From Candidatus Latescibacterota bacterium (GTDB lineage Bacteria; Latescibacterota; UBA2968), in contig OZ241986.1 in the NCBI GenBank assembly GCA_965204375.1, positions 3,424,001 to 3,488,000 of the forward strand: a DNA stretch of 64,000 bases, written 5' to 3'. Positions 1 through 64,000 of the stretch are shown here, piece by piece. The translations under genes and the position numbers were made by a program. A model generated the notes under the pieces. The model made no database searches, was not told the DNA's origin, and was given only the letters and a program-made list of their open reading frames with translations. Within the stretch, counting starts at the first letter, position 1, and each line of letters opens with the position of its first letter.

Positions 1-32
1 TCTGGTGTCCTAGGCCACTGAACGACGGGGTC
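1..32 (-). tRNA. 5' half of a tRNA, probably tRNA-Glu, truncated by the window edge
   Basis: Reverse complement GACCCCGTCGTTCAGTGGCCTAGGACACCAGA gives acceptor stem, D-arm (TGGCCTAGGAC, typical of Glu) and the start of the anticodon stem; the anticodon is outside the window. Confidence 0.7.
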
Positions 33-52
33 ACTCACAACATGATGGCGAC

Positions 53-81
53 AACCTAATAAAGTTCGATACTTTTGTCAA
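53..81 (-). promoter_or_regulatory. sigma70-type promoter for the tRNA
   Basis: TTGACA-17 nt-TAGGTT on the minus strand, about 20 nt upstream of the tRNA 5' end. Confidence 0.55.
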
Positions 82-87
82 GCCTCC

Positions 88-1353
88 CTACTCCATCAGC
101 GCCTTGTAAACCAGAGGCTGGAAAGGCCGTGTAATATTGCCCGACCCGCGCAACTGGGTCCACACCATAGAAATCATCTCATTTTGTGGATCAATCCAGA
201 AATGCGTCTTGGCAATACCCGACCAGTAATACGTCCCATTCCTATCCTCCCACGCCGTCTCCGTCTCATCCACAATCACAGAAAAACCGTAGCCAAAACC
301 ATCGCTCTTGCGCCGGCGATGCCGGTAACGTGCCGTCTCCGGCAGATGATTAGCCGTCATAAGCTGGATCGTCTCCGGCTTCAAAATGCGCGTACCGTAC
401 AACTCACCCCCATTGAGCAACATCTGGGAAAAACGGAGATAATCCCGGGCCGTACTCACCAACCCGCCACCGCCGGACTCCCGTGCATCGCGCCGCATAT
501 TGCCCTGACGGTTGCGCGCCCTGAAATTGCCCTCCTCGTCCTTTCCATACAGCGTAGCCATGCGGTCGCGCTTCTCCTCTGGCACGTAAAAACTCGTATC
601 GACCATCTCTAAAGGCACAAAAATGCGCTCTGAGAAAAACGCGCCCAAAGACATACCAGAAGCCACCTCGACCACGCGACCAAGGATATCAGTCGCCACA
701 CTGTAGAGCCATCGGGTGCCAGGCTGAAAACGCAAAGGCAATTGAGCCACCTTCTGGGCATATTTGGCATTTGATGTAATCGAATACAGATCCGCAATCC
801 GATAAAGCGTATCGACCGATGTCTGCCCAAAAATACCATACGTCAAACCAGACGTATGAGACAGCAAATTCGCAATCGTTATCTCGCGCTCGAGCGGTAC
901 CAGAACAGGATTCTCGGTCCCGCCACCCGTATAGACCTTTGTATCGGCAAATTCGGGAATAAACTTAGACACCGGATCATCCATCTTCAGCTTACCCGCT
1001 TCGTAGAGCATCATAATAGCAACACTGGTAACCGGTTTGGTCATAGAATAAATGCGAAAAAGCGTATCCTCAGTCATCGGCTTATTCGATTCCCTATCGC
1101 GCAAACCCGCAGTCTCGAAATGCACAATCTTGCCCTTTCGGGCGATCAGCGTCAAAACACCTGCAAACTTCCCGGAATCCACGAGCGCTTGCATTGCGGG
1201 TTGGATCTTCGCAAGACGCTCCGCAGAAAACCCCAACTCTGCGGGATCTCCCTGGGGAATTTCAGCAGCAAAAATCGGGTGGAGAGACAGAAAAGCCGTA
1301 AGCAGAGCAAACAAGCTATGTTTTAGAAAACGCGTCATATAAATACGCTCCAT
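88..1353 (-). CDS. Serine hydrolase, beta-lactamase class C / EstB-like family, with signal peptide
   Basis: SxxK (YSMTK), LLSHTSG, WLYS, GGGGLVST and WSG motifs; hydrophobic N-terminus; true start may be 1338. Confidence 0.9.
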   Translation of the reverse strand: MERIYMTRFLKHSLFALLTAFLSLHPIFAAEIPQGDPAELGFSAERLAKIQPAMQALVDSGKFAGVLTLIARKGKIVHFETAGLRDRESNKPMTEDTLFRIYSMTKPVTSVAIMMLYEAGKLKMDDPVSKFIPEFADTKVYTGGGTENPVLVPLEREITIANLLSHTSGLTYGIFGQTSVDTLYRIADLYSITSNAKYAQKVAQLPLRFQPGTRWLYSVATDILGRVVEVASGMSLGAFFSERIFVPLEMVDTSFYVPEEKRDRMATLYGKDEEGNFRARNRQGNMRRDARESGGGGLVSTARDYLRFSQMLLNGGELYGTRILKPETIQLMTANHLPETARYRHRRRKSDGFGYGFSVIVDETETAWEDRNGTYYWSGIAKTHFWIDPQNEMISMVWTQLRGSGNITRPFQPLVYKALME

Positions 1354-1362
1354 TTTGTATAT

Positions 1363-1396
1363 AAAAAAGGGTTACACCGTTGCGATGCAACCCTTT
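1363..1396 (-). terminator. Rho-independent terminator after tRNA-Arg
   Basis: Minus strand AAAGGGTTGCATCG-CAA-CGGTGTAACCCTTT followed by a T-run. Confidence 0.75.
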
Positions 1397-1405
1397 CTCT
1401 CGATC

Positions 1406-1482
1406 TGGTGCGGACGCCAGGATTCGAACCCGGAACCGTCTGATCCGTAGTCAGGTGCTCTATCCAGTTGAGCTACGTCCGC
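1406..1482 (-). tRNA. tRNA-Arg (ACG)
   Basis: GCGGACGTAGCTCAACTGGATAGAGCACCTGACT-ACG-GATCAGACGGTTCCGGGTTCGAATCCTGGCGTCCGCACCA; 77 nt cloverleaf with encoded CCA. Confidence 0.97.
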
Positions 1483-1536
1483 TAAAATCAGGTACTTAGT
1501 ATATTTGCAATACATCATAACGCCGTAAGGCAGAAA

Positions 1537-1565
1537 AAGGTATCAAAACTGCCAAATACTGTCAA
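1537..1565 (-). promoter_or_regulatory. sigma70-type promoter for tRNA-Arg
   Basis: TTGACA-17 nt-TACCTT on the minus strand. Confidence 0.55.
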
Positions 1566-1685
1566 GCGGAAACGGGCTATTATACCGGATAGCATAAGGC
1601 AATACTATTTTGGGTTGCCCCCAGCGCCAGAATGTATAATCATAGAGCAAAGAGCGAATTAAAAATTAAAACTGAGGAACCACTC

Positions 1686-2843
1686 ATGAACCTTGAAACA
1701 CAATTAATCCACGCAGGAGAAGAAGAAAAAAAATACGAAGGCGCGGTCGCGTTACCCGTATTTCAGAGCGCCACATTTGCATACAGCAGTGAAGACAGTT
1801 ACCACGACATAAAATACCTTCGCCTGAACAACACCCCCAACCACACCGTAGTCCATGAAAAATTGGCACAAATTGCATGTGGAGAAGCCGCAGTAGTCAC
1901 CGCATCGGGCATGGCGGCAATAACCACCGCCCTATTGACCGTACTAAAAAAAGGCGACCACCTCCTCGCACAAAATTGTCTCTACGGCGGAACGCGCGCT
2001 TTTTTGTCTCACGACATCGCCGACTTTGGGATCGACGTCGATTTCGTATCGGGAAACGCCCCAGAAGAATGGAAAAAACTCGTCCGCCCCGAAACACGCG
2101 CCATCTATGTCGAAACCATGAGCAATCCCCTCCTGGAAGTCGCCGACCTCCCATCCGTCGTCGCCTTTGCCCAATCCCATAACCTCATCTCCATGATCGA
2201 CAACACCTTTGCCTCGCCTGTGAACTTTCGCCCCTTAGACATAGGCTTTGACCTCTCCTTACACAGTTGCACAAAATACCTGAACGGACACTCGGACATC
2301 GTAGCCGGCTGCGCGATTGGATCACGCGAACTAATCACCCGCATAACGCACCGTCTGAATGTCATGGGTGGCTGCCTGGACCCACACGCCTGTTTCCTCT
2401 TACTACGCGGTATAAAAACACTCGCCCTGCGCATGGAAAAACAAAACGAAAACGCACACGCACTGGCCTCCTTCCTGGAAAACCACCCATCCGTAATACA
2501 CGTAAATTACCCGGGCTTATCTACCCACCCACAACACAACTGTGCAAAAACACTATTTAAAGGATGCGGCGGCGTATTGAGCTTTGAAATAGTGGGCGAC
2601 AGCCGCGTAGCCGACGCGGTAATCTCGAAACTAAAATTGCCAATCTCCGCGCCCAGCCTGGGCGGCATCGAAACACTCATCACCCGCCCCGTACAAACAT
2701 CGCACTCGGGACTAACCGACGAAGAGCGACGCGACGCGGGAATCTCCGAACGATTGATTCGCGTAGCAGTCGGCATCGAAGCCGCAGAGGACTTATGCGC
2801 GGATTTTGAGCAAGCTCTGAGAGGCGTAGAAGAGGAGAAATAA
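1686..2843 (+). CDS. PLP-dependent Cys/Met metabolism enzyme (cystathionine gamma-synthase/lyase, methionine gamma-lyase family)
   Basis: ASGMAA, ETMSNP, DNTFASP, PLP lysine motif HSCTKYLNGHSD, SLGGIETL; RBS GAGGA before ATG 1686. Confidence 0.92.
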   Translation: MNLETQLIHAGEEEKKYEGAVALPVFQSATFAYSSEDSYHDIKYLRLNNTPNHTVVHEKLAQIACGEAAVVTASGMAAITTALLTVLKKGDHLLAQNCLYGGTRAFLSHDIADFGIDVDFVSGNAPEEWKKLVRPETRAIYVETMSNPLLEVADLPSVVAFAQSHNLISMIDNTFASPVNFRPLDIGFDLSLHSCTKYLNGHSDIVAGCAIGSRELITRITHRLNVMGGCLDPHACFLLLRGIKTLALRMEKQNENAHALASFLENHPSVIHVNYPGLSTHPQHNCAKTLFKGCGGVLSFEIVGDSRVADAVISKLKLPISAPSLGGIETLITRPVQTSHSGLTDEERRDAGISERLIRVAVGIEAAEDLCADFEQALRGVEEEK

Positions 2844-2844
2844 C

Positions 2845-3660
2845 ATGCAAATTAAAATCGGCATGCTAAAAGCCATGCCAAAAAAGTGGGATGTCGAGGA
2901 AAATTGGGCAGTATTTAAAAAACAATTTGCCACACATGGAAAAGATACAGACGTATTCATAACCCCGGAATGTTTCCTGGATGGATACGCTGTAACAGAA
3001 AAAAATTGGACCGCAGAGCGCTTTGCCGAAGTCGCACAGGACGTCGAGCAAAGCGCGTACATCCAACAGACATGCGAAATGGCACGCGCATCGCGCACCC
3101 ATATCGTTTTTGGATACACTGAAAAACGCGCGGGATATTTTTACAATGCCGCTATATTAGTAAACCGCGCGGGAAAAATTGTCGGCACATATTACAAAAC
3201 GCATTTGCAAACGCACGACCACCGCTTTGTACGCGGCGATGACCTGCCCGTATTCGACCTCGACATTGGCACAGTGGGCATGGTAATCTGTGCGGACCGC
3301 CGATGGCCCGAATCGATTCGCACATTGCGGCTCAAAGGCGCGAAAATCTGTCTCATGCCGACCTATGGCATGTGGCATGAAGAAAATGAATGGTGGATGC
3401 GCACGCGATCCTATGAAAATCAGATGTTCGTGTGCTTCGCGCATCCCAACGTAGCCCTGATCACAGACCCGGTCGGCAAGATCGCGGCAAAATTGCAATC
3501 CAACGTACCAGACGTACTAATCCACAAAATCGATCTCAAAGACGCATCGGATGAAAACCATCTGAGCGACCGGCGTCCCGAACTCTACGGCATCATGGGA
3601 AAAACTGACCACTGGTCGCAACAGCCCGAATTTTCATCGCCCACTTACGAAGAGGAATAA
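2845..3660 (+). CDS. Carbon-nitrogen hydrolase (nitrilase superfamily)
   Basis: Glu-Lys-Cys triad motifs TPEC, YYKTHL, ICAD; C-terminal DRRPELY. Confidence 0.9.
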   Translation: MQIKIGMLKAMPKKWDVEENWAVFKKQFATHGKDTDVFITPECFLDGYAVTEKNWTAERFAEVAQDVEQSAYIQQTCEMARASRTHIVFGYTEKRAGYFYNAAILVNRAGKIVGTYYKTHLQTHDHRFVRGDDLPVFDLDIGTVGMVICADRRWPESIRTLRLKGAKICLMPTYGMWHEENEWWMRTRSYENQMFVCFAHPNVALITDPVGKIAAKLQSNVPDVLIHKIDLKDASDENHLSDRRPELYGIMGKTDHWSQQPEFSSPTYEEE

Positions 3661-3663
3661 ACC

Positions 3664-4713
3664 ATGTATCGCATTGGACTAATTGGCAATCGGGCGCACC
3701 AGAATACCTACGGCCCGATCTGGCATGAACGAGAAGATTGCAAAATCGTCGCAGCAGCCGAACACCACGCGGGTAAAGGCGAGGCACTATCTCAACTATA
3801 CGGCCTTGAGGTCGCGCGAGACTACGACGCGGTCCTGGAAGATCCGAACGTGGATATCGTCTCCATCTGCACGGACTTTTATCTCAAACGCACGTTAATC
3901 TCAAAAGCACTCGCCTGTGGCAAACACGTACTCGTCGATAAAGCCATCGCGCGCACCGTTGTCGAAGCCAGAGAAATAGCCGATACTGTCGCTGGCGCAT
4001 CGAACAAAGTACTGCTGACGTATCCTACGCGGTTTTCACCCACAATGATAAGACTCAAAGAAGCCCTCGACCGGGGCGAATACGGACGTATCTCCGCTTA
4101 TGCTCACAACAGCGTGAAGCAATTCTTTGGCGACCTTATGGCTTATGTAAGCTATCCGACGCCAGCCGTGCAAAATGGTGGAGGTGAATTGATGAATTTG
4201 GGCAGCCATACCGTAGATGCTCTGCTCTGGTTTTTTGGCATGCCCAACAGGGTGAGTTGTCAGATGCAAAATCTCTACTTTGAGGAATACGCGCAATTTG
4301 GCACAGAAGACATCGCCACGCTCTGGTGTGAGTATCCCAATTTCACTGCAACACTCACCGTGGGGCGATCAAAAGCGCGAAGTGAAGACGCCACATTCGA
4401 TTGCGTCAACATCACGGGCGAAGGCGCGTGGGTTCAGGTAGATCGCCTGGGATATTCCGTCAACGGAAAGCTCGTCGATACGCCACCGCCCAGAGCAGCG
4501 GGAATGGCGGCCTGTGTGGCGCATCTCATCGACTGCATCGAACAAGACGCGACACCTGTCACCAGTGCAGAAGAAGGACTATCCATAGCCCTGCTCACAA
4601 CAGCCGCCTATCAAGCCGCACATATAGGCGAACCAGTCACCTTACCCTTGCAAAATGATCAACATCCTTTGATTGAAGCAGAAGATCACGTCGTTAACCG
4701 TTTACTGGATTGA
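3664..4713 (+). CDS. Gfo/Idh/MocA family oxidoreductase
   Basis: N-terminal Rossmann fold, GKHVLVDKA (EKP variant), GGGELMNLGSHTVD. Confidence 0.88.
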   Translation: MYRIGLIGNRAHQNTYGPIWHEREDCKIVAAAEHHAGKGEALSQLYGLEVARDYDAVLEDPNVDIVSICTDFYLKRTLISKALACGKHVLVDKAIARTVVEAREIADTVAGASNKVLLTYPTRFSPTMIRLKEALDRGEYGRISAYAHNSVKQFFGDLMAYVSYPTPAVQNGGGELMNLGSHTVDALLWFFGMPNRVSCQMQNLYFEEYAQFGTEDIATLWCEYPNFTATLTVGRSKARSEDATFDCVNITGEGAWVQVDRLGYSVNGKLVDTPPPRAAGMAACVAHLIDCIEQDATPVTSAEEGLSIALLTTAAYQAAHIGEPVTLPLQNDQHPLIEAEDHVVNRLLD

Positions 4714-4726
4714 ATACAGTCTGATA

Positions 4727-5095
4727 TTAAACCTGCACGGCCAGGGGAACAACTTTTGAACGGCGTATAGTGTGATCGCGTGTGAGCAATGGAATATCAT
4801 GCACAACGCTGGTGGCGGCAATGAGTTCGTCCGCAGGATCGCTCTGAAAGTCGAGTTGCGTTGAAGCACGCGCAACGGCAAGATCAATCGGCCACACATG
4901 CAGACGACTCAAGGTGCGAACCACATCCCGATCATCAAGATCCATATCAATACGACCGAGTTGAACGAGCTTAGCCAATTCCCAGAACACAATGGCTGAA
5001 ACAGACCACCTGTTCTGCGACAACAAGGCCTGCTCCGCTGGTCGAAGATTGCCACTGACCGCGAAGATAAGAATATGCGTGTCAAGATTGAGCAT
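4727..5095 (-). CDS. vapC: VapC-like PIN-domain toxin
   Basis: MLNLDTH, SAIVFWE, DPADELI and LLTRD PIN motifs; overlaps the antitoxin stop. Confidence 0.88.
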   Translation of the reverse strand: MLNLDTHILIFAVSGNLRPAEQALLSQNRWSVSAIVFWELAKLVQLGRIDMDLDDRDVVRTLSRLHVWPIDLAVARASTQLDFQSDPADELIAATSVVHDIPLLTRDHTIRRSKVVPLAVQV

Positions 5096-5306
5096 CTGCT
5101 TCCCATTGGACGTCGGTCGTAAAGATGTCGCCACGAATTTTGACCTTGTGACGCAAACTGCCGATCAGGTCAGCGCACTGTTGGTCATAAGGTATGACGC
5201 ACGCGACCGGCTTGCCGCGTTTGGTAACGACCAAACCTTCGGCATCCAATTGATCCAACAAGGCCAGACACTGCTCCTTGAACTTTGAGGCTCCAATTGT
5301 TTTCAT
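5082..5306 (-). CDS. Phd/YefM-family antitoxin
   Basis: MKTIGASKFK...LVVTKRGKPVA signature, directly upstream of the PIN toxin. Confidence 0.88.
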   Translation of the reverse strand: MKTIGASKFKEQCLALLDQLDAEGLVVTKRGKPVACVIPYDQQCADLIGSLRHKVKIRGDIFTTDVQWEADAQS

Positions 5307-5408
5307 ATCGTGTGCTCCGTTTGAATATAGCATAATATATAACTGGTCATTCTATTTGTCCATTTGAATGTAAACAAATCGTTTTTTATTTTCAATAGGA
5401 GGGACAAG

Positions 5409-6449
5409 ATGAACACCTATCGCGCTGTAATCGTAGGCTTGACGGGCATTGGTGCCAGCCGACCGCATGAAACGAGAGGACCTGTCTTCGGCGCCATGCC
5501 CCCGTCGCACGCATCGGCATATCACAAACACGCCCAAACAGAAGTCGTAGGCATATGCGACCTGCGCCAGGAAGTACTGGACGACTTCTGCGAGCGCTGG
5601 GGCGACGTCTGGCCCGATGTGAACACGTACACAGACTTCAAGGAAATGCTGGACAAAGAGCAGCCCGACCTCGTCAGTGTCGTGACATCTGATCACGCAC
5701 ACGCCGACATCACAGTAGCCGCAGCCGAAGGATCGGCACAGGCAATCCTGTGCGAAAAACCCATTGCAACAACCATGGACGACGCCGACCGCATGATCGC
5801 AGCCGCAGAAGCAAATAACGTCCTGCTCTCGATAGAACACACGCGCCGCTGGTATCCGAGTTATCTACAAGCGCGAGAAATGATCCGATCCGGCGAAATG
5901 GGCCGCTTGCGAACCATCGTCTGCGACCAATTCGGAACGCGCGCCATGATGTTCCGCAACGGCACGCACATGATCGACATGATGTGCTTCTTTGCCGAAG
6001 CAAATCCCGAATGGCTGGTCGGCGAACTGGAACCCGGATTTGAACACTTTACCGAATACAAAGGCGATGGCGGGCACGACCCGGCAACCGACCCTTATGC
6101 CTCTGCGTACATCCATTTTGACAATGGCGTACGCGCATTTTACAACTGCCACAAAATGGCGTTTAACGGATCGAAATTTTCTCTGACATGTGAAAATGGA
6201 AGAATTGAAATCTCAGATCAAAAATTCGAGGTTATTACCCCACAAGAACCGCGCTGGTGGTCGCATGCAACAGTCCCCGTGGATCCCTATATGGAAATCC
6301 GACAAATTGGCGCAGTCTCGGAACTCATCCACGTCCTGGAAAACGGCGGCACACTCGTCTCGCCCGCACGCGAAGCCAGAAAAACACTTCAAATCATGCT
6401 CGGCATATTAGACTCCCACCACGCGGGCAATGTGCGAGTCAATCTTTAA
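5409..6449 (+). CDS. Gfo/Idh/MocA family oxidoreductase
   Basis: VGLTGIG, LCEKP, GTHMID; RBS GGAGG before ATG 5409. Confidence 0.9.
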   Translation: MNTYRAVIVGLTGIGASRPHETRGPVFGAMPPSHASAYHKHAQTEVVGICDLRQEVLDDFCERWGDVWPDVNTYTDFKEMLDKEQPDLVSVVTSDHAHADITVAAAEGSAQAILCEKPIATTMDDADRMIAAAEANNVLLSIEHTRRWYPSYLQAREMIRSGEMGRLRTIVCDQFGTRAMMFRNGTHMIDMMCFFAEANPEWLVGELEPGFEHFTEYKGDGGHDPATDPYASAYIHFDNGVRAFYNCHKMAFNGSKFSLTCENGRIEISDQKFEVITPQEPRWWSHATVPVDPYMEIRQIGAVSELIHVLENGGTLVSPAREARKTLQIMLGILDSHHAGNVRVNL

Positions 6450-6462
6450 AAAAGGAGACCCC

Positions 6463-7524
6463 ATGACAGATAAGCATCGCATCGAATGTCTCTTCCTCTC
6501 GCAAGAAGACCTCCTGCAAGCCGGATGCCTGGACATACGGCTTGCCATGAGCGCGGCAGAAAACGCCATGCTCGCCTTTCAAAAAAATGACATTCTCTTT
6601 CCAGAAAAAGTAGTTCAGATCTTCAATGAAGACACCCAGGACCGCATTAACTGCCTGCCGGCTACCCTCTTACCCGAAAAGATATGCGGAGCCAAATGGG
6701 TATCCGTATTCCCGTTCAATCCCGAGAAATACGGCCAACAGAACCTCTCTGCGGTATTCATCCTATCCGAGATCGAGAAAGGCTACCCCATTGCCTTTAT
6801 GGATGGCACCCTGTGTTCGAATATGCGCGTGGGCGCAATGGGTGGCATTGCCGCCAGGCATTTCGCAAGACCGGATTCCAGGAGCATCGCTTTCATTGGC
6901 GCAGGAGAACAGGCCAAGATGCACTTAATCGCCATGAAGACAGTGTTTCCAGGCCTTGAGGAATGCCGGGTTTCAGCCAAATATGACCACGAAGAACAGC
7001 AGTTCATCGACGAAATGGCTTCCCTCTTTCAAGATATGCGTTTCTCCGCCGCCCATACAAATGCACAGCGGGCCATAGAGGGCGCCGATATTCTCGTCAC
7101 AGCCACGAGCGCGCAAGCCCCGCTTCTCAAAGCGGCCTGGATAAAACCCGGAACTTTCTACAGTCATATCGGCGGCTGGGAGGACGAGTACGACGTGGCG
7201 AGACAATCCGATAAAATTGTGTGCGACGATTGGGAAACCGTAAAGCACAGAACGCAAACGCTCAGTCGTATGTACAAGGACGGACAACTCTCAGACGAGG
7301 ACATTTACGCGAACCTCGTCGAAGTCGTCTCCGGAGAAAAAGGAGGAAGGGAGACCCCCGAAGAACGGGCCTACTTCAACGCAGTTGGCCTGGCTTATGT
7401 CGATGTGGCTATTGCATACGCGATGTACCAACGAGCCAGAGAAGCCGGAAAGGGACGGATGTCGAGCATCCAGGAGACCATGATCTTCCAGCACGAGAAC
7501 CTATCGGATTTGATCCGGCTGTAG
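6463..7524 (+). CDS. Ornithine cyclodeaminase / mu-crystallin family protein
   Basis: GAKWVSVFPFNP, IGAGEQA, ADILVTATS, NAVGLAYVD. Confidence 0.88.
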   Translation: MTDKHRIECLFLSQEDLLQAGCLDIRLAMSAAENAMLAFQKNDILFPEKVVQIFNEDTQDRINCLPATLLPEKICGAKWVSVFPFNPEKYGQQNLSAVFILSEIEKGYPIAFMDGTLCSNMRVGAMGGIAARHFARPDSRSIAFIGAGEQAKMHLIAMKTVFPGLEECRVSAKYDHEEQQFIDEMASLFQDMRFSAAHTNAQRAIEGADILVTATSAQAPLLKAAWIKPGTFYSHIGGWEDEYDVARQSDKIVCDDWETVKHRTQTLSRMYKDGQLSDEDIYANLVEVVSGEKGGRETPEERAYFNAVGLAYVDVAIAYAMYQRAREAGKGRMSSIQETMIFQHENLSDLIRL

Positions 7525-7554
7525 GATCTATTTGAAGCGGGCAAGGAGTAAATC

Positions 7555-9102
7555 ATGACCAGACGCAGACTACCCATCGGCATTCAGACCTTCCGCGAGA
7601 TGCGAGAAGAGAACTACTACTACGTCGATAAGACACCCTATATTCGGCGGATGATAGACGAAGGTAAGCACTACTTCCTGTCGCGCCCACGTCGCTTTGG
7701 CAAGAGCCTGTTTCTGGACACGCTGAAGGAACTGTTCGAAGGCAATGAACCATTGTTCGATGGGCTTCATATCCACGACCGCTGGGACTGGTCAATTCGC
7801 CATCCGGTGATTCGTCTGAGTTTTGGTCGAGGCAACTTCAAAGAGCCGGGATATCTACAGACGAACTTGATGGCACAACTGGACGCAGTTGAACGTCGAG
7901 AGGGCATAAAGTCCGACTACACCACCGCGCCCGAGCGTTTCGCCTATCTAATTGAAACACTACATGATCGTGCTGGACAGCCGGTGGCCGTTCTGGTAGA
8001 TGAATACGACAAGCCGATTCTGGACGCGCTTGAAGTGCCAGAGGTCGCACGCGCTAACCGCGATTTTTTGCGCGGCCTGTACGCAACCATCAAGGACAGC
8101 GATGCCCACATCAAGTTCACTTTCCTCACTGGCGTCAGCAAATTCTCCAAAGTCAGCCTCTTCTCCGGACTCAACAACCTCACTGACATCACCATCGACC
8201 CGCATTACTCTGCCTTATGCGGCTACACCGAAGAGGACCTCGACACGGTATTCGCGCCAGAACTGCCCGGCCTGGACCGAGACCAAATCCGCGAGTGGTA
8301 TAACGGCTATTCCTGGCGAGGGGAGGAGAAAGTGTACAACCCCTTCGACATCCTCCTCTTGTTCCGCAACCGCGAGTTTCGCGCCTACTGGTTCGAGACC
8401 GGAACACCGACGTTTCTGGTCAACACGTTAGTAGATCGCAGAGTGAGTTCCATAGATCTGGACGATATGCTGGGCAGCGACGAACTGTTATCTACATTTG
8501 ACGTTGACGATATCGCCACACAAGCACTGCTATTTCAGACTGGCTATCTGACCATACACCATACCGAACCGCGTGGCGGGGAGATGTACTATCGGCTATC
8601 CTATCCAAACCAAGAAGTGCGCCAGAGCTTGAACAGAAGCCTGCTAAACCACCTGACTGGCGACCCATCGCAGCGTGCGGAGTACCGTGTCCGACTGTAC
8701 GACCTGTTGCTGGTCAATGACTTCGCTGGCCTGGAAAATCTGTTCAAGGCGTTCTTCGCCAGCATTCCCTACCAGTGGCATACGAAAAACGACATAGCGA
8801 ATTACGAAGGCTATTACGCCAGCGTATTCTACTCCTACTTCGCGTCAGTGGGATTGGACATCGTTGTGGAGGACAGCAGCAGCCATGGGCGCCTGGACAT
8901 GGCGGTTCGCTTCAACGACAATGTGTATCTGTTCGAGTTCAAAGTGGTCGAATTAGCACCCGAAGGCACCGCAATGGCGCAACTGAAACAGAAACGCTAC
9001 GCCGACAAGTACCGTGACCGCGGCGAGCCGATACATCTCATCGCCGTAGAGTTCAGCCGGGAAACCCGCAACCTGGTGGGGTTCGAGACAGCCCGCGCTT
9101 GA
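7555..9102 (+). CDS. AAA-ATPase-like protein with C-terminal PD-(D/E)XK nuclease (DUF1703-like)
   Basis: LPIGIQTF, YYVDKT, SRPRRFGKS, VDEYDKP, YNPF, WFETGTP; C-terminal GRLD...FEFK...QL...Y. Confidence 0.92.
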   Translation: MTRRRLPIGIQTFREMREENYYYVDKTPYIRRMIDEGKHYFLSRPRRFGKSLFLDTLKELFEGNEPLFDGLHIHDRWDWSIRHPVIRLSFGRGNFKEPGYLQTNLMAQLDAVERREGIKSDYTTAPERFAYLIETLHDRAGQPVAVLVDEYDKPILDALEVPEVARANRDFLRGLYATIKDSDAHIKFTFLTGVSKFSKVSLFSGLNNLTDITIDPHYSALCGYTEEDLDTVFAPELPGLDRDQIREWYNGYSWRGEEKVYNPFDILLLFRNREFRAYWFETGTPTFLVNTLVDRRVSSIDLDDMLGSDELLSTFDVDDIATQALLFQTGYLTIHHTEPRGGEMYYRLSYPNQEVRQSLNRSLLNHLTGDPSQRAEYRVRLYDLLLVNDFAGLENLFKAFFASIPYQWHTKNDIANYEGYYASVFYSYFASVGLDIVVEDSSSHGRLDMAVRFNDNVYLFEFKVVELAPEGTAMAQLKQKRYADKYRDRGEPIHLIAVEFSRETRNLVGFETARA

Positions 9103-9114
9103 GGCATAACCGAA

Positions 9115-9381
9115 GTGATTGAAATGAATTTGACTGTTGAATTAACAACCGACCAGGTCATTGATTTTGTCCAGCAAATGCCACCGGAAGAGAAGCGAGT
9201 AGTACTGCTCGCGCTTGCAGAACAGGCAGAAACCAGTCGGGCGGAACGCATGGAATATGCTGAAGCGCAGTTTCGAAAGTTATGTGCGTCTCGGGGATTG
9301 AATTGGGACACGATGACCGAAGCGGAACGCGAGAATTTTGTCGATGACCTCATCCATGAGGACCGCGGATGCAACCCATAG
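9115..9381 (+). CDS. Small hypothetical protein, probable antitoxin of the downstream PIN toxin
   Basis: 88 aa ORF overlapping the start of a PIN-domain ORF. Confidence 0.6.
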   Translation: MIEMNLTVELTTDQVIDFVQQMPPEEKRVVLLALAEQAETSRAERMEYAEAQFRKLCASRGLNWDTMTEAERENFVDDLIHEDRGCNP

Positions 9382-9587
9382 CCGTTTATGATACAAACAT
9401 TCTGTTGTCCGGTATCGGCTGGGGAGGTAATCCGTCTCGCTGTCTTGAACTGGCACGACAGGGCAAAATTGAAGGATTAACCTGTCCAGAAATACTGGAT
9501 GAATTGGCAGAGAAACTCACTACCAAACTCAATAGGAAGACAAATAGATGGAGATGGAATTTTCACAGGGACAAATTGTGGTCTTGA
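9369..9587 (+). pseudogene. Truncated PIN-family toxin (TIGR00305-like)
   Basis: AVYDTNILLSG...GNP..C....EILDEL; similarity ends after about 55 aa where the SNF2 gene begins, and the later PIN acidic residues are missing. Confidence 0.7.
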
Positions 9588-12500
9588 AGTCCGATTCTTC
9601 TGTGAAGGGAGCAGTTGTTGAAGTATTGCCGGGTGGAGATGAGGATCGAGTCAGAGTTTTTACAGAAGGAAGTATTCACACGTATTACGCTTCTCAGTTG
9701 AAAACTGAAGAGCAACTCGATGACGACTTTCAATCCCTTTCGCGTGAACAATTTCACGCCTATCTGACCGCCCTGCAAATACGGCATCCGAGCCTGTCGA
9801 AATTGTATTCACTCAATGCGGCTCGCGTTGACTTTATACCCTACCAGTTTCGTCCAGTGATGAGATTCATTCGATCAGATCGCCCGAGACTTCTAATTGC
9901 GGACGGCGTGGGTGTAGGCAAGACCATTGAGGCGGGATTAATTCTCCGGGAGTTGCAGGCCAGACGTGACATCAAATCTGTCCTTATTATATGTCCGCGC
10001 CCATTAGTGACCGAGCGCAAATGGGAGAGTGAGATGAAACGATTTGACGAGCGTTTCACTCATCTCGACGGACCCACCTTGAGATACTGTATTAAGGAAA
10101 TGGACCTGGAAGGCGTATGGCCTCAACAACACCAGCGAACAATTCTTCCTTACTCGTTATTTGACGAAGTGCTCCTTTACGGTTCAAAGAGAAGGGGCAG
10201 AGGAAAAAGCAGAAAAGGTCTGCTGGATTTGGACCCACCTCCACGATTCGATCTTGTGATTGTCGATGAAGCCCACCATATTCGCAATCAGAGTACTTAC
10301 TCGCATCAAGCCGTGCGGTTTTTCTGCGACCACGCCGAAGCCGCGATATTTCTGACTGCTACGCCTATCCAGCTTGGTAGCCATGACCTATTTGTTCTGC
10401 TAAATACGCTCCGTCCTGACCTCATCCTGGATCATGAGAGCTTTGAGCACATGGCAGAGCCGAACCCACTCATCAACCAAGCCGTGGACTATGTACGCTT
10501 GCAAGGACCGGATTGGACAACGAGGACTATAGAAGCTCTTGACCAGGCAGCCGCAACGTCTTGGGGACGAGCGATTCTCCGCAACAACCCTGAATTTAAG
10601 AGGGCCCAGGAACGACTTGCTGGAGGTCGTATTGCCGCCGATGAAAGAGTGCAACTCATCACGAATATTGAATCATTGCATACGTTCTCGGGAATTATCA
10701 ATAGGACTCGACGGCGCGATATCGGCACGTTTACCATTAGAAAACCGGAAACCGTCAACGTGCCATTTACCTTTTCACAGCAACAACTTCACGACGAGTT
10801 GCTCCAGGTACAAGCAGAGATATTCCGCAGACTCCATGGGGATATAAACGTCAAGTTCATGATGACCACTATCCGGCGGCAAGCCGCGAGTTGTTTGTAT
10901 GGACTAGCTCCTTTTCTTGAGGATATTTTGAGCCGTCATCTCGACGAATTAGAATGGGACGAAGCCGACGATATGGGATCCGTCCCATCAAGCGATGACA
11001 TTGGTTCCATCCAATCGCAAATCCAAGTGATTCTCGAGAAGGCACGATCTCTTGATCCCTATGATCCGAAGTTGGAGGCCCTTCGCAAAGTCATCCGGGA
11101 AAAACAAAGCTTACCCAACAACAAAATCATGCTATTTAGTAGCTTTCGACACACACTTGGCTATCTTTATAAACATCTCAAAGCAGATAGCATCCGCGTC
11201 GGCATGGTTCACGGCGGGACGCCCGACGAAGAGCGAATTGCTCTTCGAAGTCGTTTTGAGAAGCCACGAGAAGATAACGACACTCTCGATGTCTTATTAT
11301 TTTCGGAAATCGGTTGCGAAGGATTAGACTACCAGTTTTGCGATTGTATTGTGAATTATGATCTGCCGTGGAATCCAATGCGCGTTGAACAGCGGATTGG
11401 TCGCATTGACCGCAACGGCCAGCAGAGTGAGACCGTCGCTATTGTCAATTTGATCACTCCTGGAACAGTTGACGCAGACATTTATGAGCGTTGTCTTGTT
11501 CGCATAGGCGTGTTCAATAGTGCTCTTGGCAGCAGCGAAGAAATACTCGGGGAGATCACCAGACAGATCAAAAATATCGCGGAAAATTATTCTTTGACCG
11601 AAGAGGATCGAAGGGCCAAGTTGCAGCAGTTGGCAGATAACAAGATTCGATTGATACAAGAACAAGACCAACTGGAACAGAACCAGATGGACCTTTTCGG
11701 TATTCGTCTTCCTGAGGACCAGATGAAGAAGGAAATTGAAGACGCCTCGAGCTTTTGGTTGTCGCCGACTTCCCTGCAAAGACTCGTCACGCTCTATCTA
11801 CAGCGAAAATGCGGGAAAGATCCTGCCTTTATTCTTGGAGAGAGGCCCTTAAAAACGCTTCGTCTCTCACAAGAGGCACGCCATATTCTATTGCGTGACT
11901 TTCGGCAACTTCCCCGACAGAATACGACGGCCTATCGCGATTGGGAGAATTGGCTGAAAGGCGGAGACCCTCACTTGTCCATAACCTTTGAATCGGACTG
12001 CGCCACGCAACATCCCGAGGCCGCTTTTGTCATGCCGCTCCACCCTTTGGTAAAACAAGCAGCGAAGTCATTCGATGCGGAGGAACGAGTCACAGTGAGC
12101 CTGAAGGCACAATCCAATGAAGTACCTGCCGGTCATTATGAATTTGCCATTTACCAGTGGCGGTTTCAGGGCATACGGGAGGATTTGATGCTCAAGCCAA
12201 TTGCCTCATCAGAGGCCGTAACGCCACATTTGAGCTATCTTCTTGAGAAAGCCGTAGATTCAGATAATCAGAACGAAAGCAACGCTACCGTATGGGATGA
12301 ATTAGACAGTCATCATTACAAGTTGTGGTCAGAGGAACGCACAGATCATCAGCAACGAAATCAGGAGTTAGCGAAGTACCGCAAAGAGAGCCTGTCAACG
12401 AGCCACCAAGCACGCATGGCACTTCTTAGAGAACAGCTTGAACAGGCAAGTGACGAAAAAATACAAAGGATGCGCCAATCACAGATCAAGAGAGCAGTCG

Positions 12501-12604
12501 CCGACTACAATAGACGCATCCAAGAGATTGACATTGCTCTGGAGAAAGCGGATATTATCGCTGAGCCAGTGGCGTATGGCACCTTAACCATAGAGGATAC
12601 ATAA
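9548..12604 (+). CDS. SNF2/RapA-like helicase-translocase
   Basis: PYQ, LLIADGVGVGKT, DEAHH, LTATP, EGLDYQFC, NYDLPWNPMRVEQRIGRIDR; coiled-coil C-terminus. Confidence 0.93.
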   Translation: MEMEFSQGQIVVLKSDSSVKGAVVEVLPGGDEDRVRVFTEGSIHTYYASQLKTEEQLDDDFQSLSREQFHAYLTALQIRHPSLSKLYSLNAARVDFIPYQFRPVMRFIRSDRPRLLIADGVGVGKTIEAGLILRELQARRDIKSVLIICPRPLVTERKWESEMKRFDERFTHLDGPTLRYCIKEMDLEGVWPQQHQRTILPYSLFDEVLLYGSKRRGRGKSRKGLLDLDPPPRFDLVIVDEAHHIRNQSTYSHQAVRFFCDHAEAAIFLTATPIQLGSHDLFVLLNTLRPDLILDHESFEHMAEPNPLINQAVDYVRLQGPDWTTRTIEALDQAAATSWGRAILRNNPEFKRAQERLAGGRIAADERVQLITNIESLHTFSGIINRTRRRDIGTFTIRKPETVNVPFTFSQQQLHDELLQVQAEIFRRLHGDINVKFMMTTIRRQAASCLYGLAPFLEDILSRHLDELEWDEADDMGSVPSSDDIGSIQSQIQVILEKARSLDPYDPKLEALRKVIREKQSLPNNKIMLFSSFRHTLGYLYKHLKADSIRVGMVHGGTPDEERIALRSRFEKPREDNDTLDVLLFSEIGCEGLDYQFCDCIVNYDLPWNPMRVEQRIGRIDRNGQQSETVAIVNLITPGTVDADIYERCLVRIGVFNSALGSSEEILGEITRQIKNIAENYSLTEEDRRAKLQQLADNKIRLIQEQDQLEQNQMDLFGIRLPEDQMKKEIEDASSFWLSPTSLQRLVTLYLQRKCGKDPAFILGERPLKTLRLSQEARHILLRDFRQLPRQNTTAYRDWENWLKGGDPHLSITFESDCATQHPEAAFVMPLHPLVKQAAKSFDAEERVTVSLKAQSNEVPAGHYEFAIYQWRFQGIREDLMLKPIASSEAVTPHLSYLLEKAVDSDNQNESNATVWDELDSHHYKLWSEERTDHQQRNQELAKYRKESLSTSHQARMALLREQLEQASDEKIQRMRQSQIKRAVADYNRRIQEIDIALEKADIIAEPVAYGTLTIEDT

Positions 12605-12605
12605 G

Positions 12606-13214
12606 ATGGATAATTACGATCCTTTCCAAACAGTCCATCAGTTAAGAGCTTGGGTTGAAGAATCGCTTTCATCTCCAGATACAGTGGCGACAGCAACGAC
12701 TAGATACCGCGAAATCATAAAGGTAATTGACCAGTTAAAAAAACTGGACATACCCATATCACCAGACATAAAATCAGAAAAAAAATCTCTTGAAGAATTT
12801 ATTAGTGCTTCGGAAAAAATAAAAAAACTGACTGATTTGGCGAATGAACTTTCAACCTTATCAAGAGACATCAACCGCCATCTAAGAAAACTCAAGGGCG
12901 GAAAAACATCTTCCCAAAAACTACGGGTTATATTTTCCGATGGAATGGTTATTTTTGAAAACAAGGCAGTAGATACGTTTATCAAGTCTTTCCAATATAT
13001 TGGCTTAGAGCATGTTTCGGAATTGAAATCGATCAGAAGCCATGGTGGCCATCCGATTGTATCGCGTGAAGAAAATGAGTCAGCAGGACAGGTGCGAGAA
13101 ATAGATGGATACTTTATTGAAACGCATTCTAGCACAGAACAGAAGGCAAGATATATTCAAGATGTTGCCAAAGCACTTCATCTTGAAATTTCAGTTGAGC
13201 TTATAGATTCGTAG
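12606..13214 (+). CDS. Hypothetical protein: N-terminal coiled coil, C-terminal SeqA-C-like putative DNA-binding domain
   Basis: AT-rich ORF 1 nt after the SNF2 stop; GYFIETHSSTEQKARYIQDV resembles SeqA PYWVITNTNTGRKCSMIEHI. Confidence 0.6.
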   Translation: MDNYDPFQTVHQLRAWVEESLSSPDTVATATTRYREIIKVIDQLKKLDIPISPDIKSEKKSLEEFISASEKIKKLTDLANELSTLSRDINRHLRKLKGGKTSSQKLRVIFSDGMVIFENKAVDTFIKSFQYIGLEHVSELKSIRSHGGHPIVSREENESAGQVREIDGYFIETHSSTEQKARYIQDVAKALHLEISVELIDS

Positions 13215-13257
13215 GTACTCGGTGAGATTAGGAATAATTTCAAAATAAGGAGGTATC

Positions 13258-16200
13258 ATGCCGAGTGATTATAAAAAAATACGAGATGACAATATACGTC
13301 GGCGTGGCGAAGAATTTGACGATATTGGACAACTCATCTCGGAACAGTTATACAGCGATAGATCTCATTTCGTATATGAGTTACTACAAAACGCCGAAGA
13401 TGCTTTAGAGAGACGCTTTGGACAATATCCTAACGACCATTCCCCCTGTGCAGTTCAGTTTCGACTTTTCTGTGACAGACTTGAGTTTAGACATTTCGGC
13501 GTACCGTTTAACGAAGAAGATGTTAGAGGAATATCTGATGTCTTAAAAGGAACCAAGAAAGAAGATTTTATTCAAATTGGCAAGTTTGGTATCGGATTCA
13601 AGTCAGTTTATGCGTTTACAGCTTCCCCAGAAATCCATTCTGGCGATGAACATTTTGTTATCAAACGATATATCAGACCTGAAGCGAAAGAGCCAACACA
13701 CAGCCTTTCAATAGCATCCGGTGAGACTGTCTTCGTTTTTCCATTCGATCATAAAAATTTATCCGCCAAACAAGCTTTTAATCTCATTTTAAATAAATTG
13801 CGAGATCTTGGACCGAGAGTATTGCTATTCTTGAGACGAATTGACGAAATCAAATGGAGCGTCGAGCCGGATGGAGAAAAGGGACAGTACCTGAAGGAAA
13901 GAAAAAAAGATAATATTTGTAAAACCGCGCACCGTGTTACTGTAATTGGCGAGAAAAATGATCAGGATGAGGAGGAAAATTGGCTGCTCTTTGAGCGTAG
14001 TGTGATGGCTCCCGATAATAGTAACTATGTCCATATTGAGGTAGGATTCAAACTTGAAGTCAACCAAGAAGATAATACTGAGTTTATAAAAAAAATTAAC
14101 GACTCGCCATTGGTTGTCTATTTCCCGACAAAAAAAGATACAAGAATGGGCTTCTTGATTCAGGGGCCATATCGCACAACGCCAGCACGCAACGATATTC
14201 TAGAAAATGATGATTGGAATAAAAAGCTAATTGAAGAAACTGCTGAGCTGGTTGTTGAAGCACTGAGACAGTTAAAGAAGATGGGTTTGCTGTCAGTCTC
14301 TCTTTTGGAAGCCTTACCAATTAGGTGTTCAGATAGTCAGTATTACTATAGCAATGGTGGTTACTACGGAGATTTTTACCTCATCTTCACAAAAGTGCGC
14401 AAAGCACTTATGAAAAAGGAACTACTCCCGGCTAATGACGGCACGTTTATCGCTGCCCGGAACGCTAAACTCGTCCGTGGTGCTGCACTTATGAAGATTT
14501 TGAATCAAGAACAACTTAGTGCATTGTTTCAATCGGATAATGAGATCAAGTGGCTGTCGGATGAAATCACCCAAGACCGCACACCCGATCTGCGGTCTTA
14601 TTTGATGCAAGAACTCGAGGTCGAAGAAGTTGACCCGGAAGTGTTCGCACGCAATCTATTTAAACAATTTCTTGCCACCCAAGACGACGAATGGTTCATT
14701 AGGTTCTATGAATTCTTGTCTGGACAAAACGCATTGTGGCAACACTCGTGGAGTGTTCTCCGAAACAAACCCATTCTGCGTCTTCAAGATGGGTCTCACG
14801 TCAATCCATTCCAGTATGACGGCTCGCCAAACGCATCCTTAGCCATTGGAACGGATACCGAAACTTTGTTGCCAATCGTAAAAATAACTCTCTCGTCGGA
14901 TGAAAAAGTCCAAAAATTCCTACAAGAGTTGGGCGTTCCGAAGTTGGATATTGTCGAAGAGGTAATCAGGGAAATACTACCGAAATATGCGGACGATTCA
15001 GTAAGGATTGACCCTGACGAGAACAAACACGATCTCAGAAAAATTGAGCGGGCATACAAAACGGATTCCCAAGGGAAGAAAGAGCGGCTTCAGGAACAAT
15101 TGCGGGCAACACCATTCATTCTTGCAGAGTGTCCCAGTTTGGGAAAAACAATCTATCGCAAGCCAGATCAAGTCTATTTTGGAAGCGATGATTTGTGTAT
15201 GTATTTCTCCAGCAATGATTCTTTTGCCTGTGTCAACCCAGACCATCCCCAATCTACATTGTTACAAGACTTGGAAGTTAGCAAAACCGTAAGGATACAC
15301 CGGAGAGAGAAGAATGGGGAAGGAAACGTCAACATCGAAAGTCGTCACGGTCATCACAAAAGAGGACTCAATGGATTTGATCCTGGTATGCGTATTGACG
15401 GTTTGGAATGTGCAATGGCTAATCCAAATCCAAAAAAAAGTACATTTATCTGGAATGAAATAGCTATCCGCAATTCTGATTGCATTCGCGGAATTGTGGA
15501 AATATCAACAAGGCAATCTTATGAGCGTAGTGACAGAAACCCGCAAATATCCGAATTTGGCAAGTTATTGACTGCAAATGAATGGCTGCCGGACTCTAAT
15601 GGAAATATGCATACACCGAGCGAACTTACCCTTGATGATCTGCCTGAATCATTCGTCCGCGATGAGAAATTAGCGGATCAACTTGGTATGAAGAAGAATG
15701 TCGTTGCAAAACTTGCGGAAGAAGTTGGCATTTCAACTGAGGATATTGAACTATTAACAAAAGACCCCGAAGGATTCAGACAGTGGAAAGCTGAAAGAGA
15801 ATTAAAAGAAAAAAAACCAGAATTTCCTGAAAGAGTTTCTGCTAACCCTGAACGCCGAAAGAAGCAACTTAGGAATCAAGTGAAAGACGACTCAGAGAAG
15901 GATTACGAGAGAAAAAAAAGAAGCGTTCGAACAACCAGAAAAACTATTGATCCTCCCTTATATCTCAAAGAGAATTACACTAATAATGCAGATCAATTGA
16001 TATGCCAGATGTGCAAAGAGGAGATGCCCTTCAAGAAGCGCGATGGTGAGTATTACTTTGAGGCAGTGGAGGCACTTTCTGGAGACTATTTTCGTAAGGA
16101 ACACGAGGCACAGTTTCTGGCTTTATGTCCAGAGTGTGCAGCGAGGTACAAAGAATTTGTGAAGCATGATGAAAGTGCCCTGAGCAAGTTGCATCATGCC

Positions 16201-16419
16201 CTGAAGGATTCGAACCGGCCAGCAGTATCGCTGAAATTGGGAGAGTTGGGAACAAGTCTCCGATTTGTGGAGATCCACTGGCAAGATATGAAAACGATTT
16301 TACAGGTACAGCCCGTGGACAAGAGTGACACCTGGAGTGAACAAGACAAAAAAGACTTAACCACAGCCTCCTTAAAGTACGCGGCGACACTTTATCCAGA
16401 GGAGGAGGATCTTGTTTAA
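13258..16419 (+). CDS. Sacsin-like GHKL ATPase with C-terminal CxxC...CxxC (HNH-like) domain
   Basis: YELLQNAEDA, IGKFGIGFKSVY, YFPT, FLIQGPYRTTPAR; C-terminal ICQMC...LALCPECAA; RBS AAGGAGG. Confidence 0.85.
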   Translation: MPSDYKKIRDDNIRRRGEEFDDIGQLISEQLYSDRSHFVYELLQNAEDALERRFGQYPNDHSPCAVQFRLFCDRLEFRHFGVPFNEEDVRGISDVLKGTKKEDFIQIGKFGIGFKSVYAFTASPEIHSGDEHFVIKRYIRPEAKEPTHSLSIASGETVFVFPFDHKNLSAKQAFNLILNKLRDLGPRVLLFLRRIDEIKWSVEPDGEKGQYLKERKKDNICKTAHRVTVIGEKNDQDEEENWLLFERSVMAPDNSNYVHIEVGFKLEVNQEDNTEFIKKINDSPLVVYFPTKKDTRMGFLIQGPYRTTPARNDILENDDWNKKLIEETAELVVEALRQLKKMGLLSVSLLEALPIRCSDSQYYYSNGGYYGDFYLIFTKVRKALMKKELLPANDGTFIAARNAKLVRGAALMKILNQEQLSALFQSDNEIKWLSDEITQDRTPDLRSYLMQELEVEEVDPEVFARNLFKQFLATQDDEWFIRFYEFLSGQNALWQHSWSVLRNKPILRLQDGSHVNPFQYDGSPNASLAIGTDTETLLPIVKITLSSDEKVQKFLQELGVPKLDIVEEVIREILPKYADDSVRIDPDENKHDLRKIERAYKTDSQGKKERLQEQLRATPFILAECPSLGKTIYRKPDQVYFGSDDLCMYFSSNDSFACVNPDHPQSTLLQDLEVSKTVRIHRREKNGEGNVNIESRHGHHKRGLNGFDPGMRIDGLECAMANPNPKKSTFIWNEIAIRNSDCIRGIVEISTRQSYERSDRNPQISEFGKLLTANEWLPDSNGNMHTPSELTLDDLPESFVRDEKLADQLGMKKNVVAKLAEEVGISTEDIELLTKDPEGFRQWKAERELKEKKPEFPERVSANPERRKKQLRNQVKDDSEKDYERKKRSVRTTRKTIDPPLYLKENYTNNADQLICQMCKEEMPFKKRDGEYYFEAVEALSGDYFRKEHEAQFLALCPECAARYKEFVKHDESALSKLHHALKDSNRPAVSLKLGELGTSLRFVEIHWQDMKTILQVQPVDKSDTWSEQDKKDLTTASLKYAATLYPEEEDLV

Positions 16420-16753
16420 GCCGGGAGACGTAGTGGTACTTGACTTTCCTGGCGTGACGGGTACCAAACGCCGACCATCCGTAGTTGTTTCCTCTCCAGT
16501 TTATCATGCCTCGCGGCCTGATGTGATTGTTGGCCTGATTACAAGTCAAACTGCGGAATTTGGTCCTACGGACTATGTATTGCAAGATTGGTCGCAGGCT
16601 GGCTTGAGGATTCCCTCTGTTTTTCGCAGTTTTTTCGCTACTATACCTTCCGCTACCCATCCTACGGTTGTCGGCCATCTATCTAACCGCGATTGGCAGG
16701 GCGTATGTGCGTGTGTAAGAATTGCTCTGGAGCCATTGTCTTCCTCAGAGTGA
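16412..16753 (+). CDS. PemK/MazF-family toxin
   Basis: KPGDVVVLDFP...KRRPSVVVS...GLITS; TTG start overlapping the upstream stop. Confidence 0.85.
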   Translation: MFKPGDVVVLDFPGVTGTKRRPSVVVSSPVYHASRPDVIVGLITSQTAEFGPTDYVLQDWSQAGLRIPSVFRSFFATIPSATHPTVVGHLSNRDWQGVCACVRIALEPLSSSE

Positions 16754-16847
16754 TCGGATATCCCACCAACAACAGAGACACATAATGGCGCGGAAAGCAA
16801 TGAGAGAGTCAAAACCATTGTCCTCGATCTCCTTTAAGAGAACGGCC

Positions 16848-17114
16848 ATGCCCTATACTGATTATACGTCCCAGGAAGTCGCATCACGCGGTGAAGCAAT
16901 ATATGTGCATATCCGGGACAAAGTGGATCCCAAGCACAAAGGCAAGTTTTTGGTCATAGACATTGAAACAGGGGAATACGAAATCAACGCTGACGATTTA
17001 GTCGCTACAAAACAGCTACTTGCCAAACATCCCAATGCAGTCATTTACGGTTTGCGAATTGGATTCCCAACCGCCTACCGCATCGGGAGTAGTTTTATTG
17101 AACCGGATATCTGA
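16848..17114 (+). CDS. Small conserved hypothetical protein (DUF5678-like, usually beside a clan AA aspartic protease)
   Basis: RGEAIY...GKFLVIDIETGEYEI...LRIG pattern. Confidence 0.6.
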   Translation: MPYTDYTSQEVASRGEAIYVHIRDKVDPKHKGKFLVIDIETGEYEINADDLVATKQLLAKHPNAVIYGLRIGFPTAYRIGSSFIEPDI

Positions 17115-17116
17115 CT

Positions 17117-17833
17117 TCACTCAAAGAACCCCTCATCGTGGGGTCGCAAATCGATCTCGAAACCCCAGGCACCTTTGTCCTGTTGCACCAGGCTCCAATA
17201 GGCATCAGCCACGGCGTCGATATTCATGAGAGGTTCGCTCTCCTCGACATCTCCTCTCTCGTGCAATAGAGGAGTATCCAGCACCCCATCTATGATAACG
17301 TGGGCCACGTGAATGCCTTCGGGCCACAGCTCGCGGGCCAACGCCCAGGCTAAACCGCGCACTGCAAACTTGGCACTACTGAAAGCAAGGGCACCTGCCC
17401 GGCCCCGAATGGACGAGGTGGCTCCGGTGAAAAGGATAGCGCCACTGCCCGCAGATAGCATATCGCCAGCCGCTTCCCTGGCGCATAGAAAGGAGCCGTA
17501 GGCACACACGCGCCAGGATTGCTCAAACTCATCCGGAGTCAGTTCGTGGAACCCTTTCCAGGCAGCATTGCCGGCGTGGTTGATCAGGACATCAACCGGA
17601 CCCAGTTCCTCGCGCACCCGGGCAAAACTCCGGGTCACCTGCTGGGGATCGGTGATATCCGTGGGTACAGCTAAAGCTCTCACACCTTCTTGCAGCAGTT
17701 CTTCAGCCAGTCTCTGGATATAATCAGGGGACCGGGCCAGCAATCCCACCTGATAGCCTTCGCTTGCAAACTTCCTCACCAACGCGGCACCTAAACCAGA
17801 GCCGACCCCTGAAATAACAGCCGTTTTGGACAT
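17117..17833 (-). CDS. Short-chain dehydrogenase/reductase
   Basis: SGVGSGLG, INHAGN, TGATSS, FSSAKF, HVAHVIIDG. Confidence 0.9.
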   Translation of the reverse strand: MSKTAVISGVGSGLGAALVRKFASEGYQVGLLARSPDYIQRLAEELLQEGVRALAVPTDITDPQQVTRSFARVREELGPVDVLINHAGNAAWKGFHELTPDEFEQSWRVCAYGSFLCAREAAGDMLSAGSGAILFTGATSSIRGRAGALAFSSAKFAVRGLAWALARELWPEGIHVAHVIIDGVLDTPLLHERGDVEESEPLMNIDAVADAYWSLVQQDKGAWGFEIDLRPHDEGFFE

Positions 17834-17849
17834 AGTAATCTCCTTTTTT

Positions 17850-18878
17850 TTACAGATCTTGCGCCCCCATCGGATGCGGACCATGGGTCATCACGCCCTG
17901 TCGCGCGTGGGCATAAACCGCATCTTGAATCTCGAGAATACGCACCGCATCAACAATCGTCGGCTCAAACGCATTGCCCTCACGGCTCGCATCTAACGCC
18001 GTACCCATCACGCGCTGCATGCGCTCGCCGTGCGAAATATCCTCGCTAAACTGGACGCCCTCAGTCGTGTGAACCTCAATCAAAGGCTCGCCATTGCGGC
18101 CGTACTGCTCAAAAACCGAAGCCTTTGTACCGATAAATCTAAAAAAATGATCGCCACTGCGCGTACCCGCCGGATAAGAATAACCAGACTCAACAATCCC
18201 GGTAATACCGTCATCCGTCCGCAACACGCCGACACCGCTATCCTCCACACCCCGGCTATACATCGCATTGGACATCACCGCACCAACAACGGAAATATGC
18301 CGATCACCAACAAATTGCAAAAACGTATCAATCCCATGCGCCGCCTCAACTGCCCAGCAGCCACCACCGGAAATACCCGGATCATTGTGCCACGCTGACG
18401 GCGTCGGATCATAGCGGGACGGAGGCCCGTTATTCAACCTGCTGTTATACAGCACCAAATCGCCCAAACTACCATCTGCCACCATATCTTCCACCACGCG
18501 GACAATTCGGCTCGCGCGATTGGGCAGCACCAGCGCACTGAACACACCGTACTTCTCCGACGCCTCCGCAGCGGGACGCAAGCGATCAGCACAATCGGCA
18601 AACGGCTTATCCAGAAGATAGGGAACGCGCCGATCGACACACGCCTGCACATGAGACGGCATCTCAACGTGTTTCCCCGCGACAAGCGCCGCATCTGGCT
18701 GGCACGCATCGAGACACGCACCTGCCGACTCAAACCCACGGCATTGAAACTCATCCGCCAACTGTTGCCGAGGACCTGCATCACCATCCATAACACCGAC
18801 AATATCGTGACCGAGACCGTGCGCTGTACGCGCCATACCGCGACCGTGGTGACTATAGGAAAGAACGACCAGTTTCAT
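17850..18878 (-). CDS. Gfo/Idh/MocA family oxidoreductase
   Basis: LLDKPFA, SGGGCWAVEAAHGID, VEDSG. Confidence 0.85.
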   Translation of the reverse strand: MKLVVLSYSHHGRGMARTAHGLGHDIVGVMDGDAGPRQQLADEFQCRGFESAGACLDACQPDAALVAGKHVEMPSHVQACVDRRVPYLLDKPFADCADRLRPAAEASEKYGVFSALVLPNRASRIVRVVEDMVADGSLGDLVLYNSRLNNGPPSRYDPTPSAWHNDPGISGGGCWAVEAAHGIDTFLQFVGDRHISVVGAVMSNAMYSRGVEDSGVGVLRTDDGITGIVESGYSYPAGTRSGDHFFRFIGTKASVFEQYGRNGEPLIEVHTTEGVQFSEDISHGERMQRVMGTALDASREGNAFEPTIVDAVRILEIQDAVYAHARQGVMTHGPHPMGAQDL

Positions 18879-18893
18879 GCATTTTCTCCCTTC

Positions 18894-19670
18894 TCAATCC
18901 AACGCCACAATAGACCGGCACAGTTCTTTACCGCGCTCTGACAGAGAATTGTAAATCGCGCGGGGCATATCGCCATCTCGTCCGGGTCGGCGAAACCAGG
19001 GCGCGTAATAGCCCACACTCGTCATAATACGCACATCCCGAGACATATTGGCCGTACCCCCGTGCCAGCAGCGCACATCTCGAAAAATCGCCGACTTGCT
19101 CGGCGCGCAAGCCACGGAATGCTTCATCCAATCGGGTTCATCCTCCGGACTGGGAATCGGCTGGCGCGAGCGATGGGTGCCGCGGATAAATCGCGTAGCC
19201 CCATTCTCCACACTAAAATCAATCATCGGAAAATTAACCACAATAAACGGCACCGGAACATCCATAATCGTCACCCGCTGCTCGGGATCATTGATCACAT
19301 CGGACATATCGCGATGAAGTTGCTGAATTTTTGCACCCGGCAGCGAATAATCGCCGCCAGCACCACTGCACACAAACTGATTACTATTGAAAATAGCTTC
19401 AATAATAGGTAGAATAGTAGGCAGATCAACCAGCATCGCCCATTCGGGATGATGGATCTGCGAACCAAATGAATAACGCGCAAACCCCCTGTTCGCCTTC
19501 TCCAGTGGAATCGCGCTCGTCTGCTCCGCAACAACGCGATGCGCGCCATCCTTCAAAAAAGCGAACTGTTCATCGGTCAGCGCATCCGTCACAACAGCAA
19601 GCCCATCGCGGTGAAAAACAGAGGCTGCGCGGTCAACTTCTGACGGTTCAATAAATTCGAGATCGAGCAT
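18894..19670 (-). CDS. Phytanoyl-CoA dioxygenase (PhyH) family protein
   Basis: FHRDG, QQLHRD (HxD), ENGATRFIRGTH, WHGG..N..R. Confidence 0.9.
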   Translation of the reverse strand: MLDLEFIEPSEVDRAASVFHRDGLAVVTDALTDEQFAFLKDGAHRVVAEQTSAIPLEKANRGFARYSFGSQIHHPEWAMLVDLPTILPIIEAIFNSNQFVCSGAGGDYSLPGAKIQQLHRDMSDVINDPEQRVTIMDVPVPFIVVNFPMIDFSVENGATRFIRGTHRSRQPIPSPEDEPDWMKHSVACAPSKSAIFRDVRCWHGGTANMSRDVRIMTSVGYYAPWFRRPGRDGDMPRAIYNSLSERGKELCRSIVALD

Positions 19671-19692
19671 AACATCTCCAAAGGAGGTTGTT

Positions 19693-20553
19693 GTGGATGA
19701 AAAAACAGATAACCTGCAAGACACGTACGAGCCTGGCGAATACGACCCCGCGCTCTACAACTACGCCCACATCGCCGAATGCGTTGACGGCTTTGAAAAC
19801 GTGAGCGACGAACACATCGCACAATTTCACGCACAGGGCTTTTTGCCAATACAGGGCGCGTATGCCAGCGCACAGGTCAACGACGCCATGGCCGCAGTAA
19901 AAGAATTAATCGCAGGACAAAATCGCGAATTCCGGGGCGTACAATTCGAGCGCGGACGCGCCAAACAGGTCAAACGCTCAACGGGTCACGCGCGCGAACT
20001 ACTCGTGCGAAAACTCACCCGATTTGTCGGATATGATCCGCGCCTGGACGCACTTGGCGAAGACCCCCAACTGATAGATATCTTAACCCGCATCATGGGT
20101 GAACCCCCCAAATTATTTGCCGACCAGGCCATGTTAAAACCGCCCGGCATTGGACGCGAAAAACCCTGGCACCAGGATCACGCCTACTTCAATCTGCCCA
20201 TGCACACCTGCATCGTCAGCGCGTGGGTTGCCCTCGACCCCGCGGATCCAGAAAACGGCTGCATGCACGTCATCCCCCAAAGCCATCGAGCAGGACCCGT
20301 CATACATTTCAAAAGACGCGACTGGCAAATCTGCGACACCGATGTCGCCCGCAACCACATCACCGCAGTCGCCCTGCAACCCGGCGGCGTATTGCTCTGG
20401 CACGGGCGATTGCACCACGGCTCCCCGCCCAACCGATCAGACCGTCGCCGCCGCGCCCTGCAACTGCACTACATACCCGGGTCCATAGAGACGATCACCT
20501 CAGAAGAACGCCTCGCCGTCTATGGCAGCGAAGGCAAGAACGTGACGTGTTAG
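19693..20553 (+). CDS. PhyH family dioxygenase
   Basis: PWHQD, ENGCMHVIPQSH, HHGSPPNRS...RRA; RBS AAGGAGG before GTG. Confidence 0.9.
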   Translation: MDEKTDNLQDTYEPGEYDPALYNYAHIAECVDGFENVSDEHIAQFHAQGFLPIQGAYASAQVNDAMAAVKELIAGQNREFRGVQFERGRAKQVKRSTGHARELLVRKLTRFVGYDPRLDALGEDPQLIDILTRIMGEPPKLFADQAMLKPPGIGREKPWHQDHAYFNLPMHTCIVSAWVALDPADPENGCMHVIPQSHRAGPVIHFKRRDWQICDTDVARNHITAVALQPGGVLLWHGRLHHGSPPNRSDRRRRALQLHYIPGSIETITSEERLAVYGSEGKNVTC

Positions 20554-20560
20554 ACGTATG

Positions 20561-21640
20561 TCACACCTTTTTCGCGTCTTCCCTATCACATACTGCCTCG
20601 CCTCCTGCAATGGCGACGCGCATCGCATTGAGACCGTCTTCGTGCGTAACGCTAAACGGCGCATCATTGATACACTGCGTAATAAAATAATCGAGTTCAT
20701 TCTTATACGACTCGCCAAAACGGGTAATAAACACGGGCACATCGGGACCGTAATCCCGCAAAGAGATGGATTCTTTGTAAATTACACCATCGCGACCGTA
20801 CGCCTCCACCTCAACCCTGTGCGGATCCTCCTGAAAATGACCCACGTGAATCACCCCGCCATCGCCGTAAATCCAGGTCGCATTGCGATATCCCGCAACG
20901 TGATTGCGGCTGACAATGACCTGACCAATTAAGCGACCGGGAAACCACATCTGCAAAAAGGCATCATCGTAATCCTCTTTGACAGTCGTGATAGTACAAT
21001 TGTAAAGATTGGACCCAAACGCAGCGACATATTCGGGCAGGGAACCGCCGAGCAACCAGAGAATCTCATCGCAATTGTGAACAGCCATATCGCTGAGCAA
21101 ACCCGCGCTATTATAGCCAACGGGCGGTGGAATAGGGTCTTCCAAAACCGAGACAATTTTGAACACATTGCCGATAGCCTTTTGTTCCAACAATGCTTTT
21201 GCCTTCAACAACGGAGCGTCAAACCGGCGCATAAAAGCCAGCATCAGCGCGTTTTTCCTTCTGGGATCTCGATTCAAATCGGCAACAAAAGCCTCGGCAG
21301 ACGCGATCGAATGGGTCAGCGGCTTCTCCAAAAGCACGCGACAACCCGCGTCAATAAGCGTACGCGCATCGCGCTCGTGGTCTTCTGTGCGTGACGCAAC
21401 AAGCGCGGCATCGATTGCATTCGACGCAGCGAGATCAGACACATCGTTAAACGCGTGAATCTCCGTCGCCTGATCTGCCTGAAGCTCTGCTGCAACGCGA
21501 CTGGCCGTATCGCCATAAGTATCGGACACAGCGACGAGATCACACACACCCGTTTCCCGGGCGAGTTCCTGAACATGCCGGGCGTGAAAAACGCCAATGC
21601 GCCCAACACCGACCACGGCCATGCGGATGGGTTTATTCAT
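20561..21640 (-). CDS. Gfo/Idh/MocA oxidoreductase (inositol dehydrogenase-like)
   Basis: VGVGRIG, LLEKP, AFMRRFD, DMAVHNCD. Confidence 0.9.
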   Translation of the reverse strand: MNKPIRMAVVGVGRIGVFHARHVQELARETGVCDLVAVSDTYGDTASRVAAELQADQATEIHAFNDVSDLAASNAIDAALVASRTEDHERDARTLIDAGCRVLLEKPLTHSIASAEAFVADLNRDPRRKNALMLAFMRRFDAPLLKAKALLEQKAIGNVFKIVSVLEDPIPPPVGYNSAGLLSDMAVHNCDEILWLLGGSLPEYVAAFGSNLYNCTITTVKEDYDDAFLQMWFPGRLIGQVIVSRNHVAGYRNATWIYGDGGVIHVGHFQEDPHRVEVEAYGRDGVIYKESISLRDYGPDVPVFITRFGESYKNELDYFITQCINDAPFSVTHEDGLNAMRVAIAGGEAVCDREDAKKV

Positions 21641-21731
21641 AGAGAATTCCTCTAATACAGATTATGATGGTCTATTGAATGTGAATGAATAGCGATCCAC
21701 AACCTCTGTCAACCCCATTCTGGAGGTAAAA

Positions 21732-22751
21732 ATGAAAGCAGCTGCAATATTTGGTGAACGCAAAGGCGGCGTAATTGACGTCCCAGATCCAAAGCCAAAA
21801 GACAACTGGGTACTGGTAAAAATTCACGCCGCGCCAATGTGTACAGAATACAAAGGATTTACAGGCGGCAGAAAAACCACCTCACTGGGACACGAAGCAG
21901 CCGGCGAAGTCGTTGAAATCGCCCAACCCGGGCGCGTATCAGTCGGCGACCGCGTCGCCGTAATGCCCCAATATCCGTGTGGCATCTGTCCACTATGTAT
22001 CAGCGGCGATTATATCCACTGCCAGCAAAGCATCAACTTCGCTGAATTCACAGGCGGAAACGAAGGCCGAGCCACCATGGCACAGTACCTGTTAAAACCC
22101 GACTGGCTACTGCCAAAAATTCCAGACGACGTCTCTTACGAACACGGCGGAATGGCCTGTTGCGGTCTGGGACCCACATTTGGCGCCATACAGCGCATGC
22201 AAGTAAACGCCTATGACACATTCATGGTCACCGGTCTCGGTCCCGTAGGACTTGGGGGCGTCATCAACGGCAAACACCTCGGCGCGCGCGTAATCGCCGT
22301 CGATATCAACCCCTATCGGCGCGAAAAAGCCCTCGAACTGGGTGCAGACGAAACAATCGATCCCCTCGAAGAAAACGCCCTGCAACAAATCATGGACCTC
22401 ACCAACGGCGTTGGCGTGGATGCTGCCGTAGATTGCTCGGGCGCAGTATCTGCACACCGCCTGTGCATCGACGCCGCACGACGGCGCGGACAAGTCGCAT
22501 TCGTCGGCGAATGCGGAGAAGAAACCCCCTTGCGAATCAGCCAGGACATGATCCGAAAAGGAATCACACTCGTCGGATCATGGCATTACAACTTAAAAGA
22601 CGTACCAAAACTCATGCAAGTCGTCCGCGCAAACACAGACAAATTGGATCGCCTGATCTCACATACATTTTCACTGGACGAAGTGCAAAAAGCTTGGGAA
22701 TTGCAAACCACAGGCGCGTGTGCAAAAGTCGTATTAAAACCGTGGGAGTGA
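21732..22751 (+). CDS. Zinc-dependent alcohol dehydrogenase (MDR family)
   Basis: GHEAAGEVV, CGICPLC...C structural Zn site, GLGPVG. Confidence 0.93.
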   Translation: MKAAAIFGERKGGVIDVPDPKPKDNWVLVKIHAAPMCTEYKGFTGGRKTTSLGHEAAGEVVEIAQPGRVSVGDRVAVMPQYPCGICPLCISGDYIHCQQSINFAEFTGGNEGRATMAQYLLKPDWLLPKIPDDVSYEHGGMACCGLGPTFGAIQRMQVNAYDTFMVTGLGPVGLGGVINGKHLGARVIAVDINPYRREKALELGADETIDPLEENALQQIMDLTNGVGVDAAVDCSGAVSAHRLCIDAARRRGQVAFVGECGEETPLRISQDMIRKGITLVGSWHYNLKDVPKLMQVVRANTDKLDRLISHTFSLDEVQKAWELQTTGACAKVVLKPWE

Positions 22752-22914
22752 ATCCGCAGATGACGCAGATGAACGCAGATAAAGATGAATGCAGATAAAG
22801 ATGAATGCAGATAAAGATGAATGCAGATAAAGATGAATGCAGATAAAGATGAATGCAGATAAAAAAGAAGGGCTGGTTGGGTGGTCGTCTCACGTCTTGC
22901 GTCTCACCGATTTT
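22752..22914 (+). repeat. Intergenic CGCAGAT-family element containing a 16-bp tandem array (GCAGATAAAGATGAAT, 5 full copies plus a partial copy, 22775-22863)
   Basis: Direct inspection; flanks match the reverse complement of 46577-46662. Confidence 0.9.
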
Positions 22915-22928
22915 GGAGGAAGAACCCA

Positions 22929-23951
22929 ATGCTGAAATGTGCAATAATCGGCGTAAGTGGCGGGCGAGCGCGGGGATTGGCGGAAGCGTATCAACACGTA
23001 ACGCACGGCAAACTCGCCGCAATCTCTACGCGAACAGAAGAAAGTCTGCACGCATTTGGCGATACATTTGACGTCAATACGCGATATTTGGACTATCGGG
23101 AAATGTTTGAAAAAGAACAGCCAGATCTGGTACACGTAAATACCCCGCCCAGTGTGCGACTGGAAGTATTCGAAGCCGCGGAAAACGCCGGTGTACCCGC
23201 TGTCCTCGTGGAAAAACCCATAGCAATTCAGGGAGAAGACTGGCGCGCCATCAAAGACTTTGCAACAACCGCAAAAACCAAAATCGCGATAAATCACCAG
23301 CTACACTTTCACCCGCGCAGGCAGCATTTGCAAAACATCGTACAGGAAGGAAAAATCGGCGACATCCGATTTATCGAAGCGAGCTGCGGCATGAACCTGG
23401 CGTATCAGGGCACCCATGCACTACAAGCCATCGCCGCCTTTCATCCAGACGGCCTCCCCATAAAAGTAATGGGACAAACCTCTGGCACGGACGGCCTGGA
23501 AGACACGCCAAAAAAGCATTTCGCGCCCGACCAGTGCATCGGCGCAATAGAATATGCCGATGGCCTGCGCGCCCAACTCATCTCGGGACCCTTTGCCCCC
23601 CGCGTAACAAATGAAGACCGCACCAATGTCCACAAGCGAATTGCCGCCTATGGCACGCGGGGATATGTACACTGGACCATGTGGTCGTGGGAGGTAGGTA
23701 TCGATGGCCGCATTGAGCGGGGCACCCACGAATACCCGGACGAAGACATACTCGGACAAGCGGCCATGACAGACGCCATGCTACAATGGATTGAAAACGA
23801 TACAAAGGTCCATCCACTAAACCTCAACCTCGCCTTGCGCGACTTCAACATCATCCTGGGAATCTACACAAGCGCGCTGGAACATCGGCCCGTAGAACTA
23901 CCCTGCGAACCAGCAGATAATCTGATCCATGCCTTGCGAACGCGCCTTTAG
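22929..23951 (+). CDS. Gfo/Idh/MocA family oxidoreductase
   Basis: AIIGVSG, LVEKP, QGTHAL; RBS GGAGG before ATG 22929. Confidence 0.88.
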   Translation: MLKCAIIGVSGGRARGLAEAYQHVTHGKLAAISTRTEESLHAFGDTFDVNTRYLDYREMFEKEQPDLVHVNTPPSVRLEVFEAAENAGVPAVLVEKPIAIQGEDWRAIKDFATTAKTKIAINHQLHFHPRRQHLQNIVQEGKIGDIRFIEASCGMNLAYQGTHALQAIAAFHPDGLPIKVMGQTSGTDGLEDTPKKHFAPDQCIGAIEYADGLRAQLISGPFAPRVTNEDRTNVHKRIAAYGTRGYVHWTMWSWEVGIDGRIERGTHEYPDEDILGQAAMTDAMLQWIENDTKVHPLNLNLALRDFNIILGIYTSALEHRPVELPCEPADNLIHALRTRL

Positions 23952-23955
23952 GGTT

Positions 23956-24082
23956 TATCCACGAAGAACACCGAACGGGGTACAACTGGCCGTCTCTCAG
24001 GCCAGTTCACAACACGAAGGAGGCAGCATTCTCTTAAACATTATTCATATTCTTCGTGTCCCTTCGTGTCCCTTAGTGGATA
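23956..24082. repeat. Inverted-repeat intergenic element (CACGAA/TTCGTG arms) with a nested 35-bp hairpin at 23973-24007
   Basis: Ends TATCCAC...GTGGATA; the nested unit is 34/35 identical to 45253-45287. Confidence 0.75.
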
Positions 24083-24096
24083 TCTTTTCGCCTTTC

Positions 24097-25104
24097 TCAA
24101 TCCCAAATATAATCCGTCGCACCTTCTTCACAAACAAAAGCCGACTCGATCATCGCATTCAAATCGCCTTGCGGACGATAATCAATCAGACTCTTAGCTT
24201 TGCCAATCGCATGATCATACATGTACTGTAGCGGAACCCTGACCTCGAGCGGATCAACCCCTCTTTTTTCTGCAATCAACCGCGCCCCTTCGGTAAAAGG
24301 AAATGGCTCTGGCGCACCCGCATTAAACGACTCGCCCAGCGCCGCGCCAGAATTCAGCGCACAAACCAGACAATGGGCAATATCGCGGGCATCCTGCGGT
24401 TGATAAAGCCACGGGCGCCCGTCTTCATCCGTAATACTACACGGTTGCTGCGGAGACGCCGCCTTCGCTTCAATATCGTGCCAGAGTTCCGTACCATCTG
24501 CCATATAGAGTTCGGTACCGGGCCTTTCCTGGCTTTTCTTCAACAAATTGACCACGCGAGCAACACTGAACTGATTCAAAATTTTAGTCCCGGACAAAAC
24601 GTGACTCGGGCGCACAATCGAATAGCGCAAACCCGTCTCTCGATTAGCGCGCTCTGCCATCACCTCGCCGAAATACTTGGACATAGAATACTCGCCATCC
24701 GGGCGTTTGGGATGCAATTCATCCACCGGATGATACGCACACGGGACATTTTCGCCATTATTGGGAAACACACCCGAAGAACTGGTATAAACATAGCGTT
24801 CGAGGCGGTCGGCAACGCCCTCACACGCGCGTGTAACCTGGAGATTGATCTGATTATTAAGCTCAAAATGCGGACCAACGAGATTGGCCGTGTGAATCAC
24901 CGCATCCACGCCCTCGACGGCATCTTTAACATAAGATAAATCCGTCAAATCCCCCTCGCGCAACTCGATATCGACGCCATCGAGGCGGCTGCGCGCGGGA
25001 TCGTCGGGAAGAATGGTCCCCCGAACTTCGCAATTCTGGTCGAGCAACTGGCGCACCAATCGGCAACCCACCTGTCCAGCAGCGCCTGTAACGAGAACTT
25101 TCAT
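24097..25104 (-). CDS. NAD-dependent epimerase/dehydratase
   Basis: VLVTGAAGQVG, YTSS, YSMSK (YxxxK). Confidence 0.9.
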   Translation of the reverse strand: MKVLVTGAAGQVGCRLVRQLLDQNCEVRGTILPDDPARSRLDGVDIELREGDLTDLSYVKDAVEGVDAVIHTANLVGPHFELNNQINLQVTRACEGVADRLERYVYTSSSGVFPNNGENVPCAYHPVDELHPKRPDGEYSMSKYFGEVMAERANRETGLRYSIVRPSHVLSGTKILNQFSVARVVNLLKKSQERPGTELYMADGTELWHDIEAKAASPQQPCSITDEDGRPWLYQPQDARDIAHCLVCALNSGAALGESFNAGAPEPFPFTEGARLIAEKRGVDPLEVRVPLQYMYDHAIGKAKSLIDYRPQGDLNAMIESAFVCEEGATDYIWD

Positions 25105-25124
25105 AAAAACTCCTTTTTGATTTA

Positions 25125-25928
25125 CTACATAGAACCCCTTGTTTGATAAGCATCTGCCCTTACTTGCCGCGCCGTCTGTTTGTTCTTTTGCCAGTACGCG
25201 TCAATGGGTTTATCGCGATTCTGGGGTGGCGTCCTGAACGTAAGCGTATAAGCTCTACGCGGAACATCTGTGCGATTTGGCTCTGCGTAATGCAGCATAT
25301 AACACGCGTGAAGCGAAGCCCCGCCAGCCGCAACAGGACAGGGAACCGCCCGTTTGGCATACGCTTCGGGATTATCAACCTCAAGACCGTGAATGCGCGG
25401 ATCCCGGTTAATACTGTGATGCGGCAAAACATCGAGCTTATGGCTACCCGGAATAAACTGCAAACAGCCCGAATCGACCGTCGCATCGTCCAGCGGCATC
25501 CAAAAATTTACGCCTTTGTACGCCAACTCAGGATTGTGATACGCCTGATCCTGATGCCATGGCGTTGCCGCACCAATACGCGGAGGTTTGTAAATCATAT
25601 GCTCGCCATTCCTATCGAGCATATCAGAACCCAGCAATTGCCGCGCAATCGCCCGCGCATTGGCCAAATAGAGCGTATCCTTCAACTCCAGAGCAAAACG
25701 ACTGGGACCGAGCAATTGCGGAAGACGCGGTTGATCATCCTCATCGGTACCCGCCAGATCAAACTGACTCCCCTGATCCCACCCCGTGCGATCCGAAAAA
25801 AGTCGATCGTAAATTTCCCGAAGCTGTTCCACCTCCTCCTCCGTCGTAATCGCATTGAGAACGAGAAACCCATCTTCGTGAAATGAATGGACTTGTTCCT
25901 GTGAAAGAGAAATTGTTGGCTCTGGCAT
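25125..25928 (-). CDS. PhyH family dioxygenase
   Basis: FHEDGF, TPWHQD, GCLQFIPGSH, LHYAEPNRT. Confidence 0.9.
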   Translation of the reverse strand: MPEPTISLSQEQVHSFHEDGFLVLNAITTEEEVEQLREIYDRLFSDRTGWDQGSQFDLAGTDEDDQPRLPQLLGPSRFALELKDTLYLANARAIARQLLGSDMLDRNGEHMIYKPPRIGAATPWHQDQAYHNPELAYKGVNFWMPLDDATVDSGCLQFIPGSHKLDVLPHHSINRDPRIHGLEVDNPEAYAKRAVPCPVAAGGASLHACYMLHYAEPNRTDVPRRAYTLTFRTPPQNRDKPIDAYWQKNKQTARQVRADAYQTRGSM

Positions 25929-26090
25929 CTGCGGCCTCCTCGCTATAATCACAACTATTTGTGCGATGCAGAATAATGTCAACAGGCCAATTCGTCAAGA
26001 GGTTCTGATTATCAGCGCGGAACACTTGCTAAGAAACGAATTTAAAAGTAAATTATCACTTGAACGAACAAAAATAGGAAAGGAACATCT

Positions 26091-27563
26091 ATGCGCATTC
26101 TGTACCTCGACCTCGACGCCTTAAACCCCACACACCTGGGCTGTTACGGATATCACCGCAACACATCGCCAACAATTGACAAAATAGCAGCCGAAGGCAT
26201 TCGGTTCAACCAGGTCTATACAACAGACGCGCCCTGCTTGCCATCGCGCACGGCATTTTACTCCGGGCAATTTGGCATTCATTCGGGCGTCGTAGGGCAC
26301 GGCGGCACCGCGTCAGAACGGCGGATAAATGGACCAAACCGCGGTTTTCGAGATCGACTCGCAAACGAGGGACTGGCTGGCTTCTTGCAGCGTCAGGGCT
26401 TTAAAACATCCATGATCAGCCCCTTTGGACAGCGGCATGCCGCGTGGCATTTTTACGCAGGCTTCAACGAAATACACAACACCGGCAAAGGCGGCATGGA
26501 ATCAGCCGAAGAAGTAACACCCGTAGTCGAAAAATGGCTAAATGACAATGCCGCGGACGACAACTGGTTTTTGCACATCAACTACTGGGACGTACACACG
26601 CCCTATCGCGCGCCAGCGGAATACGGCGAGCCCTTTGCCAATGATCCCCTGCCGGACTGGTTAACACCTGAATTACTGGAAGAACACAAAAAACTCGTCG
26701 GTCCCCACACCGCACAGGACATTATGATGTGGAACGACCGCCCCAATCCGCGCTTTCCCCGGCACCCCGGCCGGTTGGACAACATGGACGACCTGCGGCG
26801 AATGATCGATGGATACGACACCGCGATCCGGTACGTTGATGATCAAATTGCCATCATTGTGGAAATATTGGAAAACAGAGGCGTACTGGACGACACCGCG
26901 ATCATCATCAGCGCAGATCACGGCGAAAACATGGGCGAACTCGGCATATACGGCGAACACGGAACAGCCGATCAGGCGACCTGCCATATACCGATGATCG
27001 TAAAATGGCCCGGCGGGCAATCTGGAATCACAGACGAGGGCCTGCATTACAATATTGATTTAGCACCCACATTAGCCGATCTTTTAGGCGGACAAAAACA
27101 GGCGTTGTGGGACGGCGAAAGTTATGCCTCTGTCATTACCGAAGGCTCAGATGCTGGACGCAACGAACTGATCTTGAGCCAGTGCGCGCATGTATGTCAG
27201 CGGGCTGTCCGCTTTGACGACTGGATTTACATCCGCACCTATCACGATGGATATCGACTTTACCCACGCGAACTGTTATTCAATTTATCAGACGACCCCT
27301 GGGAAATGCGCGACATAGCGGCTGAAAACCCCGATATATGCCGAGAAGCTGCGTATCGTCTCATGAACTGGCACGACCACATGATGGAAACCATGCCGAG
27401 GCCCTACGACAACGACCCGCTATGGACAGTCATGCAAGAAGGCGGACCAATGCACACCTGGGGGGCTTTCGAAGACTATTGCGACCGCCTTGCAGAAACC
27501 GACCGTGCAGAAGGCGCGGTCTTACTGCGCGAAAAATTTGGGAACAAATACCGCCATCCATAA
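26091..27563 (+). CDS. Cys-type sulfatase
   Basis: CLPSR (CxPxR), SADHGE, ELLFNLSDDPWE. Confidence 0.92.
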   Translation: MRILYLDLDALNPTHLGCYGYHRNTSPTIDKIAAEGIRFNQVYTTDAPCLPSRTAFYSGQFGIHSGVVGHGGTASERRINGPNRGFRDRLANEGLAGFLQRQGFKTSMISPFGQRHAAWHFYAGFNEIHNTGKGGMESAEEVTPVVEKWLNDNAADDNWFLHINYWDVHTPYRAPAEYGEPFANDPLPDWLTPELLEEHKKLVGPHTAQDIMMWNDRPNPRFPRHPGRLDNMDDLRRMIDGYDTAIRYVDDQIAIIVEILENRGVLDDTAIIISADHGENMGELGIYGEHGTADQATCHIPMIVKWPGGQSGITDEGLHYNIDLAPTLADLLGGQKQALWDGESYASVITEGSDAGRNELILSQCAHVCQRAVRFDDWIYIRTYHDGYRLYPRELLFNLSDDPWEMRDIAAENPDICREAAYRLMNWHDHMMETMPRPYDNDPLWTVMQEGGPMHTWGAFEDYCDRLAETDRAEGAVLLREKFGNKYRHP

Positions 27564-27567
27564 AAGC

Positions 27568-27657
27568 ATCCGCAGATAGACGCAGATGGACACAGATAAA
27601 GGGCTGGAGACTGGGACCAAGGGGTGCCCTCTAACCTTTTACATCTTGCGTCTCACC
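27568..27657 (+). repeat. Intergenic CGCAGAT-family element
   Basis: ATCCGCAGATAGACGCAGATGGACACAGATAAAGGGCTGG...TCTTGCGTCTCACC; same architecture as 22752-22914. Confidence 0.8.
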
Positions 27658-27677
27658 ATTAGATAAGGAGTGAACAC

Positions 27678-28544
27678 ATGCTCACCCAGGAACAAATCGC
27701 GTTTTATCACGAACACGGATATCTCGGTGTGGAGAACGTGCTCAGTGAAAACGAAGTCAACGACCTGCGGCGGATAACCGATGAATATGTGGAAAAATCG
27801 CGGGAAGCTACAGAACACACCGAAGTATTCGACCTCGAACCCGGGCACACGTCCGAAAATCCAAAATTGAGACGCCTGAAAAGTCCGATTTTGCTACATG
27901 AAGTATATCGCAAAACCCTGCATCACGAGAAAATTTTGGGAATCGTATCGCAATTGATCGGATACGGCCTGCGGTGCAATGGCAATAAGCTCAACATGAA
28001 ACAACCCGGCTACGGCAGCCCGGTCGAGTGGCATCAGGATTGGGCATTTTATCCGCACACCAACGACGATTTGCTCGCCGTGGGTATAGTGCTCGACGAC
28101 ATGACAGAAGAAAATGGCCCCTTGCTCGTCATCCCCGGCTCGCACAAAGGGCCAGTGTACGACCATCACCTCGACGGCCATTTCTGCGGCGCCGTAACCG
28201 ACTCCACCTTTAGCGACAAAGGCGCCGTACCCGTAATGGTAAAAGCAGGCGGCATCACAATCCATCATGTGCGCATGCTACACGGGTCAGTATCCAATAC
28301 ATCTGACACACCCCGCCGACTGCTCCTATTTCAATATTGCGCGATTGATGCGTATCCTCTATCGGGCCTGAACAACTGGGATTTGTTCAATGAAACAATC
28401 GTGCGCGGCGAGCCGACCAACATCCCGCGCGTGGAACCCGTCCCCGTGCGAATGCCCTGGCCTGGCGCACTCCGAAGCGGATCCATTTACGAATCGCAAA
28501 CCGTGTTGAAAGAAACGAAATTTACCAAAACACAATACAAATAA
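27678..28544 (+). CDS. PhyH family dioxygenase
   Basis: EWHQD, ENGPLLVIPGSH, LHGSVSNTS..PRR. Confidence 0.92.
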   Translation: MLTQEQIAFYHEHGYLGVENVLSENEVNDLRRITDEYVEKSREATEHTEVFDLEPGHTSENPKLRRLKSPILLHEVYRKTLHHEKILGIVSQLIGYGLRCNGNKLNMKQPGYGSPVEWHQDWAFYPHTNDDLLAVGIVLDDMTEENGPLLVIPGSHKGPVYDHHLDGHFCGAVTDSTFSDKGAVPVMVKAGGITIHHVRMLHGSVSNTSDTPRRLLLFQYCAIDAYPLSGLNNWDLFNETIVRGEPTNIPRVEPVPVRMPWPGALRSGSIYESQTVLKETKFTKTQYK

Positions 28545-28552
28545 CGAACGTC

Positions 28553-28873
28553 TCAATCCCGATAAGTAACAGCCGTGCCACTGGCACTGACCATAAGCAT
28601 ACTACCCTCGCCAACGGTATCGTAGTCGAGGTCCACGCCAATGACGGCATTGGCACCCATACCGCGTGCCTGTTCGACCATTTCCTCAATGGCGAGATCT
28701 TTGGCTCTGCGGAGTTCTGACTCATACGCGGCTGAACGCCCGCCGACAATATCGCGGAGACTCGCAAAGATATCTTTGAAAAAATTGGCACCCAAAATGG
28801 CTTCGCCAGTCACAATGCCCTGATAGCTATCAATAGTTTTCCCTTCAATATTGGGGGTTGTCAACACGAGCAT
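28553..28873 (-). CDS. ybjQ: YbjQ/UPF0145 heavy-metal-binding family protein
   Basis: [14 protein letters not shown]...[11 protein letters not shown]...GANAVIG...[11 protein letters not shown]. Confidence 0.93.
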
Positions 28874-28986
28874 AAAAGCCTCCTTTTATATTGTTTTCCG
28901 TTGGTTTCATCGAAAAAATATCTCATTGTACACCATCAGGCAAGAGCTAAGGTCTAACCAACCACGTAAAAGCACGAGGAATCGCC

Positions 28987-29457
28987 ATGGCACAAACGAG
29001 CGAAACGTCCATCGCAATTGGGGACAGCGTGATTCACAGCGACAAAGAAATCATGGGTGGCACGCCCGTTTTCAAAGGAACCCGCGTGCCTGTGAAGAAC
29101 TTGTTCGATTTGCTAATCTACGGGTACGATCTGAAAGATTTTCATTTCGAATTTCCCTCAGTACACCCCAAGAAGGCAGTAGCGGCTCTTGAAAGAGGAA
29201 AAAAAATAATGGTCGAAGAGGCCTGCCGGAAACCGGATGGACTTTTTCACAGCGATCCCAAGGAAATGGGGGGCGAACCTGTATTCGTCGGTACGCGGCA
29301 CCAACTTAAGAGCCTTTTTGACTGCTTGATACAAGTCCAAAGCCTGAAAGATTTTCATTTTGAATTTCCTTCAATGTACCGCGAACAAACTCTAGCGGCT
29401 CTCAATATGGCCCGTCAACTTTTGGAACAAGAGGCCTATGCGACTGCTGCTCGATGA
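28987..29457 (+). CDS. DUF433 antitoxin with two tandem DUF433 domains
   Basis: HSDKEIMGGTPVFKGTRVPV and HSDPKEMGGEPVFVGTR; LKDFHFEFPS occurs twice. Confidence 0.88.
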   Translation: MAQTSETSIAIGDSVIHSDKEIMGGTPVFKGTRVPVKNLFDLLIYGYDLKDFHFEFPSVHPKKAVAALERGKKIMVEEACRKPDGLFHSDPKEMGGEPVFVGTRHQLKSLFDCLIQVQSLKDFHFEFPSMYREQTLAALNMARQLLEQEAYATAAR

Positions 29458-29782
29458 AAACATTACTTGGAGATTCAGGGATACCCTGATTGAACACCAC
29501 GACGTATGGACGACTGGGTATCTTGATTGGAACAGCATACGAAACGGCCGGCTTTTGGCATTGGCCAGAGACAAGTTTGATGTTCTCATCACCGCTGACC
29601 AGAGCATCCCATACCAGCAAAACATCACGGAAGCAGATGTCGCGGTAGTTGTTCTCGTTGCGAGAACAAATGACATCAATGACTTGAAACCGCTGGTTCC
29701 CGAATTGCTAAATCGTCTGAATGACCTGAAACGCGGAGAAATCATCCGCATTGAAGCCGGACAAAACGAGGAGTCGTCCTGA
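29438..29782 (+). CDS. DUF5615 PIN-like toxin (VapC45-like)
   Basis: MRLLLDENI...FDVLITADQSIPYQQN; overlaps the DUF433 gene. Confidence 0.88.
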   Translation: MRLLLDENITWRFRDTLIEHHDVWTTGYLDWNSIRNGRLLALARDKFDVLITADQSIPYQQNITEADVAVVVLVARTNDINDLKPLVPELLNRLNDLKRGEIIRIEAGQNEESS

Positions 29783-29814
29783 CAAAAACGAAGTAAAAAA
29801 ACAGGAGCTATAAC

Positions 29815-30633
29815 ATGAACCACTTGAGCAAATCCATGCGGCAACAGTGGCAGGAACAGGGGTATTTACACCTCAAAAATGTAATCCCCAAAGACGAAGC
29901 AGCGGGATATCTCGACGCTGCCAATGAAGTCATCGCCGAGTACGAAGCCAAATATCCCGAAGTACTCGAAAAAGGCGTCTATACCATCATTCAAACGCTC
30001 TTTCGAACGAGTCGGATCGACGGATTGATGGACCACCCCAACTTATTTGGCACTATCCTCGACCTGATGGGACCTTATATCCAGATCATGGGATCGCAAA
30101 TTTACGTGCGTTATCCAAATGATAAATCCGATAACTTGATCGGCTGGCACACCGATGCTGGACGCTCACTGGCACAAATTCGGGTCACGCCAGACAGTTT
30201 GCCATTAAACTTCAAAATACAGTTCTTCCTCACCGATATTCCACACGAAAATTGTGCAAACTTCTGTCTGGTGCCCGGCAGCCATCGCCGCCCAATGCCC
30301 AAAGGATCCCGCAATGAAACACCCCCAGGCGCGATACAACTCATTGCCGAAGCGGGAGATTGCGCGATCTTTCCCAATACCATGTGGCACGCGGTCGCGC
30401 CAAATCACACAGACGTCGTACGGCGCAGCATCACCTTCCGGTATGGACAAATGTGGTGCAGACCCTACGATTACGAAAAGTGTCCCGAAGAAGTTCTATC
30501 CCGCATGACGCCTCGCCGCCGCCGGTTAATGGGTGACCTGGGCGAAAACTATACGGCGACAGACTATTTCAAGCCATCCGACCAGATAAAAGTCATCATG
30601 GATGGCCTGGACTTTAAGTGTCCCAATGCTTAA
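29815..30633 (+). CDS. PhyH family dioxygenase
   Basis: GWHTD, VPGSH, WHAVAPNHT..VRR. Confidence 0.9.
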   Translation: MNHLSKSMRQQWQEQGYLHLKNVIPKDEAAGYLDAANEVIAEYEAKYPEVLEKGVYTIIQTLFRTSRIDGLMDHPNLFGTILDLMGPYIQIMGSQIYVRYPNDKSDNLIGWHTDAGRSLAQIRVTPDSLPLNFKIQFFLTDIPHENCANFCLVPGSHRRPMPKGSRNETPPGAIQLIAEAGDCAIFPNTMWHAVAPNHTDVVRRSITFRYGQMWCRPYDYEKCPEEVLSRMTPRRRRLMGDLGENYTATDYFKPSDQIKVIMDGLDFKCPNA

Positions 30634-30647
30634 CAGACCAAAAAATT

Positions 30648-30679
30648 AAAAAGCCTCGGAACAATCCGGGGCTTTTTTT
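30648..30679 (+). terminator. Rho-independent terminator (possibly bidirectional)
   Basis: AAAAAGCCTCGGA-ACAA-TCCGGGGCTTTTTTT. Confidence 0.8.
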
Positions 30680-30689
30680 ATATCCATGC

Positions 30690-30716
30690 GACACTTTCGG
30701 GATGCAGCCTCGTCTT
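30690..30716 (+). promoter_or_regulatory. Candidate ECF-type (autoregulatory) promoter
   Basis: GACAC-16 nt-CGTCTT, matching the ECF -35 (A/C)AC and -10 CGT pattern, about 40 nt upstream of an ECF gene. Confidence 0.5.
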
Positions 30717-30756
30717 TTATTAAAACACGCGTGGATTGATTTCTTGTGGAGTATTC

Positions 30757-32157
30757 GTGGAACAAATTGAAGACAGCGCGCTCATCGCCCGGATTTTAGA
30801 CGGCGACCGCAAGGCATTCACAGTTCTGGTGCATCGCTATTCGCGATACGTGTATGCCCAAATTGCCCGATCTGTGCGACTGGTCGATGACGTGGAAGAC
30901 CTGGCTCAAATCGTATTTATCAAAGCGTACGAAAATCTGCATCAGCTACGCAAACCCAACCGATTTAGATCCTGGTTACACAGCATCGTACGCAACGCCG
31001 TCAACTCCCATCATCGCCGTCGAGCCGTGCAATTGCGACTGGAAGAAACATTTTATCCAGAACCTGCAACACACGAGGAAGAAGAAATCAAACATGTCGT
31101 ACGAACCGCGCTTCACATCCTATCGGCTGAACATCGCCAGGTAATTGCCCATCACTATTTCAAAGGGTATTCCTACGCGGAAACAGCCGACCTCCTGAAC
31201 CTCACGGTAGAAACCGTGCGCGGGCGTCTGAGGCGTGCGCGTCTCAAATTGAAAGGAGAGTTGCACAAAATGTCGGATATTCAAACACAAACTATGGAAC
31301 TGGACCGCGCGGACATGGACGCGCTCAAAAAAGTAATCGGTTTTGTAAGCGACGATGAAAAACGCCCAATCTTACAGGGCGTATGTCTCGACACAGGCGG
31401 TCGCGCGACTGCAACCAATGGGCATATCATGATCATTCGCACCTTAAAAAGCCTCTCGGAACTCGCCGCACCCATTATCATCGGACCCTGGTCAGACATT
31501 CAACTCCCCGAACAGGCCACATTGAAAATTGCGGAAACAACCGCAGAAATCCAGAGCAACGGCACAACCCTTCAGGTATCCTTAATCGAAGGTCCTTATG
31601 TCAAATACGAGCAGGTCATCCCCCAAGAAGATCCCGCAATGCGAATTTCCATCTCCTCGACTCTTCTCGCACACGCACTGAACTTACTACAAGATTTCAT
31701 GGAAGCGCGGCACCCAGAATCAGATACCTGGCAATACCGCCCCCGGATAGATCTGCACCTCTCGCCGTTGACCCAGACCATAACCTTTCTCACATCCCGA
31801 GATACAGGATATGCCCGAGAAGACAATGGCAAATACCAATATCTCCTCGACGTGAAAGATGACGCCTCGCCAGGAGGCGTTGCAGATTGGATATTTCAGG
31901 TCCCACTCAATGCCAAATTTGAAACACCATCAGAAGACACACTCAGGTTGAACGGGTCTGAAGAACGACCCGTTGTACACCGCTTTGCCGTGAACTTCGC
32001 GTATCTAAAACAGATCCTGCACGCTCTGGACTTTGAAGACAGCGATGAAATCACAATGGAATTTCGAGAACAGAACAAAGCTATTATCTTACGCACACCC
32101 CTGAATGCAGAATGGCTGGCATTGTTAATGCCAATCAGGCTGAAGTCAAAGGATTAA
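30757..32157 (+). CDS. ECF sigma-70 factor fused to a C-terminal beta-sliding-clamp (DnaN domain II-III)-like module
   Basis: Region 2 DVEDLAQIVFIKAY, FRSWLHSIVRN; region 4 HYFKGYSYAETADLLNLTVETVRGRLRRAR; then FVSDDEKRPILQGV, ATNGH, LIEGPYVKYEQVIP, VNFAYLKQIL, LLMPIRL. Confidence 0.85.
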   Translation: MEQIEDSALIARILDGDRKAFTVLVHRYSRYVYAQIARSVRLVDDVEDLAQIVFIKAYENLHQLRKPNRFRSWLHSIVRNAVNSHHRRRAVQLRLEETFYPEPATHEEEEIKHVVRTALHILSAEHRQVIAHHYFKGYSYAETADLLNLTVETVRGRLRRARLKLKGELHKMSDIQTQTMELDRADMDALKKVIGFVSDDEKRPILQGVCLDTGGRATATNGHIMIIRTLKSLSELAAPIIIGPWSDIQLPEQATLKIAETTAEIQSNGTTLQVSLIEGPYVKYEQVIPQEDPAMRISISSTLLAHALNLLQDFMEARHPESDTWQYRPRIDLHLSPLTQTITFLTSRDTGYAREDNGKYQYLLDVKDDASPGGVADWIFQVPLNAKFETPSEDTLRLNGSEERPVVHRFAVNFAYLKQILHALDFEDSDEITMEFREQNKAIILRTPLNAEWLALLMPIRLKSKD

Positions 32158-32607
32158 ATCACACCTGCATTCTCCAATGCCGCCTGAACCTGCCCCTCCT
32201 GCTCGGCAGACGGAGGTGGCATTGGCGGGCGCGGCACACCCCCATCACGCCCCTGCAACTTCATCGCATACTTGGTATTAGCAGGCAAATTATCATCAAA
32301 AATCGCATTCCAAATCGGCCACAGCCTTCCCCCGCTCAATTGCCGACTTCGTACTATCCGTAATAATCCCCGTAATCACTGGCACTCGCCCATCGGCTTC
32401 CTCCACTGCCCATTGCGTCAACTGCCTCACCTCATCATCCCCGAGCGTATGCCCCTCCCCCGTACTCCCCGTCACCGCCACCCCATGCACCTTTGCCGTC
32501 TCAATCATATACTGAATTTCCGCGCGAAACGCCCCCTCATCAAGTGAGTCATCCTCCCGAAACGGCGTTACCACAGGCGGCACAATCCCAAAAATAGAAT
32601 CCATCAT
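32154..32607 (-). pseudogene. Dihydrodipicolinate synthase (DapA/NAL) family pseudogene with an internal deletion
   Basis: N-terminal part (PPVVTPF, GSTGEG) and C-terminal part (KYAMKLQG...PRPP) lie in different frames; the central catalytic region is absent. Confidence 0.8.
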
Positions 32608-32614
32608 CTCCTCC

Positions 32615-32674
32615 CAATACCTTCTGTCAAAGCAACCACATCTAAAAGTTTGATGTCTTTATCCATATCACTTC
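32615..32674 (-). repeat. 60-bp direct repeat, a 5' remnant of a DUF4926 gene
   Basis: 56/60 identical to 33783-33842; reads MDKDIKLLDVVALTE. Confidence 0.85.
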
Positions 32675-32734
32675 ACTTTTTTTCTTGGAAAATATTCCCA
32701 TATGAGTATATTTTATGTCAAGAGGATATTATCG

Positions 32735-32992
32735 ATGAAGACAACACCATATTTTCGCAACCGAACACTCAAAGATCGGCCTGAATTACAAAAATATCTG
32801 AAAGAAATTGCAGATGCAATAGACCATTATCATGAGATTGAACAACAAGCAGATGGTCGCACACGGCGATGGATTTACATCTCTGACATTGACAAATACA
32901 TTCGCGTCATCGTCGAAGCCGATGGAGAGACAATCCACAATGCATTTCAGGATCGCACGTACACGCGACAGCAAAAAAGAAAGGATCCCTGA
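32735..32992 (+). CDS. Putative toxin partner of a DUF2283 protein
   Basis: MKTTPYF...QADGRTRRW...KYIRVIVEADGETIHNAFQDR pattern, 1 nt before a DUF2283 gene. Confidence 0.7.
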   Translation: MKTTPYFRNRTLKDRPELQKYLKEIADAIDHYHEIEQQADGRTRRWIYISDIDKYIRVIVEADGETIHNAFQDRTYTRQQKRKDP

Positions 32993-32993
32993 C

Positions 32994-33440
32994 ATGAAAT
33001 CCCTGGAATATTTTCCCGAAACGGATACGCTTCATATTACACTGAGTTTGACACCTGCATCTGGTGGCGCAGAAAATGCCGGAACAGAGGGCGAACATCA
33101 GGATATTATTTTATCCTATAATGATAACGATAAATTGGTATCTATTACAATTGAAAATGCCAGTAAAGGTGTGGATCTGAACGATATTCTTTCGGGACAC
33201 GCAAAAATTTTACATGGAAAAACAGAAGCCATTTATTCCATTTCAGAATTGGCAGCAAAATTGGACATTACACCACGCACATTGCGCAATACCATCCATT
33301 CGATGCGGGCTTCGGGAATAGACATAGGCAAACAATACGGCCCCACATATCCCATTATTCTATCTGAACCTGACGCGCAAAAAATTGTGCAATGGCGCAA
33401 TGAACACCCAAGAGGTAGGCCTAAATTGGCATCCGTTTAG
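32994..33440 (+). CDS. DUF2283 protein with C-terminal HTH
   Basis: YFPETDTLHITL...DIILSYNDNDKLVSITIENAS; C-terminal YSISELAAKLDITPRTLR and PRGRP. Confidence 0.75.
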   Translation: MKSLEYFPETDTLHITLSLTPASGGAENAGTEGEHQDIILSYNDNDKLVSITIENASKGVDLNDILSGHAKILHGKTEAIYSISELAAKLDITPRTLRNTIHSMRASGIDIGKQYGPTYPIILSEPDAQKIVQWRNEHPRGRPKLASV

Positions 33441-33600
33441 ACAGAACGCTCAGGCATTTTAAAAGCCTCCGAAATTTACAACATCACTTCTGTGATATAA
33501 ACGACACTGCAAATCTTCGGTTATAGCATTTAGGGAGGAACGCATGAAATCTCATTCTGTTTGGCAATATTTGGCACCAGTTGACCGCGAAACTTTCATT

Positions 33601-33834
33601 TCAGGTACTATTTGTTGGCTTTGTGATCGGCGCGTAGTGTAATACAATAAACTGGTTGGGACGTAAACCAACTGATTCATAGGTGCGACCTTCCCGATCA
33701 CAAAACTCAACTTCAAACGCTTGACCATCCGAAAGCACCTCAACAATTGTGCCAACCTGCCCCTGACAGAGGCCATACTCAGCAATATCTTCTGTCAATG
33801 CAACCACATATAAAAGTTTGTTGTCTTTATCCAT
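33601..33834 (-). CDS. DUF4926 domain protein
   Basis: VVALTEDI...GL..GQVGTIVEV....FEVEFCDREGRTY. Confidence 0.85.
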   Translation of the reverse strand: MDKDNKLLYVVALTEDIAEYGLCQGQVGTIVEVLSDGQAFEVEFCDREGRTYESVGLRPNQFIVLHYAPITKPTNST

Positions 33835-33894
33835 ATCACTTCGTGGTCAATAGTCAGTTGTAGATTACACCCTTGAGTTCGCCCACTCTTGAAG

Positions 33895-34920
33895 TCACAC
33901 CTGACGTCCTTCATTTATCTCATACCCGGCTTCCAATTCCCGTATCAGAAGATCCATCTGCTCAGGCTTTTTTTCGTACGTATTGAATGATTTTACAGCT
34001 TCTGTTGCAATCTCAACCGACCTCTTTTCCTTGTCAATACCGATATATCTCCTACCCTCACTTAATGCTGCCAAAGCAGTCGTCCCGCTTCCTATAAAGC
34101 AATCGAGCACAATTTCATCAGGTTCGGTAAATAGCTTAATAGCTCTGCGCGGCAATTCAACTGGAAACTTAGAATCATGATCTGAATTGCTGCGTACAGA
34201 AGGAATTTCCCATACGCCTCTGGAACCCCAATTTACCCATTCTTGTTTTGTAAGCCTTGATCGATCAACCTTCGTTATACCCGGCTTCCAAAAAATATAA
34301 ATATATTCTGACTCATCTACAGAACGGTATGATATGGTATGCCATCTCGAATTCTCCCAGGCGGCGTCTTTTACCCATATACGCCGGTCATATAAATAAA
34401 AACCTGCATCTGTAGCAGCTTTTTCTATTAGTCTCCCAACGAGATAAACTCTTGTTTGGGATTGATATTTTCCACCTCTAATATTGTTACCATTCAGCCG
34501 CCGATCTATTGTTTGCTCGCTGCACCCAAAGTGTTCTGCAAGTTTGTACCTATTCCAATCGGGATGCTGTTGTACAACCTTAAGTATGTCTTCTTTTGTA
34601 AGATTAATTTTTCGACGAGAAATATTTTCCGCCATAATTTTGGGCATTGTCTCATCCTTAAAACACAATATATCGGCAATATTGATCACCAAAAATCCAC
34701 CGGGTTTCACAATGGGAAAATGTAGCTTAATCACCTCTCGTAGAAGATTCTCCCAATCTTCAAATGATAAATCCTTCTCGTAATCTTTCCCGACATAATA
34801 CGGAGGCGACCAGATACTGAGCGCAATAGATTCCCGCTCAATTCTCCCCAAAAGCTCCTGCGAATCGCCGTGATATATCGCGTTTGGTGTAAGTGACTTA
34901 AACAAGTTTACGATTGCCAT
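33895..34920 (-). CDS. Beta-class N4-cytosine DNA methyltransferase with inserted HTH (M.BglI-like)
   Basis: Catalytic WSPPY precedes SAM-binding DCFIGSGTT; insert YKLAEHFGCSEQTIDRRLNGNNIRGGKY; the M.BglI resemblance is from memory. Confidence 0.88.
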   Translation of the reverse strand: MAIVNLFKSLTPNAIYHGDSQELLGRIERESIALSIWSPPYYVGKDYEKDLSFEDWENLLREVIKLHFPIVKPGGFLVINIADILCFKDETMPKIMAENISRRKINLTKEDILKVVQQHPDWNRYKLAEHFGCSEQTIDRRLNGNNIRGGKYQSQTRVYLVGRLIEKAATDAGFYLYDRRIWVKDAAWENSRWHTISYRSVDESEYIYIFWKPGITKVDRSRLTKQEWVNWGSRGVWEIPSVRSNSDHDSKFPVELPRRAIKLFTEPDEIVLDCFIGSGTTALAALSEGRRYIGIDKEKRSVEIATEAVKSFNTYEKKPEQMDLLIRELEAGYEINEGRQV

Positions 34921-35113
34921 GACCCTATACACTCCTGTTTTTTCAACATAGACAGAAATTTATAAGCTGTCAACCATCCACAGGCGTTATATCCCACCGC
35001 AAACCACAACCCTATTTTGAACCGTCTGGCGTTCGTGTTGCAGATTTTAAAAAAGGAATTATTTTACACAGGCTCAATTCTCAGCACTCAGAAACCTTTT
35101 TGGGAGGACTACC

Positions 35114-36475
35114 ATGAATATCATTGTCGTAATGTCCGACACCTTGCGCTACGACCACCTGGGCTGTCACGGAAACACATGGATCCGCACCCCACATATA
35201 GACGCATTTTCCAAACGGTGCATGTTATTTGACCGCGCGTATCAGGCATCATTCCCAACAATACCTACGCGCACAGACATGATGACCGGCAGACTCACCT
35301 TTCCCTTTCGCGGCTGGACGCCGCTCCCCGAAGATGAAGTCATCTTATCCAAACTCCTCACAGACGCGGGGTATGTCACCATGCTCTTATGCGACACACC
35401 GCACCTGGTAAGAGACGGACATCAGTTTGACCGCGGATTTTTGGGCTGGGAGTGGATTCGAGGGCAAGAAGGCGACCGATCAATCACAGACGATATACCC
35501 GTCCCCCTCGAATCAGTCCCTGAAAAAATTCGCACGCCTGAGCGCATGCAACAATATCACTATCGCTGGCGTGCAGCACACTGGGAAACAGAACGCGACA
35601 CCTTTGTCGCACGCACCATGCAACGCGCCGCAGACTGGCTGGAGGCAAACCACACCCACGAAAAATTCTTCCTGTACATCGACACCTTTGACCCCCACGA
35701 ACCGTGGGATCCACCCGCGCACTACGTCAATATGTACAACCCCGGATACACAGGTGAAGTTATCGACCATCCCATTTACGACTACTGCGATTACCTGAGC
35801 GCAGAAGAAATCAAACACACGCGAGCGCTATACGCAGGTGAAGTCACACTCATGGACACCTGGGTAGGCCACCTGTTGGAAAAAGTAGAAAATCTAAGTC
35901 TCTGGGAAGACACAGCCGTGATCTTCATGTCTGACCACGGACATTACATCGGAGACCACGGGCGCATTGGCAAAAGCGGTCAGGGACCAGACGGCGACTG
36001 GCCCTATTACGAAGAAGTATCCCACACGGCCTTCATGGGATATGTACCCGGCAGCAACGCAGCGGGAAAACGCACAAAATTCCTGACACAACCCGTCGAT
36101 TTCATGCCCACAATACTCGATCTGGCAGGCATAAAAAAACCCGATGGACTGCACGGGGTATCAGTCGCCCCCATCTTAAAAGGCGAAAAAACAGAAGAAC
36201 AACGGAAAGTCGCCGTCACATCGGCAACCCTGCCCGTGCGCGAAGACCGCAGCGTGTGCTCCAGCATCACAGACGGCAACTGGACCTTGCACTATCGCGG
36301 CCCCAACTGGCCAGCGGAACTATACAACCTCCAAACAGACCTCGCGCAAAAGAACAACATATATAACCAACAAAACATGGCCGAAGCACAGCGACTGCAC
36401 AAAGCGTATCTGGAAGTATTAAAAGGCGCGGGAACGCCCGAAGAAAAATTTGTGTTGCGGACGGAGTTGCCTTGA
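35114..36475 (+). CDS. Sulfatase-like hydrolase (alkaline phosphatase superfamily) with Thr at the nucleophile position
   Basis: DTLRYDHLGC, SFPTIPTR, FDPHEPW, SDHG, ELYNL. Confidence 0.88.
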   Translation: MNIIVVMSDTLRYDHLGCHGNTWIRTPHIDAFSKRCMLFDRAYQASFPTIPTRTDMMTGRLTFPFRGWTPLPEDEVILSKLLTDAGYVTMLLCDTPHLVRDGHQFDRGFLGWEWIRGQEGDRSITDDIPVPLESVPEKIRTPERMQQYHYRWRAAHWETERDTFVARTMQRAADWLEANHTHEKFFLYIDTFDPHEPWDPPAHYVNMYNPGYTGEVIDHPIYDYCDYLSAEEIKHTRALYAGEVTLMDTWVGHLLEKVENLSLWEDTAVIFMSDHGHYIGDHGRIGKSGQGPDGDWPYYEEVSHTAFMGYVPGSNAAGKRTKFLTQPVDFMPTILDLAGIKKPDGLHGVSVAPILKGEKTEEQRKVAVTSATLPVREDRSVCSSITDGNWTLHYRGPNWPAELYNLQTDLAQKNNIYNQQNMAEAQRLHKAYLEVLKGAGTPEEKFVLRTELP

Positions 36476-36552
36476 AAAAGGATTATGCAGGATAGTGCCG
36501 GAAATCGGTGCATTGACAAGGCTGGCGGAATTGTATAACGTGGGGAATAGGC

Positions 36553-36582
36553 AAAAAAAGGGACGTGTTCATAGCACGTCCC
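36553..36582 (-). terminator. Rho-independent terminator of the Panacea operon
   Basis: GGGACGTG/CACGTCCC stem followed by 7 T on the minus strand. Confidence 0.75.
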
Positions 36583-36609
36583 AATCACAATAAATGACCT
36601 TGGCCATTG

Positions 36610-36927
36610 TCATTGATCTCTACTTTCCACCCAGTATCCGCACGAACCGCCGATAATACTTCCAATGACAATCCCTAATGTTCCAAAAGAACTACCAGCC
36701 ATCAATCCGCCTATAAGTCCGGCGACCGCGAGTGAATGCGAAGCCATAGAAGAGGTCTTAGATTGTTGCATCTGGTTATCGCGGTTGACAGATGCACTTT
36801 CTTGATTGAGCTCTTGAGATTCTTTCTGTAATTCCTTAATAGTGGCAAAGACCGCATCTTCAGTACGAGTTTGAACCGTTTCACTTGATTGTTCTGGTCG
36901 AATATCTAATTTTGAGAGTTCTCCCAT
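36610..36927 (-). CDS. Hypothetical protein with C-terminal glycine-zipper membrane helices; candidate toxin
   Basis: AGLIGGLMAGSSFGTLGIVIGSIIGGSCG; starts immediately after the Panacea stop. Confidence 0.65.
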   Translation of the reverse strand: MGELSKLDIRPEQSSETVQTRTEDAVFATIKELQKESQELNQESASVNRDNQMQQSKTSSMASHSLAVAGLIGGLMAGSSFGTLGIVIGSIIGGSCGYWVESRDQ

Positions 36928-37467
36928 CTATTGGCCTCCTATTCTATTCAGGTAGTACTCTCTTATGGCCTTATTCGGTATATGTGCATTTCTAAATCCT
37001 TTCCTTCTTTTCCATGTTTTGTCCCAGGGTGTTCCTTCTCTATGTGTTATATCAGAAAGCTGTAACCCTGTATATTCTCCGTAAACCTCCCAAATTTTAT
37101 TTAATAAAGCACAGGAGAACTCATCGTCCTGGTCTATCTTCGGAGTTGTAACTTTTGTGTCGAGTTTTCCACTACCATCATCGTATAAAAACTCAATGTC
37201 TTCTGCAAACACTGTTATTGGATCCCTGCCAAAGTGCTTGAAATGATGGTAAAGTGATGGAAATACCGGACCATATTGCCAAGCCTCCGCGAATTCATCA
37301 TTAACTAATGGTCTGCCATTAGGTGGGTTATCTCTCGCAGTAAAAGCGAGATAATAGCCGTGAGCAATATACACCAGTTTTTGTATCATCAATGGTGTTA
37401 TTTCAACACCATCCTTTTTGGCAAGGTCTAAAAAGTAATTCGCTACAGCAAATGCAGAGTAACCCAT
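36928..37467 (-). CDS. Panacea/SocA (DUF4065) antitoxin-domain protein
   Basis: VANYFL...IQKLVYIAHG...EAWQYGPVFPSLY...LSDITHREGTPW. Confidence 0.9.
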   Translation of the reverse strand: MGYSAFAVANYFLDLAKKDGVEITPLMIQKLVYIAHGYYLAFTARDNPPNGRPLVNDEFAEAWQYGPVFPSLYHHFKHFGRDPITVFAEDIEFLYDDGSGKLDTKVTTPKIDQDDEFSCALLNKIWEVYGEYTGLQLSDITHREGTPWDKTWKRRKGFRNAHIPNKAIREYYLNRIGGQ

Positions 37468-37610
37468 AAATGTCTCCTTGATTACTCTTTCGCAAGGGAG
37501 AGGGAAACTATTAGATTATGTTATTATTTATGAATAATTTGTACATAAATGTAGAAAGTGATTTGCCAAAGAGCAAGTATTTTCTTTTTTTGCCCACAGA
37601 ATGCGATCAT

Positions 37611-38834
37611 TCAAATAGCACCATCGCTTCGAAGTTTCTCAATCTCTGGCATCGAATATCCGAGATACTCGCTCAAAATCGGCTCGTTGTGTTCCCCCAG
37701 TGATGGCCCGCGTTGGGGTTCAACCGATTCGCCGCCGACCTCTAAGGGACTCGCCACCACCCGGACGGCTCCGAACTCCGGATGCGGCAACGCCAGTATC
37801 ATCTCATTCTCGGCCACATGCGGATCGTCAAAAGCCTGCTCAAGCGTATTCACGGGCGCGCAGGGCACCTCGCCCTTGAGCAGCGCCAGCCAATCGGCAG
37901 TTGTCTTCTTCCGGAAAAGATCCTTCAGAATCGGAACCAGAATGTCCCGATTCTCCAGGCGATCCGCAAAAGAGCAGAACCGGGAATCTTCCGCCAGTTC
38001 CGGCGCTCCCAGAATGCGTACCAAATTTTGAAAAAACTTCTCCTTTGCGCACATGATCACGAGCCATCCGTCCTTAGTCGGCACCACCTGCGACGGGATC
38101 TGTGACGGATGAGAAGAATCGGGCGTCCGATGCGCCTGATACCCTTTGGTCAGGAACCACGCCGCCACATATCCCAGATTCGCCAGCGCCGTATCGAACA
38201 GATTCACATCTACATCGCACCCCAGGCCCGTCTGTCTGGCGCGAAAAATCGCGCTGACCATGCCCAGGGACGCCATTGTGCCCGCACCGAGATCCACGAG
38301 AGAAAGTCCTGTTTTCGTCGGCGGACCGTCAGGCTCGCCCGTAAGACTCATCCATCCGGCATATCCCTGCATCAGATAATCGTATCCCGGTTCGCCCGCT
38401 CGAGACCCATGCCGTCCGAACGCGGAAAGCGAGCAGCATACAATGGAAGCCTTGACCGCACTCAGCGCCGGATAGTCCAGACCCAGCCGGGCCGGAAGGT
38501 CTCCGCGTAGATTGTTGAACACCCCATCCGAAATCCCCACCAGCCGATGCAACACCTCCCGCCCGCCTGGATGCTGCAAATTCAGCGTCATACTCTTCTT
38601 GTTTCGGTTGAAACTCTGAAAATACACACTGTCCTGTTCAGCGGTATAGGGAGGCACGTAACGCGCGACATCGCCACCTGTCTCGGGATTCTCGACCTTG
38701 ATGATCTCCGCCCCAAGGTCCGCCAGCATCATCGTTGCCCACGGACCCGCTCCGAACTGCTCCACCGAGACAATCCTTATTCCATGCAGGGGGGGATGTT
38801 GGTTTTGATCGTGCAAGTTAACCCTCTTCCTCAA
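37611..38834 (-). CDS. Family III CoA-transferase (CaiB/BaiF)
   Basis: AGPWATMMLADLGAEIIKVE, NRNKKS, PGYD, GPSLGEHN. Confidence 0.92.
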   Translation of the reverse strand: MRKRVNLHDQNQHPPLHGIRIVSVEQFGAGPWATMMLADLGAEIIKVENPETGGDVARYVPPYTAEQDSVYFQSFNRNKKSMTLNLQHPGGREVLHRLVGISDGVFNNLRGDLPARLGLDYPALSAVKASIVCCSLSAFGRHGSRAGEPGYDYLMQGYAGWMSLTGEPDGPPTKTGLSLVDLGAGTMASLGMVSAIFRARQTGLGCDVDVNLFDTALANLGYVAAWFLTKGYQAHRTPDSSHPSQIPSQVVPTKDGWLVIMCAKEKFFQNLVRILGAPELAEDSRFCSFADRLENRDILVPILKDLFRKKTTADWLALLKGEVPCAPVNTLEQAFDDPHVAENEMILALPHPEFGAVRVVASPLEVGGESVEPQRGPSLGEHNEPILSEYLGYSMPEIEKLRSDGAI

Positions 38835-39675
38835 GGCGATCCAGAATCCATCGCGCCCGTTCCAGAATCGGCCTATCTACCATCCGGCCATCTACAGTCG
38901 CCGGGCCTTCGTCCGCCCGCCCTTCAAAAGCCTCAACAATTCGCCGTGCCCACCTCTCCTCGACCTCCGTGGGACTGAAAATTTCATTTACTGCCCCAAC
39001 CTGACCCGGATGGATCACAGCTTTTCCGGCAAACCCCAGATCCCGGGCCCGCCGCGCCTCCGCGGCCAGCCCGTCAAGATCACCGATGTCCGTAAACACC
39101 TTGTCTATAGCCCGGATTTGTCCGCTTGCCGCAGCCACCGCCAGCGCCGACCGAGCGTAATTGACCAATCCCTGTCCCGGATGCGAAAAGAGGCCCATAT
39201 CCAGCGCGAAATCCTCCGCGCCGAACATAAGCCCCACCAGCCTGGGTGTAACGGATGCGATCGCAGGCGCCTGAACCAGACCCCGGGCACTCTCAATGAT
39301 TGCCAGAAGCCCGACGCCTCCGGATGGAATACCCGCTCTGGTCTCGTGCCGGTCCAACCACTGGCACACCTGAAGCGCATCCTCTGGACCCTGCACTTTG
39401 GGCAACACGAGCCCTTGCAGCCCCGCACGCGCGACCGCCTGCAGATCGGCGTCCAATTCGGAGGAACCAGCACCGTGAACCCTGACAAATCGCATTGAAC
39501 CGCCACGCACGCCATCCAGCGCGGCAGCGACACGACTGCGCGCAACATCCTTCTCGGCCTCCGGGACGCCGTCCTCCAGATCGAATATCAGCACATCCGC
39601 CGGCAGACCCAGAGCCTTGTCGATCATACGCTGCTGGTGCCCCGGCACAAAAAGCCAGGACCGCATCGACTTCAC
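38818..39675 (-). CDS. CitE/HpcH-family CoA-ester lyase
   Basis: RSWLFVPG, DLEDGV, LPKV, IESARG, FGAED, GKAVIHPGQ. Confidence 0.92.
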   Translation of the reverse strand: MKSMRSWLFVPGHQQRMIDKALGLPADVLIFDLEDGVPEAEKDVARSRVAAALDGVRGGSMRFVRVHGAGSSELDADLQAVARAGLQGLVLPKVQGPEDALQVCQWLDRHETRAGIPSGGVGLLAIIESARGLVQAPAIASVTPRLVGLMFGAEDFALDMGLFSHPGQGLVNYARSALAVAAASGQIRAIDKVFTDIGDLDGLAAEARRARDLGFAGKAVIHPGQVGAVNEIFSPTEVEERWARRIVEAFEGRADEGPATVDGRMVDRPILERARWILDRLEEEG

Positions 39676-40202
39676 CCGTCTTTCTCCTCGTGAATTTCGG
39701 GAAAGGCATCCCCCGGCGGCGCGTGCGCCCTCTTATAGACCATCACGCTGCGAGTCAGATCTATGACGACGCGGCCATCCTGATTCACGCCCCGCGTACG
39801 CACCTTCACGATACCCGCTTCCGGGTACGACTTCGACTCTCGCCTGGCGAGCACCTCCGTCTCGCAATAGAGCGTATCTCCCACAAATACCGGATTCGGA
39901 AGCCGGATCTCGCTCCAACCCAGGTTCGCCATCGCCCGCTCGCTCACATCCGGGACACTCATCCCCACGACCAGCGCGAGCGTAAACGTGCTGTTCACCA
40001 GGATCTTTCCCCACCGCGTCCGGCGGGCGTACTCCTCGTCAAAATGAAGCGGATTGGTATTCAGGGTCAGGTGCGTGAACAACTGGTTGTCAGCCGTCGT
40101 CACTGTCCGCCCGAACCGGCTTCGATAGACTTCGCCCACCTCGAAATCCTCATAGCATCTCCCGGTCCACCCCGGTATCACTTTTTTCTCTATTTTCTCC
40201 AT
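39672..40202 (-). CDS. MaoC-family (hotdog) dehydratase
   Basis: GRCYEDFEVG, RTVTTADN..F..LTLNTNPLHFD, PVFVGDTL. Confidence 0.92.
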   Translation of the reverse strand: MEKIEKKVIPGWTGRCYEDFEVGEVYRSRFGRTVTTADNQLFTHLTLNTNPLHFDEEYARRTRWGKILVNSTFTLALVVGMSVPDVSERAMANLGWSEIRLPNPVFVGDTLYCETEVLARRESKSYPEAGIVKVRTRGVNQDGRVVIDLTRSVMVYKRAHAPPGDAFPEIHEEKDG

Positions 40203-40273
40203 ACCAGACCCCTTTGCGCCAATATAATTCGCTACAATCCGATGTCCACCGCTTTATCGCCTCTCTCTACCCA

Positions 40274-40693
40274 TCACTCGTTCGTCCCTCGGCGCATTTC
40301 AAAAATACGCACGACAATGTACATACCGAGTGACACGATAAAAAAGACGAGCAACATCCACGCGATGGATTGCAGAGATTCGATAATCGTGCGATATATC
40401 TCGAGCACCCAGCGTTCGGTCGTCAGCTCAAAGGGAGGCATATCGCGGGATTTACCTGCGGAATCGAAATGCTCCTGCGGCAAAATATAGCGCTCCAGCG
40501 AACGGACACGCACACCGCCAGAAATACCCACCACAAAAATCGCAAACTTCATATAGCGCACCCACGCGCTTGCTATCGCATCATCAATAAGCCGGTGAAG
40601 AATACTATTGATCGCGCTGCTAAACGCACGCACGGCAATAAAAGACACGAGAGCGGCGACTACGAGGGTGATGAGGAGAAGCGTAAAAAACAT
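40274..40693 (-). CDS. Hypothetical membrane protein (about 3 TM)
   Basis: Three hydrophobic segments; RBS GGAGG before ATG 40693. Confidence 0.7.
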   Translation of the reverse strand: MFFTLLLITLVVAALVSFIAVRAFSSAINSILHRLIDDAIASAWVRYMKFAIFVVGISGGVRVRSLERYILPQEHFDSAGKSRDMPPFELTTERWVLEIYRTIIESLQSIAWMLLVFFIVSLGMYIVVRIFEMRRGTNE

Positions 40694-40706
40694 GGGGGAA
40701 CCTCCA

Positions 40707-43133
40707 TTATTCATGCCGCAATATTTCCACGGGATTGGTATGCGCCACTCTGAACGCCTGTGTACCAACGGTCAAAAGCGCGATTAAAAGCGCGAGCAAA
40801 CCCGAAAACACAAAAGGCCACAAACTAAAAGATGCGCGATACGCAAAATTTTGCAAATAGGTATTAGTAAAAAAATAGGCAACGGGCCAGGCGATCAGAT
40901 TGGCGACAAGCACCAGCTTCAAAAACGCTATTGACACCAGCAAAACAACACTTGAAACAGACGCACCGAGCACCTTGCGAATACCGATCTCGCGCCTGCG
41001 GCGTTCAACCGTAAAAGCCGCCAGCCCGAACAAACCCAAACACGCCAGCAAACACACCAACCCGGCAAAAGCGGTAACAGCCTGCCCCAAATCCCTCTCT
41101 CTCTGATAAATCGCATCGAGTTCATCATCGAGAAACGTAAACTCAAAAGGCTTATCGGCTGCCATAAATGTATCCCAGGTCTCCTCGAGAAAAGGTCGAA
41201 CCGCTAAGAAATCGCGCACCCGCAACGCCAGATAATCGTAAAACCACTGCCGATAGGCAAAAACCGCCGGCCCAATCGGTTCACGAAGAGAAGCGTAGTG
41301 AAAATCTGCAATCACGCCAATCACAGTTCCCTTAGCATCCTCCTCTGAACGCGCCCGCCCAAAACGCCGGCCCACGGCATCCTCCACAGTCCAGCCAAGC
41401 GCGCGCACAGCCGTCTCATTGAGAATATACGCATGCGTGCGGTCGCGCTCAATCCCGGGCGAAAACGTACGACCGGACAAAATGGGCACACCAAAGGTAG
41501 CAAAAAAATCTTCATCGGCCTCCTGCACGGGCATCCGCCACTCGGTATGCTCTTGACCTTCCGGCTTAACAATCCGCACAAAACCACCGCCATCATGCCC
41601 CGGCAAAAAGCGAAAAGCAGACGCTGAAACAACATTGGGATGTTCCAAAAACGCCTGCTTTACAGTATTATACCGTGCCACAAGCCAGGGATCTTCATTG
41701 GTCTTGAGCCGGCGGTCCAGCTTAAAAATAGGCAACAAAACGAGGTGCTCTTTATCAAAACCGAGATCCTTATGCTGAATATAGTCCAGTTGCCGATAAA
41801 TAACATCCGCAACAATCACAAGCAAAATCGCAATGGCAAATTGCGCCACAACCAGAACCTGCCGAAGCCGCGCACCCGGCAAATACGCGACGCCCTTAAG
41901 CACATCAGCCGGACGAAACCCCGAAAAATAAAACGCGGGATATACCCCCGCCATCAAACCCACGAACACGGCAAGCCCTAAAAGACCCGGCAAAATCCCG
42001 AACAGCATCGGCGCGTCAAGAGCGTAATGCGCGTCCGTCCGCGCGCTGAGTTCTGACAACGCGACGCGAGCAATGGGCACGGCTATAACCACAGCGAAAA
42101 GCGCGAGCAAAACCGTCTCGCACAAAAACTGCTGAATCAACTGACCGCGACGCGCGCCAACCACCTTCCGCATCCCCACCTCACGCGCACGATACATCGA
42201 ACGCGCCGTAGCCAGATTGACAAAATTGATCGCCGCAATCGCCAGAACCAGCACCGCAATCGACGCAAAAAGATAGAGCGTCTGAACATTGCCACCCGAG
42301 GGCAAATTGTAATCCTGAACCCCATACAAATGCAACCGCTCAAGAGGCTGCAAGCGAAACGAAAGAATGCGGCGCACATCTGCGCCCATATACCGTTCAA
42401 TAACACCCGACATCTTTGCTTCGAATTCCCCCGCATCTACCCCATCGCGCAAACGCACAAAAGTCTCAATCCCCGCCTGTTGCACCAACCCCCGCCACTC
42501 CGTCCAATCAAAAATAGCCTCCACTGTCCGCCCATTGGTAAAATGCAACAAATCAAACTGAAGGGACGAAAACCTCGGAGGCGTTTGCAAAACAGCGGCA
42601 ACCGTATAATCGCCGCCGTAATACCGCTCGCGAATAGTAATAACCTTGCCTATGGGATCGGCCTTGCCGAACAACCGCTCAGCCGCTGACTCCGTAATTG
42701 CAATCCGATACGGCTGTTTAAGCACATCGGCATCGCCAATAGCAAAAGGAAAGTGAAACAACTCAAAAAACCGGTCGTCAATCTGCCCCTGCGCCAGCGT
42801 AAGCTCCCGCTCCTCATACCGCACCACAACCGGATAAATGCGATTTTTGGACGCCAACTCAACTTCGGGCATCTCCGCTTCAAGGGTCCGGGCGAGCGCC
42901 CCCGAAGTCAGCCACCGCACCTGCGTCTGCTCATTGCTCACCCGCTCTCGCAAAACCCGATAAATGCGATGCACATCCGGATGAAAGCGGTCGTAGCTCA
43001 TCTCGCAATGAATAATCACCATCGCCATCACACAACACGACAGCCCCACAATAAGACTGAGCAAATTGATCAGCGTATCGCGCTTATGCGACCACAAATT
43101 GCGACATGCGATGGTGAAATAGTTGGAGAACAT
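40707..43133 (-). CDS. ABC transporter permease, duplicated MacB/FtsX type
   Basis: NYFTIACRNL, RAREVGMRKVVGA, RRREIGIRKVLGAS, NPVEILRHE. Confidence 0.92.
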   Translation of the reverse strand: MFSNYFTIACRNLWSHKRDTLINLLSLIVGLSCCVMAMVIIHCEMSYDRFHPDVHRIYRVLRERVSNEQTQVRWLTSGALARTLEAEMPEVELASKNRIYPVVVRYEERELTLAQGQIDDRFFELFHFPFAIGDADVLKQPYRIAITESAAERLFGKADPIGKVITIRERYYGGDYTVAAVLQTPPRFSSLQFDLLHFTNGRTVEAIFDWTEWRGLVQQAGIETFVRLRDGVDAGEFEAKMSGVIERYMGADVRRILSFRLQPLERLHLYGVQDYNLPSGGNVQTLYLFASIAVLVLAIAAINFVNLATARSMYRAREVGMRKVVGARRGQLIQQFLCETVLLALFAVVIAVPIARVALSELSARTDAHYALDAPMLFGILPGLLGLAVFVGLMAGVYPAFYFSGFRPADVLKGVAYLPGARLRQVLVVAQFAIAILLVIVADVIYRQLDYIQHKDLGFDKEHLVLLPIFKLDRRLKTNEDPWLVARYNTVKQAFLEHPNVVSASAFRFLPGHDGGGFVRIVKPEGQEHTEWRMPVQEADEDFFATFGVPILSGRTFSPGIERDRTHAYILNETAVRALGWTVEDAVGRRFGRARSEEDAKGTVIGVIADFHYASLREPIGPAVFAYRQWFYDYLALRVRDFLAVRPFLEETWDTFMAADKPFEFTFLDDELDAIYQRERDLGQAVTAFAGLVCLLACLGLFGLAAFTVERRRREIGIRKVLGASVSSVVLLVSIAFLKLVLVANLIAWPVAYFFTNTYLQNFAYRASFSLWPFVFSGLLALLIALLTVGTQAFRVAHTNPVEILRHE

Positions 43134-43142
43134 GAAAGGCAG

Positions 43143-43272
43143 AATCAGGATTTTCAGGATGAAAGGATGATCAGGATACCCCACACCACCACCGCCTATA
43201 AACTGCTTTTGTCCATTATGTTATCTGCATCCATCTGCGTACATCTGCGTACATCTGCGTACATCTGCGGAT
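43143..43272 (-). repeat. Intergenic CGCAGAT-family element: (CGCAGATGTA)n arm, spacer, ATCCTG arm
   Basis: 10-bp tandem units at 43221-43272; CAGGAT units at 43143-43177. Confidence 0.8.
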
Positions 43273-43283
43273 ACTTTTGCAGT

Positions 43284-45218
43284 TCAAACAAACACATAAT
43301 CCTCGGGATCGGGCGCCCGCGTTTCCTTCCAGAACTCGTGCATAGAAAACGGCCAATTCTGCGTCACCCGCCCCGCCTCATTCTTATACCAACTCCGAAC
43401 ATTTGGCGCGCCCCAGGCCATCTCCAGATTACCCGCATCAATGCGCTCATTATACCGATCGTGTACATCCCGTTTGCAATCCATCGCAGCGCATTCCGTC
43501 TCAATCAGCAGCTTGATACACCCCAGGATATACCTCATCTCGCACTCAGAAAAAAAGATAATACTCCCATTCACAACAATATTGGTATTGGGACCATACA
43601 TACAAAAAAAATTGGGAAATCCCGGAATAGAAACGCCTTTGTACGCGCGCGGATCGCCATCCCAATGCGCCTGTAAATCCCTGCGCCCAACCCCCTCAAA
43701 CGTCATCGGCCACAACATCCGACTCGGCTGAAATCCCGTACCGTAAATCAGCACATCAAAATCATAGCCCTCACCCGACCGCGTCGCCAGACCAGATTCC
43801 GTAATACGCGCAATCGGATCCGTAATCAGATGCACATTCTCCCGCTTCAGCGTGTGCAACCACAGGCCATTATCCCACAACATGCGCTTGCCGGCCGGCG
43901 GAAAATCCGGAATACACTTCTGCATCAACTCGGGATCATCGCCCAGCACCGACTCGATATATTCTATAATCCGCTGGCGCACCTTGTCATTCGCCTTGCT
44001 AACCGCGCGTTCCTGATGCGGCCATGCCGGATCCTTTTTTGCCGCGCCGAGCATCCCCTCTGCCGAACGCCAGAACATAAACAGCCGAAACCACTTGGCG
44101 TAAAACGGCACATGATTTAAAAGATAGTGTTGCCCCTCGGGCACATCCGCGTGATAATGCGGATTGGGCTGAATCCAGGGCGGCGTGCGCTGAAACACAA
44201 AAACATCGCGCGCCTGTTTTGCAATCTCTGGCACAAACTGAAAGGCACTCGCGCCCGTACCAATCACCCCAACGCGTTTATCCGTCAAATCGCACTCCCG
44301 CGGCCATCGCGCAGAATGAAAAGCAACCCCCCGATAGCACTCGCGCCCCGCAATATCCGGCAACTTTGGGCGATTGAGTTGCCCCACAGCACTGATAATG
44401 GCATTCGCCTCAATCGTCTGCCGCCCCCCATCTTTATCCTGCACCTCAACTTCCCAGACCTTGCGCTCCTCATCAAAACGACCACACACAACCTCTGTCT
44501 GAAATCGGACATGCTCGCGCAGGCGAAAATCCGCGGCAAACTGCCTGAAATAATCGAGAAGCACCTGCTGTGTGGAAAAATACTGCGGCCAATTTTTGGG
44601 CAAAAAAGAATAAGAATACGAGTGATTCGGACTATCAACGCGGCATCCGGGATACGTATTCTCCAGCCATGTCCCACCCACATCGGCATTCTTCTCCACC
44701 ACCGTAAACGAAATCCCCACCTCTTGAAGCCGATGCGCCGCCAGCAACCCGGACATCCCCGCCCCAATAATCAAAACGCGAAAATCACGCCTCTTATCCC
44801 CGGGCAAATCATCCATCCCCGAAGGCACAAACGGATCTTCGCCATTCAAAGACAACTCCCCTTCCAAAAACGCCCCGTAATCTTCGGGAATCTCCTCCCC
44901 AATCATAAAATTCATCATCTCCCAAACCCGCGCCCGGTCCGGTGCAGGAGGCAAAGTACAACCGCGATCCCGATACGCCTTCAACACCTCAAAAGCGATC
45001 TCCCGAACAACCGCCTGCTGCTCCTCTTTCACACCCGCCTGTGGATCCGCCAGATTCCTCGCCCGTGGACGAATCTCCCCTCGAACAATGTCCATATCCC
45101 CGGTCAAATGCACCAGAGAAACCATCAGCGCGGGAACATTTGCATCCTCCAACGCCACCCTGATCGTCTCGTCATCTTCGACAATCGGTTCCCATGTATC
45201 AAACGCCTTACCAGCCAT
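43284..45218 (-). CDS. Baeyer-Villiger monooxygenase, 4-hydroxyacetophenone monooxygenase-like
   Basis: IIGAGMSG, GGTWLENTYPG, YRGVAFHSARW fingerprint, VIGTGASA; N-terminal extension. Confidence 0.9.
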   Translation of the reverse strand: MAGKAFDTWEPIVEDDETIRVALEDANVPALMVSLVHLTGDMDIVRGEIRPRARNLADPQAGVKEEQQAVVREIAFEVLKAYRDRGCTLPPAPDRARVWEMMNFMIGEEIPEDYGAFLEGELSLNGEDPFVPSGMDDLPGDKRRDFRVLIIGAGMSGLLAAHRLQEVGISFTVVEKNADVGGTWLENTYPGCRVDSPNHSYSYSFLPKNWPQYFSTQQVLLDYFRQFAADFRLREHVRFQTEVVCGRFDEERKVWEVEVQDKDGGRQTIEANAIISAVGQLNRPKLPDIAGRECYRGVAFHSARWPRECDLTDKRVGVIGTGASAFQFVPEIAKQARDVFVFQRTPPWIQPNPHYHADVPEGQHYLLNHVPFYAKWFRLFMFWRSAEGMLGAAKKDPAWPHQERAVSKANDKVRQRIIEYIESVLGDDPELMQKCIPDFPPAGKRMLWDNGLWLHTLKRENVHLITDPIARITESGLATRSGEGYDFDVLIYGTGFQPSRMLWPMTFEGVGRRDLQAHWDGDPRAYKGVSIPGFPNFFCMYGPNTNIVVNGSIIFFSECEMRYILGCIKLLIETECAAMDCKRDVHDRYNERIDAGNLEMAWGAPNVRSWYKNEAGRVTQNWPFSMHEFWKETRAPDPEDYVFV

Positions 45219-45229
45219 CGGACATCTCC

Positions 45230-45371
45230 ATCTGCGAATCTACGAATCTACGGAACGGGGTACAACTGGCCGCCTCTCAGGCCAGTTTATCTACGAACCC
45301 CCCCCATCCCCCAAAACCAGTATGTATATCCATTCGTCTATTCGTCTATTCGTCTATTCGTCTATTCGTCT
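45230..45371. repeat. Intergenic element with ATTCGTCT x5 (45332-45371), a partially complementary CTACGAAT arm and a nested 35-bp hairpin (45253-45287)
   Basis: Direct inspection. Confidence 0.8.
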
Positions 45372-45374
45372 GAT

Positions 45375-46565
45375 TTACGACACAGGTTGTGCAGCCACGC
45401 CATCCGGCATCTCCTCCCGCTCCCGCTGAAGCTGACCCTCGGGATCGACCCATTGACTCACAATAAGCGAAATCAGAGCCAGAACAGCACCGCTAAAGAA
45501 AATCACCTGATAGCCAAAATAGTGCCATGCAAAACCGCCCAAAAGCGGTGCCGCGACAGAAGCGACGTGATTCATCGTCACACCCATCGCAAGCGACGGC
45601 TTGAGATCCGACTCGGGCGCAATCTTGTGCAAATACGTCGTCAGTGCAATCCCGCCAAAAAAGATAATATTATCAACACAATACAAAACGTACAGCGTTG
45701 GCCGATGCGTCACCACCGCGTATCCGACAAACACAAAAGTCAACCCGATATAACTGAGCGACAGCATCTTCCGCTCGCCGTACTGATCCACCAACTTGCC
45801 CATCGTCGGCGCAGTCAGCGTAATCAACGTCTGATTCATCAGCACCAGAATCATCGTCGTATGCACGGGCATCCCGTGAATCTTTACCAGTGCAAAAATC
45901 GCAAACGTAATGAACATCTGCTTCCGCATACCCTGGAGAAAATTCAGCGCATAATACAGACCATACCGCCGCTTAAACACAAAACTCCGCTCGTGGGCTG
46001 GCCGCTTGCGAGACGCAAACAAAATGGCAAAACCACCCCCCACAGTAGCGGCACCAGCCATAATAAACAAACCGTTGTACCCGACAAAATCATAAGCCAA
46101 CTTACAAATCAGAATAGACAACAACCACGCCACACTATTCACACTGCGCAACTGCCCCAACCACTTTCCCTTCTTACCTTCTGGCGAAAAAAGCAACGCC
46201 ATCGACTGCTCCATGGGGATCCAGCAGTGAAACCCCACACCCCACACAAACGAATACACCGCCAGCAAAAAAACCGAATCAACCTGGGCATAAGCCATAA
46301 TGCCTGCGCCCATAACCATCAGCGAAATCGCAGCCACAATCGGGGGGGCGAACCGCACCATCAGCGCGACAAAAAACGCATTCATAAAACCCGACACCTC
46401 GCGCAGGGCTTCCACATACCCCAATTCGTGCGCGTCGATATTCAGGCGATCAACAACAAAATTGTTGTAAAGCGTCAACTGCACGCCAAAAAAAATCCCC
46501 TGCGAAGCAACCGCAAGCGCCAGCAACCGAAAGTCCCGATTCCACTCAGAAATTGGATTATTCAA
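45375..46565 (-). CDS. MFS transporter
   Basis: About 12 hydrophobic segments; GKLVDQYGERK loop motif. Confidence 0.88.
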   Translation of the reverse strand: MNNPISEWNRDFRLLALAVASQGIFFGVQLTLYNNFVVDRLNIDAHELGYVEALREVSGFMNAFFVALMVRFAPPIVAAISLMVMGAGIMAYAQVDSVFLLAVYSFVWGVGFHCWIPMEQSMALLFSPEGKKGKWLGQLRSVNSVAWLLSILICKLAYDFVGYNGLFIMAGAATVGGGFAILFASRKRPAHERSFVFKRRYGLYYALNFLQGMRKQMFITFAIFALVKIHGMPVHTTMILVLMNQTLITLTAPTMGKLVDQYGERKMLSLSYIGLTFVFVGYAVVTHRPTLYVLYCVDNIIFFGGIALTTYLHKIAPESDLKPSLAMGVTMNHVASVAAPLLGGFAWHYFGYQVIFFSGAVLALISLIVSQWVDPEGQLQREREEMPDGVAAQPVS

Positions 46566-46576
46566 AAACCCTCCCT

Positions 46577-46662
46577 AAAATCGGTGAGACGTAAAACGCA
46601 AGACGTGAGACGACCACCCAGCCCCTGCTTTTCATCTGTGCTCATCTGCGCCATCTGCGGAT
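46577..46662 (-). repeat. Intergenic CGCAGAT-family element
   Basis: Minus strand ATCCGCAGATGGCGCAGATGAGCACAGATG...GGGCTGGGTGGTCGTCTCACGTCTTGCG...CGTCTCACCGATTTT. Confidence 0.88.
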
Positions 46663-47609
46663 CAATTCCCCAACGGCTCCCACACATCGCCAAAAATAGA
46701 TCGCAACCGCGCCATATCTTCATCTGGCAAAGGCGGACCGAGAATCGCCTTCACATTCTCCTCCAGATGATCGATATTAGCGGTTCCCGACAGCACCACA
46801 CCCATAGCGGGATGCGCGTTCACATACTTGTAACCCGCCGCGGGCAATGACGTAACATCGCCCTTGACCAGCCATCCCAGCGGATCCTCATCTTCCAGCG
46901 CATCTCGCGCAATCAACCCCTTATCCTTCGCATACGCAATGCGCTCCTTGAGCACATCGGGCCGAGCCAGTGCCCGCCGAACAGCAACCATGCAAATCAC
47001 GCCCACATCCCGCTCCTGACACATAGGCAAAACCTCGTGCTCGGGCGTTGGACTCAACAAATTGTACCCCACCATAGCCGTATCGAACAAATCATCCGAC
47101 AAAGCCATAGAAAACATCTCGTGCTTGTGGTCTTCGGCATACGTCTCACTCACCCCCATAAACCCGAACTTCCCCTGATCTTTCAACCGCTCCACCGTGG
47201 GCCACAACTGCTCAATAGCCTCAGAATAATGGTATGGACGAACACCATGCCACTGCATCACATCGACATAATCCACCTGCAAACGCTTCAAACTGCGCTC
47301 AATAGAATCGACGACATCCTCTGAACTCACAAGCTCACCGCTATTGTGAAGATGGGCGTGAAATTTCGTCGCCAGAATATAATCATCGCGCGGCACGCCC
47401 TTAAGCGCGTTTCCGAGAATCGTCTCACTCTCGCCATACGCGGCAGCCGTATCAAAAAAATTTATACCGAGATCCAGCGCGCGCTGCACCAAACGATTCA
47501 CGCCCGCTTGATCGACACCCGTCTTTTGACCCATTTGCGTAGGCCCACCGCCGCCAATACCCATAATCGAAACCTTCAAACCCGTGCGTCCCAGTGTGCG
47601 ATATTTCAT
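46662..47609 (-). CDS. Aldo/keto reductase
   Basis: MKYRTLGRTGLKVS, GINFFDTAAAYG, SLKRLQVDYVD; RBS AAGGAGG. Confidence 0.93.
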   Translation of the reverse strand: MKYRTLGRTGLKVSIMGIGGGGPTQMGQKTGVDQAGVNRLVQRALDLGINFFDTAAAYGESETILGNALKGVPRDDYILATKFHAHLHNSGELVSSEDVVDSIERSLKRLQVDYVDVMQWHGVRPYHYSEAIEQLWPTVERLKDQGKFGFMGVSETYAEDHKHEMFSMALSDDLFDTAMVGYNLLSPTPEHEVLPMCQERDVGVICMVAVRRALARPDVLKERIAYAKDKGLIARDALEDEDPLGWLVKGDVTSLPAAGYKYVNAHPAMGVVLSGTANIDHLEENVKAILGPPLPDEDMARLRSIFGDVWEPLGN

Positions 47610-47682
47610 AGCACCTCCTTTAGATATGTATCCAATATAGGATATCGCAACATCCCTCGCCATTATTTTAACCAATGTCGCC

Positions 47683-47711
47683 TTGACAAATCCCACATGC
47701 AAAAGTATATT
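47683..47711 (+). promoter_or_regulatory. sigma70 promoter of ssb
   Basis: TTGACA-17 nt-TATATT. Confidence 0.65.
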
Positions 47712-47780
47712 CGTACTATAAGTTATACAGGGTCGTGCCATGATCCCTGAAACGTACACCCAATCCTGAGGAGGCCACGT

Positions 47781-48263
47781 ATGGCACGAGGAGTCAACAA
47801 AGTCATCTTGATCGGCAATGCAGGCGCCGATCCCGAGCTTCGATACACGCCAGGCGGCACAGCCGTATCGAACTTTAGCATCGCCACCAACGAAAGCTGG
47901 ACCGACAGCAGTGGCGAAAGACAAGAACGCACCGAATGGCATCGCATTGTGGTGTGGGGCCGTTTGGCCGAAATCTGCAACCAGTATTTGCGCAAAGGCA
48001 GCAAAGTCTATATCGAAGGCAAGTTGCAAACGCGGAGTTGGGAAGGGCAAGATGGGTTAAAGCGCTACACCACCGAAGTGGTTGCCCGCGACATGCAAAT
48101 GCTCGATGCCCGCGGCGAAATGGACGGTATGGACGGTAGCTATGGCGGTGGTTCGTCCCAGGGCGGAGGGCAGTCAAGATCACAGCCATCAGATTCTACA
48201 TCGGACGACACGGCCGCTCCAGATCCACCGCCCTATGCCGCAGACGACGACCTGCCATTTTAG
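47781..48263 (+). CDS. ssb: Single-stranded DNA-binding protein
   Basis: [33 protein letters not shown], acidic tip DDDLPF. Confidence 0.98.
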
Positions 48264-48279
48264 GCGCAAGACAAACGAC

Positions 48280-48311
48280 AAAGCCCGCACAGAATTGTGC
48301 GGGCTTTTTTT
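48280..48311 (+). terminator. Rho-independent terminator after ssb
   Basis: AAAGCCCGCACA-GAAT-TGTGCGGGCTTTTTTT. Confidence 0.85.
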
Positions 48312-48328
48312 ATCTCATAACTCATTTT

Positions 48329-49072
48329 TTAACGCCTTCCATCCCGATAAATCTCCCGTATAGCCTCAACCAGAAAATCTTCGGCAACTTGAAAAATTTG
48401 CTCGCCCATCTCTGCCGTCGCAGGACGCGGATCGCCCAACCCTCCATGATCGGTATTCTGATCAAACCGCTTGTACAGACGCAAACCCGGAATACTCTCC
48501 CGGCGACGCTGACCATCCTCGTGTAACGCATCTGTTTTCACCAGATCGGGATCTATCGCCATAATCATAGCGGTCTCACACTCGCCAGCATGCCCGGACC
48601 CCTTTGTTCCCAAGGTCAGAACATCACTTATTGTCTTATCCGACGATCCGGCATACGGCGTCGTCGTGTAAAGATTGACATCTTCATGCCCCTCCATAAC
48701 GCGCTGCCGCAAAACCGAAATATTGGCCTCATTTCCCCCGTGGCTATTAATGAGCAGAAACTGCGAAAAACCGTGTTCAATCATACAAACGAGAACATCG
48801 TTCATAATCGCCAGATGCGTCTCGGACGACGCAGAAACCGTACCGGGATACTTCATGTGATGCTGCGAATACCCCAGCCACATAACGGGAAGTATCAACA
48901 CATCCTCAGATAACCGCTTCTCAATGCGATTGACCACCTCCTGAAGAATCATCGTATCGGTAAACACGGGCAAATGCAGGCTGTGTTGTTCAATCGACGC
49001 CACGGGTATAATAACCACCAGATCCCGCGACAAAGCATCGACATCGGGAGAAGTCATATTGGCGAGAAACAT
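48329..49072 (-). CDS. Creatininase/creatinine amidohydrolase family protein
   Basis: SIEQHSLHLPVFTD, GYSQHHMKYPGT, NSHGGN, HAGECET. Confidence 0.92.
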   Translation of the reverse strand: MFLANMTSPDVDALSRDLVVIIPVASIEQHSLHLPVFTDTMILQEVVNRIEKRLSEDVLILPVMWLGYSQHHMKYPGTVSASSETHLAIMNDVLVCMIEHGFSQFLLINSHGGNEANISVLRQRVMEGHEDVNLYTTTPYAGSSDKTISDVLTLGTKGSGHAGECETAMIMAIDPDLVKTDALHEDGQRRRESIPGLRLYKRFDQNTDHGGLGDPRPATAEMGEQIFQVAEDFLVEAIREIYRDGRR

Positions 49073-49167
49073 AAAAACTCCTTAAAAAAGGGGCTGGGAC
49101 TGGGGATTGTTTATCTAAATTATTTTCTTATATTAAAAAATACAACAAAATATCCTGGAGGCACATA

Positions 49168-50154
49168 ATGGAAATGGAAAAAGCATTAAAACTCACATAT
49201 CAGGGCGAACCCCTGGGCCACTCGTCGGACGACTTTGGCGGCTTACGCAAATCCAATGACGCGATAGATGATCGCGACGAACTCCACCGCCGAATGGCGG
49301 ACGATGGCTACTTATTTCTCAAAAATTACCTGAACAAAGATGAAGTATTGGCCGCTCGCCAGGAAGTCATGGACCGGCTCATGGGCGCGGGTGTATTAGA
49401 CGAACGGTATCCGGCAATCGACGGCATTGCAGCCTCAAAAAAGAAAATTGACGGACGCGCAACCGGATCGTTTATGCCCCTGCTCGCGCGCAACAATCCC
49501 CACCTGGACAAAGTAATCCACGAAGGCCCGATCATGTCGTTTTTCGATTCCTTTTTCGGCGGACCTGCGCGCTACTTTGACTACACCTGGTTTCGAGCCA
49601 AACAACCCGGACTGCACACCGCCACCAATCCACACTGCGACATCGTCTATATGGGCCGCGGAACAAAAAACCTCTACACCGCCTGGATACCCTATGGCGA
49701 TGTACCCTCCTACATGGGCGGATTGATGCTGCTTGAAAACTCACACAAACTGCACGATCTAAAATCGGGATATGGCTCAACAGACGTCGATCTATACTGC
49801 GAAAACAAAGGCGATGCCCAGGAAATTGTAGAACGCGCGCGCGCCGAAGGGCGGAACCTGACCCATCAAGAGCGGGCTTCTGTAAAGTGGAACTCGACCG
49901 GATCTTATTCCTCTAATGCGATAGCCACCCGCAAAGAACTGGGCGGACGCTGGCTGGTATCGGAATACGAAATGGGAGACCTGCTGATATTTTCCATGTA
50001 CACCCTGCACTCAAGCTCCGACAACCACTCCAAACAATACCGCATATCATCCGACACGCGATATCAACTCGCATCGGACCCTGTTGACGAACGCTGGATT
50101 GGCGACGACCCACCTGCCCATGGCATTCGCGCCAAACGCGGAATGGTGTGTTAA
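49168..50154 (+). CDS. PhyH family dioxygenase
   Basis: DDGYLFL, PHCDIVYMGRG, LHSSSDN...RISSDTRYQ. Confidence 0.88.
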   Translation: MEMEKALKLTYQGEPLGHSSDDFGGLRKSNDAIDDRDELHRRMADDGYLFLKNYLNKDEVLAARQEVMDRLMGAGVLDERYPAIDGIAASKKKIDGRATGSFMPLLARNNPHLDKVIHEGPIMSFFDSFFGGPARYFDYTWFRAKQPGLHTATNPHCDIVYMGRGTKNLYTAWIPYGDVPSYMGGLMLLENSHKLHDLKSGYGSTDVDLYCENKGDAQEIVERARAEGRNLTHQERASVKWNSTGSYSSNAIATRKELGGRWLVSEYEMGDLLIFSMYTLHSSSDNHSKQYRISSDTRYQLASDPVDERWIGDDPPAHGIRAKRGMVC

Positions 50155-50155
50155 A

Positions 50156-50254
50156 TGAAGTGAGAAGTAAGAAGTAAGAAGTGAGAAGACCCCGCCCAAC
50201 ATCACCCCAGAGCGGGTGTTTCTTCACACTTCAACCTTCACACTTCCTACTTCC
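50156..50254. repeat. Heptamer tandem-arm inverted element: (GAAGTRA)n, spacer, (CACTTCA)n
   Basis: Direct inspection; related to the reverse complement of 55149-55260. Confidence 0.8.
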
Positions 50255-51638
50255 TCGCCCGTTCCCTGATCGCCTCAGAACCTGGATACACGGCGTCCAG
50301 CCCTTGCTGCTGAACTTGCTTCTCCCCCAGCCACGCCTTCCAATCGCCGCACGCCTGGCTCACCCCGCGCCACGTATCTCCGCATGTACCCATCGCCTCC
50401 TGCAAAAGCCCATCCATCTCCGCAACCAATTTGGGATCTTCCCCCACCAGATTGCGTTCCTCGTAGGGATCGTTCTCCAGATCGAACAAAAACCAGGGCT
50501 CACTCTCCAGACGCGCGTAATTATATCGCTCGGTTCGCACCCCCCGCCACCCGGGCCACACCGCAAAAGTGTGATGCATCGTCGTATATGCATACGCCTG
50601 CGTACGCGCATTGGACTGTCCCAGAATCGCGCCTGAAAAATCTCCTCCATCCAGACCAGCCGGAACATCAACGCCCGCCAACCCACACAGCGTCGGAAAA
50701 ATATCCGGCGTACCAAACGGCATACTCAAACTGCATCCAGCCTCAACCCTGCCCGGCCACCGAACCAAAAACGGAACCTGCGTAGATTCTCGATAAGGCC
50801 AGCGCTTACCCCGCAAACCCTGGCTACCCAGCATCTCGCCGTGATCGGATGTGTACATCACAATCGTATTATCCGCTTGTCCGCTCTCTTCCAGCGCGCG
50901 CATCAACCGCCCCCACTCAATATCCAGCCCTTCAGTCATCCCGTAATAATGGGCGTACCAATCGCTCACATTGCTGGCCCTATTACCCGTCAGCTTTGAC
51001 GTATTCGGATGCAATTTCAAATCCCTATCCAGATAAGGTGCGACATAGGGATCCGGTGCTATAAGCGGCGGATGCGGCGGACCCCACGACATAAACAAAC
51101 ACCACGGTCCAGCCCCTGCCCGATTTTTAATATACTCAATCGCCCTATCCGTCTCGATCTGAGACCGATAAAATCCACTGCCCGCAACCGGGTCTCTGCT
51201 ATCGGTGACATAAGCCCACTCGTAGTAATTATGCGCATTGTCACCCACATACCATTCATCGTCAAAACCCAGGCGCAACGGATCGCCCGCATCGACCTGA
51301 ATCTCGCCCAAATGCCACTTGCCAATATACCCGCACCGATATCCGGCTGCGCTAAGCGCCGTGCCAATACACGGATACACACTCAAATCGGGATAAAACC
51401 GATTGGTCGTCACCCCCGTGTGATGACCGTATTTACCCGTCATCAACATCGCGCGATAAGGCGTACAAACAGGCGTACTCGAAACCGCTGCATCCAGACG
51501 CATCCCCTCAGCGGCAAATGCATCAAACTGAGGCGTGTTGAGATCCTCATCACCATAATAGCACCCCATCGCAGACGCCCGCTGCTGATCTGAAAAAACA
51601 TACAATATATTCGGCCTCTCCTGCCTACCATCGGACAT
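50247..51638 (-). CDS. Cys-type sulfatase
   Basis: RPNILYVFSDQ, CTPYR, IGKWHL, TSDHGEM, FDLENDPYE. Confidence 0.93.
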   Translation of the reverse strand: MSDGRQERPNILYVFSDQQRASAMGCYYGDEDLNTPQFDAFAAEGMRLDAAVSSTPVCTPYRAMLMTGKYGHHTGVTTNRFYPDLSVYPCIGTALSAAGYRCGYIGKWHLGEIQVDAGDPLRLGFDDEWYVGDNAHNYYEWAYVTDSRDPVAGSGFYRSQIETDRAIEYIKNRAGAGPWCLFMSWGPPHPPLIAPDPYVAPYLDRDLKLHPNTSKLTGNRASNVSDWYAHYYGMTEGLDIEWGRLMRALEESGQADNTIVMYTSDHGEMLGSQGLRGKRWPYRESTQVPFLVRWPGRVEAGCSLSMPFGTPDIFPTLCGLAGVDVPAGLDGGDFSGAILGQSNARTQAYAYTTMHHTFAVWPGWRGVRTERYNYARLESEPWFLFDLENDPYEERNLVGEDPKLVAEMDGLLQEAMGTCGDTWRGVSQACGDWKAWLGEKQVQQQGLDAVYPGSEAIRERARK

Positions 51639-51758
51639 GGAAAATCTCCTTCCACTGGTAAATTTAAAGATTGAAAAAAAATCCTCGACACAATATAATG
51701 CACACTCAGAGCAAGTCAAAGATTCGCATACCAATGTAAAAACCACATCGGCCTATAA

Positions 51759-52946
51759 ATGAAACTCCAAAACGACGACATCATCATCGACGACAACTTT
51801 CCGTGCAGCAGTGCCGGAGAAATGCGAATAATAGACTCTGACATAAGCGAAATCGGATACAAACCAGAAGAAATCCCGCAATGGTTCCAGGACCTGTTAG
51901 ACGAACTATTCGACGGCGCAGGCGTACCCAAAGAATACATGGCGCATGTGCGCGTGCGTCATCTCGGCAACCACGCAAAGTGGGCAACATTGCGATTTCT
52001 ACTCAGCCCAAAAGGCGCGAACTACATGTATCCCCCCTGGTGGATCTGGCGAGAAAACACGGGATGGGCGTGGGTACCTTATGAAAACACGGACTTTCAC
52101 CCGACAGAACACATCGACATATCCGTTCATCTGCAACCCGGAGAAATCATCCGCATCGCATCTGCCCCTTATGAAGATCCATCCGCCGTATGCGAAAAAG
52201 CGCGGCAACTATCCAAACAATACGACATCTGGACTTACCGGGAAATCGGTCACTCTGCACAGGGACGACCGATCTGCGTATTGGAAACCGAACCGCGCGA
52301 CCTGATCCTACTCGTCGATGCCACAATGCAATCGTGCGAACCCGTACCATGGGGCATCTTGCACGTAGCCCATGGATTAACCATCCCAACCGCACGCACA
52401 CAGCGATTATTAGACCACATACAATTCTGCCTCATGCCCATCACAAATCCCGACGGCGTATGCGAAGGACGCAGCGTAACCAATGCCATGGGCGAAGTCC
52501 CAAAATTTGGAATCAACCACCTCGTAGAAGGCAAAAGCGCACCCAGAGAAACCGCGGCACTGTGGCAGTATTTCCTCGACAAAAAGCCAGATGCATCTAT
52601 TGAAGTCCACGCCCACTTCACGCGACCGGATTTCACGCGAAGCATTGGCATGCACGACAAAGCATCCATGCCGCACCATCTTCGGACAAAAGCGGAAATC
52701 CTCGAACAAGCAATCTTCGAAAACTACCACATTGAACCATTAAAAAATCGAAAAGTATTAATCGATCCGCGACAACCCGAACACAACGTCTATGGCGACA
52801 AACACATCTGTGAACAAGCCAGCACAATCCGCACCTTTTTACAAGCCATCCCCGACAGCATTGACGCGCACAACGCCGACGTAAAAGAAATGGTAGAAAC
52901 CGTCGCCCACGCGCTCATCAAATGGCGGGAAGCTGGTGCGGCATAG
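51759..52946 (+). CDS. M14 zinc carboxypeptidase-like protein
   Basis: IGHSAQGRPI, MQSCEP (HxxE variant), PITNPDG, PRETAAL, IEVH. Confidence 0.7.
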   Translation: MKLQNDDIIIDDNFPCSSAGEMRIIDSDISEIGYKPEEIPQWFQDLLDELFDGAGVPKEYMAHVRVRHLGNHAKWATLRFLLSPKGANYMYPPWWIWRENTGWAWVPYENTDFHPTEHIDISVHLQPGEIIRIASAPYEDPSAVCEKARQLSKQYDIWTYREIGHSAQGRPICVLETEPRDLILLVDATMQSCEPVPWGILHVAHGLTIPTARTQRLLDHIQFCLMPITNPDGVCEGRSVTNAMGEVPKFGINHLVEGKSAPRETAALWQYFLDKKPDASIEVHAHFTRPDFTRSIGMHDKASMPHHLRTKAEILEQAIFENYHIEPLKNRKVLIDPRQPEHNVYGDKHICEQASTIRTFLQAIPDSIDAHNADVKEMVETVAHALIKWREAGAA

Positions 52947-52983
52947 AGGTATAATCCACGAATCGTCAAAAAATGACACAACC

Positions 52984-53010
52984 GTAGGGACGGTGCTCCT
53001 GTGCCCGCCC
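52984..53010 (+). repeat. GTAG-family REP-like imperfect palindrome
   Basis: GTAGGGACGGTGCTCCTGTGCCCGCCC. Confidence 0.6.
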
Positions 53011-53047
53011 AACTGTTTAATCACATGTTTTCAGAAAGGAAAATCCA

Positions 53048-53617
53048 ATGGCAACACACCTATCCCCAGAAGAACAAGCCGAAGGATTCGAACACTTATT
53101 CAACGGCAAAGACCTGAACGACTGGAAAATTATCGGACCGGAAGAAGGTTGGGAAGTTCAAAACGGCTTAATGGTATGCAATGGCGAAGGCAGAGGATGG
53201 ATTCGCCCCAAAGCCATGTACACAGACTTTGTATTGCGCCTGGACTATCGAAACAGCGCGGGAGGAAACAGCGGAATCTTCCTGCGGACAAGCGAAGAAG
53301 GGCGCCCCGCCTATCAGGGAATGGAAATACAAATTTACGACGTACCGCACGACCCACTCAACAATAAATCAAACGGCGCGATCTACGACGCGGTCGCCCC
53401 CACCGTTGATCCGTCTCATCCGGCGGGGGAATGGAACGCAATTGAAGTATCATGCCAGGGAACAATGGTAAACGTCATCATCAACGGGCGCGAAGTCATA
53501 TCCTGTGACACAAGCAAACACCCGGACCTCAAAGACCGCTTAAAAACCGGATACATTGGCCTTCAAAACCACCGCAGCCCCATTGACTTTCGCAATGTAC
53601 GGATTAAAACAGGCTAA
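53048..53617 (+). CDS. DUF1080 (3-keto-disaccharide hydrolase-like) protein
   Basis: LFNGKDLNDW, GNSGIFLR, MEIQI, GAIY, GEWN, GYIGLQNH, FRNVRIK. Confidence 0.93.
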   Translation: MATHLSPEEQAEGFEHLFNGKDLNDWKIIGPEEGWEVQNGLMVCNGEGRGWIRPKAMYTDFVLRLDYRNSAGGNSGIFLRTSEEGRPAYQGMEIQIYDVPHDPLNNKSNGAIYDAVAPTVDPSHPAGEWNAIEVSCQGTMVNVIINGREVISCDTSKHPDLKDRLKTGYIGLQNHRSPIDFRNVRIKTG

Positions 53618-53625
53618 AGACCTTC

Positions 53626-53686
53626 TGGATCGCGGCTTTAACCATGCCGCGATGACACACGGGACGGCACGGGGGCCGTCCCCTAC
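53626..53686 (-). repeat. Two adjacent REP-like palindromes (TGGATCGCGGC...GCCGCGATGAC and GTAG-type GTAGGGGACGGCCCCCGTGCCGTCCC)
   Basis: Direct inspection; they lie between convergent genes. Confidence 0.6.
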
Positions 53687-53708
53687 AACACCTTAATCAC
53701 TTGAATAT

Positions 53709-55061
53709 TCATGCCTTAAACGCTGCCAACACCCGATCAAACGCCTGAGCCGTCTGATCGATATCCGCATCGCTGTGAACAGCAGAAATAACGCCACCGG
53801 GCCAGGGCATCACATCGACCCCCTCTGCAATCAGACCGCAGCGAAGATAGTGAATCTGCTTCATCGAAATCCCGCCTTTGAGAACAGAATGGGGCACTGT
53901 ACCATCGTAAATATCCGAACATGTGTACGTCTGATCCTCGGACAACGGCAAAAATTGAAACCCCGAAAACTCGCCGTACACAAGCCAATTTAATCCGCGT
54001 CTCTGAATCACATCATTGAGCGCGTTCCTCAACACCTCGCCATTCCGATTAGCGCGCTCAGTAATATCATCTTCCGCAACAATTTTAAGCGTCGTCAACC
54101 CCGCCCGCGCTGAAACTGGATTCGAATTAAACGTACCCTGGTGTGGCACGCGATATCTGTCATTCCACGAAGCATCGTCTCGATACGTCATCACATCGAG
54201 CAAATCCGCGCGCCCCGCAATCGCGCCGCCGGGAAACCCACCCGCAACAATCTTGGCCAAAAGGCACAAATCGGGCGTCACCCCATAATATTCCTGAGCA
54301 CCCCCGGGCGCAACGCGAAAACCCGTAATCACCTCATCAAAAATGAGCAAAACCCCGTACTCACGTGTAACCGCGCGAAGCTGGCGCAAAAACTCGCCCT
54401 GCGTGGGAACACGCCCAAAACTCGCACCCGTAGGCTCCAGAATAACCGCGGCAATATCGTCCCGACTCTCAAGTGCCTGTGTGACCTGATCGATATTATT
54501 CGGCTCGCACAACACGGCATTTTCGATATGATCCTCTGTAATACCGCTCGGAGGCGTACCGTCAAAACTGGTCGAAGCGCCAAAAGCCACCTGATCGTGC
54601 CACCCGTGAAAATTCGTCGTAAAACGCAAAATCTTAGACTTATTCTGAAAAGCCCGCGCAACGCGCAACCCCAACAGACTCGCCTCTGTACCCGACGACG
54701 TAAAACGCACCTTATCGGCACACGGCACCATCCGAATAATCTGCTCTGCCCATTCCAATTCCAACTCGTGCGACGCGCCGTAATGAGTCCCCCTGCTCAA
54801 CTGCTCCCGCACCGCTTCGGTCACCTCCGGATGATTATGCCCCAAAATCAGCGCACCGTGACCCCCAAAATAATCGACATATTCACACCCATCCACATCC
54901 CACTTGCGCCCCCCCTGTGCCCGAGCAATAGAAAGCGGATAAGGCATCAAATAGCGCGTATCGTGCGTCACCCCACTGGGAAAAGTCTCCCGCGCCCGCT
55001 GGTATAACGCACGGGACTTTGGCGTCTTTGCCATATATTTTTCAATCAACAAATCGCTCAT
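53709..55061 (-). CDS. Class III aminotransferase (glutamate-1-semialdehyde aminomutase-like)
   Basis: WDVDGCEYVD, SSGTEA, FHGWHD, LIFDEVITGFR, AKIVAGGFP, GTFNSNP. Confidence 0.9.
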   Translation of the reverse strand: MSDLLIEKYMAKTPKSRALYQRARETFPSGVTHDTRYLMPYPLSIARAQGGRKWDVDGCEYVDYFGGHGALILGHNHPEVTEAVREQLSRGTHYGASHELELEWAEQIIRMVPCADKVRFTSSGTEASLLGLRVARAFQNKSKILRFTTNFHGWHDQVAFGASTSFDGTPPSGITEDHIENAVLCEPNNIDQVTQALESRDDIAAVILEPTGASFGRVPTQGEFLRQLRAVTREYGVLLIFDEVITGFRVAPGGAQEYYGVTPDLCLLAKIVAGGFPGGAIAGRADLLDVMTYRDDASWNDRYRVPHQGTFNSNPVSARAGLTTLKIVAEDDITERANRNGEVLRNALNDVIQRRGLNWLVYGEFSGFQFLPLSEDQTYTCSDIYDGTVPHSVLKGGISMKQIHYLRCGLIAEGVDVMPWPGGVISAVHSDADIDQTAQAFDRVLAAFKA

Positions 55062-55148
55062 CTTTTGTCCTTTCAGTTTTTCAATATCTACACAATCTCC
55101 CATTGACAGTAAAAGATACGGTTCTGAGCATGTGCATGCAACTGCCTT

Positions 55149-55260
55149 GGAAGTGTGAAGTAGGAAGTGTGAAGTGTGAAATGAAGTACCAGCCTTTGGG
55201 TGGTGTAGGGTGGCCTTCTTACTTCTCACTTCTCTCTTCTTACTTCTTTTCCCTTCATTC
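55149..55260. repeat. Heptamer tandem-arm inverted element
   Basis: (GAAGTGT)n, spacer, (ACTTCTY)n; related to 50156-50254. Confidence 0.8.
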
Positions 55261-55335
55261 ACACTTGCGCGTATTTATAGACCTTGTTACCTTGTATAAC
55301 TATATTTAAATGCGTTTAAATCCGAAGGAGAATTT

Positions 55336-56055
55336 ATGCATCTTGCGCTGGAAAACAAAGTCGCTATAATTGTAGGAAGCAGTTCGGGAATGGGAAAAGC
55401 GACCGCGCGATCTTATGCTCAGGCAGGCGCCAGCGTGGTACTGGCAGCGCGAAGCAAAGACAAATTAGACGACCTTGCATCAGAAATAGGAAACCGCGCA
55501 ATCGCCTGTCCCACAGACGCGCGGGATGTGGAACAGGTAAACCACTTAATTCAGACAACACTGGATAAATTCGAGCAAATCGATATTCTCGTGTACGCCA
55601 CGGGAACAAATATCCCGGACCGCAGCCTCGAAGTATTGACCTATGAAACGTGGGAAATGATGATTGGCACAAATCTGACCGGCGCATTCAACTGCACAAA
55701 AGCGGTATTGCCCACCATGCGAAAACAGCAATCGGGCCTGATCATCTATCTATCTTCCGGATGTGTACAATCGCCCGATGTATCCGGCGTATCTTATCAG
55801 GCATCCAAGCACGGCATGTCTGGCCTGGCGCACGGGACATTCCAAGAAGAACAGGAAAACGGCATTCGCACCACAGTAATCTTCCCCGGATTGTGCGACA
55901 CGCCCATCGTCTTAAAGCGCCCTACACCCACACCCCCAGAAGTCATGGCCAAAGCACTAAAGCCAGAAGACGTAGCCGATGCATGTCTATACGTAGCGAC
56001 CACGCCTTCGCGTGCGCGGATACCCGAACTCATTCTCTTGCCCGCGGGATTGTAA
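55336..56055 (+). CDS. Short-chain dehydrogenase/reductase
   Basis: VGSSSGMG, YQASK, PGLCDT. Confidence 0.92.
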   Translation: MHLALENKVAIIVGSSSGMGKATARSYAQAGASVVLAARSKDKLDDLASEIGNRAIACPTDARDVEQVNHLIQTTLDKFEQIDILVYATGTNIPDRSLEVLTYETWEMMIGTNLTGAFNCTKAVLPTMRKQQSGLIIYLSSGCVQSPDVSGVSYQASKHGMSGLAHGTFQEEQENGIRTTVIFPGLCDTPIVLKRPTPTPPEVMAKALKPEDVADACLYVATTPSRARIPELILLPAGL

Positions 56056-56058
56056 TAC

Positions 56059-56259
56059 TTACTCAGATGATGAGAGTTTTTGTTTTAAGCGAGCAACCAC
56101 ATCTGCGCTGAGACCATCTTCTGGCTCAACGCTCTCTCGCTCATCCAGTACTGCACGAATCTCGTCAAAAGATGCGCGACCCAATTTTTCAAGCAAGGCG
56201 GCATAAGCAGCCTTTTGTGAATCGGTATCGGATACGGGTCGAACAGTGTAGCGGCTCAT
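56059..56259 (-). CDS. Small hypothetical protein, possibly an antitoxin remnant
   Basis: 66 aa ORF with RBS AAGGAG; no firm family motif. Confidence 0.5.
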   Translation of the reverse strand: MSRYTVRPVSDTDSQKAAYAALLEKLGRASFDEIRAVLDERESVEPEDGLSADVVARLKQKLSSSE

Positions 56260-56378
56260 ACTTTACTCCTTTAAGTGCGCAACGAAATTTCCTCATAATT
56301 ATCGCATCTTATCTGGTGTCATGCAAGCCTATATATTCAGAAATTTCTTTACAATTTTCAAAAACTTGGGTTATCTAC

Positions 56379-57188
56379 ATGTCGCAATCTATTCTTGAGC
56401 CAGAAGGCACAGCGCATCTCACACAGGCGCAGGTCGCGCAATTTGTGAATGATGGATTTGTCATCGTCCCGGGTCTCGTCGATCCAGACCGCGTACGCGC
56501 GGGACTGAAAGAACTAAAAAATAAAACCGGCATCGTGCCCGATGAGTCAAAAACATGGCCCAAAGACAAAAATGGCATGCATGTAACTCAGGAAGGCATT
56601 ACAATTGACCGGACCCTGTGTATCTCACCCAGGCTAAAAGCGATCGTGTGTGAACTCGCCGGACCGGCTATCACCAATGAGCCGGGATTAAGCCCCATAT
56701 TGCGATTTCCGCAGCAGGGACCCAAACAATTTGAACCGGGTGGCGCGCATATCGATGGCACGCGCCAGGGCAACGGCCTCACCGTATATCCCACCCACTT
56801 TCTCCTCCTCGTCATGGCCTATCTCACAGACACGGATGCACACGACGGCGCATTCACCGTATGGCCGGGTAGCCCGCGACAGGTATTTTCCTGGGCGTAC
56901 TCCAACAACATCGACCTCGGAGAAAAATGGCGCACAACGGGCAGCACGGGCGCGCCGGACATCCCACTCAACGATCCAATCCCCGTCGTCGCACGGGCGG
57001 GCGACGTGGCGATATGCCATTATCTGATGGTACACGCCTCTTCCGCCAACCGGGGCGACCACGTCCGCGTTGGGCTTCACGGATGGCTGAGGGCAGACCC
57101 CGAATATCAATACGTTCCAAAAACGGGACCACCTCAAACGGACTGGACCCCGTTGGACTGGATATTGAGAACGGACAATTTACACTGA
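56379..57188 (+). CDS. PhyH family dioxygenase
   Basis: QFVNDGFV, AHIDG, YLTD, GAFTVWPGS, AGDV...HYLMVHASSAN. Confidence 0.88.
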   Translation: MSQSILEPEGTAHLTQAQVAQFVNDGFVIVPGLVDPDRVRAGLKELKNKTGIVPDESKTWPKDKNGMHVTQEGITIDRTLCISPRLKAIVCELAGPAITNEPGLSPILRFPQQGPKQFEPGGAHIDGTRQGNGLTVYPTHFLLLVMAYLTDTDAHDGAFTVWPGSPRQVFSWAYSNNIDLGEKWRTTGSTGAPDIPLNDPIPVVARAGDVAICHYLMVHASSANRGDHVRVGLHGWLRADPEYQYVPKTGPPQTDWTPLDWILRTDNLH

Positions 57189-57349
57189 GAAAGGAGGTCC
57201 TTATTAATGCTGAGAGTTAGTAATTTTTGAAGAAGAAAAATCGAGTCGTTGGTAGAGAAAGTCTTGCACGGGATCATCCTTGTCAGAACCATAAACAAAC
57301 ATAGGACGGTTCAAAGGGAATCCGCCACACCTTCACGAAAGAAAACACG

Positions 57350-57562
57350 GTGCAAATGCCAACTATCGAAACCCGCGTTGCTTCTCTTGAAGCCGTCCAG
57401 TCGCAAATCAATGAGCGTCTGGGCAATATTGAGCAAGAGTTGCGAGCCATCCGCCAGGACGCACGGCAAAACACACGATGGATGTTTGGCTTGCTGGCCA
57501 CGGTGTTGCTTGCCAACATCGGCACGGCAATTTCAATCATCATCGTCCTGGCAAAACCATAA
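57350..57562 (+). CDS. Small coiled-coil protein with C-terminal membrane anchor
   Basis: Heptad N-terminus followed by RWMFGLLATVLLANIGTAISIIIVL. Confidence 0.65.
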   Translation: MQMPTIETRVASLEAVQSQINERLGNIEQELRAIRQDARQNTRWMFGLLATVLLANIGTAISIIIVLAKP

Positions 57563-57578
57563 ACAAAGGAGTTGACAC

Positions 57579-60500
57579 ATGAATCGAATGTGTTTGCTGT
57601 TTATCATTTCCCTTTGCCTGGTATCTCAAGCCTTTGCGGGTACCACGGGGAAAGTTGCTGGCGTAATAAAAGACGCCAAATCGGGAGAAGTATTGCCCGG
57701 CGCAAACGTCGTCGTGATGGGCACCCGTCTGGGTGCGACGACAGACGCCGATGGCAACTATTTTATCCTCAATGTCCCACCCGGCATGCTGGAAGTACAG
57801 GCATCAATGGTGGGATATACAAAGGTCACGCAGACCGACGTCCGCGTAAAAATCGACCAGACTACAAAGCTCAATTTTGAACTGACCGAAGAAACCCTCG
57901 AAGCAGCCGAGATACTGGTCATGGCCGAACGCCCACCCGTAGAACTCGACCTCACGGGAAGCAAGCAGGCGCTGACGACGATGGACCTGGAATTGAGTTG
58001 GGCAAACTCTGTGGAAGAGGCCGTGGAAACCCAATCTGGGGTAGGGGTTCGGGGAAGTATCCGCGGAGGATACGGCTTCACCGCCGCCTATATTATAGAT
58101 GGTGTGGATGTGCGGGACGGCAATACCCAATCCAGCTTTGTCGTGACCAATACCGCGGCTATCCAGGAAATGGAAATACTCACGGGTGGATATAACGCGG
58201 AATACGGCCGGGCCAACGATGGGATCATCAACATCGTAACGCGATCAGCGCGAGACCGCTGGCACACGACTGCCAAAACGCGCATTCGCCCGCGCGGGAA
58301 GTACCACTGGGGCCGCAATATTTACAGCGAGGAAAATGTCGAAAACCAGGTTATCACCAAAGAGTTCTTCGACAAAAACGACATGGGAGCCTCCTGGAAT
58401 AACTACTGGACAGAACAGGGCCAAAATCCTACACCCGAGTTCAACTGGCAAAAATACCAGGAATTCACAACGCCACCGGAAGACATGGGCAATTACGCCG
58501 ATCTGGACCAGTGGGAGTGGGAAGGCGCTGCTTTCGGTCCCATCTCCTCCAATATGGATCTGTTGTTAAGCGGCAAGTATTTGCGAGGTGTAACCAGGTG
58601 GCCGAGCGTTTTCAAATACAGCCCCGAATGGAGCGCGCTCGCCAAATTGAATTACAACCTGACCCAGAACACCAAAATCACGGCATCGTTCAACCACCAG
58701 GGCACCGACAACAGTGGTCAACCCAGATTGTCTTACATGTCGTCCGACGATATGGGTGGTTCAATGGGGAATCTTCCATCGGGTGGAATCCGAACGCCTT
58801 TTCAGAGAGAGAAATGGAATTCGAATGGCAACAGCGTAATTACCGGCAATAACTCGCGCGTGCCGCCTCCACAGTATATTCGGACGAATGCGGCAATGTT
58901 AAAACTGACGCACGTCTTCAGTCCGCGCACATTTATGGATTTCCGCATTCAGCACTACCGAATGGATTACGACGCGCATTACGAAAACCTGGATACGAAT
59001 CCCGTCTTATTCCAGGACCAACTCGATCGAACCCCGGTGTTTTTGGAACCCACCTGGTTCCCCACCAGTCCGGTCAGCACTGGCGGACGGCGGTGGCAAT
59101 GGCCGAGAGATAACGCCAAACTGTTCGCCAATACCTGGCGAACATCAATCAATTTTGATCTGACCAGCCAGGTCAACGAACACAATCTGGTCAAGGCGGG
59201 CCTGTCATTCGATCCGCAGTATATCGATACCTGGTACGGTGGGCAATTTGGATCGGCTTCACAACCGTTTAACAAGGTGCCAAACAGGGATTATAGCCCC
59301 TGGGATTTCACCGCTTATGTGCAGGATCAAATCGAAGCCGAAGGCATGATCGTAAACCTCGGCTTGCGCCTGGACATGTTCAACGCCAACCGGAACGTGA
59401 ATTACATCCTGTGGGATCCCTACGCGCTGTCGAGTATTACCGATGGCAATATTGCGGGCGGAATTCTGTCCTTTGATCCGGACGGTCCCCATGCCGCCAA
59501 GACACCGCTACAGGTCGCGATTTCACCCCGCGTGGGCATCGCGCATCCCATTACCGCGAGCACTGTATTGCACTTTATGTACGGACATTTTAACCAGAGA
59601 CCTCCCTGGGTAAAAATTGCCGGGAATAAAGCCATCTGGAACCGCGGGGCACCCTCTGATCCGAGCGTTCAACTGCCACCCAACTACGATCCAAATCCCA
59701 ACGAGGATTACAACTATATCCACTGGTGGGGCACAGGTGGCAACCCGGAGATCGGGTTCGAAAAGATGATCCAGTACGAAGTGGGCTTTGATCAGGATAT
59801 TGCCGGTGTGCTCGGTTTAGATGTAACCATGTATTACAAGGACGCCAAGGATCTGACAAGGCGAGGCTTTCGACAGGGACGAGAGGAAGAAACCGGCAAC
59901 AGTTCAACGCTTCAATTCACTTTGTTTATGGATCCCAACAACCCGCAGAAGCAAACGCCTCAGAGTGGGTTTACCAACCGGGGCGCTTTCTCGATGGCGG
60001 GAGCACGCCTCGATGCACGCGGTCTGGAATTGGAATTGAGCACCAAGCGCTGGCAAAATGTGCGCCTCCAGCTCAAATACGACCTGTCCTATTCCAGCAC
60101 GGGCGCTTATGGCCCGACGAGCCTCTATATTCCCATCCAACAACCAGACGGTTCGATCAAGCAACTCGGACGGGATCGCTATCACGGATCCGGCGAGAAC
60201 AACCTCGAGTTGTGGAACCCGCACAACACGTTTAAGCTCAATGCATTGCTCAGCACGCCCAACAACTTCGGTCCGGTGATGGGGAACTGGTTCTTGAACA
60301 TGCACTACACCTACGCTTCGGCGCAGCGATACACCTATCATCCGCCCGGCGATACGAGCACCGAGCCGCTGAACCGGTCGTGGAAACCCTATCACCGCAC
60401 CAATGCGCGCCTCTCCAAGCGTTTCGAATTGGTGGGTGGAATGAAGGGCGAATTCGCAATAGACATACACAATGTCTTCAACAACAAAATCCTGAAACTG

Positions 60501-60677
60501 TTCGGCGGACAAGATTTGTTCAACTACATTGAAAAGGGCGAAATGCCCGTGATAAAAGCCTCCTATCTGACGCCAGATGGCACTTCAGCCGAATGGGTAG
60601 AGCCGAATCAGTGGACGATTTACCGCCCGGACCTGAATCCGAGAGAGTTGTTCTTCTCGCTGTCGATTGATTATTAG
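57579..60677 (+). CDS. TonB-dependent receptor with N-terminal carboxypeptidase-regulatory-like domain
   Basis: Signal peptide, GTTGKVAGVIKD..SGEVLPGANV, IRGG...YIIDGV, TGGYNAEYG..GIINIVT; C-terminal beta-signal FSLSIDY. Confidence 0.92.
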   Translation: MNRMCLLFIISLCLVSQAFAGTTGKVAGVIKDAKSGEVLPGANVVVMGTRLGATTDADGNYFILNVPPGMLEVQASMVGYTKVTQTDVRVKIDQTTKLNFELTEETLEAAEILVMAERPPVELDLTGSKQALTTMDLELSWANSVEEAVETQSGVGVRGSIRGGYGFTAAYIIDGVDVRDGNTQSSFVVTNTAAIQEMEILTGGYNAEYGRANDGIINIVTRSARDRWHTTAKTRIRPRGKYHWGRNIYSEENVENQVITKEFFDKNDMGASWNNYWTEQGQNPTPEFNWQKYQEFTTPPEDMGNYADLDQWEWEGAAFGPISSNMDLLLSGKYLRGVTRWPSVFKYSPEWSALAKLNYNLTQNTKITASFNHQGTDNSGQPRLSYMSSDDMGGSMGNLPSGGIRTPFQREKWNSNGNSVITGNNSRVPPPQYIRTNAAMLKLTHVFSPRTFMDFRIQHYRMDYDAHYENLDTNPVLFQDQLDRTPVFLEPTWFPTSPVSTGGRRWQWPRDNAKLFANTWRTSINFDLTSQVNEHNLVKAGLSFDPQYIDTWYGGQFGSASQPFNKVPNRDYSPWDFTAYVQDQIEAEGMIVNLGLRLDMFNANRNVNYILWDPYALSSITDGNIAGGILSFDPDGPHAAKTPLQVAISPRVGIAHPITASTVLHFMYGHFNQRPPWVKIAGNKAIWNRGAPSDPSVQLPPNYDPNPNEDYNYIHWWGTGGNPEIGFEKMIQYEVGFDQDIAGVLGLDVTMYYKDAKDLTRRGFRQGREEETGNSSTLQFTLFMDPNNPQKQTPQSGFTNRGAFSMAGARLDARGLELELSTKRWQNVRLQLKYDLSYSSTGAYGPTSLYIPIQQPDGSIKQLGRDRYHGSGENNLELWNPHNTFKLNALLSTPNNFGPVMGNWFLNMHYTYASAQRYTYHPPGDTSTEPLNRSWKPYHRTNARLSKRFELVGGMKGEFAIDIHNVFNNKILKLFGGQDLFNYIEKGEMPVIKASYLTPDGTSAEWVEPNQWTIYRPDLNPRELFFSLSIDY

Positions 60678-60753
60678 CCAAATAGCCGGGTGTCGAGAGG
60701 AACGAACGATACCCGGCCTGCAATTCCCTTCTCAAACAACAAAGGAGTTTCTG

Positions 60754-62823
60754 ATGAATGCAATACGCAGGCTTCTCCCACTCTGGGTGATGTGCCTCGT
60801 GCTGATGTTGCCGGAGGTTGTAAATGCTCAGGTGCCCGAAAGCCAACTCGTGGGCAACAACCCAATTGAGTTTACCGCCGGAAGATTGTGGTGGGGCACG
60901 AGTACCGCGGCGAATTACGCAGAAACGGCGATTCCCAACGTCCTTTCATATCCTGGCTATTATCAAGCACCGGATCATATGGACATGATTGCGCCCTGGA
61001 TCTGGGTCAACAATCAGGGGCGACGGGTCAAGATCAATTTGACAGAACGAAGCATTGTGTCTTTTGGCGGTGCCGTAACGCCCATGGTAAACAATTACAA
61101 TTACAATTTCGTGGGACCAGGCGGCACCAACGAGGCCGAGCAATGGGGCGAAGGGGTTTTCCAGACGTTCAAAATGAATCCAGCCAGCCCGGCCGATCCG
61201 ATGGGAGCAATGCAGATCACCACCAAAACAATGGTGTGGAGTGTGCCCAAATACGACGATTTTGTCATCCACAAGATCAAGATCAAACATGTGGATGATG
61301 TACCATTTGAAGATTTCTACATGTGTTTTCCCGCTCAGGTTCAGTACAACAACGGTCAACTCGTGAACAACGCCTTCAAGTTCAAGAACGACATGCAATT
61401 CGACTGGGATCCGGAACGGAAAGTTTTCATATTCTACGACGATGTGCAGTGGCCGACCACGGAAAGCGCGCCCATTTCGTTTAACATATTCGAGCCGCCG
61501 GGAGACGTGACCGGCGATGGGGGCGACCCCGGCAATATCACCGAGGCCGGGTCTCTGGATCGCAGACTCTACGAACCAGAAGCCCGGGCATGGGGCATTC
61601 TAAATCTGACTTACAACGGTCAGCCCGAAGAACCCCATTACAATATCCTCGCTGCGGCTGAATCCGCAACACGGACGGGCAACTTCGCGGGCAGGATGAG
61701 CGATGCTCGCGTACCAGCGCGCGAATCCGGACGTCTGTGGGCAGGGCAAAGCTGGGAACAGGATTTGCTGGCATTTTCACACGATCAGGAGCGGGCGAGT
61801 TGGATTGACCTCTGGAACGACCCATCCCGTCCCAAAGACGGATCAGTGGATGGCAATCTCTTCGAGCGATCCCCCATGCTGTATTCCTACATTGGTCCCT
61901 ACAATTTTCAGCCCGGCGATGAAATTGAACTGATCATCCTCTATTGTTTTGGCGAGATGGACCGCAATGTGTCGCAACGCGGCGGATTAGAAGCCGCACA
62001 ACGATACCAGGCAGAAGGTATTGCTGCGTTGAAGCAAAACTGGGATTCGGCTCTGGAATTGATCGCCAACAACTACAAGCTGCCCGCCGATCAGTATCCG
62101 CCCCCTCTTGTGGGAACCCAGCCATTTGTCGAAGACGGATATCCCAAGCTGGAGGCTGAGCCATTTGCCGACGCCAGTACTGGAAAGCAGGGTTTCACCT
62201 TAACCTGGCAAGCCGTTCCAGACAATTACCAGGACCCGGGCACAGGTGAAAATGACTTTGCCGGATATCGGGTTTACCGATCAGAAATTCACATCACGGG
62301 TCCCTGGGAACTGCTTGAGGATATTTCCGCTTCAGAAGCCGCAGCTTATAAGCAGGGCGATAAGATCGCTTTTCAAGTCGAGACCGACCCCGGTATCCCC
62401 TTCCGCTTTGCGGTGACCTCCTACGATAGGCACGGACTGGAAAGCGGCATAACGGCCTATACGTTTTTCGCTACGGAAGCTCCCAAGGCGCCTTCGGATG
62501 ATATGACCCAGATCCGCGTGGTGCCCAATCCCTTCCGGCAGCGAAGCGGGTTGCTGGATGCATCTCAGAACAATCGCCTGGCTTTTGTAAATATCCCGGC
62601 CAAATGCACCATCCGGATTTACACGCTTGCGGGCGATTTAATAAAAATTATTGAACACGATGGTTTTGGAGAAACCACCTGGGGCAGTCAGGCCAATGGC
62701 AATTATCTCCAGACGGACTTTTCCGAAAGCCCAGCAGCCGGGCTTTACATCTATCACGTAACATCTCACGTAGCGGGACAAGAAGGCCAGTCTCACGTTG
62801 GGAAATTCATGATCATTCGATAA
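60754..62823 (+). CDS. Secreted protein with FN3-like domain and T9SS/FlgD-like C-terminal sorting domain
   Basis: Signal peptide; LTW...DFAGYRVYRS...FAVTSYD...ES; IRVVPNPF...CTIRIYTLAGDLIKIIEH...AAGLYIYHV...KFMIIR. Confidence 0.82.
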   Translation: MNAIRRLLPLWVMCLVLMLPEVVNAQVPESQLVGNNPIEFTAGRLWWGTSTAANYAETAIPNVLSYPGYYQAPDHMDMIAPWIWVNNQGRRVKINLTERSIVSFGGAVTPMVNNYNYNFVGPGGTNEAEQWGEGVFQTFKMNPASPADPMGAMQITTKTMVWSVPKYDDFVIHKIKIKHVDDVPFEDFYMCFPAQVQYNNGQLVNNAFKFKNDMQFDWDPERKVFIFYDDVQWPTTESAPISFNIFEPPGDVTGDGGDPGNITEAGSLDRRLYEPEARAWGILNLTYNGQPEEPHYNILAAAESATRTGNFAGRMSDARVPARESGRLWAGQSWEQDLLAFSHDQERASWIDLWNDPSRPKDGSVDGNLFERSPMLYSYIGPYNFQPGDEIELIILYCFGEMDRNVSQRGGLEAAQRYQAEGIAALKQNWDSALELIANNYKLPADQYPPPLVGTQPFVEDGYPKLEAEPFADASTGKQGFTLTWQAVPDNYQDPGTGENDFAGYRVYRSEIHITGPWELLEDISASEAAAYKQGDKIAFQVETDPGIPFRFAVTSYDRHGLESGITAYTFFATEAPKAPSDDMTQIRVVPNPFRQRSGLLDASQNNRLAFVNIPAKCTIRIYTLAGDLIKIIEHDGFGETTWGSQANGNYLQTDFSESPAAGLYIYHVTSHVAGQEGQSHVGKFMIIR

Positions 62824-62835
62824 ACGGAGGCTATA

Positions 62836-63909
62836 ATGAAACGTTGTACATTTAAATGGACAATGGTCCCGATCCTTTTGCTCGTACTGGGATTTGCAAG
62901 TGAGGGGTTCGCGCAGCGGCGGTTCGAGGCAGAGGTAGGCCCAGGCGTCGAGGCTCTACCCTATAGTCGTGTGGGACGGTCGGGCTGGCAATTTGCCAAA
63001 TTGCCCACCTCGGCGCGCATGGCGAGTCTGGGAGGTATTGCAACGGTATTGAGCAAGGCAGACGCCAACGCCGCATTGACCAATCCAGCTACAATCTCAG
63101 ACATAACAAATATCAGCCTTTCGGGCAGCAACATGAACTGGATTGCCGACATCACCTATTATTCCGGTGCCGTGGTCAAAAACTTTGACCAGTGGGGTGT
63201 CTTCGGTCTCAGCATCAGTACCCTCGATTACGGGGATATGGTACGCACGGAAAACCAGGAACTATTTGGTCCCGATGGCGAAACACTGGGCCGCACCCAG
63301 CCCGTTATAGAAGGCTTGGGCACGTTTTCGGGTGGCGACCTCGCCGTGGGCTTCAATTACGGTCGGCGCATCACAGACCGCTTGCAGGTGGGCGGCACGG
63401 CGAAGTACTTTCAGGAAACCTTAGACGATGCCACCACTGGCAACTGGGCGATTGATATCGGCACGTACTATCACACCGGCATCAAAAGCCTGCGGATAGC
63501 CATGCTCGGGCAGAATTTCGGTCCCGATACCGAGTTCACCAAATACGACGAACAGATCCAAATCCCACCATCGCAAGTGCGAATGCCCATGGTATTCAAA
63601 CTCGGTGCGGCTTTTGATCTGGTCGAACAGTCAGAGGATCAGCCTCATCTCCTCACAGTGGCAACCGAGTTTACGCATCCCAATGACGGCGACGAAAAAA
63701 TGCACATAGCCGCCGAATACGGATTGCGAAACCTGGCCTATATCCGCGGCGGGTACCGCTTCAACTACGACGAAGAGGGCCTCACCGCTGGCGGGGGCCT
63801 CAATCTGAAGCGCGATCAATACGGGATCAGCGTGGATTACGCCTATATGGAATTTGGCCGTCTGGGTTCAGTACATGTCGTGACGGTCGGATTTGACTTT
63901 GGGAACTAA
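62836..63909 (+). CDS. PorV/PorQ (UPF0164) family outer-membrane beta-barrel
   Basis: FAKLPTSARMASLGG, NPA, AIDIGTYY, IRGGY, DYAYMEFGRLGSVHVVTVGFDF. Confidence 0.87.
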   Translation: MKRCTFKWTMVPILLLVLGFASEGFAQRRFEAEVGPGVEALPYSRVGRSGWQFAKLPTSARMASLGGIATVLSKADANAALTNPATISDITNISLSGSNMNWIADITYYSGAVVKNFDQWGVFGLSISTLDYGDMVRTENQELFGPDGETLGRTQPVIEGLGTFSGGDLAVGFNYGRRITDRLQVGGTAKYFQETLDDATTGNWAIDIGTYYHTGIKSLRIAMLGQNFGPDTEFTKYDEQIQIPPSQVRMPMVFKLGAAFDLVEQSEDQPHLLTVATEFTHPNDGDEKMHIAAEYGLRNLAYIRGGYRFNYDEEGLTAGGGLNLKRDQYGISVDYAYMEFGRLGSVHVVTVGFDFGN

Positions 63910-63921
63910 CGACGGGAAGGT

Positions 63922-63967
63922 ATCCGCAGATAGACGCAGATAAAGGCGGATGAAAGGCGAAAGGCAA
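63922..63967 (+). repeat. Intergenic CGCAGAT-family element running towards the window end
   Basis: ATCCGCAGATAGACGCAGATAAAGGCGGATGAAAGGCGAAAGGC, 12 nt after the PorV stop. Confidence 0.75.
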
Positions 63968-64000
63968 ACCTTTCTGGATCGCCTGCCTGTGCATTGCACG

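Follow-up and report, generated by a model that had tools for sequence, protein, structure and literature searches.

A gene of a Candidatus Latescibacterota bacterium encodes a protein in which a complete ECF sigma factor (sigma2 and sigma4, residues 1-176) continues in frame into a module homologous to domains II and III of the beta sliding clamp DnaN, with domain I missing. This sigma-clamp fusion had been recognized by eye in a first-pass annotation of the window (the whole analysed stretch of DNA, 64,000 nucleotides long), and its architecture was confirmed by profile, alignment and structure comparisons. The gene has a transcription unit of its own and, as judged from its sequence, probably a second translation start at the boundary between the two parts. 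The features of the locus are collected in Table 1.

Table 1. Sequence features of the sigma-clamp locus, in window coordinates.
Feature	Coordinates	Strand	Details
Intrinsic terminator (hairpin and U-tract), ends the upstream PhyH-family gene (29815-30633)	30648..30679	+	
ECF-type promoter	30688..30715	+	-35-like GCGACACTTT (30688-30697), 13-nt spacer, -10-like CGTCT (30711-30715)
Shine-Dalgarno core GGAG	30748..30751	+	5 nt ahead of the GTG start
Sigma-clamp fusion CDS, 466 aa	30757..32157	+	GTG start, TAA stop
Sigma-70 region 2, residues 24-90	30826..31026	+	PF04542 (Sigma70_r2), E 4.8e-13, 49.1 bits vs cut-off 24
Sigma-70 region 4, residues 115-165	31099..31251	+	PF08281 (Sigma70_r4_2), E 1.2e-12, 47.7 bits vs cut-off 25.7
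Putative internal start	31255..31272	+	GGAG core 31255-31258 (codons 167-168), 11 nt, ATG of Met172 31270-31272
Clamp-derived module, residues 177-466, homologous to DnaN domains II-III, without domain I	31285..32154	+	Profile, alignment and structure matches
Dispersed 37-nt hairpin repeat copy, in-frame insertion	31949..31985	+	Some strains only

The amino-terminal part carries the two conserved regions of a minimal sigma factor. Besides the Pfam matches to regions 2 and 4, TIGR02937 scores 90.3 bits on this part against a cut-off of 42.9, and all NCBIfam equivalog models score far under their own cut-offs on the protein. No region-1 or region-3 family appears in the fusion protein in Pfam at E<=10, and the linker between sigma2 and sigma4 is short (residues 91-114). 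By these sequence characters residues 1-176 are a genuine ECF (group 4) sigma factor. The segment VQLR[LF]E (residues 91-96, with invariant V91-Q92 and conserved R94) was considered as an intramolecular clamp-binding motif and dropped as unsupported; neither positions 4/5 nor positions 5/6 form a hydrophobic pair, and the segment sits in a predicted helix (residues 67-99).

The remainder of the protein is related to beta clamps by every comparison made. The five DnaN-like motifs proposed from the translation alone were all found, at residues 196-209, 219-223, 276-289, 412-424 and 456-462. With the extension alone as query, TIGR00663 (dnaN) gives a match at E 2.4e-14, in which query residues 12-134 align with model positions 136-269 of 367; its score of 53.1 bits stays below the curated cut-off of 137.65. 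Pfam had been expected to report DNA_pol3_beta_2 and DNA_pol3_beta_3 without the domain-I family; the latter, PF00712, is indeed absent at E<=10, whereas the other two are reached only below threshold (PF02767, E 0.016, 17.3 bits; PF02768, E 0.025, 15.3 bits; cut-off 27). A profile of 16 extensions searched against the PDB retrieved 45 sequences at E<=0.01, all of them beta clamps (best 4.2e-14), and hhalign aligned the extension profile to residues 128-366 of E. coli DnaN at E 2.5e-8 and to the genome's own DnaN at E 3e-18. A canonical dnaN occurs once in the genome, at another place, and no DnaN-like sequence besides this gene and the fusion is present. These alignments identify the module as a descendant of the lineage's own beta sliding clamp that has kept domains II-III and lacks domain I.

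Structure prediction gives the same assignment. The AlphaFold model has a pLDDT of 80-92 across most of residues 177-462, bacterial beta clamps make up all 40 of the Foldseek matches listed for it (E ~1e-14), and VIA-align superimposes residues 177-462 on E. coli beta 125-366 with a Z-score of 19-23 and an rmsd of 2.2-2.5 A over ~230 residues. The full-length model reaches a pTM of 0.57, so that the packing of the sigma part against the module is not confidently placed. Insertions specific to the family, RHP..W.Y.P among them, are found in domain III. In some strains the module has ~12 further residues, RLNGSEERPVVH (397-408), which a copy of the dispersed 37-nt repeat contributes to a loop modelled with low confidence. 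The calculated pI of the module is 4.5-5.4 in 15 of 16 members, a character that real clamps share and that is therefore non-discriminating. In the ESM Atlas, the nearest clusters are short proteins (~190-245 aa) labelled 'putative DNA polymerase III beta', for which Fusobacteriota and phage taxa are named.

The fusion is a conserved family. It is present in 68 of 168 Latescibacterota genomes, with one copy each, and is conserved down to ~35% identity. At least 93% of its length is covered by 29 of 37 database relatives, 33 of the 34 loci retrieved continue into the clamp part, and in a library of 1.84 billion proteins sigma domains accompany 36 of the 59 non-canonical matches to the profile, down to E ~1e-14. 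MerR-DnaN-like fusions, which the first-pass annotation named as annotated in actinobacteria, are not among these 59 matches, in a scan that was not directed at them. Within the genus, the fusion is missing from 6 of 20 other genomes, five of which are 97-99% complete; the gene is therefore accessory. The Latescibacterota are uncultured, and the occurrences recorded here come from sponge, coral and marine metagenomes.

Metagenomic origin and the sub-threshold Pfam scores of the clamp domains could suggest a chimeric assembly, or a pseudogenized dnaN duplicate that by chance shares the frame of a sigma gene. All source genomes are metagenome-assembled, yet many of them are single-contig, and a search of the phylum genomes with an extension-only profile places the module in open frames of 422-510 aa in 64 of the 66 genomes that carry it. 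There is no stop or frameshift between the halves, and contigs from independent sequencing runs cross the junction unbroken. The mean column identity is 56% over the full length (22 sequences) and the extension is conserved together with the sigma part (0.59 versus 0.69). Taken with the confident fold of the module, these observations make an artefact or a decaying gene extremely improbable.

Modules of 260-290 aa that seem to stand alone are mostly fragments, as they cluster with members of 433-466 aa and their contigs measure ~1-3.5 kb. Candidates for genuine stand-alone modules are P0058, which has 284 aa and a longest contig of 46.5 kb, and two forms with a SEC-C tail. A metagenome scan with P0058 found nothing, and none of the 168 representative genomes of the phylum contains a module without the sigma part.

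The coding sequence is a single uninterrupted open reading frame, with an alternative upstream TTG start at 30736. Orthologs begin at the residue encoded by GTG-30757, and a GGAG core precedes this codon here as GGAGG precedes the start codon in the orthologs of other clades, so that the gene boundaries given by the first-pass annotation are right. The terminator of the preceding gene has a predicted RNA fold of -18.8 kcal/mol (z -5.0; 0 of 200 shuffled sequences folded equally well) and its hairpin recurs in orthologs of the same clade. A simple consensus terminator scan does not list this hairpin, which was confirmed by folding. Given this terminator upstream, the sigma-clamp gene is a stand-alone transcription unit. 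Contigs from RNA libraries lie over the gene (X19 over the whole stretch, X14 over 30799-31598); as contigs only, they are not proof of transcription.

A promoter of the ECF type is found in register upstream of the gene across most clades, despite differing upstream genes. Its form in clade A is GCGACACTTT-N13-CGTCT and in the other clades GGATACTTT-N13-CATCT or close variants; at two loci (L027 and L030) no such element is evident. The possession of its own conserved ECF-type promoter makes it probable that the gene is autoregulated. The exact motif occurs once in the 6.34-Mb genome. Among five genomes of another clade, three hold one exact copy, located at the gene's own promoter, and none of the five has a copy elsewhere. 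With up to 2 mismatches, 31 matches on two strands compare with 23 on one strand of the reversed-genome control, which is no enrichment. The regulon search by promoter motif in these six genomes thus gave no target gene beyond the gene's own promoter.

The junction between sigma4 and the module contains a putative internal translation start. A GGAG core lies 5-11 nt upstream of the Met172 ATG in 31 of 31 orthologs, and no other in-frame ATG has a GGAG so placed throughout the set. In other clades the last base of codon 168 closes the core, which leaves 9 nt to the ATG. All 30 orthologs with Glu at this codon use GAG, the single one with Ala uses GCG, and codon 167 is GGA, GAG or AAG, encoding Gly, Glu or Lys. 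Seven other conserved Glu or Lys columns, used as controls, mix synonymous codons. The GGAG is thus kept at the nucleotide level while the encoded residues vary, which points to an internal start. Even in distant fusions a Met is found at the end of sigma4, no more than 12 residues from the module, in 30 of 32 cases. Initiation at this site would probably yield a free clamp-like module of ~295 aa beside the full-length fusion, so that the single product assumed at first pass probably becomes two. No conserved structure was predicted by RNA folding around the site, and a GGAG-ATG arrangement at the boundary of domains I and II is absent from E. coli dnaN and from the genome's own dnaN.

Met172 could be conserved for protein reasons, and a GGAG within a gene could alternatively be a pause site. 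Both possibilities belong to an explanation in which the extension is a structural appendage only, a scaffold for stability, RNA polymerase contact or sigma dimerization that senses no ligand, and in which the GGAG and ATG at the junction are a by-product of the encoded residues or a translational pause that aids folding. The last sigma4 helix of the model (residues 151-172) ends with Met172, four residues after Glu168, a spacing that fits one face of the helix, and the conservation of the Met is therefore possibly protein-driven. Extensions of the ECF42 type are described, in parts of PMC8999054, as needed for activity through protein interaction, and the promoter-motif searches have yielded no regulon, nor has a ligand been found. 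Against this stands the synonymous-site conservation of codons 167-168, which persists over three amino acids while the seven control columns drift and is unlikely to arise from protein constraint alone. The residues of the clamp's peptide cleft are also selectively kept over ~65% sequence divergence. A purely structural role is accordingly rather improbable.

In the E. coli clamp, a cleft between domains II and III serves protein contacts, with roles assigned to R152, T172, P242, R246, V247, M362 and P363 in the parts of PMC3335792 and PMC7261172 that treat it. The cleft was mapped onto the fusion through the hhalign alignment to E. coli DnaN, and conservation was read from the ortholog alignments. 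The residues of the cleft are largely preserved, five of the seven named ones being retained (R152, T172, V247, M362 and P363). R152 corresponds to an invariant R203, T172 to T220 (Thr, Ser or Cys), V247 to V287 (invariant in 22 sequences, Ala in one clade), M362 to M458 (at least 90%) and P363 to an invariant P459. P242 is replaced by Val and R246 is variable. R365 (R461) and N320 (N413) are invariant as well, and H175 and R176 are each retained in some clades only. The cleft motifs are the most conserved motifs of clamps generally; part of their retention may therefore reflect the fold and not binding.

Fusion to a sensor domain makes an ECF sigma factor a one-component system of the sigma world, and few of the extension types are understood. 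ECF41 (SnoaL-like), ECF42 (TPR) and ECF238 (Cys-rich) have, like the fusion, a folded C-terminal domain behind the sigma2-sigma4 core, and fused extensions of this kind provide the precedent for replacing anti-sigma factors (sections of PMC7826278, PMC8999054). According to the same sections, they also resemble the fusion in having no adjacent anti-sigma gene and an ECF-type, probably autoregulated promoter. The first-pass annotation had reported no anti-sigma-like gene next to the fusion, and this is true of the locus and of 33 related loci, across which no conserved neighbour gene of any sort was found. The difference lies in the extension, which has ~290 aa derived from beta-clamp domains II-III in place of a SnoaL, TPR or Cys-rich domain; no SnoaL-like, TPR or Cys-rich extension family was detected in Pfam at E<=10, in either the protein or the extension alone. 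The main texts of PMC7826278 and PMC8999054 mention neither clamp, DnaN nor polymerase III, and in line with the novelty suggested at first pass, no description of a clamp-type ECF extension was found in the literature searched. Nor do the portions of that literature consulted describe, for ECF41, ECF42 or ECF238, an internal start conserved at the junction. DnaN itself, with the genome's own copy closest, shares with the fusion the sequence and fold of domains II-III, the cleft motifs and the C-terminal MP.RL end. The fusion differs from it by the missing domain I, a score below the TIGR00663 cut-off, the insertions in domain III and the joined sigma factor.

By analogy with these systems, the fusion is tentatively read as a one-component ECF sigma factor that would work like ECF41 and ECF42, which carry SnoaL and TPR extensions; its built-in regulatory, partner-binding domain would be the clamp-derived module. 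The retained hydrophobic cleft between the two domains of the module would bind a protein segment and thereby set sigma activity. The partner may belong to the sigma or RNA polymerase complex, or it may be a peptide in another protein that resembles a clamp-binding motif. Acting in trans, the free module would target the same partner, whether by competing or by joining the assembly as a subunit. That such a pocket senses clamp-binding proteins, antibiotics, toxins or replication stress, as proposed at first pass, would be speculative. This reading is favoured here with somewhat less than even confidence.

Two-domain clamp proteins have natural counterparts. A shorter product of E. coli dnaN, beta*, reportedly arises from an internal start and comprises approximately domains II-III; it is likewise a natural two-domain clamp fragment, initiated internally near the same domain boundary, and differs in being fused to nothing. 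The herpesvirus proteins UL42 and UL44 consist of two clamp-fold domains and act as a monomer or a C-shaped dimer. They provide a precedent for a two-domain clamp-fold protein that works without a closed ring, and differ in serving viral DNA polymerases as accessory proteins, unconnected with any sigma factor. In real beta clamps, domain I forms the ring-closing interface with domain III. To our knowledge, links between clamps and transcription are known only in phages T4 and Mu.

These phage systems suggest another explanation, in which the module and its free copies would assemble on DNA, as a PCNA-like ring or as a C-shaped partial clamp, or else dock onto the replisome, and so couple transcription from the promoters of the sigma factor to replication or to DNA ends. 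In T4, gp45 encircles upstream DNA and tethers RNA polymerase via the C-terminal motifs of the sigma-like gp55 and the co-activator gp33, as set out in parts of PMC7892883. Clamps thus activate transcription in T4 and, according to excerpts of PMC12867686, in phage Mu, where the C protein is linked to the host beta clamp; common to both and to the fusion is a transcription factor physically linked to a clamp fold. The phage contacts are non-covalent and use short clamp-binding motifs on a complete loaded ring, whereas here a clamp-fold module follows sigma4 covalently in a cellular gene. By functional analogy only, the fusion would be the cellular equivalent of T4 gp45-gp55 and of Mu C bound to the host clamp, with the partners joined covalently. 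The two-domain unit shares its topology with the trimeric ring clamps, since PCNA and T4 gp45 are built of two-domain subunits whose rings close as trimers with six domains per ring (passages of PMC9690074). Subunits free of sigma would come from the conserved putative internal start, which would settle the question of stoichiometry, and the cleft used by clamp loaders and partners is retained between domains II and III. The nearest downstream genes in one clade include HU and a pyrimidine 5'-nucleotidase, which is a weak indication; in most clades the neighbours are not replication genes. The missing domain I and the family-specific insertions in domain III also speak against a clamp on DNA. 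The label 'ring-less' in the first-pass annotation is an assumption, and a homotrimer prediction with three copies of the extension (score 0.01 against a mark of 0.42) is uninformative for or against a ring. A clamp-tethered sigma factor therefore appears unlikely, and its specific form, a hetero-oligomeric PCNA-like clamp of sigma-bearing and free subunits riding on or gripping DNA, decidedly doubtful.

An extension derived from the replication clamp would be a new ECF extension type, and the fusion would be the first cellular protein, within the literature searched, to unite a sigma factor and a sliding-clamp fold in one polypeptide. Its probable internal start would represent a rare design, in which one reading frame yields a regulator and, in addition, its regulatory domain in free form. 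As a small system of one gene and one promoter, it is tractable in a heterologous host although the lineage is uncultured. If the hetero-oligomeric clamp were true, it would be a cellular, built-in version of the T4-style 'sliding-clamp-activated sigma', with a transcription programme tied to replication or DNA-end status. Should the cleft still accept clamp-binding motifs, the protein could serve as a reporter of the replisome's state or of that of clamp-binding proteins.

The plus-strand frame runs without interruption from either a TTG at 30736 or a GTG at 30757 to 32157. Orthologs have their first residue at the position of the GTG, which lies 5 nt after a GGAG; the start is therefore placed there and the product comprises 466 aa, in agreement with the first-pass annotation, whose five quoted motifs were all recovered (residues 196-209, 219-223, 276-289, 412-424 and 456-462). 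The complete ECF sigma factor that it described is likewise borne out: besides the two Pfam sigma domains (see table), with no region 3 family listed by Pfam for the fusion, TIGR02937 (ECF-type sigma) reaches 90.3 bits (cut-off 42.9), and by these membership tests the protein is an ECF sigma factor.

For the remaining 290 residues, matches to DNA_pol3_beta_2 and DNA_pol3_beta_3 without the domain-I family had been predicted. The domain-I family is indeed without a match and the other two do match, but both sub-threshold. TIGR00663 (dnaN) aligns with E 2.4e-14 over its positions 136-269 and the C-terminal end. A profile built from 16 extensions matched 45 PDB sequences, beta clamps only (best 4.2e-14), and hhalign places this profile on E. 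coli DnaN residues 128-366. In an AlphaFold2 model of the fusion (mean pLDDT 77.8, pTM 0.57; low confidence at 94-110, 173-175 and 394-403), residues 177-462 superpose by VIA-align on E. coli beta 125-366 (Z 19-23, rmsd 2.2-2.5 A, ~230 residues), and Foldseek returned bacterial beta clamps in 40 of the 40 matches listed. Since sequence profiles, hhalign, Foldseek and VIA-align agree, the module is a homolog of clamp domains II-III; the sigma factor occupies the place of domain I, which is absent. The fusion differs from DnaN proper in this missing domain and in scores under the family cut-offs. Several family-specific motifs have no DnaN counterpart (RHP 318-320, Y327, Y352, W378, F380); they are as strongly conserved as the cleft residues and sited in or around an enlarged part of the module's domain III.

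Features of the sigma-clamp gene, its surroundings and two related loci (window positions unless residues or a locus are named)
Feature	Position	Strand	Remarks
Terminator hairpin	30648-30679		strong; ends upstream gene; -18.8 kcal/mol, z -5.0
Candidate promoter, -35-like GCGACACTTT	30688-30697		after terminator; 13 nt to -10-like element
Candidate promoter, -10-like CGTCT	30711-30715
ACGCG(T)	30727-30732
Sigma-clamp fusion gene	30757-32157	+	466 aa
Sigma70_r2	residues 24-90		Pfam, above cut-off
Sigma70_r4_2	residues 115-165		Pfam, above cut-off
37-nt hairpin repeat	31949-31985		in frame within module; adds ~12 residues, RLNGSEERPVVH, low-confidence loop
DHDPS-family gene	32296-32607	-	103 aa
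Lower-GC stretch	32600-35000		GC 0.45-0.47, small ORFs
ORF, DNA methyltransferase by eye	33895-34932		345 aa
ECF sigma fused to TPR repeats	L030: 6114-7817	-
ECF sigma fused to TPR repeats	L030: 9746-11650	+
ECF fragment fused to pentapeptide repeats	L016: 6826-7581	-

All genomes considered are metagenome-assembled, and the lineage is uncultured. A word-indexed search returned 37 relatives, 29 of them with a query coverage of 93% or more and identities from 93% down to 37%. Contigs taken from one genome per species gave 34 loci, titled Latescibacterota/Latescibacteria (28), Gemmatimonadota-type (4) or 'uncultured bacterium' (1); the clamp part is reached in 33, and the sigma-only match is a Spirochaetales record. 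Within the phylum, 68 of 168 representative genomes hold one full-length match each (E<=1e-50), with carriers in families f1 (14/30), f2 (18/22), f3 (2/3), f4 (32/76) and f7 (1/1) and in none of 35 genomes from nine other families. The gene is accessory, since it is present in 14 of 20 other genomes of the window's genus and five of the six lacking it are 97-99% complete. The extension profile alone matched 66 genomes; 64 matches fall in open frames of 422-510 aa, and of the other two one is degraded and one is truncated where its contig stops. In a library of 1.84 billion proteins it matched 43 at E<=1e-30; among 59 non-canonical matches scanned with Pfam, sigma domains were found in 36, to a profile E of ~1e-14, and the others had no Pfam family (17), a C-terminal SEC-C (2), a clamp domain alone (1) or were canonical DnaN (3), short entries being mostly pieces of fusions. 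Because of this spread, and because contigs from independent sequencing runs span the sigma/clamp junction unbroken, the fusion is an old, diversified family with both halves in one frame, as first read, and an artefact is essentially excluded.

Two library proteins on short metagenome contigs, P0077 (348 aa) and P0116 (317 aa), are two-domain clamp-like modules with no sigma part and a C-terminal SEC-C zinc-binding motif. Short proteins (~190-245 aa) labelled 'putative DNA polymerase III beta' occur in ESM Atlas clusters for which Fusobacteriota and tailed phages are given among the taxa; clamp-like proteins in truncated form may be found more widely. Relatives of the locus (window positions 30500-32300) at 85-95% identity occur in coral and sponge metatranscriptome libraries (runs X14, X19 and X20), and further ones in sponge, coral and marine metagenomes, which suggests a host-associated marine habitat for the window's clade.

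The 6.34-Mb, one-contig genome encodes a single canonical dnaN (267.7 bits), far from the fusion, which is the sole other DnaN-like sequence. The extension profile aligns with this DnaN at E 3e-18 and with that of E. coli at 2.5e-8, and the LIEGPYV.YEQVIPQ stretch and LLMP.RL end are common to the fusion and the genome's own DnaN. The simplest history would be that dnaN was duplicated in the lineage and that one copy lost domain I and became joined to the end of an ECF sigma. A loose pattern finds 19 copies of the in-frame hairpin repeat in the genome, 5 of them on the plus and 14 on the minus strand, and their arms co-vary. Some close orthologs carry the insertion, whereas others lack it, as do all other clades. 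In many unrelated contigs the hairpin segment is the only part that matches. The repeat resembles the palindromic elements inside Rickettsia genes.

At the junction, the final sigma4 helix of the model ends in Met172, which is invariant in a 22-sequence alignment. Its ATG follows GGAG by 5-11 nt in 31 of 31 orthologous genes and is the only in-frame ATG so placed across all of them, and genes of the window's clade hold just 2-3 GGAG tetramers in their entire 1.4 kb; the main start has the same Shine-Dalgarno type. Codon 167 (Gly, Glu or Lys) is always GGA, GAG or AAG and at codon 168 all 30 Glu are written GAG and the lone Ala GCG, so that the GGAG core is always kept. Seven control columns mix synonymous codons (conserved Glu, GAA:GAG 22:8, 16:13, 16:12, 23:3, 14:14 and 9:18; conserved Lys, AAA:AAG 17:13; overall usage GAG 0.45, AAG 0.34, GGA 0.24) and these two do not, which shows selection on nucleotides at codons 167-168. 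No conserved RNA structure was predicted at the junction. Of 32 more distant fusions, 30 have a Met no more than 12 residues from the module, and the other two have one slightly farther upstream. From these patterns we infer that a free module of ~295 aa (Met172 to Asp466) is probably produced beside the full-length protein; the alternative is a pause site, with Glu168 and Met172, on one face of the helix, conserved at the protein level.

Flanking genes vary by clade: a PhyH-family dioxygenase upstream and the DHDPS-family gene downstream on the opposite strand in the window's clade, a transglutaminase-like gene upstream and a UMPH-1-type nucleotidase and HU downstream on the opposite strand in another, ffh and a PASTA-domain gene in a third. 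No anti-sigma-like protein recurs among the neighbours of the compared loci, consistent with the initial remark that none is adjacent. The candidate promoter has counterparts in register in other clades (GGATACTTT-N13-CATCT or near variants) and is not evident in two related loci, L027 and L030. Its sole exact genome copy is at the fusion gene, in a different clade 3 of 5 genomes likewise have the motif a single time, in front of this gene, and a genome motif scan found no further promoter targets; autoregulation by a candidate ECF-type promoter, as usual for ECF sigmas, would fit. The ACGCG(T) element is conserved at the same place in related loci L014-L029; in several clades it stands ~11-15 nt after the -10-like CGTCT/CATCT, and it may serve as an operator or belong to the initially transcribed region. 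The DHDPS-family gene, 295 aa long in relatives, is shortened to 103 aa in the window, where it looks as if truncated by an insertion, namely the neighbouring lower-GC stretch with its small ORFs and the 345-aa ORF. In L030 the sigma-clamp gene lies between two further ECF fusions, and genomes of relatives seem rich in these.

The E. coli clamp binds peptides in a groove between domains II and III that includes R152, T172, P242, R246, V247, M362 and P363, as described in parts of PMC3335792 and PMC7261172. Counting along the hhalign alignment gives R203, T220, V282, Q286, V287, M458 and P459 as the respective equivalents. R203 and P459 are invariant, M458 is kept in at least 90%, V287, unvarying in 22 sequences, is Ala in one clade, position 220 is Thr, Ser or Cys, and the P242 and R246 equivalents are altered. 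N413 and R461, equivalents of E. coli N320 and R365, which also have roles in that clamp, are invariant too. The cleft thus appears largely, not fully, preserved, much as the first-pass annotation had it. Known ECF extensions operate via conformational change or protein interaction, according to sections of PMC8999054. We tentatively favour a one-component ECF whose clamp-derived module would be the regulatory domain and bind partners through the retained cleft, with the free copy acting in trans. In a bolder alternative, the module and its free copies would assemble on DNA into a ring or a partial clamp, or dock to the replisome, as a covalent analogue of T4 gp45-gp55 (PMC7892883) and of the pairing of phage Mu C and the host clamp (PMC12867686). 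Both this and a purely structural role for the module are rather improbable.

The fusion is best placed among ECF sigmas with fused regulatory domains, and its extension is not of the ECF41, ECF42 or ECF238 type. E. coli beta* and herpesvirus UL42/UL44 offer further comparisons. Full-text literature searches returned no clamp-like ECF extension, and none is mentioned in the main texts of the 2021 ECF re-classification (PMC7826278) and a 2022 review (PMC8999054), though the supplements of the former, which list every group's extension, could contain one. Two features make the family unusual: the replication-clamp origin of its extension and a probable second product by internal start.
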